DNA from: Bdellovibrionales bacterium
GTDB lineage: Bacteria; Bdellovibrionota; Bdellovibrionia; Bdellovibrionales; JAGQZY01
Assembly (NCBI GenBank): GCA_964230645.1
Contig: CAXRHT010000001.1
Coordinates: 954,219 to 1,018,218 of the forward strand
Reading direction: 5' to 3'
DNA: 64,000 nt
Positions 1 to 64,000 of the stretch are shown here, one piece after another. Below the pieces are notes generated by a model, which worked only from the letters and a program-made list of their open reading frames with translations, was not told the origin of the DNA and did no database searches. Position numbers and translations under genes: made by a program. Every line of letters begins with the position of its first letter. Position 1 is the first letter of the stretch.

Positions 1-1359
1 CCTTAAGTTCATACTCTTCCATTTGCCTTGTTTAAATCTCATAATCAAAAGAATGGATATGGCAACCATATAGACAATCACAAACTTCCATGAGAGAAGC
101 AGTCCCTCAGGGGACTTCATAAAAAGGATGGCTGGTAAAACCATGAGAGGCCAAGGTACGATCAGTGCCACATAGGATACAAAGGCCGTATCCCCAGCAC
201 CTTTCAGCGCAAAAGAAATATTCAAATAGATACAATCAAACAAAATAAAAATGGCTACAATTTTTAAAAGCTTTGGAACCGTGGCCGCTACCTCGCTCCA
301 CAATTGTGGGTTTTGGGGGTTGCTAAACCAAGAGATGTAAAATTCAGGGATCAGCCAAAAGCTTGAAGCCACAAGACTGATATAGATAAACGAAATTCCC
401 ACGCCATGCCAAGTTGTCTTGATGGCGGCTTTGATATCGCTCTCTCCCATTTTTTGCCCGACAAGAGTTAAAACTGACTGAGCAATTCCCATAGAAGGAA
501 GGACTGAGAGCATCATTATGGTCACAGCTATACTCGAGCTTGAAAGGGCCACATCACCATTAGGCAGGCGCCCGATGATAATCAAAAACACAGCGAATGC
601 TAAGCCTTCTAAAGCCCACTGCATTCCACTGGGTATTCCATATTTTAGGAATTTCTTAATATAGTTTGTATTCAATCTCCAAGAAGACCGCATCCGGAAA
701 AGCTTCTCTTGGTTTTTGTGAGAGAGTAGGTAAATGCAAAAAACGATGCCGGCATATCCAGAAAGAGCGGTGGCATAACCAGCTCCTTTAATTCCCATGG
801 CAGGAAAGCCCCATTTTCCAAAAATGAGCAGTGGGTCTAGAGCGAGGTTAAAGATTAGGCCTACAAAGTTTATAGCAATGACTGTTTTTGTTCGACCAAT
901 CCCCGTGTAAAACCCACTAATCGCTGCAATAAAGGCCATTGGTAAGGCCGAAAATGCCAATGAATTGAAGTAGTCGACTTCAAGAGCTTGGATGGAATCA
1001 GAATGGCCGACCATCTCAAAGAACCAAGGGGTGAAAAGGTTAAGGATGAGAAAAAGAAGACCACCGAAGACACTAATATATATTGATTGCCATACGTAAG
1101 AGCCAATTTTGCGCTCCTCGCCTGCGCCTTGGTACTGTGCCACGAAGGCTGTCACATAACTTGCCGTCTGCTGAAGCAGAGCCATGGGAACCCAGAAAAC
1201 TCCCATCACAGACATCGCAGCCCCCAAAGCCTCGGTGGAGTAGGCCCCAAGGAAAATTCGATCCACAGTGAGTTGAATGTTCCAAAAGCTATTGGCAATG
1301 ATCAGGGGCCAGGCAATATGTAAAATATTTTTGGTTGTATTCCAGTCTAATTTTCTCAT
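1..1359 (-). CDS. MATE family efflux transporter (stop codon lies beyond the window edge; absent from ORF track)
   Basis: Hand translation from ATG 1359 gives MRKLDWNTTKNILHIAWPLIIANSFWNIQLTVDRIFLGAYSTEALGAA, and the same frame at the window edge reads RFKQGKWKSMNLR, a typical MATE C-terminus. Confidence 0.9.
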   Translation of the reverse strand, partial: MRKLDWNTTKNILHIAWPLIIANSFWNIQLTVDRIFLGAYSTEALGAAMSVMGVFWVPMALLQQTASYVTAFVAQYQGAGEERKIGSYVWQSIYISVFGGLLFLILNLFTPWFFEMVGHSDSIQALEVDYFNSLAFSALPMAFIAAISGFYTGIGRTKTVIAINFVGLIFNLALDPLLIFGKWGFPAMGIKGAGYATALSGYAGIVFCIYLLSHKNQEKLFRMRSSWRLNTNYIKKFLKYGIPSGMQWALEGLAFAVFLIIIGRLPNGDVALSSSSIAVTIMMLSVLPSMGIAQSVLTLVGQKMGESDIKAAIKTTWHGVGISFIYISLVASSFWLIPEFYISWFSNPQNPQLWSEVAATVPKLLKIVAIFILFDCIYLNISFALKGAGDTAFVSYVALIVPWPLMVLPAILFMKSPEGLLLSWKFVIVYMVAISILLIMRFKQGKWKSMNLR

Positions 1360-1422
1360 TACTTGCTCACCCAAAAAACAGAGTCTTTGCTGAGCTGATC
1401 TTTCCTATTTTGTGGCCCCCTG

Positions 1423-4400
1423 TCAATCAACAGTTGCGGGCTTTTCTTCGAAATTCGCTACTTTCTCATCGGGCTCCATTTGGTCGATAAAAAGAGAGTA
1501 AAGGGAAGGTAAAATCACTAAAGTTAAAAGAGAGGAGGAGATCATCCCCCCAACCACCACAGTCGCCAGAGGCTTTTGCACCTCGGCTCCTAGGCCAGAG
1601 GAAAACATCATTGGTAGAAAACCGAAGATGTCGGTGAAGGCTGTCATTAAAACGGGACGCAGCCGCGCTTTAACACCTTGCTTAGCGATCTCGTCAGAAC
1701 TTTTACCTTTCTTATAGAGGCGATTGAAATAGCTGATCAATACAACTCCATTTAAAATACTGATCCCACTAAGGGCTATAAAACCAACTCCAGCCGAAAT
1801 ACTAAAGGGCATTCCTTGGAGGAGGAGCGCCAGTACTCCTCCAACCAGTGCTAACGGAGCACAGGCAAAAATTAAAACCACCTGGTAGAAATTCTTGAAG
1901 GCGCCATAGAGCATGCAAATAATTAGGAGAAGAGATAAGGGAACAAGGACAGAGAGTCTTTCTTTAGCTTTGATTAAATTTTTAAAACTTCCGCCCCACT
2001 CTATGAAATAGCCTGCAGGAAGATCGAGCTCTTCTTTTACTTTTTTCCTAGCTTGTTGCACGAATCCTTCAATATCTCGGGTGCTAGGGTTTATAAGGAC
2101 AGCCATTCTTCTTTGAGAGTTTTCCCTGCTAATGTCAGAGAAGGTTTTTGTAAATTCGATCTCCGCAAGATCTTTTATGGGAAGGGTAAACCCTTCAGAG
2201 ATACCCACGGGAAGGTTCTTAACAAGATCAATATTTTTACGCTCCTCAGAGGAGAGTCTTGTGACGATGGGATACTGCCGAACTCCGTCGTATATTACTC
2301 CCATCTTGCGTCCACCAATGGCTGTCTCAATAGCATCTAAAACGGGGCGCTCGGTGACACCAAGCTTGGCCAGTGTATTTTTCTTTGGAGTGTATTGTAA
2401 CATGGGCGCAAAGCCTTGGGATTGTGATTCGGCTCCAGCAACTCCTGGAACCTCTCGCAGAATGTCAGCCAATTTTTCTGAAAGTGATATGAGCTGATCC
2501 ATATCCTCCCCATAGATTTTCGCCGACACTTCAGCGCGGGTTCCCTCTAATAGCTCATTGAAGCGAAGCTCCACAGGTTGGGAGACCAGGAGAGCTTGCG
2601 CTGGCACGAGCTTTTCAAGTTTTGCCTTCACCTTTTTTATCAGTTGAGACTTTGTTTTTATTTTTGAATCTTCGGGCCAATCAGACTTTGGATGAAGCAT
2701 CACAAAGGTATCAGCGATATTTATACTCATGGGGTCGGTGGTGACTTCAGAAGCGCCGATTTTTGAAAAAACTTTTTTAACTTGGGGAAACTCACCAATA
2801 ACCTGATCGGATAATTTCTGTAAGGCCACAGCATTCTCAGCACTGACATTGGCCGGACGTATCATCTGTAAGGAAAAGTCACCCTCATCAAGTTGCGGAA
2901 TAAACTCAGCCCCAAGAAAATTGAAGGTCGTAATTCCTGAGGTAATTAATAATAGGGTCACAGCGAGCACAAGCTTTTTAAAGCGTAAAGCTAGATTGAG
3001 AACTGGGTCAATGAGCCGTTGAGCAATCCTAAAGACAAAAGGAGTTTTCTCTTTGGGGTCTCCACTTAGGAACGTGGCTGCAAGAGCTGGTACTAAAGTG
3101 AAGGAAAGCGAAAGGGCTGAGCCTAGAGCCATTACGAAGGTCATAGCCATGGGGCCGAACATTCGGCCCTCGATCCCCGTTAAGGCAAAAAGAGGAATAA
3201 AGGTGACTATAACAATAAGCTCCCCAAAACCAGCAGCCTGGCGAATCTCCGAGGTGGCTTTCGTTACTATGTTTTTAACCTCTTCGCGAGAGAGCTTACG
3301 CCCCAAAATCTCCTTTTCCTCTCGAATGCGCCTGACACAGTTTTCAATCACAATCACCGCGCCATCGATAATAATTCCAAAATCAAGGGCACCAAGGCTC
3401 ATCAGGTTTCCGGAGACTTTATAGATTTTCATAAGTGAAAAGGTAATTAATAAAGAGAGAGGAATGGTTAAGGCTGTAATAAGAGCGGCCCTTAGGTTTC
3501 CCACCATCATCAATAAAACCAATACAACCAGAAGAGCACCCAAAACCAGATTATGTTCCACGGTTGAAAGGGTGGCATTTACCATTTTTGAGCGATCATA
3601 TAAAATCTCTAGACGCACGCCTTGGGGCAGGTCTTCCTTAATTTCAAGTAGTTTTTCTTTAACTGCAATAGCCACTGTTCGGCTGTTTTCTCCAAGAAGC
3701 ATAAAGGCCGTTCCGATCACGGCCTCTTTTCCCGAGACAGTAGCGGCACCGGTGCGGATCTGCTTATCGAGCTCTACTTTGGCGATATCCTTGATCCTAA
3801 TGACTTCAAAAGTAGGCAGCCTTTTAACTATTACATTTGAGATATCCTCTTTGGTTTGCAGAAGACCCACACCACGAATTAGAACTTGCTCTCCAGTCTG
3901 TTGGACAAATCCTCCACCCACATTTTTATTAGATTGTGAAAGAGCTTTTTGAATATCATCGAAATGAAGTCCGTATCGCGCCATTTTTTTAATGTTGGGC
4001 TGAATGTAGTATTGCTTTTCAAAACCTCCGATGGTGTTCACTTCTGTGACACCCTTCACATTCAGTAGACGAGGCTTAATGACCCATTCTTGTAGACTGC
4101 GAAGCTCCATGAGCTGCTCTAATCTCTTTTGCTCTCCTTTTGCCTTATTCTCGTATTCAATAGAGTAATGAAAAATCTCTCCAAGCCCTGTGCTTATGGG
4201 CCCCATTTTCGGCGTGAGCCCCTTAGGGAGAGAAACATTTTGGATCTTTTCGCCAATTAACTGCCTGGCTTGATAGATGTCGTAGTCTTCCTCAAAAATC
4301 ACCGTGACCTGAGAGATGCCATACTTCGAAACAGATCGAATATTTGTCACCCCAGGTATACCGTTCATTGAATATTCAATGGGAAAGGTCACCATCCGTT

Positions 4401-4581
4401 CTACCTCTTCGGGAACAAGTCCAGGTACTGAGGTGTTGATTTGCACCTGTGTATTTGTGATATCAGGAACGGCATCAATGGGAAGGGTTAAAAAAGATTT
4501 CCCTCCCACTACCGTCATGGCTAAAAAGAAAACAAAAACGAAAATTCTATTTTTAACTGAAAATTCAACAATTTTATTCAT
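1423..4581 (-). CDS. czcA: CzcA/CusA family heavy-metal efflux RND transporter
   Basis: 1052 aa; LPIDAVPDITNTQVQI, GPISTGLGEI, TM4 GALDFGIIIDGAVIVIEN (CzcA/CnrA divalent type), RLRPVLMTA, GAEVQKPLATVVVGG. Confidence 0.93.
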   Translation of the reverse strand: MNKIVEFSVKNRIFVFVFFLAMTVVGGKSFLTLPIDAVPDITNTQVQINTSVPGLVPEEVERMVTFPIEYSMNGIPGVTNIRSVSKYGISQVTVIFEEDYDIYQARQLIGEKIQNVSLPKGLTPKMGPISTGLGEIFHYSIEYENKAKGEQKRLEQLMELRSLQEWVIKPRLLNVKGVTEVNTIGGFEKQYYIQPNIKKMARYGLHFDDIQKALSQSNKNVGGGFVQQTGEQVLIRGVGLLQTKEDISNVIVKRLPTFEVIRIKDIAKVELDKQIRTGAATVSGKEAVIGTAFMLLGENSRTVAIAVKEKLLEIKEDLPQGVRLEILYDRSKMVNATLSTVEHNLVLGALLVVLVLLMMVGNLRAALITALTIPLSLLITFSLMKIYKVSGNLMSLGALDFGIIIDGAVIVIENCVRRIREEKEILGRKLSREEVKNIVTKATSEIRQAAGFGELIVIVTFIPLFALTGIEGRMFGPMAMTFVMALGSALSLSFTLVPALAATFLSGDPKEKTPFVFRIAQRLIDPVLNLALRFKKLVLAVTLLLITSGITTFNFLGAEFIPQLDEGDFSLQMIRPANVSAENAVALQKLSDQVIGEFPQVKKVFSKIGASEVTTDPMSINIADTFVMLHPKSDWPEDSKIKTKSQLIKKVKAKLEKLVPAQALLVSQPVELRFNELLEGTRAEVSAKIYGEDMDQLISLSEKLADILREVPGVAGAESQSQGFAPMLQYTPKKNTLAKLGVTERPVLDAIETAIGGRKMGVIYDGVRQYPIVTRLSSEERKNIDLVKNLPVGISEGFTLPIKDLAEIEFTKTFSDISRENSQRRMAVLINPSTRDIEGFVQQARKKVKEELDLPAGYFIEWGGSFKNLIKAKERLSVLVPLSLLLIICMLYGAFKNFYQVVLIFACAPLALVGGVLALLLQGMPFSISAGVGFIALSGISILNGVVLISYFNRLYKKGKSSDEIAKQGVKARLRPVLMTAFTDIFGFLPMMFSSGLGAEVQKPLATVVVGGMISSSLLTLVILPSLYSLFIDQMEPDEKVANFEEKPATVD

Positions 4582-4592
4582 AACTAAAATTC

Positions 4593-4976
4593 CTAATGGG
4601 AGTGTCCGTATTCTGATTTGTCGGTTGAGAATATATCGCTGATTGCAATAAGCTCTTTGCCTTGAGTAACTATTGCATCACCTAAGCTGGGCTTTTTATC
4701 CATTTCGCGGAATTTAAAATAACCATCCTTTAATTGGTAATAGCCCTTTTTTTCTTTGACATAAACTATGGCTGTGGAGGGGATTTTAAAATCATCACTA
4801 TCCACTTTTTGAGTTTTTATATTCAGAAGCTTTTCGGACTCTTTAGAGAGTTTAAAGCCCTTTTTATCATCGACATCAACAATGGCTTTATGAGGACCGA
4901 AACGATGGGATTTGCCATGATGGTCTCCGTGGTCGCCACTCGCAAAAAGAAATAGGCTTAATAATAATACCATCAT
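4593..4976 (-). CDS. Very short CzcB-like periplasmic adaptor (His-rich)
   Basis: Between TolC and czcA; signal-like N-terminus, HGDHHGKSH, IPSTAIV...GDAIVTQG resembling an MFP C-terminal membrane-proximal segment. Confidence 0.6.
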   Translation of the reverse strand: MMVLLLSLFLFASGDHGDHHGKSHRFGPHKAIVDVDDKKGFKLSKESEKLLNIKTQKVDSDDFKIPSTAIVYVKEKKGYYQLKDGYFKFREMDKKPSLGDAIVTQGKELIAISDIFSTDKSEYGHSH

Positions 4977-6235
4977 GGAGCCTCCTGGATACCTAGGACA
5001 TCGTATAGTCGTCCTGTGAATTGACTTAATTTTAGAAAAGACTTTTGAGCTAGAATCTCATGACGATCACGGTCCTCCATCAAGGAGAGAAGCTGATCAT
5101 GGCCATCGATCATCGAAGGAATTGAAATCAGTCCCCTTAAAAATAGCCGCTCAATGCGGTGATGCTTTTCAAGAAGATCCTTTTTGTTTGGAATCATACG
5201 AAGAGTATCAAAGGTGGTTTTATAGGTGGCCAATAAATTTTCAACCACCACCTCATTCTCTTCTTTTTTAAAGCTAAGTTGAGTCTTCAGAAGTCGATAC
5301 TCATTGCTCGCGCGCTGCCGCCCTCCACGGTTCCAGTTAATAATAGGTAGATCTACCTTTAACGACAGGCCAAAGCGGTCAACTCTTCGCCCCAGTTCTT
5401 CTTCAATTTGAAAAGAGGGTCCAATTTTAAGGTCCGGATAAACTCTCGACTTTTCAAACGAAATCTTTTGCTCTGTCCACCGGGTCTCGTACTGCATTTC
5501 TCTATAATCACTGCTAATGGCCTGTGAGTGTTCCACGTTTTGTGGTGCCACTAAGGGCTTGGATTCAAGGTCCATATCGATTTTGCAGTTACTCTTTGCA
5601 TAAAAACCAATAAGATTATCAAGTTTTGTTTTTTCGATGATTAAATCTGAAATTTTCAGTCGGTGTTTGCTGACCTCCATATCCACAATATCCAATTGAA
5701 TTTTCTGCTCTGGAGAGAGCTGACGATTTCGTTTTAGGGAATTTCGCATCTTGATAAATACTTGCAGTGATTCTTGATACAAAGAGATCAAAGTCGAAAC
5801 CTGCTTTAAGCGAGAGATCATTAAGCTGGACTGAATTAAAACCTCATCTGCCCTATTTTTACTTTTTAGTTTCCCAAGCTCACCTTTAGCACTGGCAAGA
5901 TCGACTCTGGAGGACTGCTTGCCTCCGAGTTCAAAAACATAAAGCAAGTTCCCCATGGTTTCAGAGTTCGAACTCGACCCATGGTTGCTAGTAAAGTTAA
6001 GTATAGGATTAGGAGCCTGGCTCGCTTCATCCACGCTCGAATCAAAAACCTGGGCTTGAGAGCTAAGAGTGGCAAGCTCAGGATGGTTCATACTAATTTT
6101 CTCTAATATTTGTTGATCGGACTGGAGCACACAATTGGCCCTAGCCTGCATCGGAATAAAAAATAATAAAATTAAAGTGGCTCCCCAGTTCAATCTGAAA
6201 AGTTGAACAGAGAAAAGCCTCATTAAGGTTTCCAC
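4973..6235 (-). CDS. TolC/CzcC family outer membrane efflux protein
   Basis: 420 aa; APNPILN, ELGGKQSSRV, YPDLKIG, DLPIINWNRG motifs; GGAGG RBS; operon with czcA. Confidence 0.88.
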   Translation of the reverse strand: METLMRLFSVQLFRLNWGATLILLFFIPMQARANCVLQSDQQILEKISMNHPELATLSSQAQVFDSSVDEASQAPNPILNFTSNHGSSSNSETMGNLLYVFELGGKQSSRVDLASAKGELGKLKSKNRADEVLIQSSLMISRLKQVSTLISLYQESLQVFIKMRNSLKRNRQLSPEQKIQLDIVDMEVSKHRLKISDLIIEKTKLDNLIGFYAKSNCKIDMDLESKPLVAPQNVEHSQAISSDYREMQYETRWTEQKISFEKSRVYPDLKIGPSFQIEEELGRRVDRFGLSLKVDLPIINWNRGGRQRASNEYRLLKTQLSFKKEENEVVVENLLATYKTTFDTLRMIPNKKDLLEKHHRIERLFLRGLISIPSMIDGHDQLLSLMEDRDRHEILAQKSFLKLSQFTGRLYDVLGIQEAP

Positions 6236-6363
6236 CTTATGCCTCCAAAGTTTTTATTTACAAACGCCTTTAACGATAGTTAGGCGTACTTAGGAGGGCG
6301 GAGATTGGAGTCTAGACTAGGCTGTTGATAGAAATTAACGATTTCAAACAAGGATTGTGTTTT

Positions 6364-6621
6364 CTACTCCATTATGAACAGAATGGCCGCAGTTGGATTT
6401 AAATACCTCGAATGAGTATGGCAACAGTGGCAATCCTGACAATCTTCTTCAGGACAGGGCTTGTTGTCACCACTGGAGCAATGGTCGATGCCAGAATTAT
6501 CACAATCCTGTGCCATTTCCACTGATTCCGAGTGCCCTGAGTCCTCGATGGGACCGGCTCCATCAAGAGCAAAACTCGAAAAGAAACTGACTAAAATAAG
6601 GACTGTGATCCATAACTTCAT
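6364..6621 (-). CDS. Secreted Cys/His-rich CzcI-like leader protein (frame continues past TAG to an RPP motif, stop at 6280)
   Basis: Signal peptide MKLWITVLILVSFFSSFA, CPEEDCQDCHCCHTH; first gene of czc operon. Confidence 0.7.
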   Translation of the reverse strand: MKLWITVLILVSFFSSFALDGAGPIEDSGHSESVEMAQDCDNSGIDHCSSGDNKPCPEEDCQDCHCCHTHSRYLNPTAAILFIME

Positions 6622-6690
6622 TGCTATAGAGCATACTCTACATGTTGATCTCACGTCAATTCTCGCCCTTTTATGTCTCTTTTTGAAAGG

Positions 6691-7155
6691 TTAACAGAAA
6701 ATCTTTTCTGAGACCTTCTCAATAAGCTTTTCTAGAAAGATTTTATGCTCTTCATTGAAAAAGCTCTTTGTCGGCGCGTCGAGATCTAACACTCCAAACC
6801 TTTTATTCCCTTTCTTTAAGGGGATTACAAGCTCAGATTCTGATTCTGGGTCACAAGCGATATGATCAGCAAATTTGTGTACATCTTCGACCAGCAGGGC
6901 CTCTCCTGTTTCAAAAGATTTTCCACAAACTCCTCTCCCTTCTTTAATTCTAAGACAAGCCGGTTTTCCCTGAAAAGGTCCAAGCACAAGCTCTCCATCG
7001 GCCTCGTTCCATAGGTAGAATCCCACCCAATTCACTCCAGGAATGCCATGGAAAATCACAGAGGAGAGATTTGCTAGGTTGGCTATAAGATTGCTTTCAC
7101 CCTCAATAATGCCAAGAGCGGAGGATTCTAAATCGGACTGTTGAGATGGACTCAT
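6691..7155 (-). CDS. msrC: GAF-domain free methionine-R-sulfoxide reductase
   Basis: NWVGFY, LGPFQGKPAC, GRGVCG, HIACD..SESELVIP, GVLDLD motifs. Confidence 0.88.
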   Translation of the reverse strand: MSPSQQSDLESSALGIIEGESNLIANLANLSSVIFHGIPGVNWVGFYLWNEADGELVLGPFQGKPACLRIKEGRGVCGKSFETGEALLVEDVHKFADHIACDPESESELVIPLKKGNKRFGVLDLDAPTKSFFNEEHKIFLEKLIEKVSEKIFC

Positions 7156-7223
7156 TGATTGCTTCCTTTCACGTAAAGAAAGGGTCTAACCTTTTTTCTT
7201 TTAGAATGCAAAATGAGTCTATT

Positions 7224-7580
7224 TCAAAGAACGGGCTTGAAGAAAATCTGATGATCTTTGTTCTCTTCTTTTAAACGTTTAATCAACAAACTCCGGTTTA
7301 TAAAAAAAACTTCAGATCCAGCCTCAATGAAGACATCCGTATGAACAGGCTTTTCATTAAGTAGCTCTTTAAGAGCTATAAGCGTGGGACTCTCGATGAC
7401 CACCTTTGCCTGTTCTTTTTTAGGGAGTCTAACGCTCCCTCTAATCACCAGAACAGCAAGATTTGGAATTTGATTTTCGTAAACCAAATTCACTTCCTTT
7501 TTCAGACTGAGCTTTTCGAAACTCTGACTCAACCAGTAAAAGATTCTATTTTCGGTGTCGAGTTGATGGATTCCACACAT
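7224..7580 (-). CDS. Small cNMP-binding (Crp effector)-like domain protein without HTH
   Basis: LVYENQIP..AVLVIRGSVRL pattern like the Crp beta-barrel; follows Crp/Fnr gene; has its own FNR-like box. Confidence 0.55.
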   Translation of the reverse strand: MCGIHQLDTENRIFYWLSQSFEKLSLKKEVNLVYENQIPNLAVLVIRGSVRLPKKEQAKVVIESPTLIALKELLNEKPVHTDVFIEAGSEVFFINRSLLIKRLKEENKDHQIFFKPVL

Positions 7581-7614
7581 AAAAATAGGTTAGCTCTTCT
7601 GATAAATTAATAAT

Positions 7615-7628
7615 CTGATAGATATCAG
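7615..7628 (-). promoter_or_regulatory. FNR-type operator CTGAT-N4-ATCAG
   Basis: CTGATAGATATCAG; centre 41.5 bp upstream of ATG 7580, which has TAACCT 6 nt before it. Confidence 0.7.
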
Positions 7629-7646
7629 GAAATTGATTTTTATTGG

Positions 7647-8363
7647 TTAAAAACCTAAAGAGGCCTCTTTTTCGATCGCCTCGATATCTTTTAAGATAAG
7701 GTACTTTTTATCCTGAACCAAATAACCGGACTCTTTAAAATCTGTGATCAGTCGAATGATATTTTCAGAAGCCGCACCAACCATTTGTGCCATTTCTTCT
7801 CTAGTCAGCTTAATATCCAGTAAAACGCCGTCGTCTTGTTGAACGCCGAAGTTTTCTTTTAATAAAAGAAGAGTTTCTGCAAATCGCTCTCGTACGTTCT
7901 TTCTAGCCATACTGGCTAAGCGCTCTTCAGCCGCTCCCATTTCTTTGCTCAACCGACTAATAATTTCTGAGGCCAACTGAGGCTCCATTTTAATGAGAGA
8001 CTGGATGGTATCTTTAGAGACAAAACAAATCGTTCCCTCTTCGATGACTGTGGCCGAGGCTGTGTAGGGAGAGTTGGAAAAAAGACTACGGTGTCCAACT
8101 ACGTCTCCTTTGTGAACAATCCGCACAATCGTTTCATCACCTTCGGAGTTGGTCTTTGAAATCTTGACCTTTCCGCTATGAAGACAATAAAGGCCAAAGG
8201 GAGGATTTCCCTCAAGAAAAAGGTTTTGTCCTTTTTTATAAACATTAGCATTTTTGGATTGGTCGAGTTCCTGAAGCGCCTTATCCTCAAGATGACAAAA
8301 AATACTTTTGGGTCTTCCCGGGCAATTATCACAACTTAATACTGTTTTCTTTTTTAGGCTCAT
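7647..8363 (-). CDS. Crp/Fnr family regulator, FNR-like (N-terminal Cys cluster)
   Basis: CDNC...C N-terminus plus internal Cys (TICF), cNMP fold, HTH LTREEMAQMVGAASENIIR; adjacent to cco genes. Confidence 0.9.
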   Translation of the reverse strand: MSLKKKTVLSCDNCPGRPKSIFCHLEDKALQELDQSKNANVYKKGQNLFLEGNPPFGLYCLHSGKVKISKTNSEGDETIVRIVHKGDVVGHRSLFSNSPYTASATVIEEGTICFVSKDTIQSLIKMEPQLASEIISRLSKEMGAAEERLASMARKNVRERFAETLLLLKENFGVQQDDGVLLDIKLTREEMAQMVGAASENIIRLITDFKESGYLVQDKKYLILKDIEAIEKEASLGF

Positions 8364-8417
8364 TTCAGCTCGTATTCTAATTCATTCTCAATTTCTTCTC
8401 AAGTAGAGCTGAAATAA

Positions 8418-9830
8418 TCACGGCGCAAGAAGGATGAGCTGTCCTTTAAACTCCTCTGGGCCCTCCCCCTCATAAGATATTTCATAAGGAAGAAGCAATC
8501 GACCCTCTGGAACTTTACTGCGAGGAAAGCTTAAAAAAACATGGACCCAAACCGCTTGGCCAGGACTAATACTTTGGGCCATCGTCGGAGAGACCACTTG
8601 GATGTCTGCTTCGTCCACCTTTATTTCCCTGATTATTAACACCTGGTTGGTTTGGTTGGTCAAATGCACTCGAAAGTGGTTCACTATTTGGGTCTTTTCT
8701 TGGTTGGCAAACTGATAGGGGGATTCAATCGCCCGAACGACTTCAACTTCTAAGGACTCTCGTTGCGTTAGGCCTAATACAGCTCCTAGGAATAACGCCA
8801 GCAGAATCAACAGGTAAGAGATATTTCTAAAGGTAAAATAGTTCTTTTTACTTCCTTGAATTTCTGCCTCAGAGGCATAACGAATAAGCCCTTGGGGCTT
8901 GTTCACTTTGAGCATGATCTCATCGCAAGCATCCGCGCAAGCCGTACAGGCGATGCACTCCATCTGGAGGCCCTCCCTAATGTCAATTCCCGTTGGGCAG
9001 ACGTTTACGCATCGAAGACAGTTGATACAGTCCCCCTGGCTTTCTTTTGGTAGGCCTTTTTGCCGCCTTGGCTCCCCTCTTTTATGGTCGTAAAGGATGG
9101 CCATCGAATTGTCATCCATAAGGGCTGACTGGAGTCGACCATAAGGACAGGCAATTAAGCAGAATTGCTCTCTAAACCAACCAAAGTTGAGAAGTAAAAC
9201 AGCGGTAACCACCTGCACCGCCACAAAGAGTGACCAATTTTCGGAAGGAGCGTTTAAGGTAATGTTTAAGAGTTGCTTCGATCCAACGAAATAGGCAAAT
9301 GCCGAGTGAGTGATATGGGAGCTAGCGAGAAAAAAGAGAACCCACTTGATCGCCTTCCAGAAAAGAATTCTCGGTGTCCAATCCACTTTTTCAAGACGTC
9401 TTCTTTGAATGGCTTTACCTTCCGTCCACTCTTCTATGCGACGATAGATGAAATCGATAAACACAGTTTGAGGACAAGCCCATCCACACCAAACTCTCCC
9501 CCATACAGCCGTCATAAAAATAATGGAAAAGGCGGCGATAGCGAGGAGAAAAAAGACTAGAGGAGCGTCATGGGCGAAAAAAAGATTATCGAAAAACAGA
9601 AAGCGTCTTCTTGAAATATCTAAGAAGATGGTTTGCCGTCCATTAAACGTGGTCCATGGTACCACTAAAAATAAAATGATTAAAAAACCATAAACGAGAT
9701 TACGACGCTTTCGAAAGTACCCCGAAACCTCGGCTGGAATTATAAATAATCGGCGACCTGTTTGATCCAAACTGGGAGGCCGATCAGGAGCCACAAGAAA
9801 TTTTTCGTAGTCCTCTTTATTATTGCTCAT
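8418..9830 (-). CDS. ccoG: cbb3 oxidase accessory protein CcoG (FixG)
   Basis: GRVWCGWACPQTV, FREQFCLIACPYGRLQ, CINCLRCVNVCPTGIDIR, CIACTACADAC. Confidence 0.95.
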   Translation of the reverse strand: MSNNKEDYEKFLVAPDRPPSLDQTGRRLFIIPAEVSGYFRKRRNLVYGFLIILFLVVPWTTFNGRQTIFLDISRRRFLFFDNLFFAHDAPLVFFLLAIAAFSIIFMTAVWGRVWCGWACPQTVFIDFIYRRIEEWTEGKAIQRRRLEKVDWTPRILFWKAIKWVLFFLASSHITHSAFAYFVGSKQLLNITLNAPSENWSLFVAVQVVTAVLLLNFGWFREQFCLIACPYGRLQSALMDDNSMAILYDHKRGEPRRQKGLPKESQGDCINCLRCVNVCPTGIDIREGLQMECIACTACADACDEIMLKVNKPQGLIRYASEAEIQGSKKNYFTFRNISYLLILLALFLGAVLGLTQRESLEVEVVRAIESPYQFANQEKTQIVNHFRVHLTNQTNQVLIIREIKVDEADIQVVSPTMAQSISPGQAVWVHVFLSFPRSKVPEGRLLLPYEISYEGEGPEEFKGQLILLAP

Positions 9831-10414
9831 TCCACTTTTTCACCTTGAGGGGCTTTGGCTCCCGCAGGATTAGTCCCCTGAAGACTTTTTACGTAGGCAG
9901 CAATCAAAGGTTTTTTGTCGTTGGGAATTAAAGTTTCCCAGCCCGGCATCCCCTTAGTGGGAAAACCTTTATTGATGGCTGTCATAATGCTTTCAAACTC
10001 ACCTTTTGAGTGAATCCAAAACTTGTCCGTAAGGTTTGGTCCGATCAAACCCTGGCCTTTATCGCCATGGCAAGAAGCACAGAATTGAGCAAAGTTTTTC
10101 TGCCCTTCTTGTAGCATCTCAGGGCTATTTAAAATCGTCTCAAGACTAAGATCTTTCACAGCTGCAGCCGCAGTTTTCGCCTGAGTCGCTCTTTGATGTT
10201 TGATCCGAGCCATCTTTAACTCCAAAGCCTCGTCCGAGGAAAGCCCGCCTCCTCCCAACTCGTAGTGAATAAAATAAAGGAAGGCAAAGATCATAGTGAA
10301 AAAGAAAGTCCATAGCCACCAGTTTGGTAGAGGATTATCCAATTCCTTGATGCCATCGTACTCGTGACCTTCTACAAGTTTTTCATTTAATATCTCATCT
10401 TTTTTATCGCTCAT
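9827..10414 (-). CDS. ccoP: cbb3 oxidase subunit III, monoheme
   Basis: HEYDGIKELDNPLPNWW, single CASCH, GPNLTDKFW, KGMPGW; start taken at ATG 10414. Confidence 0.92.
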   Translation of the reverse strand: MSDKKDEILNEKLVEGHEYDGIKELDNPLPNWWLWTFFFTMIFAFLYFIHYELGGGGLSSDEALELKMARIKHQRATQAKTAAAAVKDLSLETILNSPEMLQEGQKNFAQFCASCHGDKGQGLIGPNLTDKFWIHSKGEFESIMTAINKGFPTKGMPGWETLIPNDKKPLIAAYVKSLQGTNPAGAKAPQGEKVE

Positions 10415-10592
10415 GAGAACCTCGCAATTCATCAGACTCTAAGGGCAGCATTTGTAAGTTTTGGTAAATATGGCGTCGAGACTTTAAGTTCACCCAAATG
10501 AGGACCCCCAAAAAGCAGACGAAGAACAACAAGAAGCCAAAAAGCACCAGGTTCGGATAATCGACAAAGTGAGCTAAAGTTTCTTTTTTCAT
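10404..10592 (-). CDS. ccoQ: cbb3 oxidase subunit IV
   Basis: 62 aa, one TM helix, C-terminal MLPLE, between ccoNO and ccoP. Confidence 0.8.
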   Translation of the reverse strand: MKKETLAHFVDYPNLVLFGFLLFFVCFLGVLIWVNLKSRRHIYQNLQMLPLESDELRGSHER

Positions 10593-12757
10593 TTTGCTAC
10601 CTCTTCTTTAACAGGGGTTGGTTTTTTCTCCTTTTGTCCAAGAGCTTGTAAGTAGGCTATTAGAGCAACGATCTCTCTTTGCTCCAAATGTTTATCTTTC
10701 ACACCTTGTTGCCTAAGATCGTTGGCAATCACCTCGGCCTCAGCTTCGGCAAACCGGTCGGCTTCCGCCACGACGTTATCCTCATAGGGTACTCCGAGCT
10801 TTTTCATCACAGAGAGTTTTCTTCTTAGCCCGTAGAAGTCAGTTTTACCGGTAAGAAGCCACATATAGTTAGGCATAATGGATTGAGATATTACATCTCT
10901 TGGATTGTTCATATGGCGATAGTGCCATAAGTTGGGATATTTCCCTCCCACCCTTGAGAGATCTGGGCCGGTTCTTTTTGATCCCCATTGAAAAGGACGA
11001 TCGTACATGGACTCTTCCACAGTAGAGGCTTTACCAAAGCGTAGAACGTCAAAGGGAAGTTTGCGAATCATCTGAGAGTGACAGGTGTAGCACCCTTCCC
11101 GGATATAAATATCCCGTCCTGCTAGTTCTAGTGGTGTATAAGGAGCTACAATTTTTTGTGGATCAACATAGCTCTTCATTGAAAGAATGGGCATGATCTC
11201 TATGACCGATCCCACCGCAATGGCCATAAAAGAAAGGACACTAAAAGTGAAGGCTAAACCTTCTAGCTTCCTGTGAGAGGTTTCATATTCAGGTCCTTTT
11301 TCCCGTGGCTGTAAAGGTTTACTCACGGGCGTGTCCTTAGCTTTTGCCCCTTCAGCCGTCATCGTTTTATAAAGGTTATAAAGCATAATGAAAGCACCAA
11401 GAATAAAGAGGAAGCCTCCGAAAGCTCTCACCCAATAAAGAGGGACAATACGAGTTACAGTCTCAACAAAATCAGGATAGACAAGGTTTCCTGTTTCGTC
11501 GATTGCCATCCACATAAGACCTTGGGTGATTCCTGCCGCCCACATGGAAATGTAGTAAGTGAGTATTCCTGTAAGACCAATCCAGAAGTGCATATTGGCT
11601 AGTTTATCGGAGTAAAGCTTGGTTCCGAAAAGACGAGGAATGAGATAATAGATCATTCCAAAAGTTAAAAAGCCGTTCCACCCCAAGGCCCCTCCATGGA
11701 CGTGAGCAATAATCCAATCGGTGTAATGACCAAGGGAACTGACCGACTTTATTGATAATAAGGGGCCTTCGAAAGTCGCCATTCCGTAAAAGGTCACGGC
11801 AGTCACGAGGAACTTAATCACTGGGTCTGTTCTTAGGAGGTGCCAAGCTCCTCTTAAAGTTAAAATCCCGTTGATCATCCCGCCCCAGCTTGGAGCCCAG
11901 AGCATCACACTAAAAACCATTCCCAGCGTCTGAGCCCAATCGGGAAGCGCTGTATTTAGCAAGTGATGGGGGCCGGCCCATATATAAATAAATATAAGAG
12001 CCCAAAAATGAATGATTGAAAGACGATAAGAATAAACCGGTCGGTTCGCCGCTTTTGGGATATAGTAATACATCAATCCCAAAAAGGGAGTTGTTAAGAA
12101 AAACGCCACGGCGTTGTGCCCATACCACCACTGAACCAAGGCATCTTGAATTCCGGCGTACACGGGATAACTTTGCAAATATCCTACAGGAATTTCAATA
12201 GAATTAAAGATATGGAGAACCGCCACGGTGATGATGGTCGCGATATAAAACCATATTGCCACGTACATATGTTTTTCGCGACGATTCTTTAAGGTCATGA
12301 AAAAGTTGAGCGCAAATAAAACCCAAATTAGAGCTATAGCGATATCTAGGGGCCACTCGAGCTCAGCATACTCTTTACTCTGTGAAAAACCGAGGGGAAG
12401 CGTAATTGCAGCACCAACAATGATGGCCTGCCATCCCCAGAAGTGAATTTTACTAAGCGTATCGGAGTACATTCGCGTTTTACAAAGACGTTGAGTGGAG
12501 TGATAGATACCTGCAAAAATAGCATTCCCAGCAAACGCAAAAATAGCGGCATTGGTATGTAGGGGACGAAGCCTTCCGAAGGTTAGCCACTCCATATTAA
12601 AGTTAAACTTCCAATAGGCTAGCTGTAAGGCGATCCATATACCCAAGGTAAAGGCCACAATACCCCAGCCTGTCGTTGCGTAAAGGAAATAACGAACGAT
12701 TTTGTCATCGTAGAACTCCTTTACCGAAACATTGTTTGTTTTACTTTTTTCTTCCAT
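10589..12757 (-). CDS. ccoN: Fused cbb3 oxidase subunits I/II (CcoNO)
   Basis: FGRLRPLHTN, QWWYGHNAV, WAGPHHL, HVH; C-terminal CcoO GCYTCHSQMIR, WGSKRTGPDL; GAGGAG RBS before ATG 12757. Confidence 0.96.
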   Translation of the reverse strand: MEEKSKTNNVSVKEFYDDKIVRYFLYATTGWGIVAFTLGIWIALQLAYWKFNFNMEWLTFGRLRPLHTNAAIFAFAGNAIFAGIYHSTQRLCKTRMYSDTLSKIHFWGWQAIIVGAAITLPLGFSQSKEYAELEWPLDIAIALIWVLFALNFFMTLKNRREKHMYVAIWFYIATIITVAVLHIFNSIEIPVGYLQSYPVYAGIQDALVQWWYGHNAVAFFLTTPFLGLMYYYIPKAANRPVYSYRLSIIHFWALIFIYIWAGPHHLLNTALPDWAQTLGMVFSVMLWAPSWGGMINGILTLRGAWHLLRTDPVIKFLVTAVTFYGMATFEGPLLSIKSVSSLGHYTDWIIAHVHGGALGWNGFLTFGMIYYLIPRLFGTKLYSDKLANMHFWIGLTGILTYYISMWAAGITQGLMWMAIDETGNLVYPDFVETVTRIVPLYWVRAFGGFLFILGAFIMLYNLYKTMTAEGAKAKDTPVSKPLQPREKGPEYETSHRKLEGLAFTFSVLSFMAIAVGSVIEIMPILSMKSYVDPQKIVAPYTPLELAGRDIYIREGCYTCHSQMIRKLPFDVLRFGKASTVEESMYDRPFQWGSKRTGPDLSRVGGKYPNLWHYRHMNNPRDVISQSIMPNYMWLLTGKTDFYGLRRKLSVMKKLGVPYEDNVVAEADRFAEAEAEVIANDLRQQGVKDKHLEQREIVALIAYLQALGQKEKKPTPVKEEVAK

Positions 12758-12953
12758 CTTCTGGCTCCTCACGAACTAGCGGTAAAACTTTCTTTTTTTG
12801 AATTTCAGAATCTTCTTCGTCATCAGATAAAGGTGAGTGTTTGGGGGTCTCTAGGTCCTCAAACTGATTGTCTTTTGTTGCCATTACAAACAAAACGATA
12901 AATAAAGTCACAAGAGTCACGGTAACAGGAATGGTGAGAACTAAGATTAACAA
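12741..12953 (-). CDS. ccoS: cbb3 oxidase assembly protein CcoS
   Basis: TM helix then QFEDLETP; between ccoI and ccoN. Confidence 0.85.
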   Translation of the reverse strand: MLILVLTIPVTVTLVTLFIVLFVMATKDNQFEDLETPKHSPLSDDEEDSEIQKKKVLPLVREEPEDGRKK

Positions 12954-15055
12954 CTCTTCTCCCCTTTCTTTTGTATATTTAAATAAGTCAGTAAAACTAC
13001 TGTCAGGGAGCTTAAGGGCATAAGTATGACGGCTACCAAGGGACTGATCAGGCCTAGAAGAGCAAAGACGGCAAAGCTAAGATTATAAAGAAAGGATAAA
13101 AAAAGATTTATCCAAATGGTCTGCACACAAACTCTTGAAAGAGTAAACATTTTAAAAAGTGGTTTGAGACTTTTTTCTAGCAGGTGAATACTAGAAGTTT
13201 TAAAAGTGACTTCCGCAGAAGAGTAGATAGAAACTGATACGTCCGCCTGTCTCATAGCCAGAGCATCATTGACTCCGTCTCCTACGAATAAAACCTTTTC
13301 CCCACGTTTCTGTAAGGCTTTTACGAGCTCTGTCTTTTGCTCAGGAGTTTTATTTGCAACAATCTCATGGTCTTTAAAACCAAGTTGCGCCCCCACCTTA
13401 TAAGCGACCTCGTTACTATCTCCCGTTAGTAAAAATAACTCTTTGTTGCTTTTTCGAAGCTCAGAGAGAACTTTAACGGAGTCTTCTTTAACCTCATCAC
13501 TCAGAATTGCACTCAGCCAGATTTCATTGTTTTTTAAGATCTCAACTTTTTTCTTATTAGAATCAAATCCATTGCGTATTTGATAAAGATCTCCACTGTA
13601 TTCTCCCCTAACTCCCGATCCAGCGATTTCACAAAGATCTTGCATAGGGAGGACGGCAACCTCTCCAATGGCGCGCTTTAAACTGATCGCAACGGGATGT
13701 TCGCTATTCTGCTCAAGGGATGAAATTATTTGTTTTTGCAGTGAACTCGGCTCACCCATAGGCCAACTTTCGATTTTAAATTCCCCCTGGGTCAGCGTTC
13801 CTGTTTTATCAAAAACAACAGTGGTAACTGCCTGTAGATTTTCTAGCGCGTCCACATTTTTAAAAAGAAAACCCTGCTTAAGACCCTTTCTCACACTGAG
13901 GCTATGAGCCAGTGGTGTCGCTATGGCTAGAGCACAAGGACAGGCAATCACGAGGAGAGCTAGTATTCGATCCAATCCATTAGGGATATCGAATATTGCA
14001 AAAAATAGATAAGAAGCCACAGCTATGGCAATAATCGCCAAGGTTAAAAATTGAGCGCCGCGATCGGCCAAAAGTTCCTTCTGACTCTCGACCGATAATC
14101 CTTTGTTGATCTTCTCTAAAAGGGCTGTCACTCGCGAACTCTGAACAGGCTCGAGCACACTTAAATAGGCTTTTGAGGAAATAAGTTTGGAGCCAGCATA
14201 CACCCGCCCCCGACGTTGAATCTGAACGGGAAAGGACTCCCCTGTGATGATCGAATTATCAATTTCAACTCTCTCAGAAAGTATTTCCGAATCCGTGGGA
14301 ATAAATTCATTGCGTCTTAACAAGATTTGATCCCCGAATTGAAGATTTGCAATAGCAGTCTCAACCCACTCGCCCCCTTTTTCCCGGAGGACAGTGTTTT
14401 GGTTAAAAAAGTCACTCAGATCCACGGGGGTTAAATACTTCTCTTGGAGACGAAATATTATGTAACGGGAGGCAAGCAGAAAAAAAACGAACATGGAAAG
14501 AGAGTCGAAGTAAATCTCATTTTTCCCGACAAGAAGGTTTTTTAAGCTTAAGGAGGCCGCACCTACAATCGCTAAACTGAGCGGAATATCAACGGAGACC
14601 CTTTTTTTAAAAAGGGAGTGGACCGAATTTTTTAAAAGGGGCCAGGCGCTATAAAACAGAACCGGAAGAAAAAGAAGGAAGCTCAGCCAATGAAACAAAA
14701 GTCCCAGTTCCGATTGATCAGCGCCCGCGTAATTCGAAGCCGAAAGCAGCATGATATTCCCAGCACAAGCTCCCGCAATAGCCAGTCGAATTAAAGGAGA
14801 ATGGCTCTTTTTTGAGTCCTTCTCTAAGCGACCGAGCAAACGAGCTTGAAAACCTGCCTTTTCAATGTTGGCTAGAAAGTCTTGAGGTCGAAAATGCTTA
14901 TTCGCTCTTGTTGAGACACGAGCCTCACTGAGATCCACCTCAAGACTCTCAACTCCTAAAATCCCATCCCCAATAGACTGGATCTTACGGACGCACTTTA
15001 TACAATGCATGCCCTCTACAGAAAAATGCCAATATTTTGAGGCCTCTATCTCCAC
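12947..15055 (-). CDS. ccoI: P1B-type copper ATPase (CcoI/FixI)
   Basis: HMA GMHCIKC, GNIMLLS, YFDS, TGES, CPC, DKTGT, GDGVND; cco context. Confidence 0.9.
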   Translation of the reverse strand: MEIEASKYWHFSVEGMHCIKCVRKIQSIGDGILGVESLEVDLSEARVSTRANKHFRPQDFLANIEKAGFQARLLGRLEKDSKKSHSPLIRLAIAGACAGNIMLLSASNYAGADQSELGLLFHWLSFLLFLPVLFYSAWPLLKNSVHSLFKKRVSVDIPLSLAIVGAASLSLKNLLVGKNEIYFDSLSMFVFFLLASRYIIFRLQEKYLTPVDLSDFFNQNTVLREKGGEWVETAIANLQFGDQILLRRNEFIPTDSEILSERVEIDNSIITGESFPVQIQRRGRVYAGSKLISSKAYLSVLEPVQSSRVTALLEKINKGLSVESQKELLADRGAQFLTLAIIAIAVASYLFFAIFDIPNGLDRILALLVIACPCALAIATPLAHSLSVRKGLKQGFLFKNVDALENLQAVTTVVFDKTGTLTQGEFKIESWPMGEPSSLQKQIISSLEQNSEHPVAISLKRAIGEVAVLPMQDLCEIAGSGVRGEYSGDLYQIRNGFDSNKKKVEILKNNEIWLSAILSDEVKEDSVKVLSELRKSNKELFLLTGDSNEVAYKVGAQLGFKDHEIVANKTPEQKTELVKALQKRGEKVLFVGDGVNDALAMRQADVSVSIYSSAEVTFKTSSIHLLEKSLKPLFKMFTLSRVCVQTIWINLFLSFLYNLSFAVFALLGLISPLVAVILMPLSSLTVVLLTYLNIQKKGEKSC

Positions 15056-15070
15056 CGAAGTACTCTCACT

Positions 15071-15175
15071 TTACCGCTTTAGTTTCGTTTGACCAAAATG
15101 CTTACGGCAAAAAAAGTAGACCACCACTGGGGGGAGAGTGATTCCAAAAAAAGCAAGAGCACACATAGGACACAT
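15071..15175 (-). CDS. Unannotated 34-aa CxxC membrane peptide MCPMCALAFFGITLPPVVVYFFCRKHFGQTKLKR
   Basis: AAGGAGG RBS 5 nt before ATG; TAA 15 nt upstream of ccoI start; hydrophobic core and basic tail. Confidence 0.7.
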   Translation of the reverse strand: MCPMCALAFFGITLPPVVVYFFCRKHFGQTKLKR

Positions 15176-15242
15176 AAAATCCTCCTTCCTATACCTTTTG
15201 TTATAAGGCACAGGTAAAAGGAAAAAAATGTGATCAGATAGG

Positions 15243-15270
15243 TGAAAACCTGATAAAAATCAGGTTTTCA
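15243..15270 (-). promoter_or_regulatory. FNR-type operator within a perfect 12-bp inverted repeat
   Basis: TGAAAACCTGAT-AAAA-ATCAGGTTTTCA upstream of the cco operon. Confidence 0.75.
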
Positions 15271-15330
15271 TGGACAGTTTCAATTCGGAATTTTCACTGG
15301 GAGCAAGAAAGCCCCCTGCTGAGGGTGCAG

Positions 15331-16350
15331 CTAGAGCTGCTCAGGTTCTTTGATTAGAGGCTTTTTACCTGTAAGAGCCGTTAAAAAAGCCTTTATAGAG
15401 CTGACCTGTTCATCACTGAGATCCTTATCAAGCTGCAGCTTACCCATAACTCGAATAGCGGTTTCTAAATCCTCGACCGCCCCGTTATGAAAGTAAGGTC
15501 CCGTCACAGCCACATTTCTTAAAGTGGGCACTCGCCACATATGTTGATGCCCTTCTTCACCGGTGGCTTCAAAGCGCCCTTTGTCTTTTTTGAAACCGTA
15601 CTTCTTCTCCAACTCTTCATTGGGATAAGTAGGAAACTTCATGTAAAAACCCGTTCCAACGGGTAGGTTAGGTCCAGCGAAATGATCGCCCGAGTGACAA
15701 GCCACACAACCGACTTCTTGAAAAGTCTCGAGACCTTTTTGAGCCTCTTTTGACATGCTTTTACTATCGTAAGGGGTATCAAGTGTGGTCAGAGTTTCCT
15801 CAAAGGCCGCAATGGCTCCCACTGCATTTTCTAAATTAATGGGATCACCCTCGTAATCAGGGTAGGCTTCTTTAAAAAGCTTTTTATACTCATCCACCTC
15901 TTTGAGTCGGGCAATAGCGGCATCGTGTCCGGTCATACCCATTTCCACAGGATTGATGATGGGTCCCTTAGCCTGCTCGGCTAGATCTTTAGCTCGGCCA
16001 TCCCAAAATTGTACAGAGAGAAACTTAGCATTCCAAACGGTCGGAGAATTTCTTCCCCCTTTTTGGGCATTAATGCCCTCGGCCACTGGTGTGTCCATAG
16101 CTCCGTTGCCACGATTAGTAATATCATGACAACTGTTACAGGAAAGAGAGCGGTCCTCAGAAAATCTTGTTTCGAAATAAAGATGGTAACCGAGCTTTTC
16201 TTTAGGGGAGGAGGCTTTCCAGACTTCCCCGTTAGAGGCAATTTCTTCACCTCCTTTTTTATCAGAATCACTCTGATTTCGAGTGCACGAGGCGACAATA
16301 ATCATTAGAGAAATAAAAAGTAAGTGTTTCAAAACATCTCCTTTGCACAA
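15331..16350 (-). CDS. Di-heme cytochrome c peroxidase (lipoprotein)
   Basis: CNSCH, RNSPTVWN, QFWDGRA, NPVEM, CVACH, VPTLRNV..TGPYFHNG. Confidence 0.93.
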   Translation of the reverse strand: MCKGDVLKHLLFISLMIIVASCTRNQSDSDKKGGEEIASNGEVWKASSPKEKLGYHLYFETRFSEDRSLSCNSCHDITNRGNGAMDTPVAEGINAQKGGRNSPTVWNAKFLSVQFWDGRAKDLAEQAKGPIINPVEMGMTGHDAAIARLKEVDEYKKLFKEAYPDYEGDPINLENAVGAIAAFEETLTTLDTPYDSKSMSKEAQKGLETFQEVGCVACHSGDHFAGPNLPVGTGFYMKFPTYPNEELEKKYGFKKDKGRFEATGEEGHQHMWRVPTLRNVAVTGPYFHNGAVEDLETAIRVMGKLQLDKDLSDEQVSSIKAFLTALTGKKPLIKEPEQL

Positions 16351-16542
16351 ATTGGATTTTCCTAATCATACATCAACAAGAAAGCTTGTCACCTATGTGA
16401 CAACTTATTGAAAACCAATTTCGATTCGTTGCCTAGCAAATAGGAGTACAAGTATTTTATGAACAAATTTAAAAAAAAATTGCAGCGAACTTACGAGCTA
16501 ATTCTTTAGGTCTTTTATAGATTGGGAAAAGCTCCTTACCAC

Positions 16543-17088
16543 CTATTTATTGTATTTGCCTCTTGTGGTGAAATGGATTTTCGTCATTTTTTCGAGTTTA
16601 CTGCTTGTAAGACCAGCTTCTCGAGCAACTTCAATCGCTTCTTCGGGTGAGGCTTCTTCGTACTGATGCAGGTAAACTGCCAACCAAGAAGAGGCTCGGT
16701 TTCCTGAGGCGCAATAAACCAAAACTTTGCTGTCTTTATGAAGGTTTACGATTCCTGAAATCTTCTCTACTGATTTTTGGCTTATATTTCGATTGCGAAT
16801 ATAGGGAACATTGTAAAAGTTCACATCATATTTTTTAGCAATATCTCTAGGATTGTAGGGAGAGCTTTTTAGCTCTTCTTGCGAGCGTATGTCCACAATG
16901 GCTGCCACCTTTTGATGCTTCAATAGACCTTCAAGACCCGCTTTTGAAGGAAAACCAGAAATTAGAACCTTTTTTTTGTAGTTATAAACTTTTAGGGTCT
17001 TGGTCTCTTCAACGATTTCTTTTTTGGTAGCGCAGGCTGCAAATATAAGGGGTAAAACAAGTATAAGAAGTAGCGATTTCATGGACAT
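16543..17088 (-). CDS. Lipoprotein with DUF442/PTP-like CX5R domain (putative sulfurtransferase or phosphatase)
   Basis: Lipobox FAAC; IVDIRS..E; VLVYCASGNRA. Confidence 0.7.
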   Translation of the reverse strand: MSMKSLLLILVLPLIFAACATKKEIVEETKTLKVYNYKKKVLISGFPSKAGLEGLLKHQKVAAIVDIRSQEELKSSPYNPRDIAKKYDVNFYNVPYIRNRNISQKSVEKISGIVNLHKDSKVLVYCASGNRASSWLAVYLHQYEEASPEEAIEVAREAGLTSSKLEKMTKIHFTTRGKYNK

Positions 17089-17226
17089 TCTCCTTTAAGC
17101 CTCTATCTTTTCTTCATTCTACTCTCAGGTCAATCCCTAGCTCCTTTTAATAGAAACTGATTATTCCCTGTTTCGATGAAATAGAATGACTCGCCACTTG
17201 CCACGAACCTCCTTTTTGTCTAGTTT

Positions 17227-18294
17227 GTGGACGTGAAACAGAACTTCTACTCGCTCACCTTTTCAGATCTAAGCCACCTTCTTCATCAGAAAGTATTGGG
17301 GTCACAAACAGCGAGTTGGCTTTTCAACTGGCATTATAAGAAAAATCGTAGAGATCTCCTGGAGAATGGTCGACTGTCTCGAAAAGACGCTCAGTTCATC
17401 GAAAATCACTTCGACTTTTCATTACCTACGATCAACCAGGTCCAAAAGGCGCAAGATAAGACCGTGAAGTTTTTGATCGAACTCTCTGATGGTAAAAAGG
17501 TGGAGTCCGTCTTAATTCCATTTCAAGGCAAGTACACTCTGTGTCTCTCCTCCCAGGTCGGGTGCGCCATGAACTGTTCGTTCTGTTTTACAGGAACTCA
17601 AGGTTTTTTCAGAAACCTAAAAAGCTCAGAAATCATCGGTCAATTTTTACTCGCACAGAGTTGGCTCAGTGAAAATCGCCCCGATGACTCCCGCATTCTT
17701 AATGTGGTGTTTATGGGACAGGGGGAGCCTCTTCATAATTTTGAAGCCGTAAAAACATCCGCTGCGATCATGATTTCCCAGCATGGACTGAGTCTCGCTC
17801 CCTATAAAATCACCTTATCCACAGCCGGTTACCTCCCAGGGCTCAAACGCTGGAAGCAGGAAATGCCGGACATCAATATTGCACTTTCGTTACACTCCCC
17901 TTTTGACGATGAACGCTCCGAACTTATACCAATTAACCAACGCTTTCCTTTAAAAGACGTTGTCAAAGCCGTGGATGAAATTCCTTCAGGCCCCAAACGC
18001 TTCGTCACCTATGAATACTTATTGATTGACGACCTCAATGATTCCCCCGACCACGCTCAGGCTTTAGGGGAACTACTAGAAAATAAAAAAGCTTACATTA
18101 ACCTCATTCCCTTTAACCCTTATCCGGGCTCTCACTATAAACGCCCCTCAAAAGAAAAGCTTTTAGCTTTTCGGGGCTACCTTGAAAAATACAAAATACC
18201 GATCACTCTCAGAACAACCAAGGGCGAAGAAATTTTAGCCGCCTGTGGGCAGCTTAAAAGTTCCGAAGCTAGGATGAAAAGACTTTCATCTTAA
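17227..18294 (+). CDS. rlmN: 23S rRNA/tRNA m2A methyltransferase RlmN
   Basis: CLSSQVGCAMNCSFC, FMGQGEPL, NLIPFN, AACGQL. Confidence 0.93.
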   Translation: MDVKQNFYSLTFSDLSHLLHQKVLGSQTASWLFNWHYKKNRRDLLENGRLSRKDAQFIENHFDFSLPTINQVQKAQDKTVKFLIELSDGKKVESVLIPFQGKYTLCLSSQVGCAMNCSFCFTGTQGFFRNLKSSEIIGQFLLAQSWLSENRPDDSRILNVVFMGQGEPLHNFEAVKTSAAIMISQHGLSLAPYKITLSTAGYLPGLKRWKQEMPDINIALSLHSPFDDERSELIPINQRFPLKDVVKAVDEIPSGPKRFVTYEYLLIDDLNDSPDHAQALGELLENKKAYINLIPFNPYPGSHYKRPSKEKLLAFRGYLEKYKIPITLRTTKGEEILAACGQLKSSEARMKRLSS

Positions 18295-18385
18295 TTTACT
18301 GTAAACTTTACCCAGCAAACCCACTCAAATGGCCTTTTTCTTGCGCCTTTCATACACTTGCATTTGTCTCAAGAGGGGGGACTCA

Positions 18386-19333
18386 ATGAAACTTTTCATA
18401 TTTGTAATAACAGTCTTGAGTTTTTCTTGTTCTTTTGCCGATTCAGAGAACTGCCCTTCTTTTGATTTGCAGGGAAAAGCACCGAGCCTCCCTTATTTTG
18501 ACCAAGGTTCCACCCGTTTTTGCTACGCCTATGCCGCAAGCTATATGACTAATTTTTACTACCACGCTCAACTTAACCAAGAGGACTGGGTGAATCCCCT
18601 TTCAGTGAGTGCTCAAGCAATCAGGCTCTCTAAAGGCCAGCAGGCACCCAGTAATATTTGGGGAGGTCATCTCTCCCACGGTCTGATGGCCATTGAGCAA
18701 GGGGTGTGTTCAGTACAAAATGGAAACCTCGGAGTTGGAAATGCGGATGTGGATGTCTTCGTCGAAAAACTTCGCGAAATATATGTCGAAGCGAAATCAG
18801 TGGAAAGCGATGAAGCCTTTAACTCAATCGAGAGTTTTTTTGAAGAGATTGGAGTTGAAGTCAGTCGACTTCCTTCGCCAGAGAAACTAAAGGTTTTAGC
18901 TAGTCAAACCTCTACAGACTTTGTTGCAGATATTTTAGAAGGACTTTGTGAAAAACAAATCTTTCCTCCTCTTCCCCCGGAAAGAAAAGTTTCCAAAAGA
19001 GATCTTGGTAACACTTTCCCAAATTTTGAAACCCTTGTTACAAGAGAACTTTCAATGGATAATCCTTTGGGTCTTCATTTTTGTTCTGATGTCATTTTAG
19101 ATCCTGATTTTGAATTTACTTCCTATAACCAGATTTGTAGTGAGCATTACGCCGTAATCACTGGCCAAAGGACAACTGAATCCGGCCAATGTGAGATTCA
19201 ATTGCAGGATTCGCAATGCCAGTTTTATAACGGACTTCAGCCTGCAAGATGCCAAGACGGTGAAGTCTGGGTTCGCAGAGAACTTGTTTTAAAAACTTTA
19301 AAGAACTTGCATTGGCTAGACCTCTCCCTTTAA
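18386..19333 (+). CDS. Secreted papain-like (C1-type) cysteine peptidase, putative
   Basis: Signal peptide; DQGSTRFCYAYAA, HYAVITG, QDS. Confidence 0.6.
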   Translation: MKLFIFVITVLSFSCSFADSENCPSFDLQGKAPSLPYFDQGSTRFCYAYAASYMTNFYYHAQLNQEDWVNPLSVSAQAIRLSKGQQAPSNIWGGHLSHGLMAIEQGVCSVQNGNLGVGNADVDVFVEKLREIYVEAKSVESDEAFNSIESFFEEIGVEVSRLPSPEKLKVLASQTSTDFVADILEGLCEKQIFPPLPPERKVSKRDLGNTFPNFETLVTRELSMDNPLGLHFCSDVILDPDFEFTSYNQICSEHYAVITGQRTTESGQCEIQLQDSQCQFYNGLQPARCQDGEVWVRRELVLKTLKNLHWLDLSL

Positions 19334-19917
19334 AAAAAGTTGGGCCAGAATTGAGAGATTTCCTGCCGCCAGATCTCGCTACGATCTTTTGGATTACAAC
19401 GAGTGGGAGTGGGAAGATACCAAATGTTTTCTTTTGCTCTTTCGGCAATACCATTGCTTTCAAAAAAGCCGTCGACAAGTTGTGAGATGCCTTTTTTATG
19501 GCGGCATGTGAAGAGCATTGGGGTTTTCTCCAAGAGCTTCTTATTTTGTGCGGAGATTTTTTTAAACTTAATGCGATTTTTCTTATAGGCTTTAAATAAG
19601 ACCGTGTCAGAGGGGTCCATAGCTTCAGAGTTTGGAACGATGATCTCTTGCACAAGGTTTTGGATCATTACTCGATGACAATTAAGAAAGCTCTTCTTTT
19701 CTTCCACGGTCATCTTTTTTACTTCTTCTCCTGGCTCGAATAGGTGCTGCATCACTCTCCAAAAATGATTACGATTGTTGTGATAATAAAACGTGGGCTC
19801 ACTGGGCTCTTTGCCATCAAGAGTACGCGCGCAAATGGCGACCATCGTTCCGAGAATCACAAACCGAGGCTTTCGATCAGGGATAAAACTGGGAGTATTG
19901 TCTGTGGAAACTACCAT
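19330..19917 (-). CDS. Uracil-DNA glycosylase superfamily protein (HDG/family 6-like)
   Basis: ILGTM, FYYHNNRNHFWRV, YLPTPT resemble HDG motifs. Confidence 0.6.
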   Translation of the reverse strand: MVVSTDNTPSFIPDRKPRFVILGTMVAICARTLDGKEPSEPTFYYHNNRNHFWRVMQHLFEPGEEVKKMTVEEKKSFLNCHRVMIQNLVQEIIVPNSEAMDPSDTVLFKAYKKNRIKFKKISAQNKKLLEKTPMLFTCRHKKGISQLVDGFFESNGIAERAKENIWYLPTPTRCNPKDRSEIWRQEISQFWPNFF

Positions 19918-19968
19918 TGTTCCTATTTAATAAAAATTGGGCGAAATTCAAGTTCCGCCCCACTTTAT

Positions 19969-20331
19969 TTAAAAGAATAAGGGAGCTAGAAAAGCAAAAA
20001 AAGCTCCTGCCATCCATACCAGAGCTGAGAAGATTAGAATGACCTTAGAAACCTTGCGCGCTCTCATACAGGCCTGTGCCTCTTTGGCATCAATGGGACA
20101 GGGAGCATTACGGCTGCGATACTGAAAAATTGCAGCCATAGCTATCATCACTCCACTGCCAGCAAAAACCCAGGTTTTGTACTGAGAGAGCCACACAATT
20201 TGAGGCACTGCACTGACCAGACCTGCCATTGTCGCTCCAAGTCCCAGGGCGACCAACAAGCTTGGAAGAGCACAACAGAATAATGTTCCTGTCGAGGCAA
20301 AAAGAGAAAGGTAGGCTGAAAACTTTTCCAC
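19969..20331 (-). CDS. MerT/MerC-like metal transporter
   Basis: CCALP in TM1, loop CPID...C, three TM helices. Confidence 0.8.
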   Translation of the reverse strand: MEKFSAYLSLFASTGTLFCCALPSLLVALGLGATMAGLVSAVPQIVWLSQYKTWVFAGSGVMIAMAAIFQYRSRNAPCPIDAKEAQACMRARKVSKVILIFSALVWMAGAFFAFLAPLFF

Positions 20332-20720
20332 TATTTCACACCCACGAATTTAAAGCCCGCATCCGTCACGGTCTCTTCCATGACTTTTTTTGAAAGCTGC
20401 TGGCCTTTTTTAAATAAAATTGTCACCTCCATTTTATCAAGATCCACTTTCGTCTCTTTAACCTCTTTTTTGGCGTTAAAGTTTTTCTTTATTCCCTGGG
20501 CACAAAAAGCACAAACCATTCCTTGCACTTTGATCACGACCTTATCTTTAGAGATTTCCTTAAACTCCGCTTTTTTATCTTCCATTTTATGATCGTGACC
20601 TTCGTGTTTGTGGCCCTTGTGCTCATGCCGCTTGTGATTGTGATCTGATGATTGCGACTCAGCAAAAACAAAAGAGGTATTAATATTAAAAGTAAATAGA
20701 ATTAAGACTAATGTTTTCAT
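20331..20720 (-). CDS. Periplasmic HMA-domain metallochaperone with His-rich linker
   Basis: Signal peptide, HNHKRHEHKGHKHEGHDH, GMVCAFC. Confidence 0.88.
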   Translation of the reverse strand: MKTLVLILFTFNINTSFVFAESQSSDHNHKRHEHKGHKHEGHDHKMEDKKAEFKEISKDKVVIKVQGMVCAFCAQGIKKNFNAKKEVKETKVDLDKMEVTILFKKGQQLSKKVMEETVTDAGFKFVGVK

Positions 20721-20729
20721 AATTTTCTC

Positions 20730-21365
20730 CTAGAAATGAATAATATAGTTAAAACGAGTGATTCCTCGAAAGGATTGGCCGATTTCAAATAGTAAATTCT
20801 GATAGAAAAAGCGAAGCATAGGGGTTGTGTCTTCCATTACGAAGCCTTGCCCCCACTCGTTTTTTCGCCACTCAAGAATAAGCCATGCATGAAGTTCGTC
20901 AAAATCCCCCTCGTAAGGGGCAATTCCGACCCTCACTACACTCTGATAAAAAGCCGAATCCTCTTTGGTCAATAAGTTCATATGTTTTGCTAAGAAGTAG
21001 TAACGACGGTCTTCAATATCGTACTGAAGACCTACGGCACCTGTACCCTTTTGCTCGATCCCATCAAGTGTGCTTATCCCCCCACCCACGAGAGCATAGA
21101 GATTGCTTTGAAAAGATTTACCATTCCATCTTTTAAGTAAAAAGTTTGAGGTCACTACACTCGCCTTCAAATCCTGATCTTGCGGGTTTTGAAAGTGATG
21201 CACTCCTAAAGCCCACCAATACTCAAAGGAGTAATTGATCTGATTGTGAGCCATAAAGGGAGAGTGGTGCCCCATGATTCCTGTCGAACCTTTAAAGGAG
21301 ACAGGGTGAGCCTGGGAGGTAAGACTAAATACTACCATTCCCATGACTAAAATTAATTTAGACAT
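20730..21365 (-). CDS. Putative outer-membrane beta-barrel protein
   Basis: Signal peptide ending SQA-H, alternating beta pattern, C-terminal FNYIIHF. Confidence 0.65.
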   Translation of the reverse strand: MSKLILVMGMVVFSLTSQAHPVSFKGSTGIMGHHSPFMAHNQINYSFEYWWALGVHHFQNPQDQDLKASVVTSNFLLKRWNGKSFQSNLYALVGGGISTLDGIEQKGTGAVGLQYDIEDRRYYFLAKHMNLLTKEDSAFYQSVVRVGIAPYEGDFDELHAWLILEWRKNEWGQGFVMEDTTPMLRFFYQNLLFEIGQSFRGITRFNYIIHF

Positions 21366-21447
21366 ATTGTTCTCCAAAATTTAGTAATTCTCAAAAAGTT
21401 CGTTTTACTCGAACTTTCACAACCGAATTATAAAAAATCAGAGAATT

Positions 21448-21882
21448 CTAGATGATAAAAATTGAATAGAGGGATTGCCAGTCGGCAATCAAAGGGCGCT
21501 CAAGTTTTGGCGGAGGCCCCGTTGTTAATGCCGTTGTCTCAATCGGCTTCAGACTTGAAAAAGACAAATTTAGAACAGAGAAAACATGGGCTTTAACGAC
21601 TTCTACGACGGCTGTAGACTGACTGGGTACGAACTTCTGCTTACAAGCCTGTAGCGAGCAAAAGGGGCAATTCTCCTTTTGAGAACGGAACTTTTCCGTG
21701 TCATCCGTTTGTTTATTATGATGATTGGAAATTTGAGATTTGGAATGATGACTTTCCGAATGGCACGAGGCAGGTTCATCCGCTGAAGAGAGAAGGCTCG
21801 CACAACTATGAGCCACCCCTGATTGCCAAATGAAGGGGCTTAAAACAAGCCAAAATAAAAAGTTCTTAAAACCTTTTCTCAT
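21448..21882 (-). CDS. Secreted Cys/His-rich DUF2946-like leader protein with GPP motif
   Basis: Signal-like N-terminus, CHSESHH, CPFCSLQAC, TTGPPP near C-terminus. Confidence 0.65.
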   Translation of the reverse strand: MRKGFKNFLFWLVLSPFIWQSGVAHSCASLLSSADEPASCHSESHHSKSQISNHHNKQTDDTEKFRSQKENCPFCSLQACKQKFVPSQSTAVVEVVKAHVFSVLNLSFSSLKPIETTALTTGPPPKLERPLIADWQSLYSIFII

Positions 21883-21942
21883 AATCCAAGAATACTGCAG
21901 GGAGAACTTCTTTTCAAGTCCTTCCCTGCTGGGTCGCTCTTT

Positions 21943-23367
21943 CTAGCGGATCGGTGGGTCGTCGCAACGAAAGAGTTCGTTGTCGGTTTTCTCGCGGTCC
22001 AGTTGACTGGAGGCATCTCTAAGGGCTGTTCGCAAACCTTCTTCAACCACGGGATGATAAAAAGGCAATCTTAGCGCCTCCTCCACCGTTAAATCTAAGG
22101 AGATCGCCCAGGCAATTAGGTGGGCCAAATGTTCCCCATCGGGGGCTTGCAGCTCTGCACCGAGGATTTTCTTGTCTTTCTTTGCGACATAGACGTGAAG
22201 GATCCCCACCTCTTTTAATTTAACAATGCTCCTCCCCTGTCCCTCAAATGAAACATGCCCGGTGACAAAATCAATTCCTTCTTCTTTTAAGCTCTGATAA
22301 TTTTTTCCCACCGAAGCAATGTTGGGATCGGAAAAAACAATCGCCAAGGGAGTTCGCCTTTTGAAACAGGTCTCATCAGGAGCTACAGCATTATGTCCCG
22401 CGATTTTACCTTCATCGGCCGCCTCATGAAGAATGGGACGCTCGTTATTTACATCACCGGGGATAAAAATATGGGGGGCCTCTTCTAATCCCATTGTATT
22501 GCGATTGATTTTAGGCAGGCCTCTATCATTAACCTTCACTCCTGTTTTTTTGAAGTCGACTTTATCGATGTTTGGCGTTCTCCCGACAGCCATGAGTATC
22601 TTGTCGACAGAGTATTCTTTATCTTCTACTTTGATTGTAATCTGTCCCTTGTCATTGGTTCCAACCGGCTGGGCGGCTGAGAAATGAACATTCATCTCTT
22701 CAGTGACTTTACCAGAAACGTAGTCCTGCAGTTTCGGGTCTGTTAGTCCTCCTAGAGCTTTATTAGTGGTACAGGCCACAACCTCAACACCTAATCGGTT
22801 TAGAGCTTGGCCAAGTTCGAGTCCAATGACTCCCAAACCAAAAACGGCCATTTTTTTTGGAAGTTTCTCTAATTCAAAAAACTCATCGGTAGTCACAATA
22901 TTGTCGCGATAATCTTGCCACTCTTTCGGGATAAAGGGTCTGGAGCCTGTAGCTAAAATTATTTTTTTGGCTTCAATCTTTTCATCACCGACTTGCAAAG
23001 TATTTGGGTCAATAAATTTGGCACGCTCTCGCATGAGATGCTTTTCCCAATCCGTGAGCGAGCCCATCACTCCGCGCACGAAGCGATCGCGAAGCGTTCG
23101 CACGTGCTTCATAACTGCGGCGGAATCGACCTTAAGATCGTCTCCGCCCTCAATGCCCATTTGTTCAAACTTTTTTCTACGATCGTAATCGTTGGCGACT
23201 TGAATGAGAACCTTCGAAGGCATACAACCCACTCGGGCACAGGTTGTTCCAAGAGGACCATCATCAACGACAACGTAGTTGTCTGTATGACGAGCCACTT
23301 CTTTGCGGGCGGTTAGACCAGCCGTGCCGGCCCCGATAATTGCAACATCAAAGGTTTTCATTTTCAT
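21943..23367 (-). CDS. Pyridine nucleotide-disulfide oxidoreductase (dihydrolipoyl dehydrogenase-like, Prx-Grx associated)
   Basis: GAGTAG, GTTCARVGCMPSK, GLGVIGLE, YHPVVEE. Confidence 0.9.
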   Translation of the reverse strand: MKMKTFDVAIIGAGTAGLTARKEVARHTDNYVVVDDGPLGTTCARVGCMPSKVLIQVANDYDRRKKFEQMGIEGGDDLKVDSAAVMKHVRTLRDRFVRGVMGSLTDWEKHLMRERAKFIDPNTLQVGDEKIEAKKIILATGSRPFIPKEWQDYRDNIVTTDEFFELEKLPKKMAVFGLGVIGLELGQALNRLGVEVVACTTNKALGGLTDPKLQDYVSGKVTEEMNVHFSAAQPVGTNDKGQITIKVEDKEYSVDKILMAVGRTPNIDKVDFKKTGVKVNDRGLPKINRNTMGLEEAPHIFIPGDVNNERPILHEAADEGKIAGHNAVAPDETCFKRRTPLAIVFSDPNIASVGKNYQSLKEEGIDFVTGHVSFEGQGRSIVKLKEVGILHVYVAKKDKKILGAELQAPDGEHLAHLIAWAISLDLTVEEALRLPFYHPVVEEGLRTALRDASSQLDREKTDNELFRCDDPPIR

Positions 23368-23371
23368 CTCC

Positions 23372-24112
23372 TTATGAACTTAATACTTTTTTTAACTCTT
23401 CTGCTCCGCCAATATGTTCACCGTTCATGAAAATTTGTGGAACTTTTGTCACACCGCTGAGCGCTACAAGAGTTTTAACACTAAAATCTTCATTCAACAC
23501 ATGCTCTTCATAATCCACTCCGTTTTTCTTTAGAAGCTCTTTGGCCTCAAAACAAAATTCACAACCGGGGCGAGTGAAGATGGCTACTGACTTGGGGATT
23601 TCATAATCAGGATTGACATACTTTAACATGGTCACAGCATCGGAGGTATCAAACGGATCTCCATCCACTTCTTTTTCGATAAACATTTTCTCAATGGTTC
23701 CGTCGTTGACGAGCATCGAGTAGCGCCAAGTTCTTGGACCAAACCCGATATTTTTCTTATCGACTAAAAAGCCAAGCTTTTCCGTGAACTCACCATTTCC
23801 ATCGGGAATCATGGTGATGTTCTCTGCACCCTGGGTTCTCTGCCATTCGTTCATAACAAAAGTGTCGTTTACAGAAAGGCAAATGACGTCATCAATTCCA
23901 TTTTCTTTAAAGGCCTCCCTGAGTTCTGAATAGCGAGGAAGATGGGTTGAGGAACACGTCGGCGTATAAGCCCCTGGTAGGGCGAATAAAACCACCTTTT
24001 TTCCCTTAAAAAAGTCGTCAGAGGTTTTGTCCACCCACTTATGGCCCTGACGGGTCTTAAATGTGACTTGTGGCACCTTCTGGCCTGTTTTATCTTCTAA
24101 ACTCATATACAC
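23372..24112 (-). CDS. Hybrid peroxiredoxin 5-glutaredoxin
   Basis: [24 protein letters not shown]-terminal CEFC and VPQIF. Confidence 0.93.
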
Positions 24113-24166
24113 TCCTTAGTTCTGGTTGTTCACTGAATTAACTCCTCTAGTATGCCGCTGCAATTA

Positions 24167-24213
24167 ATAGATTGAAAATATTATTAATCTATAAGACAAT
24201 AGGTCAAAACTAT
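24167..24213. promoter_or_regulatory. OxyR operator in divergent promoter
   Basis: ATAG(24167)-N7-ATAT-N7-CTAT(24189)-N6-ATAG(24199)-N7-CTAT(24210). Confidence 0.7.
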
Positions 24214-24227
24214 CACGCGGAGAGCTT

Positions 24228-25178
24228 ATGGTCACCCTCACACAGCTACAATATGTTGTCGCCGTAGATAAAGAGCGCCACTTTGGACGAGCGGCAAAAG
24301 CTTGTCATGTGGCTCAACCCTCCCTTTCCATGCAAATTAGAAAAATGGAAGAAGAGCTTGATGTCGTTATTTTTGATCGCTCCAAAAATCCTATTGTACC
24401 CACTGTGGTGGGACTAGAGATTATCAAACAGGCCGAAATCATTCTGCAAGAACATCGGAAACTCGAGCCCCTAGCGCAAAGGGCAAGCTCCCACCCAAGA
24501 GGAAAGTTTCACTTGGCTGTGATTCCCACACTAGCACCCTATCTTATCCCATTTTTCATAGGGAGTTTTTCCAAGCAGTACCCTAAGGTTCAGCTAAAAA
24601 TCAGTGAAAACCAAACCGATGACATTATTAAACTACTTGAAGAAGACGAGATCGATGCCGGGCTTCTAGTGACCCCTCTTCGTGATGAAAGCATTGTAGA
24701 AAGGCATCTATTTTTAGAGCCTTTTTATGCTTATGTTTCCAAACAACATCCTTTAAGCTCAAAGAAGAGTTTGAGTGAGGGTGATTTAGACGACAAAAGT
24801 CTCTGGATTCTAGAGGAAGGCCACTGCTTTCGCGACCAGGTGCTTAAGGTTTGTTCATTTGACTCAAAAAATAGAGCTCTAGGAAATGTGGAGTTTTCAA
24901 GTGGCAATTTAGAAACTCTAAAAAATCTAGTGAGGAAAAACTCAGGGTACACCCTCCTCCCGGAGCTGGCATTGAGTGATATGAATGCCAACGAGAAAAA
25001 GCAATTTATTAGAAACTTCCGCAAACCCGTGCCCACTCGCGAGGTGAGCCTTGTGCATTCAAGAAGCTTCCTCAAAGAGCCTATTCTAAATGCACTCGAG
25101 GAAACTATTATTGCCAGACTTCCTAACAATATTCACTCACACAAGAGGAAAGACCTGGTCGTTGTTGATTTCAAATGA
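24228..25178 (+). CDS. oxyR: H2O2-responsive LysR regulator OxyR
   Basis: LysR HTH; GHCFRDQVLKVC with both redox Cys; divergent from Prx-Grx. Confidence 0.93.
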   Translation: MVTLTQLQYVVAVDKERHFGRAAKACHVAQPSLSMQIRKMEEELDVVIFDRSKNPIVPTVVGLEIIKQAEIILQEHRKLEPLAQRASSHPRGKFHLAVIPTLAPYLIPFFIGSFSKQYPKVQLKISENQTDDIIKLLEEDEIDAGLLVTPLRDESIVERHLFLEPFYAYVSKQHPLSSKKSLSEGDLDDKSLWILEEGHCFRDQVLKVCSFDSKNRALGNVEFSSGNLETLKNLVRKNSGYTLLPELALSDMNANEKKQFIRNFRKPVPTREVSLVHSRSFLKEPILNALEETIIARLPNNIHSHKRKDLVVVDFK

Positions 25179-25259
25179 GAGAGGCCCCCTCCTCCATTTC
25201 GTAAAAACTCTTTTTGCCACCTTTTGACAAACACCCCTTTTTTTTCGCACAATAGAGGT

Positions 25260-25703
25260 ATGTCACATCTACAGAAATTCCTGATTGTTTTTATAGTGTT
25301 AATGACTTTTCAGTCCCATGGTCTTTGCATCAAGGTGAAAAAAGCCAACTTGAGAGCGGGCCCCAGTACAAACAAGCAAATCACTTGGGAGGTCTTTAAA
25401 TATATGCCTCTCATCAAAGTGAAAAAGCAGGGCAACTGGATTAAAGTCAAAGATTTTGAAGGTGACTACCATTGGGTCTATCACACCCTTGTCACGGATA
25501 AGTTCAAATGTGCCGTGGTAAAGGTTAAAAAAGCCAACCTTCGCACGGGACCTGGCACCAAACATAAAAAAGCTCAGGATCTTCCCTCTGTGGATAAATA
25601 CACGGTTTTCAAATTAGGCCGCATCAAGGGAAAATGGGCCAAGGTCATCGACTCTTTTAACGACAGTTATTGGGTCTATCGAAGCTTAGTCTGGATTAAT
25701 TAA
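25260..25703 (+). CDS. Secreted tandem bacterial SH3 domain protein
   Basis: Two KANLRxGP...W repeats; signal peptide. Confidence 0.8.
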   Translation: MSHLQKFLIVFIVLMTFQSHGLCIKVKKANLRAGPSTNKQITWEVFKYMPLIKVKKQGNWIKVKDFEGDYHWVYHTLVTDKFKCAVVKVKKANLRTGPGTKHKKAQDLPSVDKYTVFKLGRIKGKWAKVIDSFNDSYWVYRSLVWIN

Positions 25704-25704
25704 A

Positions 25705-25733
25705 AAAAAAGCCACCGAGTAGGTGGCTTTTTT
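25705..25733. terminator. Bidirectional rho-independent terminator
   Basis: AAAAAAGCCACC-GAGTA-GGTGGCTTTTTT between convergent genes. Confidence 0.85.
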
Positions 25734-25755
25734 ATTATCAAAACGAGTTTTAAAA

Positions 25756-26160
25756 TCACTCAGGCTTAAAGAGAGCGTGTCCTTCTTTTCTGATCTCATT
25801 GATCTCACTAAAAATCATCAGTGCTGGAGTAATATCTTGATTTTCTTGCGTCATGATTTCTCTTATTGAATCTTCCAGCTCTAGAGACTTATCAATAGCC
25901 CGCCCCATAATTTCGTTGTATTGCACCACAAGCTCATCGGAGGTCGCAACATCTGGGATTAAAAGATTGGCTTCCGATAAATTTCTCTGTAACAACTCCG
26001 CTGCTTCAAGCTCCACATCCGTTAATTGACCCGCTTGAAGGCCTTGGGCGATCACTTTAAAATTCAATCCCACATCTTCCATTAGGGAGGCCAATTCATC
26101 GTTAGCTAGGATCGATGGACTGAAGCTTAGAATAATCAAACTCAAAATAAAAGATTTCAC
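25756..26160 (-). CDS. Secreted cytochrome b562-like four-helix protein
   Basis: GAGGAG RBS before GTG 26160; signal peptide; LASLME near the mature N-terminus and RKEGHALFK near the C-terminus. Confidence 0.5.
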   Translation of the reverse strand: MKSFILSLIILSFSPSILANDELASLMEDVGLNFKVIAQGLQAGQLTDVELEAAELLQRNLSEANLLIPDVATSDELVVQYNEIMGRAIDKSLELEDSIREIMTQENQDITPALMIFSEINEIRKEGHALFKPE

Positions 26161-26286
26161 AGTATACTCCTCTTTTTGTTTTAGCCATCTTGGCGGGCCA
26201 GTAGAAGGAGGTATAAGACTGTCAGCCCATTTTTTCAACCATGGGAGACATTGATTAAATCAATACAGCTGAAAAATCATTTAATT

Positions 26287-27558
26287 TTAAGGAACCGCTT
26301 CACCAAAGACGTTACGGGTGGCTCTTTGCGTGTTGGCTCCATCGGAGTAGTCTAACTCGATGATATCGTTAAAGATTCCAGGAGCACTTGGTGCAAACTC
26401 AACAACGATTTCGCACTGAGCACCGGAGCTGAGGCTTGCTGTACAAGTTCCGCCCGTTCCTGGAAAAGCTCCACCCGCAAATTGATAGGGAGCCTCTAAG
26501 CCCGCTGTTGGCACTATCTGAGAGGCATCTCCACCACCATTATTAGTCACCACGAGCGTTCCAGAATTACTTTCTCCCACAGCCGTTCGTGGAAATTCGT
26601 AATAAGGCCCATTGTTAATACTGAGAATAGCCAGATCATTACTGGCAGTCGCCGCAATTCCCTGAGTGACCGAAACGCTACTGGAACCATTGTTGTAGGT
26701 GAGAATTAATGAATCGGTAAAGTAATCCACCACAGTCGGAAAAAACTCCACTGTGATTTCACAACTAGCACCAATAGCTAATGGAGAATCTCCACAAGAG
26801 CCTCCGGTTCCAGGGAATTCCCCACCAAGAAAATAAAAGGGAGCCGCCAGTCCTGTTCCACGGATATTGGTCGCTTCCGCTCCGCCGATGTTAGTGACTC
26901 TAAGAACCTCAACAATTCGGCTTCCCGTTGCATGGGTTCCAAAGTTTAGGGGATCAGGGCCATCAACTTCAAGAAATGCAATACCCTCGTCAGGCTCCGG
27001 TTCTGGTACAGGCGGAGTGTAGTCCCCTTGAATGAGTGTGACCTCTTCTTCTTGTCCGTTCTCACAGAGGGAGAGCCCATCAGGATTGTTGACTCCAGTA
27101 ACGGTCCTCGAGAGACTCAAACCTTTTTCGGTAATAACACAAGTGGAATACTCGTTGCGAATTCCTGAAAAATCCACTCCCGCATGACAAGTATTTAAAG
27201 CCCCCGTGCAGGAGTTCACATCTTGTCCCGACTGGGTGCAAGTAATGGTCCCCTGCCCCGTCATTGAAAAAAGTGGAGTTTGTTCACCAATTTCTACGTT
27301 CCAATGGTAGGTTTTCATACAATCCACTCGCCCTAACTGCTGGGTCACAAGATTGGTTTCCGGATCGAACATAAAGGTTGAAGTGGCAACAGTGATCGCC
27401 TCGCCGTCACAAGTGGCCGAAGTCATGGTCCACAATCCTGTGGCTTGAGTGCAACTGGTTTCGATAGGACCATCTTCATTGATCTCATCACATGAGGTCA
27501 AAAGTGACAGCACTCCTAGTGAAAATATTAGAATTTTGAACCGAATTTTTCGTACCAT
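26287..27558 (-). CDS. Lipoprotein with two Ig-like (choice-of-anchor D/ASH-like) repeats
   Basis: Lipobox LTSC; PPVPEPEP linker; duplicated VTN.GG..A...APY/F.F.GG.FPGTGG.C...CEI.VEF.P. Confidence 0.75.
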   Translation of the reverse strand: MVRKIRFKILIFSLGVLSLLTSCDEINEDGPIETSCTQATGLWTMTSATCDGEAITVATSTFMFDPETNLVTQQLGRVDCMKTYHWNVEIGEQTPLFSMTGQGTITCTQSGQDVNSCTGALNTCHAGVDFSGIRNEYSTCVITEKGLSLSRTVTGVNNPDGLSLCENGQEEEVTLIQGDYTPPVPEPEPDEGIAFLEVDGPDPLNFGTHATGSRIVEVLRVTNIGGAEATNIRGTGLAAPFYFLGGEFPGTGGSCGDSPLAIGASCEITVEFFPTVVDYFTDSLILTYNNGSSSVSVTQGIAATASNDLAILSINNGPYYEFPRTAVGESNSGTLVVTNNGGGDASQIVPTAGLEAPYQFAGGAFPGTGGTCTASLSSGAQCEIVVEFAPSAPGIFNDIIELDYSDGANTQRATRNVFGEAVP

Positions 27559-27569
27559 TCCAATAAAAA

Positions 27570-27598
27570 ATATCGGCAATTCTTGGGGATTTATTTAA
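27570..27598 (-). promoter_or_regulatory. sigma28 (FliA)-like promoter
   Basis: TAAA-N16-GCCGATAT on minus strand upstream of ATG 27558. Confidence 0.5.
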
Positions 27599-27688
27599 AG
27601 TTCGCTTGAAGTTGAGACAGAACAAGACTTTTGTTTGATCTTACTTTTTTAGACCAAAGTTGGAATCAAAAAATGTCTTTTCTTTGTC

Positions 27689-28636
27689 TCAATTGTAATC
27701 AGGTCGGATTGGAGCTGTAGCCTTAGGCTTTGAACCTCTTTGAAACTGAGTGTTTTGAATATGGAAATGAATCCCATGCTCTCTCAATTTTTGAGAAAGT
27801 CTCTCTCTCCCAGTAGACTTTAAATCCCATGCACTAGGTGGATTTGCTGCCCACGCAGCCACCCAACATAGAATTGAGTCTTTTTCCATTTCAATGACCC
27901 AAAAGGAGGGTTCCTCTGCCGGCAAGCGAAATTCGGAATCCATAGCCTCAATAGCGAGTTTTTTTACTAATTCTAAGTCCGCCCAAGGCTCCACATTGAA
28001 TTTAATAAAGGCCCATTCCGTTGTTTCTCCTAAAGAGAGATTTTCAATTTCTCTTTGCAAGAGGTTGTGATTGGGAATTACCAGGCGCCGCCAGTTCCAA
28101 ATTTTAATGGTCGTGTGGAGCATATTAATTTGCTCCACGGTTCCATACTGGCCATCAATAATGACGGTGTCATTGAGCCTGATGGGTTGGGAGAATGTAA
28201 GCACCATCCCTGCAATGGCATTTTCAATCACAGGTCTTGCTGCTAAACCAAAAACACCGGCAATCAGCCCCGTTAAAAGAGAAAGGTAGGTAGCCGGTAG
28301 TGCAGGGAGAAACGGAAGCGCAATAAAAATACCTGAGACAAAAAGGACTAAGGGCACATAGAAGCGCCTCATAAACTCAAAGCGAGTCTCAATACTTTGA
28401 ACGGCACTTTCTTGATAATGGTGATGGGCCGCATGCTCACTCATGATGCTCGAATGGGTCGATTCATCTGGTGGTAGGACCGCGTCTTGATACTCGAGAT
28501 TTTCAGCACTTTTTAATCGCCTCCTTTTTTCCAACTGAATGATAAAAAGACCTCTCATCAGTAGAAAAGTGGAAACGAAGACCACAATGAATAAATAAAA
28601 ATAAATCGGCTCTAGGCTCTCGATAATTTCCATCAC
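27689..28636 (-). CDS. Small-conductance mechanosensitive channel (MscS family)
   Basis: GLAARPVIENAIAG, QPIRLNDTV, GTVEQI, RRLVIPN. Confidence 0.88.
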   Translation of the reverse strand: MMEIIESLEPIYFYLFIVVFVSTFLLMRGLFIIQLEKRRRLKSAENLEYQDAVLPPDESTHSSIMSEHAAHHHYQESAVQSIETRFEFMRRFYVPLVLFVSGIFIALPFLPALPATYLSLLTGLIAGVFGLAARPVIENAIAGMVLTFSQPIRLNDTVIIDGQYGTVEQINMLHTTIKIWNWRRLVIPNHNLLQREIENLSLGETTEWAFIKFNVEPWADLELVKKLAIEAMDSEFRLPAEEPSFWVIEMEKDSILCWVAAWAANPPSAWDLKSTGRERLSQKLREHGIHFHIQNTQFQRGSKPKATAPIRPDYN

Positions 28637-28849
28637 TCATTTAAGAGTGCCACAGAGTGCCCAGGAAAAAAAGTGTTTTAGACAGGCTATAAGACCTTCT
28701 TGGAATCCTGAGCTCCTGGTGACCCATGAAAGCGACAAATGACCAGGCCCCGGGCAATCACCAAAATCGATTGAGTAAAACTCCCCTGTAATCTCTAATA
28801 ATACATGCATTGCGGAGATCCTTCTTCCTATTCAAGCATGCCCAAGACA

Positions 28850-29611
28850 CTATTCAAAATTTTGCTTAAAAAGGATATGAGTGGCTTTATCACCATAAGG
28901 GTCATCGCCGTCTTTTATTTCAGCAGAAGTGTAGCCACTACCGACATCCACTAAACTTAGCCTTCTGCCATCAATTCGAAAATAGAAACGCCAGGTTTTA
29001 TAAGAAAAAACAAAGCCCTCCGATGAAGGCTTAACCCTTTTAATTTTACTGTTGGTTGGCTCGTAAGTGAGATGATTCGAAAGAACATTTCTAAGGGAAA
29101 CGGTAAAATGAGATTGTAGCCAGTCGAGCTTCTCTTCAAATCGCTTGGTCATACTAATGTCAAAGTCTTCACAGTCTTCGATCCATCCTAATGTAGCTTC
29201 GGGAAAACTATCAGCATAAGTAAGGTAAGGCTTGATATCTAGAATAGGAGTACCGTCTAGCAGGTCCACATCTTTAACGAAAATTTTTCTTTGCTCAATG
29301 CGCTCAAGCTTTACGCAACTCATACCAATGGGATTGGGACGATAAGGAGAGCGGGTGGAAAAAACGCCACGCTTTCCTCTCCCTCGAGGAGGACGAACCA
29401 AGGAGGACCACTGTGAGTTTTGATGAAAAGTGTAGAGAAGCCAAATATGATCAAAGCCCTTTAAATCACGCAAACTCTCTAAAGGAATTTCCCGAGTAAG
29501 CTCAACAATTCCAGTCGAGTCTTTTGACAAACTGGCTTGTCTCGGCGCCTCGGCGGGAGTTTTTTGATCGCCTTTAAAAATTCCAATAGGGTGAAGCTTT
29601 ACTTCTTCCAC
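28850..29611 (-). CDS. trmO: tRNA m6t6A37 methyltransferase TrmO (TsaA/YaeB)
   Basis: APRQ, GVFSTRSPYRPNPIGMS, DLLDGTPILDIKPY. Confidence 0.92.
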   Translation of the reverse strand: MEEVKLHPIGIFKGDQKTPAEAPRQASLSKDSTGIVELTREIPLESLRDLKGFDHIWLLYTFHQNSQWSSLVRPPRGRGKRGVFSTRSPYRPNPIGMSCVKLERIEQRKIFVKDVDLLDGTPILDIKPYLTYADSFPEATLGWIEDCEDFDISMTKRFEEKLDWLQSHFTVSLRNVLSNHLTYEPTNSKIKRVKPSSEGFVFSYKTWRFYFRIDGRRLSLVDVGSGYTSAEIKDGDDPYGDKATHILFKQNFE

Positions 29612-30351
29612 TGCCTTAAAACCTCGAAGCTTGCCATACTAAGTGAATTTGCAACATTCAATGAATTCTTAATGCCCATCATAGGGATTGAGACCACCTC
29701 GTCCATAGAACTTAAAACCTCTTCACTCAACCCAAATCTCTCGTTACCCACCGTGAGAGCTAAGGGACTATCAGGCGTTTTAAAATTTGTGAGGTCTGTC
29801 GCATTTTTCGTGGTTTCTAGAGCAATTAATTTATAACCTTTCTTTTTCAACCCCTCATGAACCTCTGAAAAATGATGACTGTGACTCCACGAAACCCACT
29901 TCTCAGAGCCCATCGCTGTTTTCTTAACGCCTTTGTCTTCTGGCGTGGGTGTGTAGCCTACCAAGAATATGTGCTCCACCCCTAAACACTCAGCAGTTCG
30001 AAAAAGGCTACCCACATTGAAGGACGAGCGGAGATGATCAAGAATAAAACAGTAAGGATAAGTTGTTCTTTTAGCTTTCGGGTTATCGCCTTCGTTAATC
30101 TTAAAAATTTGATCGTCCTTAACAGAAACTTGAAGGTAGCGCTCAAGTGGTACGGCTAAATCCAAAAGCTTTCTCAAAGACATATTCTTTTCAATCTGAA
30201 ATTCAAACGGGGCCATTTTCTTCAAAAAGCGGTTTTCACTATTGAAAAGGTCAAACCACTGAAAATATTTGGACAGCAGCACCACTAAGTCTTCTACTTT
30301 TTTTTTGTCTTTCCAGTTCTCTTCAATTTCGTAAATGAGATTGAGAACCAC
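29599..30351 (-). CDS. TrmH/SpoU family RNA methyltransferase
   Basis: LRSSFNVGSLFRTAE, GNERFGL, IPMMGIKNSLNVA. Confidence 0.9.
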   Translation of the reverse strand: MVLNLIYEIEENWKDKKKVEDLVVLLSKYFQWFDLFNSENRFLKKMAPFEFQIEKNMSLRKLLDLAVPLERYLQVSVKDDQIFKINEGDNPKAKRTTYPYCFILDHLRSSFNVGSLFRTAECLGVEHIFLVGYTPTPEDKGVKKTAMGSEKWVSWSHSHHFSEVHEGLKKKGYKLIALETTKNATDLTNFKTPDSPLALTVGNERFGLSEEVLSSMDEVVSIPMMGIKNSLNVANSLSMASFEVLRQWKK

Positions 30352-30413
30352 TCGGGCTTTACGACTCTCAGAAAGTTGACTGAACTTTTCCTTAGTGTAA
30401 ATGACAACCTCGC

Positions 30414-32054
30414 TTAAGCTTTTGACGCTTCAACTAACTCTTCTACCTTCTTAGGATCCACCCGCTGAGAGAGATGTTCGAAGGTATTAAGTTGACTATT
30501 GTAAAGAGGCAAACTTTCAAGGCTCACGTCTTTCCACATGAGTTCTTCGAATCCAAAAAGCTTCTCAACTTTCCTAGCGTACTCAGGAAGAATGGGCTTA
30601 AGATAGATTGTCATCAAAGCAAACACGCCGAGAATATCGGTCAAAATGGCTTGAGTGGTGTCGGGATCTTCTTTAATGAGTTTCCAAGGCGCTTTTTCGT
30701 CAAAGTATTGATTGGCTTTGTCGGCGATTTCTCGCACCTCAACCATGGCTTTGGCAAAATTAAGCTCCTCAATAAGTTTTTTTATAACGTCCGAGCGACT
30801 CTGGGCCCACTCGATCAATTTTCGACCTTCTTCTGTGGGCTCACTGGTTTTGCCATCAAACTTTTTATTGATCATCTGAGCGCCACGCGAGCCGAGGTTT
30901 GTGATTTTACCTATGAGATCAGAATTCACTCTTTGACAAAAATCATCCAAGTTAAGATCAAGGTCACCAATGCCATTGAGTTTACAAGCGTAGTAGTAAC
31001 GAAGATGAGTCGGATCTAAAAACTCCAGGTACTTAGCCGCCGAAATAAAAGTCCCTTTGGACTTACTCATTTTTTCACCATTCACAGTAAGGAAACCGTG
31101 AACATAAACTTGGTTTGGGGTTTTAAGTCCCGTGGCCTTTAGCATCGCTGGCCAAAAGAGCGCATGAAAATAAACAATGTCTTTTCCAATAAAATGGAAA
31201 ATCTCAGTTTTCTCATCGTTCCAAAACTCATCGAAATCAAGTCCCTCTTGTTCGCACCACTTGGTGAGGCTCGACATATACCCAATTGGGGCATCCACCC
31301 ACACGTAGAAAAACTTGTTGGGGTAACCTGGAATTTCAAAACCAAAATAGGGAGCATCCCTTGAAATGTCCCAATCCCTAAGGTCTTCATCCAACCATTC
31401 TTTTAATTTGTTACTCACCTCTTTTTGGGTGTGCTTAGGAACCCACTCTCGAAGAAAGTCACGAAAGTCGTTGAGTTGAAAAAAGATATGTTCACTTTCT
31501 TTTTTGGTGGGCGGATTGGAACAAAGAGAGCACTTAGGGTCTTTAAGATCGGTGGGCGCATAAGTGGCACCACATTTGTCACACGAATCTCCGTACTGCT
31601 CCTGGGCCCCACAGTTCGGGCAGGTACCGATCACAAAGCGATCGGGCAAAAACATATTGTCGTGCTCACAAAAGCTTTGATTGATCGACTTTACATTAAT
31701 ATGACCACCCTTTTTCATGGCTTTGAAAACTCTTTCCGCCAGGGCTTTATTTTCAGGACTATGGGTGGAGTGGTAGTAATCAAATTCAATTTGAAAGTTT
31801 TTAAAGTCTTCTAAGTGTTCCACCTTTGATCGCTCAATCAATTCTTCGGGAGTAATCCCCTCTTTTCTCGCGCGAATCATTACAGGAGCACCGTGGGTGT
31901 CGTCGGCACAAATATAAAGAGCTTTGTTTCCAAACATCTTTTGGTAGCGAACCCAATAGTCCGTTTGCAGATACTCTACCAAGTGCCCCATGTGGATAGA
32001 GCCATTGGCGTAGGGAAGAGCGGAAGTAGCAACAATTTGTCTTTGATTTTCCAT
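30414..32054 (-). CDS. metG: Methionyl-tRNA synthetase (no C-terminal tRNA-binding appendix)
   Basis: LPYANGSIHMGH, Zn knuckles, DWDISRD, KMSKS; 546 aa. Confidence 0.96.
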   Translation of the reverse strand: MENQRQIVATSALPYANGSIHMGHLVEYLQTDYWVRYQKMFGNKALYICADDTHGAPVMIRARKEGITPEELIERSKVEHLEDFKNFQIEFDYYHSTHSPENKALAERVFKAMKKGGHINVKSINQSFCEHDNMFLPDRFVIGTCPNCGAQEQYGDSCDKCGATYAPTDLKDPKCSLCSNPPTKKESEHIFFQLNDFRDFLREWVPKHTQKEVSNKLKEWLDEDLRDWDISRDAPYFGFEIPGYPNKFFYVWVDAPIGYMSSLTKWCEQEGLDFDEFWNDEKTEIFHFIGKDIVYFHALFWPAMLKATGLKTPNQVYVHGFLTVNGEKMSKSKGTFISAAKYLEFLDPTHLRYYYACKLNGIGDLDLNLDDFCQRVNSDLIGKITNLGSRGAQMINKKFDGKTSEPTEEGRKLIEWAQSRSDVIKKLIEELNFAKAMVEVREIADKANQYFDEKAPWKLIKEDPDTTQAILTDILGVFALMTIYLKPILPEYARKVEKLFGFEELMWKDVSLESLPLYNSQLNTFEHLSQRVDPKKVEELVEASKA

Positions 32055-32078
32055 AGGTTACAACTTAACGATGCTCGA

Positions 32079-32954
32079 TTAAAAATGCCAGGGAAATTTC
32101 GAGTAATCTTGCTTACGCTTTTCTAAAAAGGCGTTGCGCCCTTCTTTCGCTTCATCCGTGCCATAGGCAAGGCGAGTGGCTTCTCCTGCAAACACTTGCT
32201 GCCCCACAAGACCATCATCCACTAGATTGAAAGCAAACTTAAGCATCTTGATCGCCGTGGGACTTTTCGTGTTGATCGTCTGACACCAGCTGAGGGCTTC
32301 ATTTTCAAGATCCTTATGGGGCACAACCTTATTGACCATCCCCATTTGAAAAGCTTCCTCGGCCGAATAATCAGCTCCTAAAAAGAAGATCTCGCGCGCT
32401 CTTTTTTGCCCTACCATTTTCGCTAAATAGGCCGAACCATAACCACCATCAAAGCTTGCCACATCAGCATCGGTTTGCTTGAAAACGGCATGCTCTTGGC
32501 TCGCTAGAGTCAGATCACAAACCACATGAAGGGAATGCCCCCCTCCAACAGCCCAACCAGGGACAAGGCAAACAACAACTTTCGGCATAAAACGAATCAG
32601 ACGTTGAACTTCAAGAATGTGAAGACGTCCCAAGGTTTTACCAGAATCATATTGATAGCCTGACTCCCCTCGCACACGCTGATCTCCACCGGAACAAAAA
32701 GCCCATCCACCATCTTTAGGCGAAGGGCCGTTACCCGTTAAAATCACCGTTCCCACATTAGGAGTTTCTGCAGCATGAAGAAGAGTGCGATAAAGCTCAT
32801 CCACAGTTTGAGGTCTAAAAGCATTTCGACACTCCGGCCGATTGAAAGCGATTCTCACTGTCCCCTGCTTCTTCGCTCGATGATAAGTCATATCACTAAG
32901 CTCAAACCCCTCAACCTCTTCCCAAACATCTGTATCAAAAATCTCAGAAACCAT
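32079..32954 (-). CDS. menB: 1,4-dihydroxy-2-naphthoyl-CoA synthase
   Basis: AFCSGGDQR, GWAVGGGHSLH, SFDGGYG, VGQKRAREI. Confidence 0.95.
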   Translation of the reverse strand: MVSEIFDTDVWEEVEGFELSDMTYHRAKKQGTVRIAFNRPECRNAFRPQTVDELYRTLLHAAETPNVGTVILTGNGPSPKDGGWAFCSGGDQRVRGESGYQYDSGKTLGRLHILEVQRLIRFMPKVVVCLVPGWAVGGGHSLHVVCDLTLASQEHAVFKQTDADVASFDGGYGSAYLAKMVGQKRAREIFFLGADYSAEEAFQMGMVNKVVPHKDLENEALSWCQTINTKSPTAIKMLKFAFNLVDDGLVGQQVFAGEATRLAYGTDEAKEGRNAFLEKRKQDYSKFPWHF

Positions 32955-32978
32955 AAATAACCTCTCCAAATTTAATAA

Positions 32979-33134
32979 GGAATCTCCAGCATCTGAGGGG
33001 GCGTTTCTTGAACCTCGTTAGAGTATGGCTCTGGCAAGCCGGAGGCGCTCACCCGAAGGGTGATGCCAGCAAAGCAGGAGCTGTGCCTACTCTAATGAGA
33101 TTCAAGAAACGCCCCCTCAGATGCTGGAGGTTCC
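32979..33134. repeat. 156-bp palindromic element (47-bp inverted arms with a branched centre), MITE/REPIN-like
   Basis: Arms 32979-33025 and 33088-33134 match with 3 mismatches; internal hairpin TCACCC-GAA-GGGTGA. Confidence 0.85.
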
Positions 33135-33280
33135 GCCCCAAGCCCAAAACCGCCCAGGCGCCCTGATTTTTGTCACAAGAAACAGATCCTGTCTGCCAAT
33201 CTTCAAAACTGGGGCCCTGCGCAATTGCCCACCAACAAGGGATCTTGCTAATTTCTTACTTTATTTTTGGGGGAGGGTTT

Positions 33281-34711
33281 ATGATCACACGTCTGATCTG
33301 TGTTGTGGTGTTTTTATGTCCATTGGTTCTAAGGGCTCAAGAGCTCATTGATCGAGAGGCATTGAGTAAAAAAGCCGGGGAAGAATTCCTCCAAACTCAT
33401 TTTTTTGAAAACGGGCGAGGCATGACCATCTCTCCTGACCTTTCTGTTTTCTTTGGCGGACTAAAAAAACAGCCCTCCCTAATCCTAGATCCCTATATCA
33501 CTAAAAAATACGGCTTTCTCCCTGGAAAAAACCAACGCTATGTCGGTGTCTTTGACGTTAAATGGAAAGACATGAACTTAGCGGTTCTTGGGTGTACGGC
33601 TTGTCATTCTGGACGCGCGGCCGGGATCACCATACCAGGCCTTGGAAATAAAACGATAGACCCTTATGCCATTGGCAAATCACTGGTGCGAGCGCAGAAA
33701 GTTTGGAAACACTTAATCGCCCACAAATTGGAAAACGACCCCGATTACGCCTACGTTCATAACAAGGCCATGATTTTTGCGGAAACCCTCGCCAATCCCG
33801 ATGTTTCCAACCTAACTCGAGGCCTTGTCCCAGACTCAGTGATCAAAACATTTTTCTACCGTGACACCGGAACTCCATGGGGCCCAGAGATCGAACGCAC
33901 TCAAGTTAAGGTTCCCTTCCTTTGGGGTTTTGCTGAAAAGCGAAAAGTGGGCGTATTTGCCGACGGTTCACTGAATTCAGAAAATTATGCCTGGGCCTTT
34001 GGAGCGGAATTGATGGCCAGTGATTCTGGTGAGCACCTTAGAGCCTCAATGCCAAAACTTAAACATGTCATCGACAATCAAGTGGCTAACTTTCTACCGC
34101 CAAAATACCCTTTTGAAATTGATCAAAAGTTGGCTGAACAAGGACGGGCCTTAGTGCAAAACAATTGTTACGAGTGTCACGGCAATCACAAAAGGGACCC
34201 CGAGGGTTTTCCCATTTATGAGGCTCCCCAACTCATCCCTCACGATCTAGTGGAAACCAATCCCCAAAGACTTGATTACGGAAATTCACTTTGGGTGGAT
34301 CTCGCAGAGCAAGGCAGTGTCTCGGATTTAATTAAATTTAATCGCCCCTGGTTTGGCTTTGGCTACTATGCCCCGAAGCTCTGGGGAATCTGGAGCCGCT
34401 TCCCGTATTTTCATAACGGCTCCGTCCCCACCCTTTATCATGTCCTTATGCCTCCTGAGGAACGCCCTGAGGTCTTCTCAATGGAGGATGCTGGTGAAAG
34501 GCATCGTTTTGATACGAACTACGTAGGTCTCACCACTTTCAGAAACCCTGCCATGATTGATTCTCAAATTCTAAAAGCGGAACGAGGGAACCGCGACCTT
34601 TATTGGATTGGTAAAGAAGAACATTCTAACCAGGGCCATTACTTTGATTTTATGGAAAAGTTCGACCATGAGGATCGCATGGCCGTCATTGAATTTTTGA
34701 AAACACTTTAG
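33281..34711 (+). CDS. Secreted di-heme c-type cytochrome, RoxA-like branch of the diheme peroxidase superfamily
   Basis: CTACH, CYECH, YYAPKLWGIWSRFPYFHNGSVPTL, SNQGH, EFLKTL; GGAGG RBS before ATG 33281. Confidence 0.75.
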   Translation: MITRLICVVVFLCPLVLRAQELIDREALSKKAGEEFLQTHFFENGRGMTISPDLSVFFGGLKKQPSLILDPYITKKYGFLPGKNQRYVGVFDVKWKDMNLAVLGCTACHSGRAAGITIPGLGNKTIDPYAIGKSLVRAQKVWKHLIAHKLENDPDYAYVHNKAMIFAETLANPDVSNLTRGLVPDSVIKTFFYRDTGTPWGPEIERTQVKVPFLWGFAEKRKVGVFADGSLNSENYAWAFGAELMASDSGEHLRASMPKLKHVIDNQVANFLPPKYPFEIDQKLAEQGRALVQNNCYECHGNHKRDPEGFPIYEAPQLIPHDLVETNPQRLDYGNSLWVDLAEQGSVSDLIKFNRPWFGFGYYAPKLWGIWSRFPYFHNGSVPTLYHVLMPPEERPEVFSMEDAGERHRFDTNYVGLTTFRNPAMIDSQILKAERGNRDLYWIGKEEHSNQGHYFDFMEKFDHEDRMAVIEFLKTL

Positions 34712-35061
34712 GATTTTAAAAGACTATTCCACTGATCCTCTTTAAAGCCCACAACACCCTGATCTCCCTTGAGGAGAAAGGGGCGCTTGATCAGCTTTCC
34801 ATTAGAACTTAGAAGCTCGATGGCTTCGTCTTTAGTCATACTGGGAAGTTTTTCTTTGATATTTTTTTCCCGGTAAACAACACCTGAGGTATTAAAAAGC
34901 TTTTTAATTTCTCCATCATAGCTTTTTAGCATTTTCTTTAGCTCTGTTTTGGTGGGAGGCTTTTCAGTAATATCAACCACTGAAACTTCCACACCTTTTT
35001 TATCTAAAAACTTTAAGGCCTTTTGACAGGTGCTACATTTCTTATAGGAATAAACTTTCAT
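34708..35061 (-). CDS. ArsC/Spx (YffB/YusI-like) family protein
   Basis: CSTCQKA, FNTSG, LIKRP. Confidence 0.88.
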   Translation of the reverse strand: MKVYSYKKCSTCQKALKFLDKKGVEVSVVDITEKPPTKTELKKMLKSYDGEIKKLFNTSGVVYREKNIKEKLPSMTKDEAIELLSSNGKLIKRPFLLKGDQGVVGFKEDQWNSLLKS

Positions 35062-35072
35062 TTCCGACGCCT

Positions 35073-35453
35073 CTAGTTTTCAAGGATTTCTCGTTCTGTT
35101 TTAAGATCTCGGCTATTGGCCTTTTCCTCAGTGAACTTTTCTCCGTAACGGGCTTTCAATTTTGTGATATTTCTTTCCATCACGTCTTTGAAATCCACAT
35201 CCAGTTCATCGGCTATGATCGCACAGTACCAAAAGATGTCTCCCATTTCTTCGCGTAGGTTTACCTTATCTAAATCTTTCCCGTAAAAAATGTGCTTTTT
35301 TAAAGCGTCGAGAAATTCGCCGGCCTCTGTGGCGAGTCCGATACCTCCGTGCAGAAGTCTTTGAATTTCTGTGGCTTGTAGACGGCCGCCAATCGCATCG
35401 AAATCACGAGACTCGGTTTTAATTGCATTTTTGATGTATTCATTTGTTTCCAT
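35073..35453 (-). CDS. MazG-like nucleotide pyrophosphohydrolase
   Basis: GLATEAGE, EEMGDIFWY, NITKLKARY. Confidence 0.85.
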   Translation of the reverse strand: METNEYIKNAIKTESRDFDAIGGRLQATEIQRLLHGGIGLATEAGEFLDALKKHIFYGKDLDKVNLREEMGDIFWYCAIIADELDVDFKDVMERNITKLKARYGEKFTEEKANSRDLKTEREILEN

Positions 35454-35586
35454 AGTTTCACCCCTTCAAGATGCTTGAAAATACTACGCGAAAGGCTATA
35501 AGATGCAAGAGTTAGCGCAGGCCAAAACCGCTGTTCTCGGATTTGGTGGCCTATTTCCTCAATTTACGGCAACCAGGGAGTCAATC

Positions 35587-36066
35587 ATGTTATGCCCATG
35601 CTCAAGTCAAAAACAGTATGAAAACTGCTGTGAGCCCATCCTCAAAGGCACACCGGCCGAGACTGCAGAGGATTTAATGCGAGCTCGCTACACCGCCTAC
35701 ACCCAAGTGGACATGGATTTTATTAAAAGCACCCATGATCCCGAAACTATTAAGAAAACCAATATGAAGGAAAACCAAGCCTGGGCTGAACAAACTCAGT
35801 GGGAAGGTCTTGAGATTGTAAGCACAGAAAAAGGGCAGCCAAGCGACGACTGGGGCATGGTCGAATTCAAAGCTAAATTTGTGGGAGGAGGGGAAGCTGG
35901 CACTCACCATGAGGTCTCTGAGTTTAATAAAAAACAGGGCCGTTGGTACTTCTCTAAAGGTAAAGCTCCAGAAAACTTTCAGATCGTTAATACGGAACCG
36001 AAAGTGGGCCGCAATGATCCTTGTCCTTGTGGCAGTGGCAAGAAATATAAGAAGTGTTGTGCCTAA
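35587..36066 (+). CDS. ychJ: YchJ family protein with SEC-C motifs
   Basis: [44 protein letters not shown]. Confidence 0.9.
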
Positions 36067-36077
36067 GCTTTTCCGGT

Positions 36078-36647
36078 TCAACCCGGCTGAACGGGATCGA
36101 TTGAAATTTCATTAATATGAATGTCTTTGGGCTGGTTGATCAGCCAATAAATGTATTCCGCCACCTTTTGCATGGATAGTGTGGCTCGCCCGGGATTTTG
36201 CTCCTGTCTGTTGTCTAGCGTACCAAAGGAGCAGTAGTGGACTTTAGGAGCCTGACTCCACACACTCTGCAGACTATGGCCGGAGCTCATCTCTCTTAAA
36301 ATGCGTTTTTCATAGTGATAGAGGTTTCTTGAGCCTTTCTTTACCCGGTCTGTGGTGGACCCGATATTTACAATCCTACGATCACTATAACCTTTATCCG
36401 CCCAGTCACAAAAAAGCTTGTGAGCCAGGACACTGGCATTGAAAAAATAATTGGCGTAAAGGTTAATAAAAATATCAAATTCATCGGCCAGTTTAACGAT
36501 TTTTTTGACTGTTCCGTAGGGGTTCTCTTGAAAATCATAACCGTTTCTTCGACTCACACAATGACATTCGTAAGAGTTTTCCTCGAAAATGGGAACCAAG
36601 TAGGAACAAAGATCTTTTTCTGGATTCCCTGTGATCAAAACTTTCAT
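36078..36647 (-). CDS. Divergent SDR-like Rossmann-fold protein
   Basis: KVLITG, IVNIGS, YHYEK (YxxxK), QPKDIHINEI; glycine-rich loop degenerate. Confidence 0.6.
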   Translation of the reverse strand: MKVLITGNPEKDLCSYLVPIFEENSYECHCVSRRNGYDFQENPYGTVKKIVKLADEFDIFINLYANYFFNASVLAHKLFCDWADKGYSDRRIVNIGSTTDRVKKGSRNLYHYEKRILREMSSGHSLQSVWSQAPKVHYCSFGTLDNRQEQNPGRATLSMQKVAEYIYWLINQPKDIHINEISIDPVQPG

Positions 36648-36788
36648 AACCCCACCCCTTTTTGAAATCTATTCGGTCACCCAAAGAATCGACAAGGCCA
36701 ACTGAGTCACAGGCTCTCAAAGCTCCTCTAGACGTTCTAGCGACTCAGTAGCCTAGATCGGTGTGAAGTGGTAACATAGGCACTGACT

Positions 36789-37613
36789 ATGACTTTTTCC
36801 ACCTTAGCTTCAACTGATATTTTCAGAATCTTTTTTTCCGTTGGAGGTTTAATTTTCTTCTGGGGAATTTCACTTTTATTCCCTTACCGGAATATAAAAA
36901 AAGAATTCACTTGGAATCGGTGGAAAAATAATTTGTTTTTTAATTTTTTCAATGCCCTTGTTGTGAAAATCCTCGCTCCATTGACCTTGATTCAAATTGC
37001 ACAATCGGAAGGGCCCATCACCTTTTCGCTCCCTTTGTGGTTAAAAATCTTACTTGGAATTCTTGTTCTTGATGTGGTTATTTATTGGCAGCATCGATTT
37101 TTTCATAAATACCCCCTACTCTGGCGACTTCATCGCGTACACCATTGTGACGTCGAGTTTGACACCACAACCGCCGGACGATTTCACACCATCGAAATTC
37201 TCATCTCTTTTGGGATCAAAGCCTTTTTCGTTTTCCTACTACCAATCCCGGCTCAGGCTGTTCTAATTTTTGAAATTCTACTTAACTTTTCCTCACTCTT
37301 TAACCACAGCAACTTTGAGTTCCCGCAACCTTTGGAAAAGATCATAAGACTTTTTGTCATTACTCCCCATCTCCATAGAGTTCATCATTCCACACGGAGA
37401 GAAGAGATGAATTCCAATTTTGGATTCTCAGTCAGCTGGTGGGATTTTCTTTTCGGAAGTCTAAAACTTGATGCAAAAGAATTGGGAAACCAAATGGACA
37501 TTGGATTAAAACAATGGAGGCAAGATAAAGATCAAAAACTTTGGAACTTAATCATAAACCCTTTTCTAGCAGATCAGAAGAATAAGGCTGATAACAGTAC
37601 CAGAAACAACTAA
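36789..37613 (+). CDS. Sterol desaturase / fatty acid hydroxylase family protein
   Basis: His boxes HRFFH, HRVHH, FNHSN, HRVHH; SNFG. Confidence 0.9.
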   Translation: MTFSTLASTDIFRIFFSVGGLIFFWGISLLFPYRNIKKEFTWNRWKNNLFFNFFNALVVKILAPLTLIQIAQSEGPITFSLPLWLKILLGILVLDVVIYWQHRFFHKYPLLWRLHRVHHCDVEFDTTTAGRFHTIEILISFGIKAFFVFLLPIPAQAVLIFEILLNFSSLFNHSNFEFPQPLEKIIRLFVITPHLHRVHHSTRREEMNSNFGFSVSWWDFLFGSLKLDAKELGNQMDIGLKQWRQDKDQKLWNLIINPFLADQKNKADNSTRNN

Positions 37614-38855
37614 AGCACTTAAGCAATAGCCAACAATATTTTTAATCTTCATCTCTACGATAGACAATAAAGGTAGGGCCCAAAAAGGTTGCGCAAGGTT
37701 TGTCCAAGCATCCCCCCACGCAATGGCCATCACGGCTTTACTTAGTGGCACACCCAACTCTTTTGCGGCTGGAATCATTATTGGAGCCTGCACAGCCCAC
37801 TGCCCTCCCCCTGAAGGGACGAATATATTCACAAGCCCCGCACTGAGAAAAGAAAAGACAGGAAATGTCTCTGGGGTACTAATGCTTACAAAATAGCGAG
37901 ATATTTGCTCTCCTAAGCCAGAGCTAATGATGACCGCCATGATCCCACCGTAAATAGGAAATTGCACAATAATGGAGACTAACTTCTCACATCCTTTTTT
38001 CGCAAAAAACAGATAGCTTTTTAACTGACCATGAAAAATCAGTCCTAGAAGAATAAGTAGAAGGTTCATCTCATTAAGTCCTAAGCTAAATTTCCCATGG
38101 CTCACTTGGATGCTTAGAAAAAACAAGATTAAAGAAACAAGAAGGATCAGGCTTTTATCTATTCCCTTTGTTGAGTCTCCCCTCGCTTCCCTTTGAATTT
38201 CCTCTCTAGATACACTAACCGCCGCTCCCTCTACTCTTCTTGCTAAAAAAATAATAAGCAGGGTGAAGGCAATTAATAAGGAGATTATGATTGATAGATT
38301 TAATACAGAAAAAAGTGTTTCCTCAATGGGTAAAACCTTTTGCGTCCATTGGTAAGAAAATCCTTCTCGAGAAGCAACAACTAACGGAATCGACCCAGAA
38401 AAGCCACCATGCCAGAATAAAAAACCCATATAGCTGACTGTCACCAGCAAAGGAAAGTGCACATTTTTATTTCGCTGACCGATCTCAAGACAAAAGAAAG
38501 CACCTAATATTAAACCCATCCCCCAGTTGAGCCAACAAGTCAGCGCGGAGACAAAGAAACAGAGTAGATAGGCTCCTAAAGGAGTTTCAGGAAAGCTCGC
38601 TATCCATGCTAGAGTTTTCTTAATAATAGGGCTACTCGCAAGAACAAAGCCTCCCAGAAGAATCATGCACATTTGAGTGGTGAAAGAAAGTAAACTCCAT
38701 AGGCCTGTACCCCAAAACACTGTATTTTCTGAAAAGGAAAAAGGCGTAAAAAGTGTTGCAACAACAAGAGTGAAGCCTGAGAGCACTACGGCGATGGATA
38801 GAGGATCAGGGAAGGTGAATTGCCACTTTCGATTTTTTTCTGACTTCTCTTTCAC
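37566..38855 (-). CDS. atoE: Short-chain fatty acid transporter
   Basis: PDP, WHGGFSGSIP, QFPIYGGI, FVPSGGGQWAVQAP, AWGDAWTNLAQPFWALP. Confidence 0.9.
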   Translation of the reverse strand: MKEKSEKNRKWQFTFPDPLSIAVVLSGFTLVVATLFTPFSFSENTVFWGTGLWSLLSFTTQMCMILLGGFVLASSPIIKKTLAWIASFPETPLGAYLLCFFVSALTCWLNWGMGLILGAFFCLEIGQRNKNVHFPLLVTVSYMGFLFWHGGFSGSIPLVVASREGFSYQWTQKVLPIEETLFSVLNLSIIISLLIAFTLLIIFLARRVEGAAVSVSREEIQREARGDSTKGIDKSLILLVSLILFFLSIQVSHGKFSLGLNEMNLLLILLGLIFHGQLKSYLFFAKKGCEKLVSIIVQFPIYGGIMAVIISSGLGEQISRYFVSISTPETFPVFSFLSAGLVNIFVPSGGGQWAVQAPIMIPAAKELGVPLSKAVMAIAWGDAWTNLAQPFWALPLLSIVEMKIKNIVGYCLSALVVSGTVISLILLIC

Positions 38856-38988
38856 TTCGTCCTCTTTAAGATCTTTTGCAACCCGTCTTATCTCTCACTA
38901 AAGTATGCAATATGGTTCATCTCGTCATCGCGCGTCGAGTCCTTCCTTAAGCTCTCAATATAAGTTTTCTCAGTCTATAATTGCACCT

Positions 38989-40659
38989 ATGAACGCTGCA
39001 ATTTTAGTCGCTTTGTGCTTATTGGCCTTTCTAATCGGTTATCAATTCTATGGTCGGTTCCTTTCTAAAAAGGTTTTTAAGCTAGAGGAAGAAGAGGGCC
39101 CCACACCCGCCCGTCAGTTCAATGACAATAGCGATTACTCACCTGCCAAAGCTTCTATTTTATGGGGGCATCATTTTTCTTCTATCGCAGGGGCCGCTCC
39201 GATTGTGGGTCCAGCCGTGGCGATCATCTGGGGCTGGTTACCAGCTCTTGTTTGGATTGTTGTGGGAACTATCTTTATGGGAGCCGCACACGACTTCGGT
39301 GCCCTTGTGGTTTCAATGAAAAATCGAGGTGTCTCTCTAGCAACGATTTCAGGAGACCTAATTTCTTCTCGCGTCAGAAATCTTTTGCTCATCGTTATTC
39401 TATTCCTCGTTTGGATGGTGATCGCTGTCTTTGCTCTTGTTATTGCCAACCTTTTTGTCAGCTTTCCAAGCTCGGTCATTCCGGTTAATTTTGAAATCTT
39501 TGTGGCCCTTTTTATTGGGTACTTTATTAATCGAAGAGGGAAGAATATTTTAGTTCCCGCTATTGTGGCACAGGGACTTTTGTTTTTCATGATCCATATG
39601 GGAAGCCTTTATCCCGTGGATCTTTCCCCTTACTTCAATACCCCTCTTCTCGTATGGATTTTATTTCTCCTAGGCTACTCGTTTATCGCCAGCATTCTGC
39701 CAGTGTGGGCTCTTTTACAGCCGCGTGACTATATCAACAGTCATCAATTACTCATTGGACTCACTGGCATCATTCTAGGTGTTCTATTCTTACAGCCACA
39801 AGTTGTGGCTCCGGCCATTCAAGCCAATCCTTCGGGAGCTCCCTCATGGTTTCCCTTTCTTTTTATTACCATCGCCTGTGGTGCGATTAGTGGCTTTCAT
39901 GGTTTGGTCAGTGCCGGCACAAGTAGCAAACAAGTGGCCCACTGGAAAGATGCAAAAATTGTGGGATACGGAGGAATGATTGGAGAGGGAACACTTGCCG
40001 TATTAGCGACTTTAGCTGTTAGCGCTGGCTTTTTGACAGAGTCCGATTGGCACTCTCACTATGGCTCATGGGATCAGGCCAAAGGCCTCTCGGCTTCTAT
40101 AAATGCCTTTGTGATGGGAACCACCCGGTTTCTGAGTGCTATTGGTATTCCCGAAGATTTTGCAGCCACCATGATGGCTGTATTAATTATTAGTTTTGCA
40201 GCCACGAGTTTAGATACTGCCACTCGCATTCAACGCTATATCATTAGTGAGGTAGGCGAGCTTACCAACATTCCAGCCCTAAAAGCCTCCTGGGGCTCTG
40301 CTGGTCTGGCTGTTTTATCGGCTCTGTTCTTAATGTTTATTGAGTCCGGCGGAAAAGGAGGCCTCATTCTTTGGCCCCTTTTTGGAGCCACCAACCAAAT
40401 GCTGGCCGCCCTCACCATGATTATTATCTGCGCTTATTTGATTTCCAAAGAAGTGAGTATCAGGAATTACTTCCTTCCTTTGGTATTCCTATTAGTGGTC
40501 ACAACAATAGGGCTTGGGCACAACTTTTTGGGCTTTATGCAATCTCACAATTACCTATTGTCCGCTTTGACTTTTATTCTTCTTGTCATTGAAGTTTGGA
40601 TTACAATTGAAGCCTGGCAGGTTTTCAATTCAAAATCTTCTGTTAAGAATAGGACATAA
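38989..40659 (+). CDS. cstA: Carbon starvation protein A
   Basis: GHHFSSIAGAAPIVGP, QPRDYIN, FITIACGAISGFH, LWPLFGATNQ. Confidence 0.93.
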   Translation: MNAAILVALCLLAFLIGYQFYGRFLSKKVFKLEEEEGPTPARQFNDNSDYSPAKASILWGHHFSSIAGAAPIVGPAVAIIWGWLPALVWIVVGTIFMGAAHDFGALVVSMKNRGVSLATISGDLISSRVRNLLLIVILFLVWMVIAVFALVIANLFVSFPSSVIPVNFEIFVALFIGYFINRRGKNILVPAIVAQGLLFFMIHMGSLYPVDLSPYFNTPLLVWILFLLGYSFIASILPVWALLQPRDYINSHQLLIGLTGIILGVLFLQPQVVAPAIQANPSGAPSWFPFLFITIACGAISGFHGLVSAGTSSKQVAHWKDAKIVGYGGMIGEGTLAVLATLAVSAGFLTESDWHSHYGSWDQAKGLSASINAFVMGTTRFLSAIGIPEDFAATMMAVLIISFAATSLDTATRIQRYIISEVGELTNIPALKASWGSAGLAVLSALFLMFIESGGKGGLILWPLFGATNQMLAALTMIIICAYLISKEVSIRNYFLPLVFLLVVTTIGLGHNFLGFMQSHNYLLSALTFILLVIEVWITIEAWQVFNSKSSVKNRT

Positions 40660-40684
40660 AAAAAGCCGCTCGAAAGCGGCTTTC
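40658..40684. terminator. Rho-independent terminator between convergent genes
   Basis: AAAGCCGCT-CGAA-AGCGGCTTT with A-tract. Confidence 0.8.
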
Positions 40685-40712
40685 TATTTCAGACGAATAA
40701 TGTACGAAAATA

Positions 40713-42575
40713 TTAAAGTTGCTCTAAGTCTCTTTCAAGAGAGTAAGCAATAGAAGCAACCCAATCAGAAACGTAGTTTGGACGCTTTTCGTAAACTAGA
40801 GAAAGTGTAAACATATTGCGTTCAGCAAAGCTAGTTTCTTTAAGTGCTTTGGCAATGCTCATACTTTCGTTAAGTGTACTTTGAGCTCTTTCGCAAGAAT
40901 ACTGAACTCTCCCATGATTCTTTAAAAGAGAAGTTGTGAAAAACTCACACTTTCTTTGTAACACACCGTGGGCATCGATCATATCAGACAAAGCCTGAAC
41001 CAATTCTCTTTTAAGACGATCTTGAACTTCCAACGTTCTCTCGGCGTACTCTTGGTTATAGCCTTGCTCCTGGAGAATAGAGGCATAGTCGTAATCCTCT
41101 CTAAAGAGATCGTGAAAAGCGTTTTTGATAGGACCAGAGGTGTCTCCATAGTCGTAGTCGTAGTTGAAATTGGGATCTTGAGGATAGCGCGTGCTGGGGT
41201 GACCGATATAAACAGATTGAGTCTGTCTATGGGCCAACCTTTCCAGCATGGTAATTTTTCTCTCTAGATCTCTTTTCTTATGTCGAATGTAATCTGGAGC
41301 TTCATCATCAACTAGGAAGTTTTCAATTTCGCGCTGAAGTTTGGCAACAGCAACACGCCCATCTTCACCCATGCCGTTTCGGATAGAATTTTCAACGGCT
41401 TTCAGCTCTTCGATAGCCCAACTACGAACTTGAAGCGCACGAGTCGTCGCCTCTTGAGGTGGGAGAGGAGCTACGAAAGTTACTGGACGAGGTGTAAATG
41501 ATCCTGTGTCAATTTCTGGTAAAGAAACCGGCTCGTCGTCAACTTCTACCCGGTCCGGAAGTTGAGAGATCTCTGGAGCGTAAGCTTCGGCATAATAAGC
41601 ATTCAGCTCGTTAAGAGGAACGTCAATCGCTGCGACTCCACTTTCTGACACATAAGGAGCGACGGGAGACTGAGAACTCTCACCGAATTCTGAGCTAACC
41701 TGTGGTGGAACCACACGAGAGACTCTCTGCAAGTCGTATCCAGCATTCTCATCAAGACGAGTAAGATAGTCTTCAGTGATTAACTCACAGACATCACAGG
41801 TTTGCACAACCTTGTCGATATAGGTCTCAGACTTTTCAAGGATTTCTAATAGACGTTCGCGATGAACAAAAAGATTGCTCTCTTTATCGAGATCGGCTTT
41901 GAAGTCATAGTAGGTACAAAGGTTATTGAAATAGTTATTGATGTCTTCAATCTTATCGTAATCGTATGTCTTTCTAGCCTGAACAATCTTATCGATACTT
42001 GAAAGCAAAGCACCCGCTACTTGACCACCAAGGCTGATCTTCGCACCCCAAGGCCCGGCTAGGGCTCCAACAGCACCAGAAACTTCACTGATAACATTGG
42101 ATAGGAATGAAAGTGTGGATTGCTTTTGCTCTTTATCAAAACAAGCGGAATTTTTTACTAACCCTGCAAGATTGGCTGTGTAATTAACAACGTTCGTCAC
42201 GTATTCTTTAACCGTAGCTACTTCAGTGTCAGTCAATTGACCTTCTCCGAAGACACCCTTTTCAACGAGTTGTACAAAGGTCTCACGGTCATCGGTGATC
42301 AATGTTTCTAAGCTTTCCACCTGAATACTTGATTCGTTACAGGCTTGATTTTGAATAGTGACTTTGATCTCATTTAATTGAGCAAGAAGATCGGAATACT
42401 TCTTGGCAGGCCTTGGACAAGGAAGCACGGGAGCTTCGGCGAATCCACCTTGCATCACTTCTGCTTTTTCCGGAATTTCGAACTCTTCGGTGGAACGAAT
42501 AAAGCCACCGTTTTGACCCATTGCCGGCCAAACGAATAGACTACAAAATATTAATGATATTGTTAAACGACCCAA
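40713..42575 (-). CDS. Large secreted hypothetical protein
   Basis: GAGGAGG RBS, signal peptide, 620 aa, own terminator. Confidence 0.8.
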   Translation of the reverse strand: MGRLTISLIFCSLFVWPAMGQNGGFIRSTEEFEIPEKAEVMQGGFAEAPVLPCPRPAKKYSDLLAQLNEIKVTIQNQACNESSIQVESLETLITDDRETFVQLVEKGVFGEGQLTDTEVATVKEYVTNVVNYTANLAGLVKNSACFDKEQKQSTLSFLSNVISEVSGAVGALAGPWGAKISLGGQVAGALLSSIDKIVQARKTYDYDKIEDINNYFNNLCTYYDFKADLDKESNLFVHRERLLEILEKSETYIDKVVQTCDVCELITEDYLTRLDENAGYDLQRVSRVVPPQVSSEFGESSQSPVAPYVSESGVAAIDVPLNELNAYYAEAYAPEISQLPDRVEVDDEPVSLPEIDTGSFTPRPVTFVAPLPPQEATTRALQVRSWAIEELKAVENSIRNGMGEDGRVAVAKLQREIENFLVDDEAPDYIRHKKRDLERKITMLERLAHRQTQSVYIGHPSTRYPQDPNFNYDYDYGDTSGPIKNAFHDLFREDYDYASILQEQGYNQEYAERTLEVQDRLKRELVQALSDMIDAHGVLQRKCEFFTTSLLKNHGRVQYSCERAQSTLNESMSIAKALKETSFAERNMFTLSLVYEKRPNYVSDWVASIAYSLERDLEQL

Positions 42576-42695
42576 TTTCTCCCTCCTCTTTTAGTGAGTG
42601 GCGCCATTATTCACAAGTGAGTAGAGCTTGAACAGGAGGGTTGTAAATATTACAGATAAAGAAATCGAAAGTAGGTAGAAATTAAAGTAACAGAC

Positions 42696-43106
42696 CTAGA
42701 AGCTATACTGCCTGACGACCTCTTCATCGCGAGGCCCTAGTAAGGTCAACTGTAAGAAGAGTCGGTCCTCGACAGGAATCAAACACTCTAAGCGCACATG
42801 CTTGGTGTCATCATCGGCTGTGCCATCCTGACCTCGACACACCCCGGAAATATCGAGGGTGCTGAAGAGAACTTGGTAGGTAATAGATTGGTCGGGATCA
42901 TGAGCATATGACATCGCAAGGTCAAAAGTGTAGCGCTGACGTTGATTCTGGTCCAGCTCAACTCTTAACAATTTCAAATCATAGTAAAAATCAGGGGGCT
43001 CATTGTAGCTATAAAAATTATCAACTTCGGCTTTTTCAAAACTTCCACAGTTCTGAAAAAGGAAAAAACAAAGACTCAATAAGCCAAGACGATAGAAGAT
43101 ATTCAA
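42696..43106 (-). CDS. Hypothetical lipoprotein
   Basis: FFLFQNC lipobox. Confidence 0.7.
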   Translation of the reverse strand: MNIFYRLGLLSLCFFLFQNCGSFEKAEVDNFYSYNEPPDFYYDLKLLRVELDQNQRQRYTFDLAMSYAHDPDQSITYQVLFSTLDISGVCRGQDGTADDDTKHVRLECLIPVEDRLFLQLTLLGPRDEEVVRQYSF

Positions 43107-43495
43107 AAGGGCCGCTCCCTATCTTCATTGAACGGATCTTCCTCATCGTTCTCTTGACCCGGCTCGGCCTCCATTCGGATTCTCAAGTTATTGATACTAA
43201 TAAAGGAATCAAAAAGATCGTCAGAGGCGATAGTGACGGCCAAATCAACGACTCCCTCTTCCCGGCAGTATAGATGAAAGATGGTGTTGTAATAAGGATC
43301 AACCATGGTGGAGCAGGAGTCATTACCCTGTGTGATCACACTGATAACACTCTGAACACTCTCCCCTTGCACGGTGAAGGGTAGCATTCGATTTTCCACG
43401 AAAGCACTTTCAGGATAATGAGAAACCACCGTCACTTCTTGCGAAAAAGATGGGATGGCAAAAAAGAATAGGATTGCAAAGAAAATATACTTCAT
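43103..43495 (-). CDS. Secreted hypothetical protein
   Basis: Signal peptide; 4-nt overlap with next gene. Confidence 0.7.
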   Translation of the reverse strand: MKYIFFAILFFFAIPSFSQEVTVVSHYPESAFVENRMLPFTVQGESVQSVISVITQGNDSCSTMVDPYYNTIFHLYCREEGVVDLAVTIASDDLFDSFISINNLRIRMEAEPGQENDEEDPFNEDRERPF

Positions 43496-43614
43496 ATCAC
43501 CAATGAGCTTTTCGGAATTTAGGCTATAAAAGATAAGCTTTTAAAGGGAGGGAGACTTTGAGCCTAGACCTTCGGGAAGAAATATTACTTTCGTCGAGAA
43601 TTCATATGGGAGAG

Positions 43615-43644
43615 AAAAGCCCTCAGAGAGGGGCTCTGAGGGCT
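43615..43644 (-). terminator. Terminator after hsp20
   Basis: AGCCCTCAGAG-N5-CTCTGAGGGCTTTTC on minus strand. Confidence 0.75.
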
Positions 43645-43674
43645 AACGAACAAAGGGTGGGATCGGCTTTGGGA

Positions 43675-44151
43675 TTAAGATTCCTTTTCTTTAGAACCTA
43701 AAAGTTCCGAGAGAAAGTGACCTTTCTTCGACTTCACCTCCACTTTGCGAGCTTGGGCTTCTTCTGATTTTGGAAGCGCAATCTTTAGCTCACCGTTGGT
43801 GTAATCGGCTTCAATTTTGTCTTGGTCTACATTCTTAGGAATGCGAAAAGACTGCCGGAAAAAACCGTAATGTCGACCGGTGTAGTTTTTAGAATCCTCT
43901 GAGAATTCTTTTTTTCTTTCACCAGAGATACTCAACACGGAATCCTTAACTTCGATGTTGATATCTTTTTCCTTCATGCCCGGTAGATCCAAAGAAAACA
44001 GAATATACTTTTCCGTTTCTTCAATGTCACAAGCCGGACGATAAACATTCGGGTTTCTTGTTTCAAAAAGCGAATCAAAAAGTTGGTCAAATTCATTAAA
44101 CCAATTGTGGGAAAGCGAGTTGGCCTTCCATGCAGGTACTAAGTCTTTCAT
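43675..44151 (-). CDS. Hsp20/alpha-crystallin small heat shock protein
   Basis: DIEET, DLPG, ISGER, YGFFRQSF, ADYTNGELKIALPK. Confidence 0.93.
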   Translation of the reverse strand: MKDLVPAWKANSLSHNWFNEFDQLFDSLFETRNPNVYRPACDIEETEKYILFSLDLPGMKEKDINIEVKDSVLSISGERKKEFSEDSKNYTGRHYGFFRQSFRIPKNVDQDKIEADYTNGELKIALPKSEEAQARKVEVKSKKGHFLSELLGSKEKES

Positions 44152-44200
44152 CGTAAACTCCTTTCTTACTAGATTTTAAAGTCCAGACCTTACACCCCTA

Positions 44201-44228
44201 AGATGGTGTGATTCTCGAATCGGTCAAG
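44201..44228 (-). promoter_or_regulatory. sigma32-like heat-shock promoter
   Basis: CTTGAcc-N13-CACCATCT upstream of hsp20. Confidence 0.55.
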
Positions 44229-44431
44229 GTGGAGGTATGCATTTTTTTGTCTCGCATCTAGACCTTGACGGAATGGTAAATGACATCAAATTAGTAAATT
44301 GCAATTGGCGTCCCAATTTAAGTCGTTCGGTCTAATTTTTTTGAACAAAGCCAAAGCTCTTTGCTATTCTATGAATTCGGGTGGTTAGCTCTTTACCTCC
44401 CTAAAAATACGTCTAACTAGGAGTACGTTAT

Positions 44432-44734
44432 ATGAAAAATCTATTTATTGACTGGAAAGGACTCGTTCCCTCTGAGGAAACAAAAAATCAGACCGAAGAG
44501 ATTATGAAGACCTTAAAATATATTCTCCCACCAGACAGTGATATAAAAATTTCTGTAGAAAAATTTAATAAAAACTTTGAGGGTCACATAGTCGTGCGCT
44601 CTCCCCTAGGAGACTTCGCGGCCCATACCGAAAACAAAGACCTCTTTTGCTTATGCAAAAACTTGCGCAAAAACCTTAAACAGCAGATTTTTAAATACCG
44701 AGAAACTCATCAACAGTGGTCTCGTGCTTCTTAA
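44432..44734 (+). CDS. HPF/RaiA-like ribosome-associated protein, divergent
   Basis: 100 aa, pattern PSEE...DLF...LKQQI.KYR; AGGAG RBS. Confidence 0.5.
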   Translation: MKNLFIDWKGLVPSEETKNQTEEIMKTLKYILPPDSDIKISVEKFNKNFEGHIVVRSPLGDFAAHTENKDLFCLCKNLRKNLKQQIFKYRETHQQWSRAS

Positions 44735-44755
44735 TTTAAAAGACATTTAAGAGTT

Positions 44756-44787
44756 AAAAACCCGCAGGATCACCTACGGGTTTTTTT
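44756..44787 (+). terminator. Rho-independent terminator
   Basis: AAAAACCCGCAGG-ATCA-CCTACGGGTTTTTTT. Confidence 0.75.
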
Positions 44788-44882
44788 GTGCCCAGAGGGT
44801 CTCAAAATGAGACTGACCCTCCAAAAAAACACCCCTTTCTCCGAGTTTCCTTTGACATCGGGTGTTGATTTGCTAATAACCT

Positions 44883-44951
44883 GGGAGGCCCTGGCCCGAT
44901 TCTCTCCCAAACGAGAGCGTTCCAGTCCGCCCTCGGTCAGATTAAAAGGAG
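44883..44951 (+). ncRNA. Candidate structured cis-regulatory leader of queF-D-E (preQ1-riboswitch-like topology)
   Basis: Lies between TTGACA(44852)/TAATAA promoter and GGAG RBS; GGGAGG/UCUCCC stem whose loop CUGG can pair with CCAG or UCAG downstream. Confidence 0.35.
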
Positions 44952-44956
44952 CCCCC

Positions 44957-45343
44957 GTGGATAAGAAATATGGCGATAAAATAATAGAAGAGGCCAAACT
45001 CGAGCGCTTTGAAAACAGAACAAAGCACCGGGATTACAAAGTGGATTTTACCTGCCCCGAATTTACCTGCCTCTGCCCCCGAAGTGGTTTTCCCGACTTC
45101 GCCACCATTTCCATTAGCTACTTCCCTGATGATTGGTGTGTGGAGCTTAAGTCACTGAAGCTTTATATTAATAAATTTCGTGATGACCGTGTCTTCCATG
45201 AGGATGTAACCAACCGGATCTTAGACGATTTGGTCGAGCTCCTGGATCCTAAAAAAATTCAGGTCGTTGCTGACTTCAATGTTCGCGGCAACATACATAC
45301 TGTCATTTCTGCTGAACATAAGAAAGAGGGCTGCGATTTATGA
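44957..45343 (+). CDS. queF: preQ0 reductase (type I)
   Basis: PEFTCLCPRSGFPDFA, VELKSLKLY, FHE, RGNI; AAGGAG RBS before GTG 44957. Confidence 0.93.
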   Translation: MDKKYGDKIIEEAKLERFENRTKHRDYKVDFTCPEFTCLCPRSGFPDFATISISYFPDDWCVELKSLKLYINKFRDDRVFHEDVTNRILDDLVELLDPKKIQVVADFNVRGNIHTVISAEHKKEGCDL

Positions 45344-45873
45344 TTCTTGAGTTTTCCTATCGCTTCGAAGCGGCCCATCGCTTTTTAAATTCTGCATCGG
45401 TTCCCTGCATGACTCCCCACGGTCATACTTGGTACGCGACTCTCGGAATTGAGTTTTTAGGAAATCAACTGAACAGGAATGAGATGACCCAAGAGTTTAC
45501 CCAACTCAAAAAGCAATGGAAAACTTTAGTGACAGACGTTCTTGATCACTCCTACCTCCACAATATCAACGATCCTATCGTAGAAGTTTTAAAGTCTGAA
45601 ACAAAAGCCCCCCGCCTGCTTCCCTTTCCTAATGATCCTACGACAGAGGCCATTTCACTTTTTCTTTTTAATAAGATGGACTTGGTTTTTTCACAGTCAG
45701 ATAAGAGTGAGACTTTCCGAGTAAGCTTTATCAAGATCCAGGAAACTCCGACTAACTCTTTACATTGTACTCGTGATTTCTTTCTCTCTCAGAAGGAATC
45801 GATATATAAGAATGCAGGATGGTGGACGGAAACAGATATTGAAAGCCGAAGTTATTATGGATCAAACGATTAG
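45340..45873 (+). CDS. queD: 6-carboxytetrahydropterin synthase
   Basis: FEAAHR, C..PHGH, LDHSYL, PTTE, ETP. Confidence 0.88.
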   Translation: MILEFSYRFEAAHRFLNSASVPCMTPHGHTWYATLGIEFLGNQLNRNEMTQEFTQLKKQWKTLVTDVLDHSYLHNINDPIVEVLKSETKAPRLLPFPNDPTTEAISLFLFNKMDLVFSQSDKSETFRVSFIKIQETPTNSLHCTRDFFLSQKESIYKNAGWWTETDIESRSYYGSND

Positions 45874-46468
45874 AATCAATGACCTGTTCTGGACATTCCA
45901 AGGAGAAGGTCGTTTTTCAGGTCACAGAGCCCTTTTTATCCGGCTTCCTTTTTGTAATTATAACTGCCCTTGGTGCGATACAGAATACAATAGCTTCAAG
46001 AAATGGGATCTAGAAAGCTTTCAGAAGTTTATCACTCAAGAAGACTGCCGTTTTGCCGTCATCACTGGTGGCGAACCTCTGGCTAGTAAAGAACTGCCAA
46101 AGGTTCTTAAAATTTTAAAAGAGTTTGGTTTTTTCGTGGCTTGTGAAACCAACGGCAGCTTCCCAGCCCCCGAGGAAATCGATTTCGTAACAACTTCCCC
46201 TAAAAACTATACCAAAGGAAATTATGAGCCTTACTTTGTTCATCCCGATCTCTGGGAGCGAACATCAGAATGGAAGTATGTTGTGGACCGGGAGTTCGAT
46301 TTTGAGCTGCTCAGCCGACATGAAAAAAAGAAGAATCAAGCCGTCTACTCCTTATCGCCAGAGTTTACCCATATGGACGAAAATTTAAAAAGAATACAAA
46401 ATTACATTCGTATCAACCCACAATGGAAAATAAGCCTACAAACTCACAAATGGATTGGAATACCCTAA
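45857..46468 (+). CDS. queE: 7-carboxy-7-deazaguanine synthase (radical SAM)
   Basis: FQGEG, CNYNCPWCDT, TGGEP, ETNG, SPK, SLQTHK. Confidence 0.92.
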   Translation: MDQTIRINDLFWTFQGEGRFSGHRALFIRLPFCNYNCPWCDTEYNSFKKWDLESFQKFITQEDCRFAVITGGEPLASKELPKVLKILKEFGFFVACETNGSFPAPEEIDFVTTSPKNYTKGNYEPYFVHPDLWERTSEWKYVVDREFDFELLSRHEKKKNQAVYSLSPEFTHMDENLKRIQNYIRINPQWKISLQTHKWIGIP

Positions 46469-46577
46469 GTTTCATTGAAAAAGCTTCAAATAATCTTGGC
46501 AAACTTCCAAACTAAGCTCTAAATTTTGACACCCCCTCTATTAATACCCAATAATGACGTCCTCTAAGGGGGATCGC

Positions 46578-47423
46578 ATGAAACCTTTATTCGCATTCAC
46601 AATCATGGTCGCATCATTGATCAGTCATGAGGCTAAAGCTAACTTTGAAATGGCCACTAAGCACGCCATGGAACAAGCTTTTACTGAGAGAGTGATGCCA
46701 CTTGAAACTTGGGTTTCCCAGTTAAACTCTCAAGGCTACGAACTTCTTTGCCTAGGCGAAACCCATAACGATTATTATAGAGAACTTTATTCTACAAAAG
46801 TTTTTTCGCTACTCCAGGCTGATGTGCTTGCAGTGGAATCCAATCAAGAAAAGGCCTCACTTATGATGGATAAGTACCACTCTGACTCAACAAGTGAGTT
46901 AAAAGTGACTGGGGCTCCTTACCGTATCGTTCTCAATTCATTCCTAAGTACCAATCCTGAAGGAGAAGTAATGGGAGTGGAGCCTTCTGACCAGCAGACC
47001 AGTGAAGCCACTCTCGCTCAAATGCAAGGCGTTGAAGAGGCGGCATTCACTCGTCCCAGTCGAGATAGTTTTATAGCAACTAATATTGCACCCAACCTAG
47101 AAATCTCCGACTTAAGAACAGTGGCCCTCTACGGCTCCAGTCACTGCACCTACTTTGAAAATGGTTTGGGGTTTGATACGCCATTTATGCGATTTCTAAT
47201 GACTGAATATGGAGATCAGAATCGAATATTAAATCTACATATCTTAGAGCCCGAAGAGGAGCATCTCTTGAAGATTTATCTGAAGGGTTTTGGACTTCTT
47301 GAGGATGGTACCGATCAAGTTCTCGTAAACACTCGCTCCATTGATCCGGCCGTCTATAATTATCGCATCGAACTCTATGTCATTCTTCAATCCTACGACG
47401 TCATTTATTTTCCTGCCGACTAG
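46578..47423 (+). CDS. Secreted hypothetical protein, ChaN/TraB-like fold possible
   Basis: Signal peptide; LGETH, LAVE, RDSFIA, YGSSH. Confidence 0.55.
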   Translation: MKPLFAFTIMVASLISHEAKANFEMATKHAMEQAFTERVMPLETWVSQLNSQGYELLCLGETHNDYYRELYSTKVFSLLQADVLAVESNQEKASLMMDKYHSDSTSELKVTGAPYRIVLNSFLSTNPEGEVMGVEPSDQQTSEATLAQMQGVEEAAFTRPSRDSFIATNIAPNLEISDLRTVALYGSSHCTYFENGLGFDTPFMRFLMTEYGDQNRILNLHILEPEEEHLLKIYLKGFGLLEDGTDQVLVNTRSIDPAVYNYRIELYVILQSYDVIYFPAD

Positions 47424-47866
47424 GACACTGTAGAAAGAATCGCACCTGTGAGTGTAAGGACGGCTCCGATAATTCGCCATTTGTTGAGTACAAAAGAGCC
47501 GTCGAAAATATCCCAAAGCAAGGAAGCACAAATCTGTGCCGCAATTGTAATAACAAAGGTTTGAGCGGCTCCAATTTTACCAACAGCGACTGCAAGGCCC
47601 AAGACCAATGCAAACCCTAATAAACCTGGCAGGAGCCACCAAATGCGAAAATCGGAAAGCTGCCCTTGAATAGTAAAGTCTTGGGGGAACCATTGTGGTT
47701 TTGCAAAGACGATCAAAAAGAAAGCTAAATTAAAGAGAAGAAAAAATGTACCGTTAAAAAGCATAGAGCTGGTGTAACCAAGAGACCCTGCTATTTCTTT
47801 ATTCAGACCCGCCTGAAAAACTCCGAAAGCTCCAGCCATAATAGACAGTAGAAGTGCAATCAACAT
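47420..47866 (-). CDS. DMT family (YdcZ-like) transporter
   Basis: Q..LN, WW..PGLLG, KIGAA, AQ..ASL.WD. Confidence 0.8.
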   Translation of the reverse strand: MLIALLLSIMAGAFGVFQAGLNKEIAGSLGYTSSMLFNGTFFLLFNLAFFLIVFAKPQWFPQDFTIQGQLSDFRIWWLLPGLLGFALVLGLAVAVGKIGAAQTFVITIAAQICASLLWDIFDGSFVLNKWRIIGAVLTLTGAILSTVS

Positions 47867-47932
47867 ACAAACCTCACTTTCACTAACAATAACTCTAGGT
47901 CCTAAGAAAACAAACAAAACTTAATTTTAGGC

Positions 47933-47961
47933 AAAAAAAAAGCGCCCTAAGGGGCGCTTTT
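47933..47961 (-). terminator. Terminator after porin gene
   Basis: AAAAGCGCCC-TAAG-GGGCGCTTTT with long A-tract. Confidence 0.8.
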
Positions 47962-47987
47962 CTTGATCATCTAATTCCTAGTAGAAA

Positions 47988-49106
47988 TTAGAAGCGGTAC
48001 ATAAGACCGGCAGTAAGTACGTTGTTTGTATCAGTACCATTACCATCGGAGTCAGTAAATGTAGCATTTTCGTCAGCGCTATCCATTCTGTACTCAAGAA
48101 CTACAGCTGCATTCTGATCAATTTCTGCCTTACCGGTAAGAGTGATTGAAGAGATGCTGTTTTCAGTAGCTGTACCAGGAATCACTACAGTCCCAAAGTT
48201 TGCGTTTGGTCTGCTGTAAGGATAAAGAGCTGAGCTATCGAAGCTGAACTGCTCGTAACGAAGACCAAGTCCAAACATACCAAAGTTAGCATTCACGTAA
48301 CCAGCGATGCTGTTGGCCTTAAGGTCATTGTTGTTAAAGTCTGCCGTTCTATCGATATAGTTAACAGCAACGTCTAGCATTTCGTTGATCATGTAGCTTG
48401 CAGAGATGTCAATTAAGCTAATGAGAGCTGTTCCGTTAGTGGCAACTCCAGTCGCATCTACAGCACCATCTAAGTCCTCACGACCAGTTAGGTAGTTAAC
48501 ATCGATATGGAAGTTTTCCATTGGATCGAGATCAACCACAAGGCCAAGAGTTTTGTTCTCATCTGCAGTATCGGTATCTCTACCAGATCCGTTAGAGGCG
48601 ATTAGACCAACTTTCCACATGTCAGCTCCGTACTCGACTCCAAGTCCCGTTGAGAAGAATGGAGCAAGACCGAAACCGTAGCTTCGTGTAAACTGTGAGT
48701 TATCCATTTGATTGTAAGTTTCATGACCGATGGGAGACTCAAACTTACCAATCCAGAAGTTAAGGCCGTAGTCACTCATCATTTTATAGTAACCATTCAT
48801 TACGTTAAGGGTTGTTAATGAAGTGGCGTTTGGTCCGTTTACTCTTTGAGCAGTTGTTCCGTAACCAATTGAAAGATGAAGTTTTGACTTACTCCAGTTT
48901 TTCTCTAAGTTAATTTCAATAAGGTTAACACCGAAATCATCGTGGTTCGCAGCCCCATTTGTTTCGTTGTCGTAAAATTGCAATGAAGTTGCAAAGTCAC
49001 CATAAATTGAAAAAGGTTTTTTCTCCCCACCCATGTCGTCTTGAGCGACGGCTGAGAAAGAGAAACTTAATACAGCTAGAATCGCAATTAGTTTTTTGAT
49101 TCCCAT
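47988..49106 (-). CDS. Outer-membrane beta-barrel porin
   Basis: Signal peptide, GKFESPIGHE, PFFSTG, EYRMD, terminal YRF. Confidence 0.8.
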   Translation of the reverse strand: MGIKKLIAILAVLSFSFSAVAQDDMGGEKKPFSIYGDFATSLQFYDNETNGAANHDDFGVNLIEINLEKNWSKSKLHLSIGYGTTAQRVNGPNATSLTTLNVMNGYYKMMSDYGLNFWIGKFESPIGHETYNQMDNSQFTRSYGFGLAPFFSTGLGVEYGADMWKVGLIASNGSGRDTDTADENKTLGLVVDLDPMENFHIDVNYLTGREDLDGAVDATGVATNGTALISLIDISASYMINEMLDVAVNYIDRTADFNNNDLKANSIAGYVNANFGMFGLGLRYEQFSFDSSALYPYSRPNANFGTVVIPGTATENSISSITLTGKAEIDQNAAVVLEYRMDSADENATFTDSDGNGTDTNNVLTAGLMYRF

Positions 49107-49538
49107 AAGATGCCTCCTATAATAATTATCTTTGTTGCTTGCCTTATACGTTTGCGTCTTTAAACTTAAATTTCAACAAAAAAAAGATTCCATGTTTTTA
49201 AGCTCTATAGCAACAGAGAAGTCAGGTGTGACAAAAAAAACACAAAGACTATCTTCAACTCCCGACAATTCAACAGGCAATTAAAGGTAATGGGTTCCTA
49301 TAATTATTTTCGATTCACTTTAAGAGAGCGTCAAAAGCCTGTGCTGGCGCGAGTTTTACTGAAGGCCCCTAATTTTTTTAACAATTTAAAGAAGCAAACA
49401 AATCGAAGTGCTACACTAAATAGAGCGAGAATGACAAAAAAAGGCCCTAGATGAGAGCGCTCTAAAGAGACACTTGATGCTCTGCGGCTGACAATATTTT
49501 ATTCGACTTTTGTCGCGCTGAATCTGTAGACAAATCCC

Positions 49539-50186
49539 GTGAAACAGGAACTCATGCTCAATGAAAAAGCACAGATTCAAGCTGTAAGGCCTTTTGATGC
49601 TAAGACTCTCGCTAAACAACCAGATTTAGAATTTACAACTTGGCTTCGGACCTCCCCTGGACCTTATTCTTTAGAAATCGGAGCCGGAGTCGGCTGGCAT
49701 TCGATTCAGTGGGCGCAGTCTCACCCCCAGGAGAATCTTATTTCACTAGAAAGAACTAAAACAAAATTTGCGAAATTTAAACAACGGCAAAGCCGGCATA
49801 ATCTCAATAATTTGTTTCTATCTAACAATGATGCTCTTGATTGGCTTCCAGCGAATCTAACAACGATCACTCTCCGCAGAGTTTTCTTTCTTTACCCCAA
49901 TCCCTATCCGAAAGAAAGACAAGCGAACAAACGCTGGCATCGCTCCTCTCTTTTTCATTTCATTCTTGATCGCTTAAGTTTAGGTGGAACTATTCACCTT
50001 GCGACCAATGAGGAATTCTACGCTAGTGAGGCTCAACTTTATTTTACTCAGTTTTGGAACCTCGATATTGAGAGGCAAGAAGTTTTAACCCAAGCTACTT
50101 TTTCCGAACCTAGAACGCACTTTGAAAAGAAGTATCTAAATAGAGGTCATAACCTTTACGATTTCGTTTTTCGGAAAGTCAAATAA
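49539..50186 (+). CDS. trmB: TrmB-like tRNA m7G46 methyltransferase
   Basis: LEIGAGVG, YPNPYPK...KR, LATN, THFEKKY. Confidence 0.7.
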   Translation: MKQELMLNEKAQIQAVRPFDAKTLAKQPDLEFTTWLRTSPGPYSLEIGAGVGWHSIQWAQSHPQENLISLERTKTKFAKFKQRQSRHNLNNLFLSNNDALDWLPANLTTITLRRVFFLYPNPYPKERQANKRWHRSSLFHFILDRLSLGGTIHLATNEEFYASEAQLYFTQFWNLDIERQEVLTQATFSEPRTHFEKKYLNRGHNLYDFVFRKVK

Positions 50187-50197
50187 GGCTGTTTTTT

Positions 50198-50734
50198 TTA
50201 ATCACACAATTCCGATAAATTATAAATAAGATCCATAACCTGAACATCGTCACACGATGCTGGTCCCTTTTCTAGATGGATGCTAACAAAAAGACGTTGA
50301 TTATCCATCCTCACATTCTGTAAAGCGCAGACGCGCAGAACCCCTCTAGGAAAGTGCTTATGAGGAGAACCAGCAAAGCGAGAATAGAGTTTTCGGCTGG
50401 AAAAATAGAGAGGGCGCACCAAATCAACAGGTCTTAAAGGACCTGAACCACATTTCATATAAGGATAAAGGCGTACCGGCAAAAAGCTGGCACCCTCGTC
50501 AAACACACCGTAAACTTTTACCGTAACCCGCTGGCTACCTCTCCGATTGTTACTTAACTCAAACAATCGGTTGTTTTGATAGTGAAATCGATTTGGCTTC
50601 CTTGGTTTAGCTCCCGCAAGAGACGAGGATGAAAGCGTGGTAACCACGAAAATGGTCAAATAGAATATTGGCAATACCTTTACACGAATAATATCAACCT
50701 CCGCCTTGCAAACTATTAAGCCTGGGCCATCCAA
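50198..50734 (-). CDS. Hypothetical secreted protein (start uncertain)
   Basis: Long ORF with hydrophobic signal-like stretch. Confidence 0.55.
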   Translation of the reverse strand: MDGPGLIVCKAEVDIIRVKVLPIFYLTIFVVTTLSSSSLAGAKPRKPNRFHYQNNRLFELSNNRRGSQRVTVKVYGVFDEGASFLPVRLYPYMKCGSGPLRPVDLVRPLYFSSRKLYSRFAGSPHKHFPRGVLRVCALQNVRMDNQRLFVSIHLEKGPASCDDVQVMDLIYNLSELCD

Positions 50735-50892
50735 ACGACAGCAGGTATAAATAGGTGCAAGGCGTAGACCATTTTAGACCCCACGCAAAATCGTCATGCC
50801 ACAACATCTTTGTTTAGGATGTTTTCAATCGGCAAACAATTGACGCAAGATTAAGTCTTTTAACATCTCTGAATTTTTTTCAGAAAATTGGA

Positions 50893-51057
50893 CTAGTCTT
50901 CTCGGTCTTCAGTGGCTTTTTCCGTCTGAGTTTGGTTGTTTTGAGGACTGGTTTGGTTTTCTTTTACCCTCCCAATCACATCTTCTTTGAGAAATTCATT
51001 CTCTTTATCCCAAGCTTCTTTCACTCTGCGGCTCGCTTCTTTGTAATCCTTGTCCAT
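50893..51057 (-). CDS. Small hydrophilic hypothetical protein
   Basis: GGAGG RBS before ATG 51057 (MDKDYKEASRRVKEAW...). Confidence 0.55.
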   Translation of the reverse strand: MDKDYKEASRRVKEAWDKENEFLKEDVIGRVKENQTSPQNNQTQTEKATEDRED

Positions 51058-51321
51058 TTTTCCTCCAATAACGATGTTTAACAAACAAAGGCTTGCTTCA
51101 TACAAGCCTCACTCCTAAGTATTGACTGATCACGAGTAAAATTAATCTCCCCTAGAATGAAGTTGTTGTTAAAAAAACTAGACAAATATCCCCTCAGTCA
51201 GGCCTCTAATTTGTTTTGTTTATTTGCATTTCATTCCATCAGCACCACAAAGAACTTCACTTCAGCTCGAGCCTCGATGAAATTTATTGCTTCTTAAACA
51301 ATTATTCTCAATAATTAGGAT

Positions 51322-51729
51322 GTGAGTCGCTTTTTTTCAGGTCTTTTTTTAATAACTCTAGCTATCGTCGTCGTTTTAGGGGCTTCACCGATTCGCTATT
51401 ACACCACACCAAAGCAGGAGCGCCTCTACGACCTTTGGAAACAAGACTTCAAAAAGCTATCTCAAGATCCTAAATTTGGGAAGGTCTTTAACAATCTATC
51501 TAAAGTAGAGGTTCACTTCACGGATCCACAGGTGGCAGAGGAGTTCTCAGAGTTTCAGACGCCCTTTACTGAAAGCCGCGGGCAACAGGGTTTTATCTTA
51601 AAAATTAGCATTACCCGCTGGATGGAAGCCAAAGAGTATGGCTTCGTCATTCAACATGAGCTTTTTGACCAAAGTGAAGATAAAATTTATGAATTTGGCC
51701 GCACTTACAAAGTCGGACTCATTTTCTAG
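51322..51729 (+). CDS. Hypothetical membrane-anchored protein
   Basis: N-terminal TM helix, 135 aa. Confidence 0.65.
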   Translation: MSRFFSGLFLITLAIVVVLGASPIRYYTTPKQERLYDLWKQDFKKLSQDPKFGKVFNNLSKVEVHFTDPQVAEEFSEFQTPFTESRGQQGFILKISITRWMEAKEYGFVIQHELFDQSEDKIYEFGRTYKVGLIF

Positions 51730-53243
51730 CTAGCTTTCCTCTTGAGGATCTTTCTCAGCCCTTCTCTTGAAATTTTCAGGGACTTTGCCGCCTTGGTTTT
51801 GTTACCATCAAAAAAATCGATCACTTTTTGAGCGTACTGTTTTTGAAAGTTCTTTGTCTCTATACTCATTTCAGTCACAGAGAAGTCTTCAGGCTCAAAA
51901 CTTTCTACAAGATTCTGCCCCTGCTTTTTTCTTTCATGAGGGAGAAGAATTTCATTTTCAGTGATAATCTTTCTTTTTTCTGAAAGCACACAGGCTCGCT
52001 CTAGCACGTTCTTGAGTTCCCTAATGTTGCCAGGCCAGTGGTACTGCTTCAATTTCTCGAAAGCCTCTAAGGAAAGGCTTTTACCACCCAAATGCTGGGA
52101 GTTTTGTATCCCCTTTAACAGATCAACACTTAGGGGCTCTATATCGACCATACGCTCCTGCAGCGAAGGAAGTTTAAACTGAAAGACATTGATTCTAAAG
52201 AAAAGATCTTCACGGAACACATTTTCCTTACGGATCTCTTCTTCTAAATTACGATTGGTCGCAGTTATTAGCCTTACATCCACTGGCTTTTCTTCCGACT
52301 CACCCACCCGTGCGACCTTTTTTTCCTGCAGCACTCTCAAAAGCTTCGATTGCATCTCAAAAGGCAATTCTCCAATTTCATCGAGAAAAAGAGTACCCCC
52401 ATGAGCTTTCTGAAAAACTCCCTCTCTTTCGCTCACACCTGTTGCAACTCCGGAAACGATCCCAAATAATTCTGCTTCAAAGAGAGTGGGAGGAATCGCT
52501 GCACAATTGATAACGACAAAAGGGGAATCACTTCGCTCACTTTTGCTATGAATATAACGAGCCATAACTTCTTTACCTGTGCCGCTATCTCCAAGAAGGA
52601 GAACAGAGCTTGTACTATTGGCGACAACATCCACTTGTTTATAGATATCTTTTAAGCCCAAGTGATTGGTCTGAAAAGAGATGTGAGCCAGGTCATTTTG
52701 GTTGGCATCGGTAATAAGCTTCTTCATTCTTGCCAATTGAGCTCTTTCTCTAATTCTCAGAAAAGCCGTCACCGCTAGCATCGAAAGTAGTTTTACTTTT
52801 CTAATATCCTCTTCATCAAACTCTCCCTTTTTTTTATTGAGTATTTGAATGACACCAATAGGCTTTCTTACGTTTTCTAAGAGAGGTACGGAAAGAATGG
52901 AACGGGTTTTATAATTGGTCTGCTCATCAATACTAGAATTAAAGTAAGCATTCTTACTTACATCTTTTACGAGTTGGACTTGCCCTGTTTGAAACGTGTA
53001 ACCAACAATACCTTTTTTTGAAGAGACGACAATATCTTTTAGCTCCCCACCAATTTCAGTGGCCATAAAAGACCTCAAGACTTCCTCATTTCTGTCATTA
53101 TACTCTTTAATAAAAATGGTTGAGCGCTCGGCCTCACACAAGTCTTTCACATTCTTTAAAATCATAGTCAGAAGAATGTCTGCATCTTTGACTGAGAAAA
53201 AAGTCTCGCCCACTTCTAATAATTTTTGGTAGTCACTGGCCAT
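51726..53243 (-). CDS. GAF-domain sigma54-type enhancer-binding protein (Fis HTH)
   Basis: GAF; GDSGTGKE, INCAAIP, FLDEIGE, WPGNIREL, NKTKAAKSLKISR. Confidence 0.92.
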   Translation of the reverse strand: MASDYQKLLEVGETFFSVKDADILLTMILKNVKDLCEAERSTIFIKEYNDRNEEVLRSFMATEIGGELKDIVVSSKKGIVGYTFQTGQVQLVKDVSKNAYFNSSIDEQTNYKTRSILSVPLLENVRKPIGVIQILNKKKGEFDEEDIRKVKLLSMLAVTAFLRIRERAQLARMKKLITDANQNDLAHISFQTNHLGLKDIYKQVDVVANSTSSVLLLGDSGTGKEVMARYIHSKSERSDSPFVVINCAAIPPTLFEAELFGIVSGVATGVSEREGVFQKAHGGTLFLDEIGELPFEMQSKLLRVLQEKKVARVGESEEKPVDVRLITATNRNLEEEIRKENVFREDLFFRINVFQFKLPSLQERMVDIEPLSVDLLKGIQNSQHLGGKSLSLEAFEKLKQYHWPGNIRELKNVLERACVLSEKRKIITENEILLPHERKKQGQNLVESFEPEDFSVTEMSIETKNFQKQYAQKVIDFFDGNKTKAAKSLKISREGLRKILKRKAS

Positions 53244-53249
53244 GCTAAC

Positions 53250-53276
53250 TTATCGGAAAGTTTTAATTTTTCTAAA
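53250..53276 (-). promoter_or_regulatory. sigma28-like promoter
   Basis: TTTA-N15-TCCGATAA ending 6 nt before ATG 53243. Confidence 0.55.
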
Positions 53277-53278
53277 TA

Positions 53279-53305
53279 AAAAGTCCTGCCCAGGTGGACA
53301 GGACC
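53279..53305 (-). terminator. Terminator after small ORF
   Basis: GTCCTGTCCA-CC-TGGGCAGGAC-TTTTT on minus strand. Confidence 0.75.
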
Positions 53306-53334
53306 TACGTCTTTAAGGAGTGTCTGCGTGTGTC

Positions 53335-53535
53335 TTAAAATCTGTACTTATTACTTTCAAATTCCTCGAGCTTTTCGTCGAAATTAAAGGAAGAGGACGA
53401 AGAACCTCGAGCAACATTATTTCGACCCTTCTGAAAAGAGCTCTGGCTCGTCTCATTCTGGTCCGAAGCTAGAAGCAGAAGTAGGAAAACTGCATTTAGC
53501 TTTTTTGCTTTCTTGTAACTCAAGGGTTCCTGCAT
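53335..53535 (-). CDS. Small hypothetical protein (66 aa)
   Basis: AAGGAG RBS, own terminator, sigma54-like promoter. Confidence 0.6.
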   Translation of the reverse strand: MQEPLSYKKAKKLNAVFLLLLLASDQNETSQSSFQKGRNNVARGSSSSSFNFDEKLEEFESNKYRF

Positions 53536-53732
53536 GATCTCTCCTTCAATTGACGTTCAGCGTTTGGAACAGTTCTTTATAGTTCACGATTCGTGCCATC
53601 CCTTAGAACCAATTGGATCGAATGGGTTACGAAAATGCCCACTCGAGTCGGCAACAGCTTGCCAATTTAAGTTGCTCTGACAACCTAAGTTTACACTTGA
53701 GAGTGATGTCTTGAAAGGATACAACGAGCCTC

Positions 53733-54365
53733 ATGAAACACGCACTATTAATTTTGACCCTCATATCCTTATCGGCCTGCCAATCAACCTACTACAAAGC
53801 CTGGGAATTTTTAGGCAAAGAGAAGAGGGATCTCCTCACTTCCAAGATCGAGGATACGAAAGACTCCCAAAAGGACTCTCAAAAAGAGGTCAAAGACATT
53901 CTCGAACAGGTTCGCAATAAATATGGATTGGAAGCTAAAGAAATCGAAAGTTTCTACGACAATTTGAAAAGTGACTATGAAAGCTTCAAAGCACAAGCTA
54001 ACGAGTTGAAAGGGAATGCCAAGGACGTGCGCACAATCGCAAAGGACCTTTTTCAAGAGTGGGAGCAAGAAGCCTACACCTTCAAAAATTCTAGTTACAA
54101 GCGAAGTAGCCTAAAAAAGCTCCAGGAGACAAAAAGAGAATTTAACTCTCTATCTCGGCAAATGGCCCAGTCTGAGGCCCAGCTCGATCAAGTTCTAAAT
54201 GTTCTGAGAGATCAAGTTCTTTTCTTGAAGCACAATCTCAACGCCAAAACTCTTGCTAGTTTTGAAGGTGAATTCGATCGGATCGAAAAAGAAATTGAAA
54301 CTTTGATCCGTCGAATTGACCAGTCCCTCTCTGCTACAGAAAACTTTCAACTGAGTCTTGATTAA
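53733..54365 (+). CDS. DUF2959 family lipoprotein
   Basis: LSACQSTYYKAWE..G.EKRD, LFQEWEQE, DQVLFLKHNLNA. Confidence 0.85.
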   Translation: MKHALLILTLISLSACQSTYYKAWEFLGKEKRDLLTSKIEDTKDSQKDSQKEVKDILEQVRNKYGLEAKEIESFYDNLKSDYESFKAQANELKGNAKDVRTIAKDLFQEWEQEAYTFKNSSYKRSSLKKLQETKREFNSLSRQMAQSEAQLDQVLNVLRDQVLFLKHNLNAKTLASFEGEFDRIEKEIETLIRRIDQSLSATENFQLSLD

Positions 54366-54467
54366 CAGAAATCACAGTTTGAAAATCCCCTAGTTGTGAA
54401 GGAATCAGAATATTTTTTTCACAAATTCGGCAATCTAAACAAAAGCCCCTAGTGTAAGCTTTCTATT

Positions 54468-55052
54468 ATGTCGTGGAATATCGATAAGGTTAACAACCTC
54501 AACAATGAAAAAGTCGTACGACGCCTATTGGACGAACTCAAGAAAAGGCGTAACGCGCCCATTACTGGTAGTGTAAGTTATTGGGATCATTTAGAAAAAA
54601 ATAAGAAGGTGAATTACCGAAAGCACCCTGAGCTCTACAGGATTGGTAAAGGGCAGCAAGGAGTGCTCTCCACAGAGCCTTATAAGTCGGAAATCCTACC
54701 CTATTGGAAATTCAAAACAGCGGAAGAAGCACTAGCCTCTGCCGATACTATTTATCGTCTTTTTTTAAATTATTTACTGGAACAGGATTTTGTGGGTGCC
54801 GACATCGCCAAGAAATTCCTGCATATGGGATTTACCAGAGCCAGACGCTACGCGAACCATCCTGACGGCAAAAAGTATGATGATTGTGGGCAAGTGAAGC
54901 CACAGAGTAGCGATCACAGGATAAGCGAAAAAGCCGACGCCGCTAGAATTTTCAAAGAGTTTTACGACCAGGCAAGAAAACACACGACCTATTTAAAATT
55001 AAAAGAACATTTTATCACTCATATAAATTCGGGAAAAAGTCTTGTCGGATAG
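54468..55052 (+). CDS. DUF4385 family protein
   Basis: YRIGKGQQGVL..EPYKSEILPYWKFKT, MGFTRARRYANH. Confidence 0.85.
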   Translation: MSWNIDKVNNLNNEKVVRRLLDELKKRRNAPITGSVSYWDHLEKNKKVNYRKHPELYRIGKGQQGVLSTEPYKSEILPYWKFKTAEEALASADTIYRLFLNYLLEQDFVGADIAKKFLHMGFTRARRYANHPDGKKYDDCGQVKPQSSDHRISEKADAARIFKEFYDQARKHTTYLKLKEHFITHINSGKSLVG

Positions 55053-55764
55053 TGTCTCCTCTCAAGATTTAGCTATCATTGGTGGAGGTGCTGGTTTGAT
55101 CGGCTCGGCTGTTTTTAAAAGGTTTACCGAAGCCAACTTCAAAGCTGTATCACTCGATAGCCAGCATACAAATTCTGATGAAAATAAGGTTCAAATCGAT
55201 TTAACAGACCCCACTCAAGTCGAACACTTTTTCGAAAAGATTTTTAAGTCGCCCCAGTTTTCCTCTCTTACACTTGTAAACACACAAGGTCTTTCTGATC
55301 CCCATACTGGCCCATTGAAAGACTTGAGCTTCCAGCAATGGAAACGTTATTTTCAAACGAATATGGACAGCTATTTCCTAACTTGTCGAGAACTCCTTCG
55401 ATATCAGGATAACTTCAAAAAGGCTTCTATTATCAATCTCAGCTCAACCAGGCACTTTATGGCTGAAAAAGACACCGAAGCCTACTGTGCGACAAAAGGC
55501 GCTATCACCAGCTTCACACAGGCGCTGGCAATGAGCCAGACTGACTCTAAGATTCGAGTCAACTCAATCAGCCCTGGTTGGATAGCACCCCCAGATAGCG
55601 ACTTGCGCCAAATAGACCATGAGCAACATCCGGTGGGACGAGTGGGAAATCCCCGTGACATCGCAGAAATGTGCTTTTATCTTGCAAGTGATTCATCAAG
55701 TTTTTTAACTGGTCAAGACATCGTCATCGATGGTGGGATGACCCGAAAGATGATTTACCAGTAG
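55042..55764 (+). CDS. SDR family oxidoreductase
   Basis: GGGAGLIG, YCATKG, VNSISPG, TGQ...IDGG. Confidence 0.88.
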   Translation: MSDSVSSQDLAIIGGGAGLIGSAVFKRFTEANFKAVSLDSQHTNSDENKVQIDLTDPTQVEHFFEKIFKSPQFSSLTLVNTQGLSDPHTGPLKDLSFQQWKRYFQTNMDSYFLTCRELLRYQDNFKKASIINLSSTRHFMAEKDTEAYCATKGAITSFTQALAMSQTDSKIRVNSISPGWIAPPDSDLRQIDHEQHPVGRVGNPRDIAEMCFYLASDSSSFLTGQDIVIDGGMTRKMIYQ

Positions 55765-55777
55765 AGGTCTAAATTCG

Positions 55778-56872
55778 ATGACGAAAAATGAAAGTTATAA
55801 AAAGGGCCTAAGAAACTCTATCAATCACGGCTTATTTTCCTTTATCGCCGTTACCGCTATTCTCTATTTCGGCTCCTCTCTTTTTATTCCCCTATTTTTG
55901 TCATTAGTTTTGTTTTTTATCGTGTCTCCTCTTTTGCCGAATCACTCCAAAGGCGACTTCAAAAGATGGGTGGTCTCTTTACTGATCACACTGGGACTGG
56001 CCACGACTTTTTTAATAAGCATTTATTCTGCCTCCACACCTCTTTTTGGTATTTTCCAAGAGACTTCTAACAATCTCAGTAAAATAGAGAGAAAACTAAT
56101 TTTCATGAAGCAGCCGATTCTAAAACTCAATGAGGCTGAAGAAAAGATGGAGTCCCTCACTAAAAGCGACAAAAAAAAGGGAGCTCTTAGAGTCTCAGTA
56201 GAAGAAGAGTCGATGACCGAAAGTGCTTTTAGCTTTTTACAACAATTTATGACCGACTTTTTTATGGTCTTTATTTTTCTGATTTTTTTCTGTGTTTATG
56301 GTGACCTGTTCCTTCTTAATTTTGCTCGATTTATTCCCTTTGATTATAAATCAGCGGTTGAACAGTCGATGATCGAAAAATTAAAAAAAGGAACGTCCCG
56401 TTATTTTATTACTGTGACCGTTATAAACATTGGATTGGGAGCCTCTATTGGTTTGGGTCTTTTTTGTATTGGCTTTACCGATCCATTCGTATGGGGCCTA
56501 CTTGCTGGTTTATTAAATTTTATTCCCTATGTTGGGTGCATTATTGGGAGCGCCCTAGTCTTTATAGTCGCCCTGCCTCTCTTTGAGCTCTCCTGGCAGA
56601 CTTTTGCGGCACCTGCCATCTATTTCTTCCTCAATTCGATAGAGGGTCAGTTGATTACTCCTGTTGTTTTGGGACGCACATTTTGTGTCAATCCCCTGAT
56701 TATCGTCATTATGATGGGTTATCTTAGTTTTCTGTTTGGATTTGTCGGTTTGTTTTTAGCCGTCCCCCTCCTACTTATCGTAATGACTATTTCTGATAAT
56801 ACTCACTCACTTGAACCACTGTCTAAACTTCTCCAGTGCCAAGATATTAAAGACGACGCGGTGGAAAGCTAA
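55778..56872 (+). CDS. AI-2E family transporter
   Basis: LNFIPYVG, IEGQLITP, LAVPL. Confidence 0.88.
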   Translation: MTKNESYKKGLRNSINHGLFSFIAVTAILYFGSSLFIPLFLSLVLFFIVSPLLPNHSKGDFKRWVVSLLITLGLATTFLISIYSASTPLFGIFQETSNNLSKIERKLIFMKQPILKLNEAEEKMESLTKSDKKKGALRVSVEEESMTESAFSFLQQFMTDFFMVFIFLIFFCVYGDLFLLNFARFIPFDYKSAVEQSMIEKLKKGTSRYFITVTVINIGLGASIGLGLFCIGFTDPFVWGLLAGLLNFIPYVGCIIGSALVFIVALPLFELSWQTFAAPAIYFFLNSIEGQLITPVVLGRTFCVNPLIIVIMMGYLSFLFGFVGLFLAVPLLLIVMTISDNTHSLEPLSKLLQCQDIKDDAVES

Positions 56873-56874
56873 CG

Positions 56875-57939
56875 ATGTTTTACCTTGGTCTCTTTCTAGC
56901 TACATTTTTATCGCTGACATCTTTTTTGCCTTTGTTAAGAAGTAGACACTGGCTCATCCGTGATTTGGACTTTCCTCGATTCCAAGTTTTTATTTTAAAC
57001 GGTCTTTTGCTGGCCCTGTTCCTTTTATTTGGCCAGCCAAGCCCCTTGTTGTGGCTGCTCGTGGCGTTTGTATTGATAGCCTGGCTTTTTGATTTTTATC
57101 GTATCTATCCTTATCTTCCCTTTAAAAAGAAAACTGTGGAGAAAAGTCAGAATTTAGATCTAAGCATCTTGACGGCAAATATTCGTACGAAAAACCGCAA
57201 GTACGATCGATTGATCGATCTAGTGACGAAAAAAGACCCCGACATGGTGTTACTTATCGAAGTGGACGAGAAATGGGTTCACAATATAAGTCCCTTGATT
57301 GAAAAGTATCCTTATCGAATCATAAAGCCCATGGAAAACACTTACGGATTGGTCCTTCTCTCAAAAAAGTCGTTGGAACGTGAGCAAATACTCTTTCGCG
57401 TTGATGACGATGTCCCATCTATCAAGACCATTATTAAAGATTCAAAATGGGGAAAAGTCGAATTCTACGGTCTTCATCCACGTCCGCCTCGTCCATCCGA
57501 AGCCCACTCCACTCAAAGAGATGCCGAGCTTATGCAAGTTGCCGATGAGATTTCAAAAACTACCCGCCCCTGCCTAGTATTGGGAGATTTGAACGACGTC
57601 GCGTGGTCTCATACAACTCGTCTATTCTTGCGTACCAGTGGCCTACTTGATCCTCGTCATGGACGTGGATTTTTCAATAGCTTTCCCGCTTTCTGGCCTC
57701 GCATTGGTTTTCCACTGGATCATATTTTTATAAGTCCTCGTTTTCGTCTGAAATCTTTTGACGTGCTTGAAGACATCGGCTCCGACCATAGACCTTTAAT
57801 GATTGAATTGGCTTATGGAGAATACCCACAAGAAAGTGGTGAAGAAGCCGATCAAGAGGATGAAGCGGAGAAGAATGAAGCCATAAAAAAAGGCCGTCAA
57901 TGGGACGGCCCTTTTAAGGAAGTGGATCCTGAAGAGTAG
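56875..57939 (+). CDS. Endonuclease/exonuclease/phosphatase family protein
   Basis: N-terminal TMs, TAN, E, HPRPP, GDLND, LDH, SDH. Confidence 0.88.
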   Translation: MFYLGLFLATFLSLTSFLPLLRSRHWLIRDLDFPRFQVFILNGLLLALFLLFGQPSPLLWLLVAFVLIAWLFDFYRIYPYLPFKKKTVEKSQNLDLSILTANIRTKNRKYDRLIDLVTKKDPDMVLLIEVDEKWVHNISPLIEKYPYRIIKPMENTYGLVLLSKKSLEREQILFRVDDDVPSIKTIIKDSKWGKVEFYGLHPRPPRPSEAHSTQRDAELMQVADEISKTTRPCLVLGDLNDVAWSHTTRLFLRTSGLLDPRHGRGFFNSFPAFWPRIGFPLDHIFISPRFRLKSFDVLEDIGSDHRPLMIELAYGEYPQESGEEADQEDEAEKNEAIKKGRQWDGPFKEVDPEE

Positions 57940-57945
57940 CACTTA

Positions 57946-58422
57946 CTAAAACTGCTTATGCTCTCCAATGTCAGGTCTTTCATTTTTGATTTTTGCTTTA
58001 CCCATTTCGTAGATAAATTCGGCAGGATTGATGTCTCCATCCCATAGTTCCCCATGGTTGATTTTAATTTCAATGAGAGCACATCTCTGGCTTTCCTTTC
58101 CCTCTGGAAACCATGCGGAAACCATTGGATTCCAAAGCTCGTCAATTTTTTTCTGATCACGAGTCAAGTGACCTTCGCCATAAAGTGCCACGTAACGATC
58201 ATCATCGCTGAAGGTAACGCATACCGAACTACCTTGCTCAACCTCAGTGGTTTTGTCAGACGGCATGCCAGTGAAAAACCATAGAGTTCCGTCGTAATCG
58301 TCTTGCACAAGTTGCATCGGACGAGAATGAAGTTTCCCCTCGGGAGTGGTTGTTGTAAGCATACCTGTTTTGATTTTTGATATAATTTTCCAGAATTTTT
58401 TCTTATTTTCTTTACTACTCAT
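57946..58422 (-). CDS. General stress protein 26 / PNPOx-like FMN-binding protein
   Basis: MLTT, HSRPM, LWFFT, ELWNP...AWFPEG. Confidence 0.88.
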   Translation of the reverse strand: MSSKENKKKFWKIISKIKTGMLTTTTPEGKLHSRPMQLVQDDYDGTLWFFTGMPSDKTTEVEQGSSVCVTFSDDDRYVALYGEGHLTRDQKKIDELWNPMVSAWFPEGKESQRCALIEIKINHGELWDGDINPAEFIYEMGKAKIKNERPDIGEHKQF

Positions 58423-58646
58423 TTAAGAAGTCTCCTTTATTTCTCTTCTATAATGGAGGTTTCCTCTCCTTTTTAAATGGAAAAGGCTTTTTTATTTTAT
58501 TTAGAAATCCTCACAAACACCTTACCAAGAGAGGATTGATGTGTATTTTTGTACAAATATCAGTGCGCACCCGGTCTTTTAGATTCAGTATTGACGAATT
58601 GCTGTAGTATCGGGCTTTCAATCAAAAATTAAAATATGGAGCTTCA

Positions 58647-60188
58647 ATGAAAAACGGAAAAGACTCTAAGAAAGACAAAAAAACAACCCTCACCACGACT
58701 GCAGGGACTCCCGTGCCGACAAATGAGGACTCTCTTACAGCCGGAGAACGAGGTCCTCTTCTTATGCAAGACTACCAACTTATTGAAAAGTTGGCTCATC
58801 AGAATAGGGAACGAATTCCCGAGCGTACAGTCCATGCTAATGGTTGGGGAGCTCACGGTGTTTTGAAAGTTACCAATGATATTTCAAAATACACTCGTGC
58901 TAAATGCCTACAAAAAGGAACGGAAACTCCTATGCTAGCACGTTTTTCAACGGTCGCTGGCGAAAAAGGGGCGGCCGACCACGAGCGCGATGTACGAGGT
59001 TTCTCCCTAAAGTTTTACACTGAAGAAGGAAACTGGGATATGGTCGGTAACAACACCCCTGTCTTTTTTGTTCGAGATCCTTATAAATTTCCAGACTTTA
59101 TTCACACTCAGAAAAGACATCCGAAAACTAACTTACGCTCACCCACAGCCATGTGGGATTTCTGGTCTCTAAGTCCCGAATCACTTCACCAAGTGACAAT
59201 ATTAATGTCAGACCGCGGACTACCTAAAACCCCAATGCATATGAATGGCTACGGGTCCCATACTTTTTCTCTTTGGAACGACAAGGGGGAAAGATATTGG
59301 GTGAAGTTTCATTTCAAAACACGCCAAGGACATGATTTTTATACCAATGAGGAAGCTGAAAAAGTAACCGGAAAAACAAGAGAAGGCTATCAAGAGGCTC
59401 TTTTTAACAGCATCGAGGAAGGTAACTTTCCCAAATGGGATTTCAAGATACAAGTTATGGAAGAAGAGCAAGCTGAAAAGCTTAACTTTAATCCGTTCGA
59501 CCTTACCAAGGTTTGGCCTCACGGCGATTTTCCTCTTATTGATGTGGGCCACTTTGAATTAAATAGAAATCCTGAAAATTATTTTTCAGAAATTGAAAAT
59601 GCAGCATTTTCTCCATCAAATATCGTTCCAGGTATTTCATGGTCGCCCGACAAAATGCTTCAAGCCAGAATTTTTTCCTATGCCGATGCCCATAGACATC
59701 GTCTTGGAACACACTACGAACAAATTCCGGTAAACAAACCAAAATGTCCTTATCACCATTACCACCGCGATGGGGAGATGAACACTTACGGTGGCATCGC
59801 TACTGGAAATCCGAATGCCTATTATGAGCCTAATTCTTTTGGAGGCCCTGCTGAAGATCCTTCCGTTAAAGAACCCCCATTAAAAATTTCAGGAGATGCC
59901 GACCGCTACGATCACCGTGAAGGACACGATGATTTCAGCCAGGTTCGCGACCTTTTCACTAAAGTGCTCGGGGAGGACGAGAAGGAACGAATGTATATGA
60001 ATATTGCTGGTGGCTGGGGAGGTGTCCCTGAGGCAATTTGTGAAAGACAGCTGGCTCTTTTCAAACAAGTTCATGAGGACTATGAAAAAGGAGTGCGCAA
60101 GGCGTGGGAAAAGGTAAAAGCCGATGGCGACTATAAGCCCAATGCTGCTCCCATAACGGATAAAACTCCTCAAAGAGTTTCCCCTTAA
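58647..60188 (+). CDS. katA: Monofunctional heme catalase (small subunit)
   Basis: [39 protein letters not shown]. Confidence 0.95.
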
Positions 60189-60265
60189 TATTTACTGTCA
60201 CAATTGAAAGCTTAAGCTCTCAAAGCTTGAGCGCATAGTATTTAACATTATTAAAAGGAGATAAA

Positions 60266-60697
60266 ATGGATATAGTAAAAACAGCCAATGCAACCTGGAA
60301 AGGTGGCTTAAAAGACGGAAAAGGTGTTTTAACAACTCAAAGTGGTGCCCTTAGTGAGCAACCCTATGGCTTTAATACTCGCTTTGAAGACAAAGAAGGA
60401 ACCAACCCTGAAGAACTTGTGGGAGCGTCTCTTGCGGGTTGCTTTGTGATGGCCTTTTCCAAAGAGCTTGGTGAAAAAGACTATAAAATTGACTTATTAA
60501 AAGCGGAGGCGAAAGTTCACCTTAAAAAAGGGGATTCTGGTTTTTCAGTTCCTACAATTGATCTAGAGGTGAACGGGCAAATTCCTGAAATGGATCAGGG
60601 CGAGTTTGAAAAAATGGCCAACATGGTTAAAGAAAACTGTCCTATCTCAAAACTTATGAACGCGGAAGTTAAGCTCACCGCGAAGGTGAACGCATAA
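60266..60697 (+). CDS. osmC: OsmC peroxiredoxin
   Basis: GTNPEEL..A.LAGCF.MA, CPISK. Confidence 0.93.
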   Translation: MDIVKTANATWKGGLKDGKGVLTTQSGALSEQPYGFNTRFEDKEGTNPEELVGASLAGCFVMAFSKELGEKDYKIDLLKAEAKVHLKKGDSGFSVPTIDLEVNGQIPEMDQGEFEKMANMVKENCPISKLMNAEVKLTAKVNA

Positions 60698-60723
60698 TTT
60701 TATAATCATTTGAATTAAACTTT

Positions 60724-60750
60724 AAAGCTCGCCTATGGCGGGCTTTTTTT
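60724..60750 (+). terminator. Terminator after osmC
   Basis: AAAGCTCGCC-TAT-GGCGGGCTTTTTTT. Confidence 0.8.
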
Positions 60751-60889
60751 GTAAAAATATCTAAAGTTTTTATAGGGATGCACTGAAATTCATTTAATTT
60801 AGATTTCATTTCTAGTTGTGATGCTAACTACATAACTTTTAAATAGTACGGGAGACGTAAAAATCGAGACTAATGGTAAAACGTTTCCC

Positions 60890-61519
60890 ATGGATAAATT
60901 AATCTTAGTTTTTATTTTATTTTCCGTCCCCCTTAACACCTTTGCCTTCGTTTCTGATTTTGACAGGATCAAAAATGAAATTGAAGAGGTAAAATCACAA
61001 AACGAGTCGGCAAGCTACGATCAAATCGAAGAATTTTTCTCTTCCAATCCCCAGTTTTCAAGTCATTGCTATCAACAGGGTTATACTGAGGGCCCCCAGT
61101 CTCTTTTGGCTCTTTTAGAGGCTCCAAGCACACAAATGAATCGCACGACTTTATTCACACTCTTCCCGCTTCGATATGGTTACGAAATGGCTGTCCAGTT
61201 TCCTGAAAATTTGCCCCAGCCATTACTACCTTACGAGCAAAGCCTGGAGTGTGTTACTAGTGAGAGGGGCTGCTCTGCAATAACACTTTCTAAATCATGG
61301 ACGCTCCCCGATGATCTTTTAACCGATGAAGAAAAAAGAGATCCCATCGAAGTTAAGGAAACTTGGAACTTCTATCTCAGTGAAGAGAACAAGCTTTACG
61401 CAGAGTCTAGCTTTCAGATGATAACCAAGAAAAGAAATTGGATCGGTGCCCCTGTGGGAAGAGAAACACTAAGACTTACCTACAACTGCGCCTTAGAAAA
61501 GCACCAAGAAAGCAATTAG
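60890..61519 (+). CDS. Secreted hypothetical protein
   Basis: Signal peptide ending TFA; 209 aa. Confidence 0.7.
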   Translation: MDKLILVFILFSVPLNTFAFVSDFDRIKNEIEEVKSQNESASYDQIEEFFSSNPQFSSHCYQQGYTEGPQSLLALLEAPSTQMNRTTLFTLFPLRYGYEMAVQFPENLPQPLLPYEQSLECVTSERGCSAITLSKSWTLPDDLLTDEEKRDPIEVKETWNFYLSEENKLYAESSFQMITKKRNWIGAPVGRETLRLTYNCALEKHQESN

Positions 61520-61529
61520 TTCAGCTCGA

Positions 61530-62393
61530 TTATTTACTAGGATTAGTAGTGGTTAGGACTTCCACCCATTGTTTTTGCTCTTCGTTCATATCTTCCGGTG
61601 ATGACATCAACGCGTTCTTTAAGCCATTTTCAATTTCAGTGGCACTTTGTAATTCCTCATTATCATCGTGAAGGATTTTTTGAGCCACCTTTAGCGCTTT
61701 ATTGTTATTTGCTCGCATGACTTTAATAACCTGCTCGACGGTGACGTGATCGATATCGTCTTTCCAGCAATCATAATCGGTCACAAAACAACAGTTCATA
61801 TAGGCTAGGCCGGCTTCTCTTGCCAGAGCATACTCAGGATAGCTCGTCATTCCGATGATATCAGCATCCCAACTTCTATAGAGCTGACTTTCAGCTTTTG
61901 TCGAAAATTGTGGCCCCTCCATTACCACCAATGTTTTATCGAAATGACAGTTAAAATCGAGGTTAGAGGAGACTTTCTTCAAGCTTGAAAGCATAATCTC
62001 TGTGACTGGTTTTGCTAACGAAACATGTCCAACGATATTTTCCCCGCAAAATGTCGAGGAGCGTAGACCTTTAGTGCGATCAATAAACTGGGTGGGCACC
62101 ACTAGATCTCCCGGGGCTAGTTTGTCTTGTAAGCTTCCCACCGCCGAAAAAGTTAAAAGCTTGGTCACTCCCATTTTTTTCAATGCATAAATATTAGCTC
62201 GATAGTTAACCTCTGTTGGCAGTCGATCATGATTGGTTCCATGTCGAGGGATAAAAAACAAAGGCTTTCCATCAAGTTCCACTTTTTTGAAACCAATGGA
62301 AGTCTCTCCGAAAGGAGTTTGCCTAGGTAATTCCTCAATGGTTTTAAATTCATCAAACTTTTCAAACCCTGATCCACCAATAATCGCCCACAT
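61530..62393 (-). CDS. mtnP: S-methyl-5'-thioadenosine phosphorylase
   Basis: IIGGSG, RHG, NYRANI, EGPQFSTKAES, GMT, TDYDCW. Confidence 0.92.
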   Translation of the reverse strand: MWAIIGGSGFEKFDEFKTIEELPRQTPFGETSIGFKKVELDGKPLFFIPRHGTNHDRLPTEVNYRANIYALKKMGVTKLLTFSAVGSLQDKLAPGDLVVPTQFIDRTKGLRSSTFCGENIVGHVSLAKPVTEIMLSSLKKVSSNLDFNCHFDKTLVVMEGPQFSTKAESQLYRSWDADIIGMTSYPEYALAREAGLAYMNCCFVTDYDCWKDDIDHVTVEQVIKVMRANNNKALKVAQKILHDDNEELQSATEIENGLKNALMSSPEDMNEEQKQWVEVLTTTNPSK

Positions 62394-62742
62394 AATTCAC
62401 TCCTCTTCCTTGCTTCCAAAAGAAATTTAAAACATCGAATGTGTTATTTATAGCTAGAGTGTCTTTGAACAGCAAGACCCGGAGTCATATGAGACCAGTC
62501 GAGAGTGTTAGGAGGCATTCTTTTTTAAAAAAATATAAAGCGAAAAAAAAGCCCCAAAAATCCGATACAAGTAAAGACCACTGGATTTCCAAGCGCAGAT
62601 AAAATCTTGTATTCAAATATTGAGTTTTTAAGCTCCGTCGGAAGCTCATGACTCAGATAAAAAACGGGCTCTGCTGCGTAACAGAGCCCGGAGGTTATGG
62701 ATACTGCGTGTGTCCATTGCATTTTTTATGTGTCTTAATACC

Positions 62743-62922
62743 TTAAATTAATTTCTTTGGTACATTGATTGGAAGACACAGGTTGGTAGTGACTCGCTCA
62801 TTATCTGCAAAACCACCAATCGTGACTCTAGCGGAAAGAAATAGCATTGATTGGTTGTTCTTCATTCTAGTCTCTCTTTTCAGTTTTTGAAGTTGTGAAA
62901 TTAATTGCATTCTCTTATCCAT
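62743..62922 (-). CDS. Small hypothetical protein (59 aa)
   Basis: G-rich RBS before ATG 62922; sigma54-like promoter upstream. Confidence 0.45.
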   Translation of the reverse strand: MDKRMQLISQLQKLKRETRMKNNQSMLFLSARVTIGGFADNERVTTNLCLPINVPKKLI

Positions 62923-62960
62923 CCCTATCCCCTTTTCCAATAAACTTTCCCTTTTACCAA

Positions 62961-62976
62961 TACAAGCTTAGTGCCA
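62961..62976 (-). promoter_or_regulatory. sigma54-like -24/-12 promoter
   Basis: TGGCAC-TAAGC-TTGTA. Confidence 0.55.
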
Positions 62977-63311
62977 ATGCTGTATTCGAAAAAACAGGTA
63001 TTAGAAGACAAAATGCCAACTAAAATAGTCAAAAAAGTGCCAACTCTGTTTGGGGCGCCCACTTGGGTTGGGTTTGATATTGAGACAAAATTAGCAATTT
63101 ACACTGAGTAAAACACCAATCTCAGTCAGAAGATTCGCAGGCCTATGCAAAGTTAAAGAAGCAAGAGGAGTCATGTAACAACTAAAGCTTTCCTATTATC
63201 ACAAAAAACATTTCTCAGCCCGATCATTAGAACATTAGTAGATTGAAGTTTCGGAAGTTTAGAACAGAAATATAGTTTTAGTGTTGGAGTTAATTTTTTT
63301 ATCAATCTGGC

Positions 63312-63342
63312 AAAAAAAAAAGCCGATCCAAAGGATCGGCTT
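63312..63342 (-). terminator. rRNA operon terminator
   Basis: AAGCCGATCC-AAA-GGATCGGCTT followed on minus strand by a T-tract. Confidence 0.88.
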
Positions 63343-63351
63343 AAAAAATAG

Positions 63352-63469
63352 AGCTGGCATCGTGCTACTCTCACACAGGGTTTCCCCTGCATTACCATCG
63401 CCGCTGGCGGGCTTAACTTCTGTGTTCGAGATGGGAACAGGTATTTCTCCGCCGCTATCGACACCAACA
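63352..63469 (-). rRNA. rrf: 5S rRNA
   Basis: Minus strand CCTGTTCCCATCTCGAACACAGAAGTTAAGC...CGATGGTA...GTGAGAGTAG; ends approximate. Confidence 0.96.
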
Positions 63470-63579
63470 AGACTGTTGTTGCTTTCGACAACTCAATAGA
63501 ACTTAATGAAGGATTAATTTATTTACTCTAATTTCCTGAGAAATTATTTACGGTGATTTTTAGGGAATTTTCTAACCTA

Positions 63580-64000
<421 letters not shown>

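Follow-up and report, generated by a model that had tools for sequence, protein, structure and literature searches.

In CutF, metal-induced stalling at a proline motif melts a stem-loop that covers the next gene's ribosome-binding site, as described in the sections of PMC9973294 and bioRxiv 10.1101/2025.02.05.636593 devoted to the mechanism; the same sections give outer-membrane efflux (OEP) genes of the CzcC/CusC kind as the most frequent downstream neighbours of the CutF-like class. For CruR, arrest at a RAPP motif has been demonstrated in vitro, according to the part of PMC12992588 that deals with it. What happens when such a leader is interrupted? The CruR alleles Y50STOP and Y133STOP lose downstream expression, in the account of them given by PMC9426467, and expression is lost downstream of a CutF without its proline-rich end in the corresponding passage of PMC9973294. 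Natural nonsense alleles of ermBL, on the other hand, raise downstream expression, as the relevant portion of PMC5118997 has it.

The leader considered here lies in a 64,000-nucleotide stretch of DNA from a Bdellovibrionales bacterium (the whole of which is called the window below) and carries an in-frame TAG ahead of its proline tail. Probably, a recent nonsense mutation has broken a CutF-like leader, and its efflux pump is predicted to be uninducible by metal.

The leader gene and the operon behind it

The gene runs along the reverse strand (6621-6280) and translates into 85 amino acids, a TAG at 6364-6366, 27 sense codons and a TAA at 6280-6282, exactly as an earlier note on this DNA had read it. 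The translated portion (6367..6621, 85 aa), delimited by translation and alignment, has a hydrophobic N-terminus and a Cys/His cluster. The N-terminus (6568..6621), Met-Lys followed by a hydrophobic run, resembles a signal peptide when judged by eye and has the same character in homologs. The cluster, a predicted metal site placed by alignment at codons 56-70 (6412..6456), has the pattern CxxCHCCHxH, in which C61, C64, H65, C66, H68 and H70 are invariant in 9 aligned leaders. Past the TAG, which is codon 86, translation and homolog alignment define a 27-codon tail with the ancestral TAA stop (6280..6363, reverse strand), including Arg-Pro-Pro codons at 6292..6300 that form a predicted pause site. 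By chance alone, a TAG is often followed by 27 or more open codons: 27.9% of the 458 long TAG-ended frames of the genome have such a run. An ending of Arg, Lys, Glu or Gln followed by Pro-Pro is rare, being found in 6 of 1126 post-stop extensions of at least 10 aa genome-wide, and since the tail is also homologous to intact leaders, we take it to be the old end of the leader gene. Two Pfam matches to the leader, Meg and Conotoxin, fall below cut-off, reflect the signal peptide and the cysteines, and were dismissed.

A sigma-70-like promoter with 9 of 12 consensus matches (6630..6659, reverse strand) ends 8 nt before the leader ATG. It is weak alone, the scan having found 2 such sites against 1.2 expected in shuffles, and it is placed alike in relatives. 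Transcribed from this promoter, the leader mRNA would be nearly leaderless. The start itself has a -10-like box 8 nt before the ATG and no Shine-Dalgarno sequence, and looks like that of a leaderless transcript. Of 95 family leaders, 46 have such a box 4-10 nt before a candidate start, compared with 9.7% of control positions inside genes; the excess is overstated, since those positions lie in coding DNA, which is poorer in AT. No intrinsic terminator was found in 6150-6800. An Rfam scan gave no element near threshold by the leader; its one sub-threshold match, to a eukaryotic snoRNA, was dismissed. The untranslated tail (6280-6363, reverse strand) is rich in C and poor in G (25 C and 9 G in 84 nt), a composition linked to the Rho site in cruR in the relevant part of PMC9426467. 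The stop could expose this C-rich tail to Rho-dependent termination.

A CzcCBA-type operon begins 44 nt after the leader TAA, on the same strand. Its first gene encodes a czcC-like outer-membrane efflux protein of the OEP family (4973..6235, 420 aa), whose GTG start at 6235 is backed by P0009 aligning from residue 1. The Shine-Dalgarno sequence of czcC, GGAGG at 6242..6246, is predicted to pair with the proline codons of the leader. The czcB position is occupied by a short His-rich gene (4593..4976, 127 aa) with no adaptor family over the cut-off; the usual periplasmic adaptor has about 400 aa, and the product is too small for one. Its His-rich part is the N-terminus, and a similarly short gene is present in the ortholog locus of genome G007 (L005, 2464-2913). 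The operon continues with a heavy-metal RND pump of the CusA/CzcA family (1423..4581, 1052 aa, TIGR00914 at 1183 bits against a cut-off of 701). All three genes are still open frames, which fits a recent break as well as continued use.

Elsewhere in the genome there is a paralogous operon (contig C2:20168-26509, locus L018) in which an unbroken leader precedes czcC, a gene in the czcB position and czcA; what we take to be a cation-diffusion-like gene follows. Its CzcA is 54% identical to that of the broken-leader operon. The same Shine-Dalgarno pairing recurs there, with a predicted opening cost that falls from 9.9 to 0.3, and such an intact paralog would make loss of the broken leader cheap. 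Upstream of the leader, the window carries a reverse-strand cluster (6691-15055) that we assume to encode a cbb3-type oxidase, its first gene being a fusion, together with a heavy-metal P-type ATPase; a GAF-domain gene and two cyclic-nucleotide-binding/Crp genes lie in the same interval. On the forward strand of contig C3, one frame stays open for 9637 codons before its TAG. A search of viral contigs gave no match.

Leaders at related czcC loci

How do relatives of this leader compare? CzcC was searched in 26 genomes of the family and 301 of the order (105 with a match), and the upstream regions of the 126 czcC-like loci fetched were read. A profile made from 73 leaders picked as intact, and circular for those, was used to scan the upstream frames with stops as X. 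It scored at least 15 bits at 99 of the 126 loci (72 of the 73, 26 leaders with variant tails and the broken-leader locus), so that leaders stand at most czcC-like loci examined in the order Bdellovibrionales; the locus counts include kin and near-duplicates and are not independent. No Pfam family was found for the three leaders tested. An internal stop occurs in 1 of the 99, at the broken-leader locus, and in none of the 98 others: the TAG is not conserved, which answers the check that the earlier note had proposed. At 23 of the 27 uncounted loci, no leader was detected within 900 nt; the other four are L014, with an intact His-rich leader under the threshold, L086 and L094, cut by contig ends, and L124, with a run of N. 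At L017, L117 and L123 the gene directly upstream of czcC is presumably an ArsR-like repressor, in place of a Pro-Pro leader, which suggests two alternative modes of control. At L047 (G072 C9:45758-46987), one TAG was flagged inside the czcC match of another genome.

Other searches extend the comparison. When a three-leader alignment was searched across the class, 20 of 390 genomes gave a match, a set that overlaps the 126 loci, with a stop only in G000, the genome of the broken leader (1 of 20). Among metagenome loci, 5 of the 19 returned had a czcC match, and the leader is open in all 5. A metagenome scan with the CzcC alignment gave no match, and one with the 91%-identical CzcA P0004 missed the contig of P0004 itself; near relatives may be absent from what it returned. 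Among proteins, 8 relatives were found, every one with a Pro-Pro tail, and 62 of 63 profile hits carry Pro-Pro within their final 15 residues, P0058 being the exception. Protein libraries show fewer broken leaders than there are, in that this leader's truncated products of 85 aa and 96 aa are absent from the protein collection. A single-sequence homolog search with the read-through leader gave 4 candidates, none significant. A Pro-Pro tail is thus kept in these homologs as it is in the 98 other leaders. In the 73 intact leaders the commonest C-terminal tails are FRPP (28), RRPP (19), KEPP (7) and KRPP (7), with no RAPP.

The nearest full-length relative, P0024 (113 aa), aligns without gaps at 62% identity and has Gln at position 86; the codon at the same place in the G007 ortholog is GAA (Glu). 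The simplest origin of the TAG would be a single C-to-T change from CAG (Gln), a proposal drawn from a single protein sequence. Identity to P0024 is 54 of 85 residues before the stop and 16 of 27 after it, the tail being as conserved as the rest of the leader, which is expected of a recent break and also fits ongoing selection. The relative of highest identity, P0058 (75% over 53 aa), is 55 aa long and ends before the site, so that the stop cannot be dated closely. The contigs that carry P0058 do not exceed 3121 nt, and it may be a fragment at the end of a contig or represent a second break, in a sister lineage. When the whole genome was scanned for further nonsense alleles, the 152 in-frame ORF pairs obtained were indistinguishable from ordinary neighbouring genes.

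A predicted switch and the readings of its stop

From the leader tail to the czcC start, the mRNA is predicted to fold at -31.3 kcal/mol (z -3.09), with 1 of 200 shuffles as good. The predicted fold pairs CCTCC in the proline codons (6293-6297), the anti-Shine-Dalgarno strand, with GGAGG at 6242-6246. The predicted cost of opening the Shine-Dalgarno sequence is 9.27 kcal/mol with no ribosome and 9.17 with a ribosome at the TAG, and falls to 2.69 with a ribosome at Pro-Pro and 3.27 at the TAA; 4 of 200 shuffles are as closed as the native site. Pairing was scored at 90 of the 99 loci (9 were dropped, with no usable start site, stop or spacer), and the Shine-Dalgarno sequence pairs with the Arg-Pro-Pro window in 23-24 of these 90, against 2-6 of 90 for neighbouring windows. 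Such pairing is found in 14 of the 20 loci that combine a short spacer with a strong site. The G007 fold does not stand out from shuffles (z -0.88), and there a stalled ribosome cuts the opening cost only from 7.3 to 5.0. Folding thus predicts a switch that hides the Shine-Dalgarno sequence in a subset of leaders only, not family-wide, with G007 as a weak case. A CCT enrichment at the first proline (55 of 90 against 28% of czcC proline codons, counted over kin that are not independent) was given no weight, the genome's Pro-Pro pairs being already CCT-first in 627 of 1378.

How would the switch have worked, and what would the stop do to it? In the intact form, to judge from the homologs, a 113-aa exported peptide would be made from the first gene. 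Metal on the Cys/His cluster would, by analogy with CutF, make the ribosome linger at the Pro-Pro codons, and because these codons are the strand predicted to pair with the czcC Shine-Dalgarno sequence, the lingering ribosome would set that sequence free. In the broken form the TAG comes 22 codons before the Arg-Pro-Pro tail, and the ribosome would leave there, at codon 86, with some 65 nt still to go before the hairpin. It would do so 18 codons past the last Cys. The exit tunnel of the ribosome is 30-40 residues long, and the cluster would still sit inside it. As the ribosome leaves both short of the hairpin and so soon after the last Cys, there would be neither sensing nor opening, except through basal amber leak. 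The prediction is that the czcC Shine-Dalgarno sequence stays hidden in the TAG allele and that the pump is poorly inducible by metal. The earlier proposal of a metal-sensing arrest leader finds support at the level of sequence (the Pro-Pro tail of the homologs, a CutF-like layout when read through and the predicted hiding of the Shine-Dalgarno sequence), and from these we infer metal sensing, stalling and the effect on the pump. The direction of that effect is not certain, given that ermBL nonsense alleles raise expression.

Is the TAG in the living gene at all? An error of sequencing or assembly over a sense codon, the second of three readings offered in the earlier note, would agree with the open leaders of all relatives, and the evidence on the codon consists of contigs from one study. 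Yet 4 of 4 DNA runs compared carry the TAG in their contigs, with 0 differing letters (two span 5900-7000 unbroken, and two bridge the codon in pieces of 572 and 662 nt); the comparison takes in 4 of 5 listed runs, among which there is no RNA run, 3 of the 4 possibly being the source, and contigs only, in which rare alleles are invisible. The four runs were assembled separately, at depths of 27, 18, 7 and 7, one is not marked as a possible source, and the change is a substitution rather than a homopolymer indel. A consensus error at the TAG is very unlikely, fixation in the population being beyond the reach of contigs, and to the error reading as a whole we give next to no credence. A global recoding of TAG, thought unlikely from the outset, is rejected: TAG ends 370 of the genome's 1638 frames over 300 codons and resembles TAA genome-wide (median open run of 12 against 13 codons), RF1 is intact, PylS has no match in the genome, and a CUA anticodon is absent among 33 tRNAs, in a genome 99.6% complete with a visibly incomplete tRNA set (no tRNA-Ile is listed). 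A PylB-like match of 73 bits falls below its cut-off of 348.

The amber codon might also be a selected valve, at which read-through dependent on stress or metal sets the share of ribosomes that reach the Arg-Pro-Pro stall site and hence the gain of the pump. The undecayed tail and the agreement of all four assemblies on the TAG would suit this, and a leak could restore a working peptide; E. coli puts Tyr, Gln or Lys at TAG, to an extent that varies with context and stress, in the part of PMC11126739 that treats this. The same source ranks TAG leak below that of TGA and links leak to a downstream G, whereas here an A follows. No stop was found in the 98 other leaders or, in the overlapping set, the 19 other class matches, P0024 has a sense codon, the genome combines an intact RF1 with neither PylS nor a CUA tRNA, and no Rfam element came near threshold. 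Programmed read-through, the third reading, thus finds no support, and we regard the valve as highly improbable; if true, it would place a stop-codon valve inside an arrest peptide, as a second layer of control on pump induction. Less improbable, but still unlikely, is a reading with the same nonsense origin and the opposite outcome, in which the pump is expressed independently of metal: re-initiation at a TTG, or a stabilised mRNA, would let ribosomes cross Pro-Pro with neither a signal peptide nor a metal site. The frame offers a TTG 12 nt past the TAG (6349-6351, reverse strand), the hairpin is predicted to open for any ribosome that stands at Pro-Pro or at the TAA, the pump genes remain open, and basal expression is high in the nonsense alleles of ermBL (PMC5118997, as above). 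TTG, however, is a weak start, its Shine-Dalgarno pairing is only -2.2 kcal/mol with poor spacing, and in CruR and CutF, as described in their respective papers, mutants with a nonsense codon or a deleted tail switch the downstream gene off. The first of the three readings, a nonsense mutation, is therefore favoured, with a stop in 1 of 99 leaders and Gln in P0024.

Comparison with known leader systems

A literature search covering few subscription papers returned nothing on read-through within a metal arrest leader and nothing on such leaders in Bdellovibrionales. The supplement text of PMC9973294 names neither Bdellovibrio nor Bacteriovorax; the full protein list lies outside that text and may include such members.

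Among more distant likenesses, the CopL family (NF033807) matches residues 38-110 of the read-through form weakly (15.8 bits, E 0.017), far under its 40-bit cut-off, and does not match two intact homologs. CzcI of Cupriavidus metallidurans, likewise small and at the head of czcCBA, is placed among CutF-like proteins, yet without a C-terminal proline motif, in the passage of PMC9973294 that mentions it; the likeness drawn here is one of description. The natural ermBL nonsense alleles offer the same lesion, a stop that ends a regulatory leader of natural strains early, upstream of its stall site, according to the corresponding part of PMC5118997. Unlike the present leader, ermBL senses an antibiotic and controls a 23S-methyltransferase, and its nonsense alleles raise expression.

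CruR (Bp2923 of Bordetella pertussis, a DUF2946 protein), to which the earlier note had compared the leader, is likewise the first gene of a metal operon, and the nonsense codons engineered into it mimic the TAG allele, as far as the pertinent text of PMC9426467 describes them. C61xxC64 lies 42-43 residues before the Pro-Pro tail and the CxxC of CruR 45 (the family spread, by a looser measure, is 41-50). The tail, on the other hand, is LRPP, with Arg one place closer (RRPP in the nearest relatives), and not RAPP, and the DUF2946 Pfam profile gave no match at E<=1 to the read-through form or to two intact homologs. The spacer is 44 nt here against 162 nt in CruR, where Rho-dependent termination operates, and the target is an exporter, while in CruR copper switches an importer off (PMC9426467, in the same text). 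The likeness to CruR is accordingly a loose one; in layout, with its short spacer, hidden ribosome-binding site and detoxifying downstream genes, the locus stands closer to CutF.

Like CutF of Rhodobacter capsulatus, the leader in its read-through form is a small, putatively exported Cys/His protein with a C-terminal Pro-Pro, a short spacer and a predicted stem-loop over the next Shine-Dalgarno sequence. The rule for the CutF-like class (PMC9973294) asks for fewer than 150 aa, and the leader has 85 aa as encoded and 113 aa when read through. An N-terminal signal peptide also belongs to the rule, and here the Met-Lys start and hydrophobic run, found in homologs as well, may be one. It asks for a same-strand metal-related gene within 1000 nt, and czcC lies 44 nt after the TAA; a stem-loop hiding the downstream Shine-Dalgarno sequence is present by prediction. 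Pro-Pro within the last 15 residues is found in the read-through frame (P109-P110 of 113) and is missing from the 85-aa product; unlike the class, the TAG allele stops before its tail, and its natural product fails the rule. There are differences of detail from CutF, the cysteine cluster being CxxCHCCHxH against CxxxC and the anti-Shine-Dalgarno strand lying inside the proline codons, whereas the stem-loop of CutF is described as intergenic in the portion of PMC9973294 concerned. By sequence and by analogy, the leader is probably a broken allele of the CutF-like class rather than a working member, and its intact form would work like CutF. The pair formed by the TAG and a sense codon suits testing if it is through stalling that the unannotated leaders of Bdellovibrionales control CzcCBA pumps. 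On the reading preferred here, the TAG allele is a natural loss-of-function allele that mimics the engineered nonsense mutants of CruR and CutF.

Follow-up and report, generated by a model that had tools for sequence, protein, structure and literature searches.

A conserved CPxC microprotein gene directly upstream of ccoI in compact cbb3 oxidase operons of Bdellovibrionota

The window, a 64,000-nucleotide stretch of DNA from a Bdellovibrionales bacterium, carries a cbb3 oxidase operon, and in front of its ccoI gene an unannotated reading frame of 34 codons with a CxxC motif had been noticed. The question arose of whether this frame encodes a real protein and, if so, what such a small protein could do for CcoI, the copper ATPase encoded next to it. 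The passage of copper from CcoI to the active site of cbb3 oxidases is only partly resolved, and small genes at the heads of respiratory operons are missed.

The microprotein gene and its orthologues

The minus-strand frame from 15175 to 15071 was translated into exactly the 34-aa peptide of the original prediction and ends with a TAA stop. The Shine-Dalgarno sequence AAGGAGG (15187-15181, minus strand) is located 5 nt ahead of the ATG and the stop is separated by 15 nt from the GTG of ccoI (15055), all as first read, the strand being minus. The 3.78-Mb genome contains four ATG-Cys-Pro-x-Cys starts and only one of them, the microprotein gene, is preceded by a Shine-Dalgarno sequence. Downstream and on the same strand follow ccoI (12947..15055; a P1B-type Cu ATPase of 702 aa, assigned by Pfam and motif alignment), ccoS (FixS; 12741..12953; Pfam PF03597 and orthologues, start codon approximate), a fused ccoNO (10589..12772; Pfam COX1 and FixO), ccoQ (10404..10592; assigned by position and orthologues, the FixQ match of E=0.0017 being below the cut-off), a single-haem ccoP (9827..10432; Pfam FixP_N and Cytochrome_CBB3), ccoG (8418..9830; Pfam Fer4 and FixG_C) and a Crp/Fnr-family regulator gene (7647..8363; Pfam) whose product carries a Cys cluster at the N-terminus. 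CcoI has one HMA domain and the CPC, DKTGT, YN and MPxSS motifs, but no N-terminal ATPase-cat_bd domain. An orthologue of the Crp/Fnr regulator was found beside the cbb3 operon in six of eight mapped regions. A stand-alone small ORF with a cNMP-binding domain (7224-7580, minus strand) accompanies the Crp/Fnr gene in the operon clade described below; it and its orthologues in L093-L096 and L098 have 112-168 aa.

Upstream of the microprotein gene, a terminator-like hairpin (15325-15312) follows the ccp gene, which encodes a di-haem peroxidase. It is followed by an FNR/Crp-like box, CTGAT-N4-ATCAG (15250..15263), which begins 88 nt ahead of the microprotein ATG and lies within a longer perfect palindrome (15268-15245). 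Because of this palindrome and the terminator-like hairpin, the claim that the peptide heads the cbb3 operon fits the locus. The box resembles the FNR/ANR box TTGAT-N4-gTCAA (PMC4742706, partial text) and is predicted to be bound by the operon's own Crp/Fnr regulator. A similar FNR-like box is present less than 300 nt from the HMA motif of ccoI at 10 of the 13 clade loci; no such box was found in G031 and G289, and the only one of G390 lies inside the upstream gene. The distance from the box to the HMA motif amounts to 239-282 nt at four peptide-bearing loci and to 121-157 nt at six peptide-less ones, and this difference indicates that the gene is gained and lost as a unit, a cassette ~100 nt long.

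Five other genomes have an orthologue immediately 5' of ccoI. Two of these orthologues came from inspecting the sequence upstream of ccoI in relatives, one of the same genus (G004, 32 aa) and one of another family (G035, 36 aa); two more were recovered with profiles from 384 genomes of the order (G284, 29 aa; G289, 40 aa), and a 401-genome sample of the phylum added one from outside the order (G390, 34 aa), which was the sole match among 127 genomes of its class. The peptide-bearing genomes thus come from four families of the order in all plus one genome of another class. When the order was searched again with a profile of seven rows, the same five matches were strong (E of 1.6e-7 or lower) and four others weak; eight weak matches of the earlier searches, six from the order and two from the phylum sample, were inspected and were due to chance. 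Protein databases contributed two further members, P0006 and P0010, which come without genomic context and bring the family to eight sequences; P0008 and P0009 were discarded as repetitive artefacts. A linked DNA pattern, searched in one genome per species, matched 14 loci, ten of them unrelated and four true; the latter encode peptides already known and stem from records of Bdellovibrionales, Bdellovibrionaceae or Oligoflexia. A linked-motif scan of viral contigs gave no match, a CcoI-based search for related loci gave none in genome contigs and two metagenome loci, neither with a peptide, and a tblastn search of plasmids yielded matches of E=6 only. Among the six peptides looked up, four have called genes on record, one of them labelled 'hypothetical protein'. 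The peptide and its seven aligned members matched no Pfam or NCBIfam model, and the only PDB chain found by profile search was a chance match (E=2.6). A resemblance of the peptide to small MCPxC proteins beside DUF899 genes is unconfirmed: a small MCPxC neighbour was present at none of the six DUF899 loci examined.

The gaps between the microprotein stop and ccoI are short in all six genomes (+15, +12, +10, +8, -4 and -4 nt), AGGA/GGAG-type Shine-Dalgarno-like sites precede all six genes and the gene abuts ccoI even where the upstream genes differ. Across the six genes, identity amounts to 0.50, 0.63 and 0.36 at the first, second and third codon position, and synonymous differences were found in 107 of the 170 codon pairs that encode the same residue; the partner CcoI proteins are only about 36-51% identical. 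The gene is real, it is under coding-type selection and it always lies directly 5' of ccoI. The refuting condition set with the original prediction, a lack of conservation of the ORF or the CxxC, does not hold, and the conservation of both speaks for a genuine small protein linked to ccoI. The CPxC is encoded 140-163 nt 5' of the HMA motif in the six genomes and is, thus, placed like an extra N-terminal metal site of CcoI. The peptide is not part of the CcoI polypeptide, however: it has its own stop codon in all six and shares the frame with ccoI in only two, so that stop read-through was rejected as a general explanation. Longer or fused forms were not seen among 690 candidates, which is weak evidence.

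The operon clade and its copper and assembly genes

In a tree computed rapidly from 42 CcoI rows, all six peptide-bearing loci fall into a 13-member clade (SH-aLRT 99) together with seven loci without the peptide, a distribution that requires at least three gains or losses. The peptide is confined to this clade and, being present in only 6 of its 13 members, is optional. A CcoN tree of 39 rows, from which G284 and G309 were left out, grouped the other 11 clade members (SH-aLRT 93) and, therefore, the peptide travels with the whole operon and not with ccoI alone. The operons of the clade are compact (ccoI-S-NO-Q-P-G) and their CcoI is without the additional Cys domain that is usual at the N-terminus. 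The CcoI clade cuts across genus, family and class, which suggests that the cbb3 operon moves as a module. In line with this, the cbb3 operons of this genome (G000) and of G004 belong to a different clade than those of six congeners (L016, L022, L025, L026, L028 and L030), pointing to operon replacement by horizontal transfer.

A trace of loss may be preserved in G027 (L003), where the last ~45 nt before ccoI hold a 15-codon frame that overlaps the ccoI start, has one mismatch in the head motif and is not preceded by a Shine-Dalgarno sequence. It is apparently a decayed remnant of the peptide gene, consistent with loss, and 5 of 2100 shuffles matched the one-mismatch head as well. The repeated loss and this apparent remnant could also be taken to mean that the ORF is translated but functionless or decaying and merely carried along with a mobile operon. 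We consider this very improbable, since the invariant head and the coding codon signature were retained although the partner CcoI proteins have diverged as far as given above. The ccoI gene of G289 (L100:1303-3421) is spread over four frames, which could reflect an assembly error or a decaying gene; the starts of the peptide, ccoS and ccoN look intact there.

Many CcoI proteins carry a fused N-terminal domain with four cysteines, and we compared its distribution with that of the peptide at 58 ccoI loci. These were chosen by similarity to the CcoI of the window out of 236 matching genomes and the clade is, therefore, over-represented among them. The fused domain was found at 17 loci, the peptide at six, neither at 35 and both at none; in four of eight such N-termini scanned the domain corresponded to PF12156 above the cut-off. 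All six partner CcoI proteins lack the fused domain, and a profile search for PF12156 found it in the proteins of none of five peptide-bearing genomes. The lack of co-occurrence (0/58) is about what chance would give (1.8 expected, with kin that are not independent). Since 7 of the 13 clade members and 35 of the 58 loci have neither, the peptide is not required as a replacement of the fused domain.

The same holds for CcoH, for which the peptide had been suggested to stand in. Such a replacement would make it an essential assembly subunit, and the FixH profile (PF05751) was indeed found in none of five peptide-bearing genomes. However, it was found in none of five peptide-less close relatives of the clade either, in a search whose control was positive in only 1 of 14 genomes, so that a divergent CcoH may be missed. 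The peptide, thus, does not track CcoH loss. Furthermore, CcoH is essential where tested (PMC8267372, partial text), yet 7 of the 13 clade members do without the peptide, which has no periplasmic domain and no match to the FixH profile of 150 positions. A role as CcoH substitute is accordingly most improbable, and this part of the original prediction is not supported.

A Sco homologue was present in all 30 genomes searched, and a periplasmic copper acceptor may, therefore, already exist. PCuAC was found in 6 of the 30, among them none of the six peptide-bearing genomes and two of the six peptide-less clade genomes searched (G031 and G344), a contrast that is suggestive only. A DsbD-like gene of ~220 aa (DsbD_2) is linked to ccoI in 12 long operons, all outside the clade, and is absent from the compact operons of peptide-bearing and peptide-less clade members alike. 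In the peptide-less G031 (L097:11890-14667), a Sco gene and a gene with a cytochrome c match are divergent from ccoI; the latter we take to be copper nitrite reductase-like.

Anatomy and proposed function of the peptide

M1, C2, P3 and C5 are invariant in all eight members and position 4 is M, V, I or L. The motif first read as MCPMC is, therefore, conserved as M-C-P-x-C, the second Met being variable. In the window peptide, the motif is followed by a 20-residue apolar stretch with a G-x-x-x-P break, Cys 23 and a Lys/Arg tail. The eight members have 29-40 aa and an apolar stretch of 19-25 residues, which is non-amphipathic and has a central Gly, usually with a Pro four residues on; six of the eight have a third Cys at position 21-24, at the end of this stretch. 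Asp and Glu are absent from all members and the 5-7 Lys/Arg residues are all located after the apolar stretch, so that the basic tail noted at the outset is a property of the whole family.

The single transmembrane helix of the original prediction is plausible, albeit weak. The apolar stretch is only marginally hydrophobic, with unweighted sums of +0.9 to +3.7 compared to -2.7 for CcoS and -5.1 for CcoQ, and an AlphaFold model from seven rows is of low confidence (pLDDT 66, pTM 0.31) and has helices at 3-10 and 16-30 with a break in between. According to the positive-inside rule, the Lys/Arg tail should be in the cytoplasm. A straight span with the N-terminus outside would place the CPxC at the periplasmic face, whereas a re-entrant hairpin with both ends inside would place it in the cytoplasm, beside the third Cys; we lean modestly towards the straight span.

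From its position, the invariant CPxC and the precedent of a CPAC site in the CcoI of Rhodobacter capsulatus, we arrive at the reading that the peptide is an optional, separately encoded, membrane-anchored Cu(I) site that serves CcoI on the route to CcoN. This is the reading we favour, tentatively and at a little less than an even chance: of the proposed copper-handling accessory of CcoI, the conserved ORF with its CxxC and the tie to ccoI stand, and the copper role is a best guess. The operon would be transcribed at low oxygen from the FNR-like promoter and the peptide would be translated just ahead of CcoI; in the two genomes in which its stop overlaps the ccoI start, synthesis of both would be coupled. 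The apolar stretch would then be inserted into the inner membrane, leaving the basic tail in the cytoplasm; as it is only marginally hydrophobic, it probably needs the helices of a partner for this. C2 and C5, together with M1 or the third Cys, may hold Cu(I). In the N-out form, which we take as default, the CPxC would lie where copper leaves CcoI on the periplasmic side and form a short relay in the direction of CcoN, and in the re-entrant alternative the peptide would be a split-off version of the CPAC site N-MBS1 of Rhodobacter CcoI. The peptide may be important only at copper scarcity, which would explain its repeated loss. The extra, glutaredoxin-like N-terminal CPAC site of R. capsulatus CcoI is important but not essential, and its function is fully rescued by added Cu; SenC is described as being bypassed by a mechanism yet unknown (PMC8475189, partial text).

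Against the reading as a Cu(I) site it has to be considered that a periplasm-facing CxxC is prone to oxidation, while the compact operons have no linked DsbD-like gene, and that adjacency to ccoI perhaps just reflects the first place in an operon that ccoI always opens. In G289, moreover, the peptide is intact beside a ccoI in four pieces, for which an assembly error could account. A prediction of the complex of CcoI and peptide scored 0.00 in two runs and, as the fold of the partner was uncertain, is uninformative either way. A stronger version, in which a membrane peptide of 30-40 residues docks on CcoI and transfers Cu(I) directly to CuB of CcoN and would thereby be the smallest known copper chaperone, we regard as unlikely. 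If true, it would identify the first recipient of the copper that CcoI delivers, and neither CcoH nor PCuAC nor a DsbD-like partner of its own would be needed for a compact, horizontally mobile cbb3 module to mature.

The cysteines could instead serve redox chemistry, with the CPxC as a glutaredoxin/DsbA-type dithiol that keeps copper or the cysteines of assembly factors reduced. The motif is glutaredoxin-like (PMC8475189, partial text), it is located at a helix N-terminus in the low-confidence AlphaFold model and a linked DsbD_2 gene is missing from the compact operons; but it is missing from the peptide-less clade members too, and the peptide has neither a thioredoxin fold nor an obvious reductant. 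We therefore consider a thiol-redox element improbable.

Relation to known small proteins and neighbouring loci

The closest precedent for a Cu(I) site that serves CcoI is N-MBS1 of R. capsulatus, which shares with the peptide a CPxC ahead of the HMA domain and an optional character (PMC8475189, partial text). N-MBS1 is, however, fused to CcoI and cytoplasmic, whereas the peptide is a separate product with its own predicted anchor, and simple topology prediction puts its CPxC outside.

In size and build the peptide resembles CcoM of Pseudomonas stutzeri and also CcoQ, CcoS and Campylobacter CcoX/CcoY, with about 35 aa, a predicted single span, a basic C-terminal tail and a link to cbb3; the N-out/C-in build of CcoM, CcoQ and CcoS matches the one predicted here (PMC4742706; PMC12648545, both partial text). 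The peptide could, therefore, be a small structural subunit or assembly factor that packs on CcoN or CcoP, its cysteines forming a disulfide or a secondary metal site. We give this about one chance in five. The lengths are comparable (29-40 and 35-39 aa), both have a basic tail and an FNR/ANR-type box, the N-out/C-in topology of CcoM is also predicted for the peptide, although the AlphaFold model breaks its helix, and both are dispensable for activity or, in the case of the peptide, for the operon (PMC4742706, partial text); moreover, the CcoN tree recovers the same clade, the peptide travelling with the whole operon. On the other hand, there is no sequence match to CcoM, no PDB chain matched at E < 2.6 and no Pfam or NCBIfam small-subunit model was hit. 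The ccoM gene lies outside the operon, and the available text on CcoM gives no metal-binding motif and contains the word 'cysteine' zero times (PMC4742706, partial text). The invariant residues of the peptide are confined to the CPxC head and do not mark out a face of the helix, a pattern that suggests a role in cysteine chemistry and not in packing.

Small membrane partners are also known for other P-type ATPases. KdpF stabilises the Kdp complex (PMC12648545, partial text), and mycobacterial PacL1 is a small membrane partner of a P1B-ATPase encoded in the same operon, whose metal-binding motif is needed only in some conditions (bioRxiv 2021.10.01.462712, partial text). A P1B-ATPase gene is likewise in the operon of the microprotein at all six loci, but the peptide has no sequence match to PacL1 and none of the eight members has its alanine-rich repeat scaffold region; the role of PacL1 is, moreover, zinc detoxification and not cofactor supply (bioRxiv 2021.10.01.462712, partial text). 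As far as searched, the peptide is a new family of putative small single-span helpers of the kind known from CcoM, CcoQ, CcoS, KdpF and PacL1, with the Cys pair as its only fixed feature. Such a peptide was not found in the literature searched, including the reviews PMC7558416 and PMC12648545 (partial text); subscription journals for the most part, and supplements, lay outside this scope and a small-protein catalogue could list one. The same literature contained no papers on a Bdellovibrio cbb3 ccoI. The family is rare (six genomes, eight sequences), optional and known here from genome sequences alone. A 34-residue peptide with an invariant CPxC can, however, be synthesised, and otherwise matching operons with and without it offer a natural comparison.

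The original prediction had also considered a copper-sensing uORF because of the LPP in the peptide, that is, a leader whose translation or membrane insertion in cis tunes ccoI expression to the copper or redox state. The gene is indeed the first cistron, it encodes a CxxC and its end overlaps the start of ccoI in two of six genomes. In this genome, the lower stem of a leader hairpin (15180..15222, minus strand; z -3.9 and -4.9) can bury the Shine-Dalgarno sequence of the peptide in transcripts that begin upstream of about 15221. The Shine-Dalgarno sequence would be buried in long or read-through transcripts and free if transcription starts near 15215. The hairpin is absent from the five orthologous leaders (z -1.0 to +1.0) and was, therefore, rejected as a conserved switch; nor was a conserved RNA structure found within the ORF or around the start of ccoI (z -0.8 to +1.1). 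The PP is present in only three of eight members, in the middle of the helix, and one member has no Pro there at all. The C-termini are unalignable Lys-rich tails without a RAPP or poly-Pro arrest motif, and in a product of 29-40 aa the CxxC would barely clear the ribosome tunnel before the stop codon is reached. CXXC-containing copper-sensing uORFs do exist (PMC9426467; bioRxiv 2025.02.05.636593, both partial text), and those of the CruR/CutF family (DUF2946) share with the peptide the first place in a copper-related operon and the CXXC. However, the uORFs of this family are far longer (CruR has 145 aa); they encode an export signal, have their CXXC in the interior and a RAPP or poly-Pro arrest motif at the C-terminus, and are followed by a long intergenic region. 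All of these features are missing here, and the peptide does not match PF11162 (DUF2946). CruR requires ~45 residues between its motifs as well as the long intergenic region (PMC9426467, partial text), whereas the gap to ccoI is only -4 to +15 nt and varies between genomes. Since the LPP is not conserved and there is neither an arrest motif nor a conserved RNA switch, a uORF of the CruR/CutF type is unlikely, and we rate a leader peptide of any kind as quite improbable, marginally above a thiol-redox element. A true DUF2946 gene only 6 kb away looks quite different from the microprotein gene.

This DUF2946 gene (21448-21882, minus strand; PF11162, 26.1 bits at a cut-off of 23.7) encodes a CPFC motif and, close to the C-terminus, a run of Pro. 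The operon that begins with it also contains the genes 20730-21377 (215 aa, no Pfam match), 20331-20720 and 19969-20331; among their products are an HMA protein and a membrane protein of 120 aa that has a Cys-Cys pair. The DUF2946 gene is likely a metal-sensing uORF in Bdellovibrionota. A Cys/His-rich exported ORF (6364-6654, minus strand), without a Pfam match over the cut-off, lies upstream of TolC-like, accessory and RND heavy-metal efflux genes; presumably it is CzcI-like. Also near the oxidase operon, the region 21943-25178 holds an ordinary oxidative-stress cluster in which the genes for a peroxiredoxin-glutaredoxin hybrid and a pyridine-nucleotide disulfide reductase are divergent from a LysR regulator, which we take to be OxyR-like.
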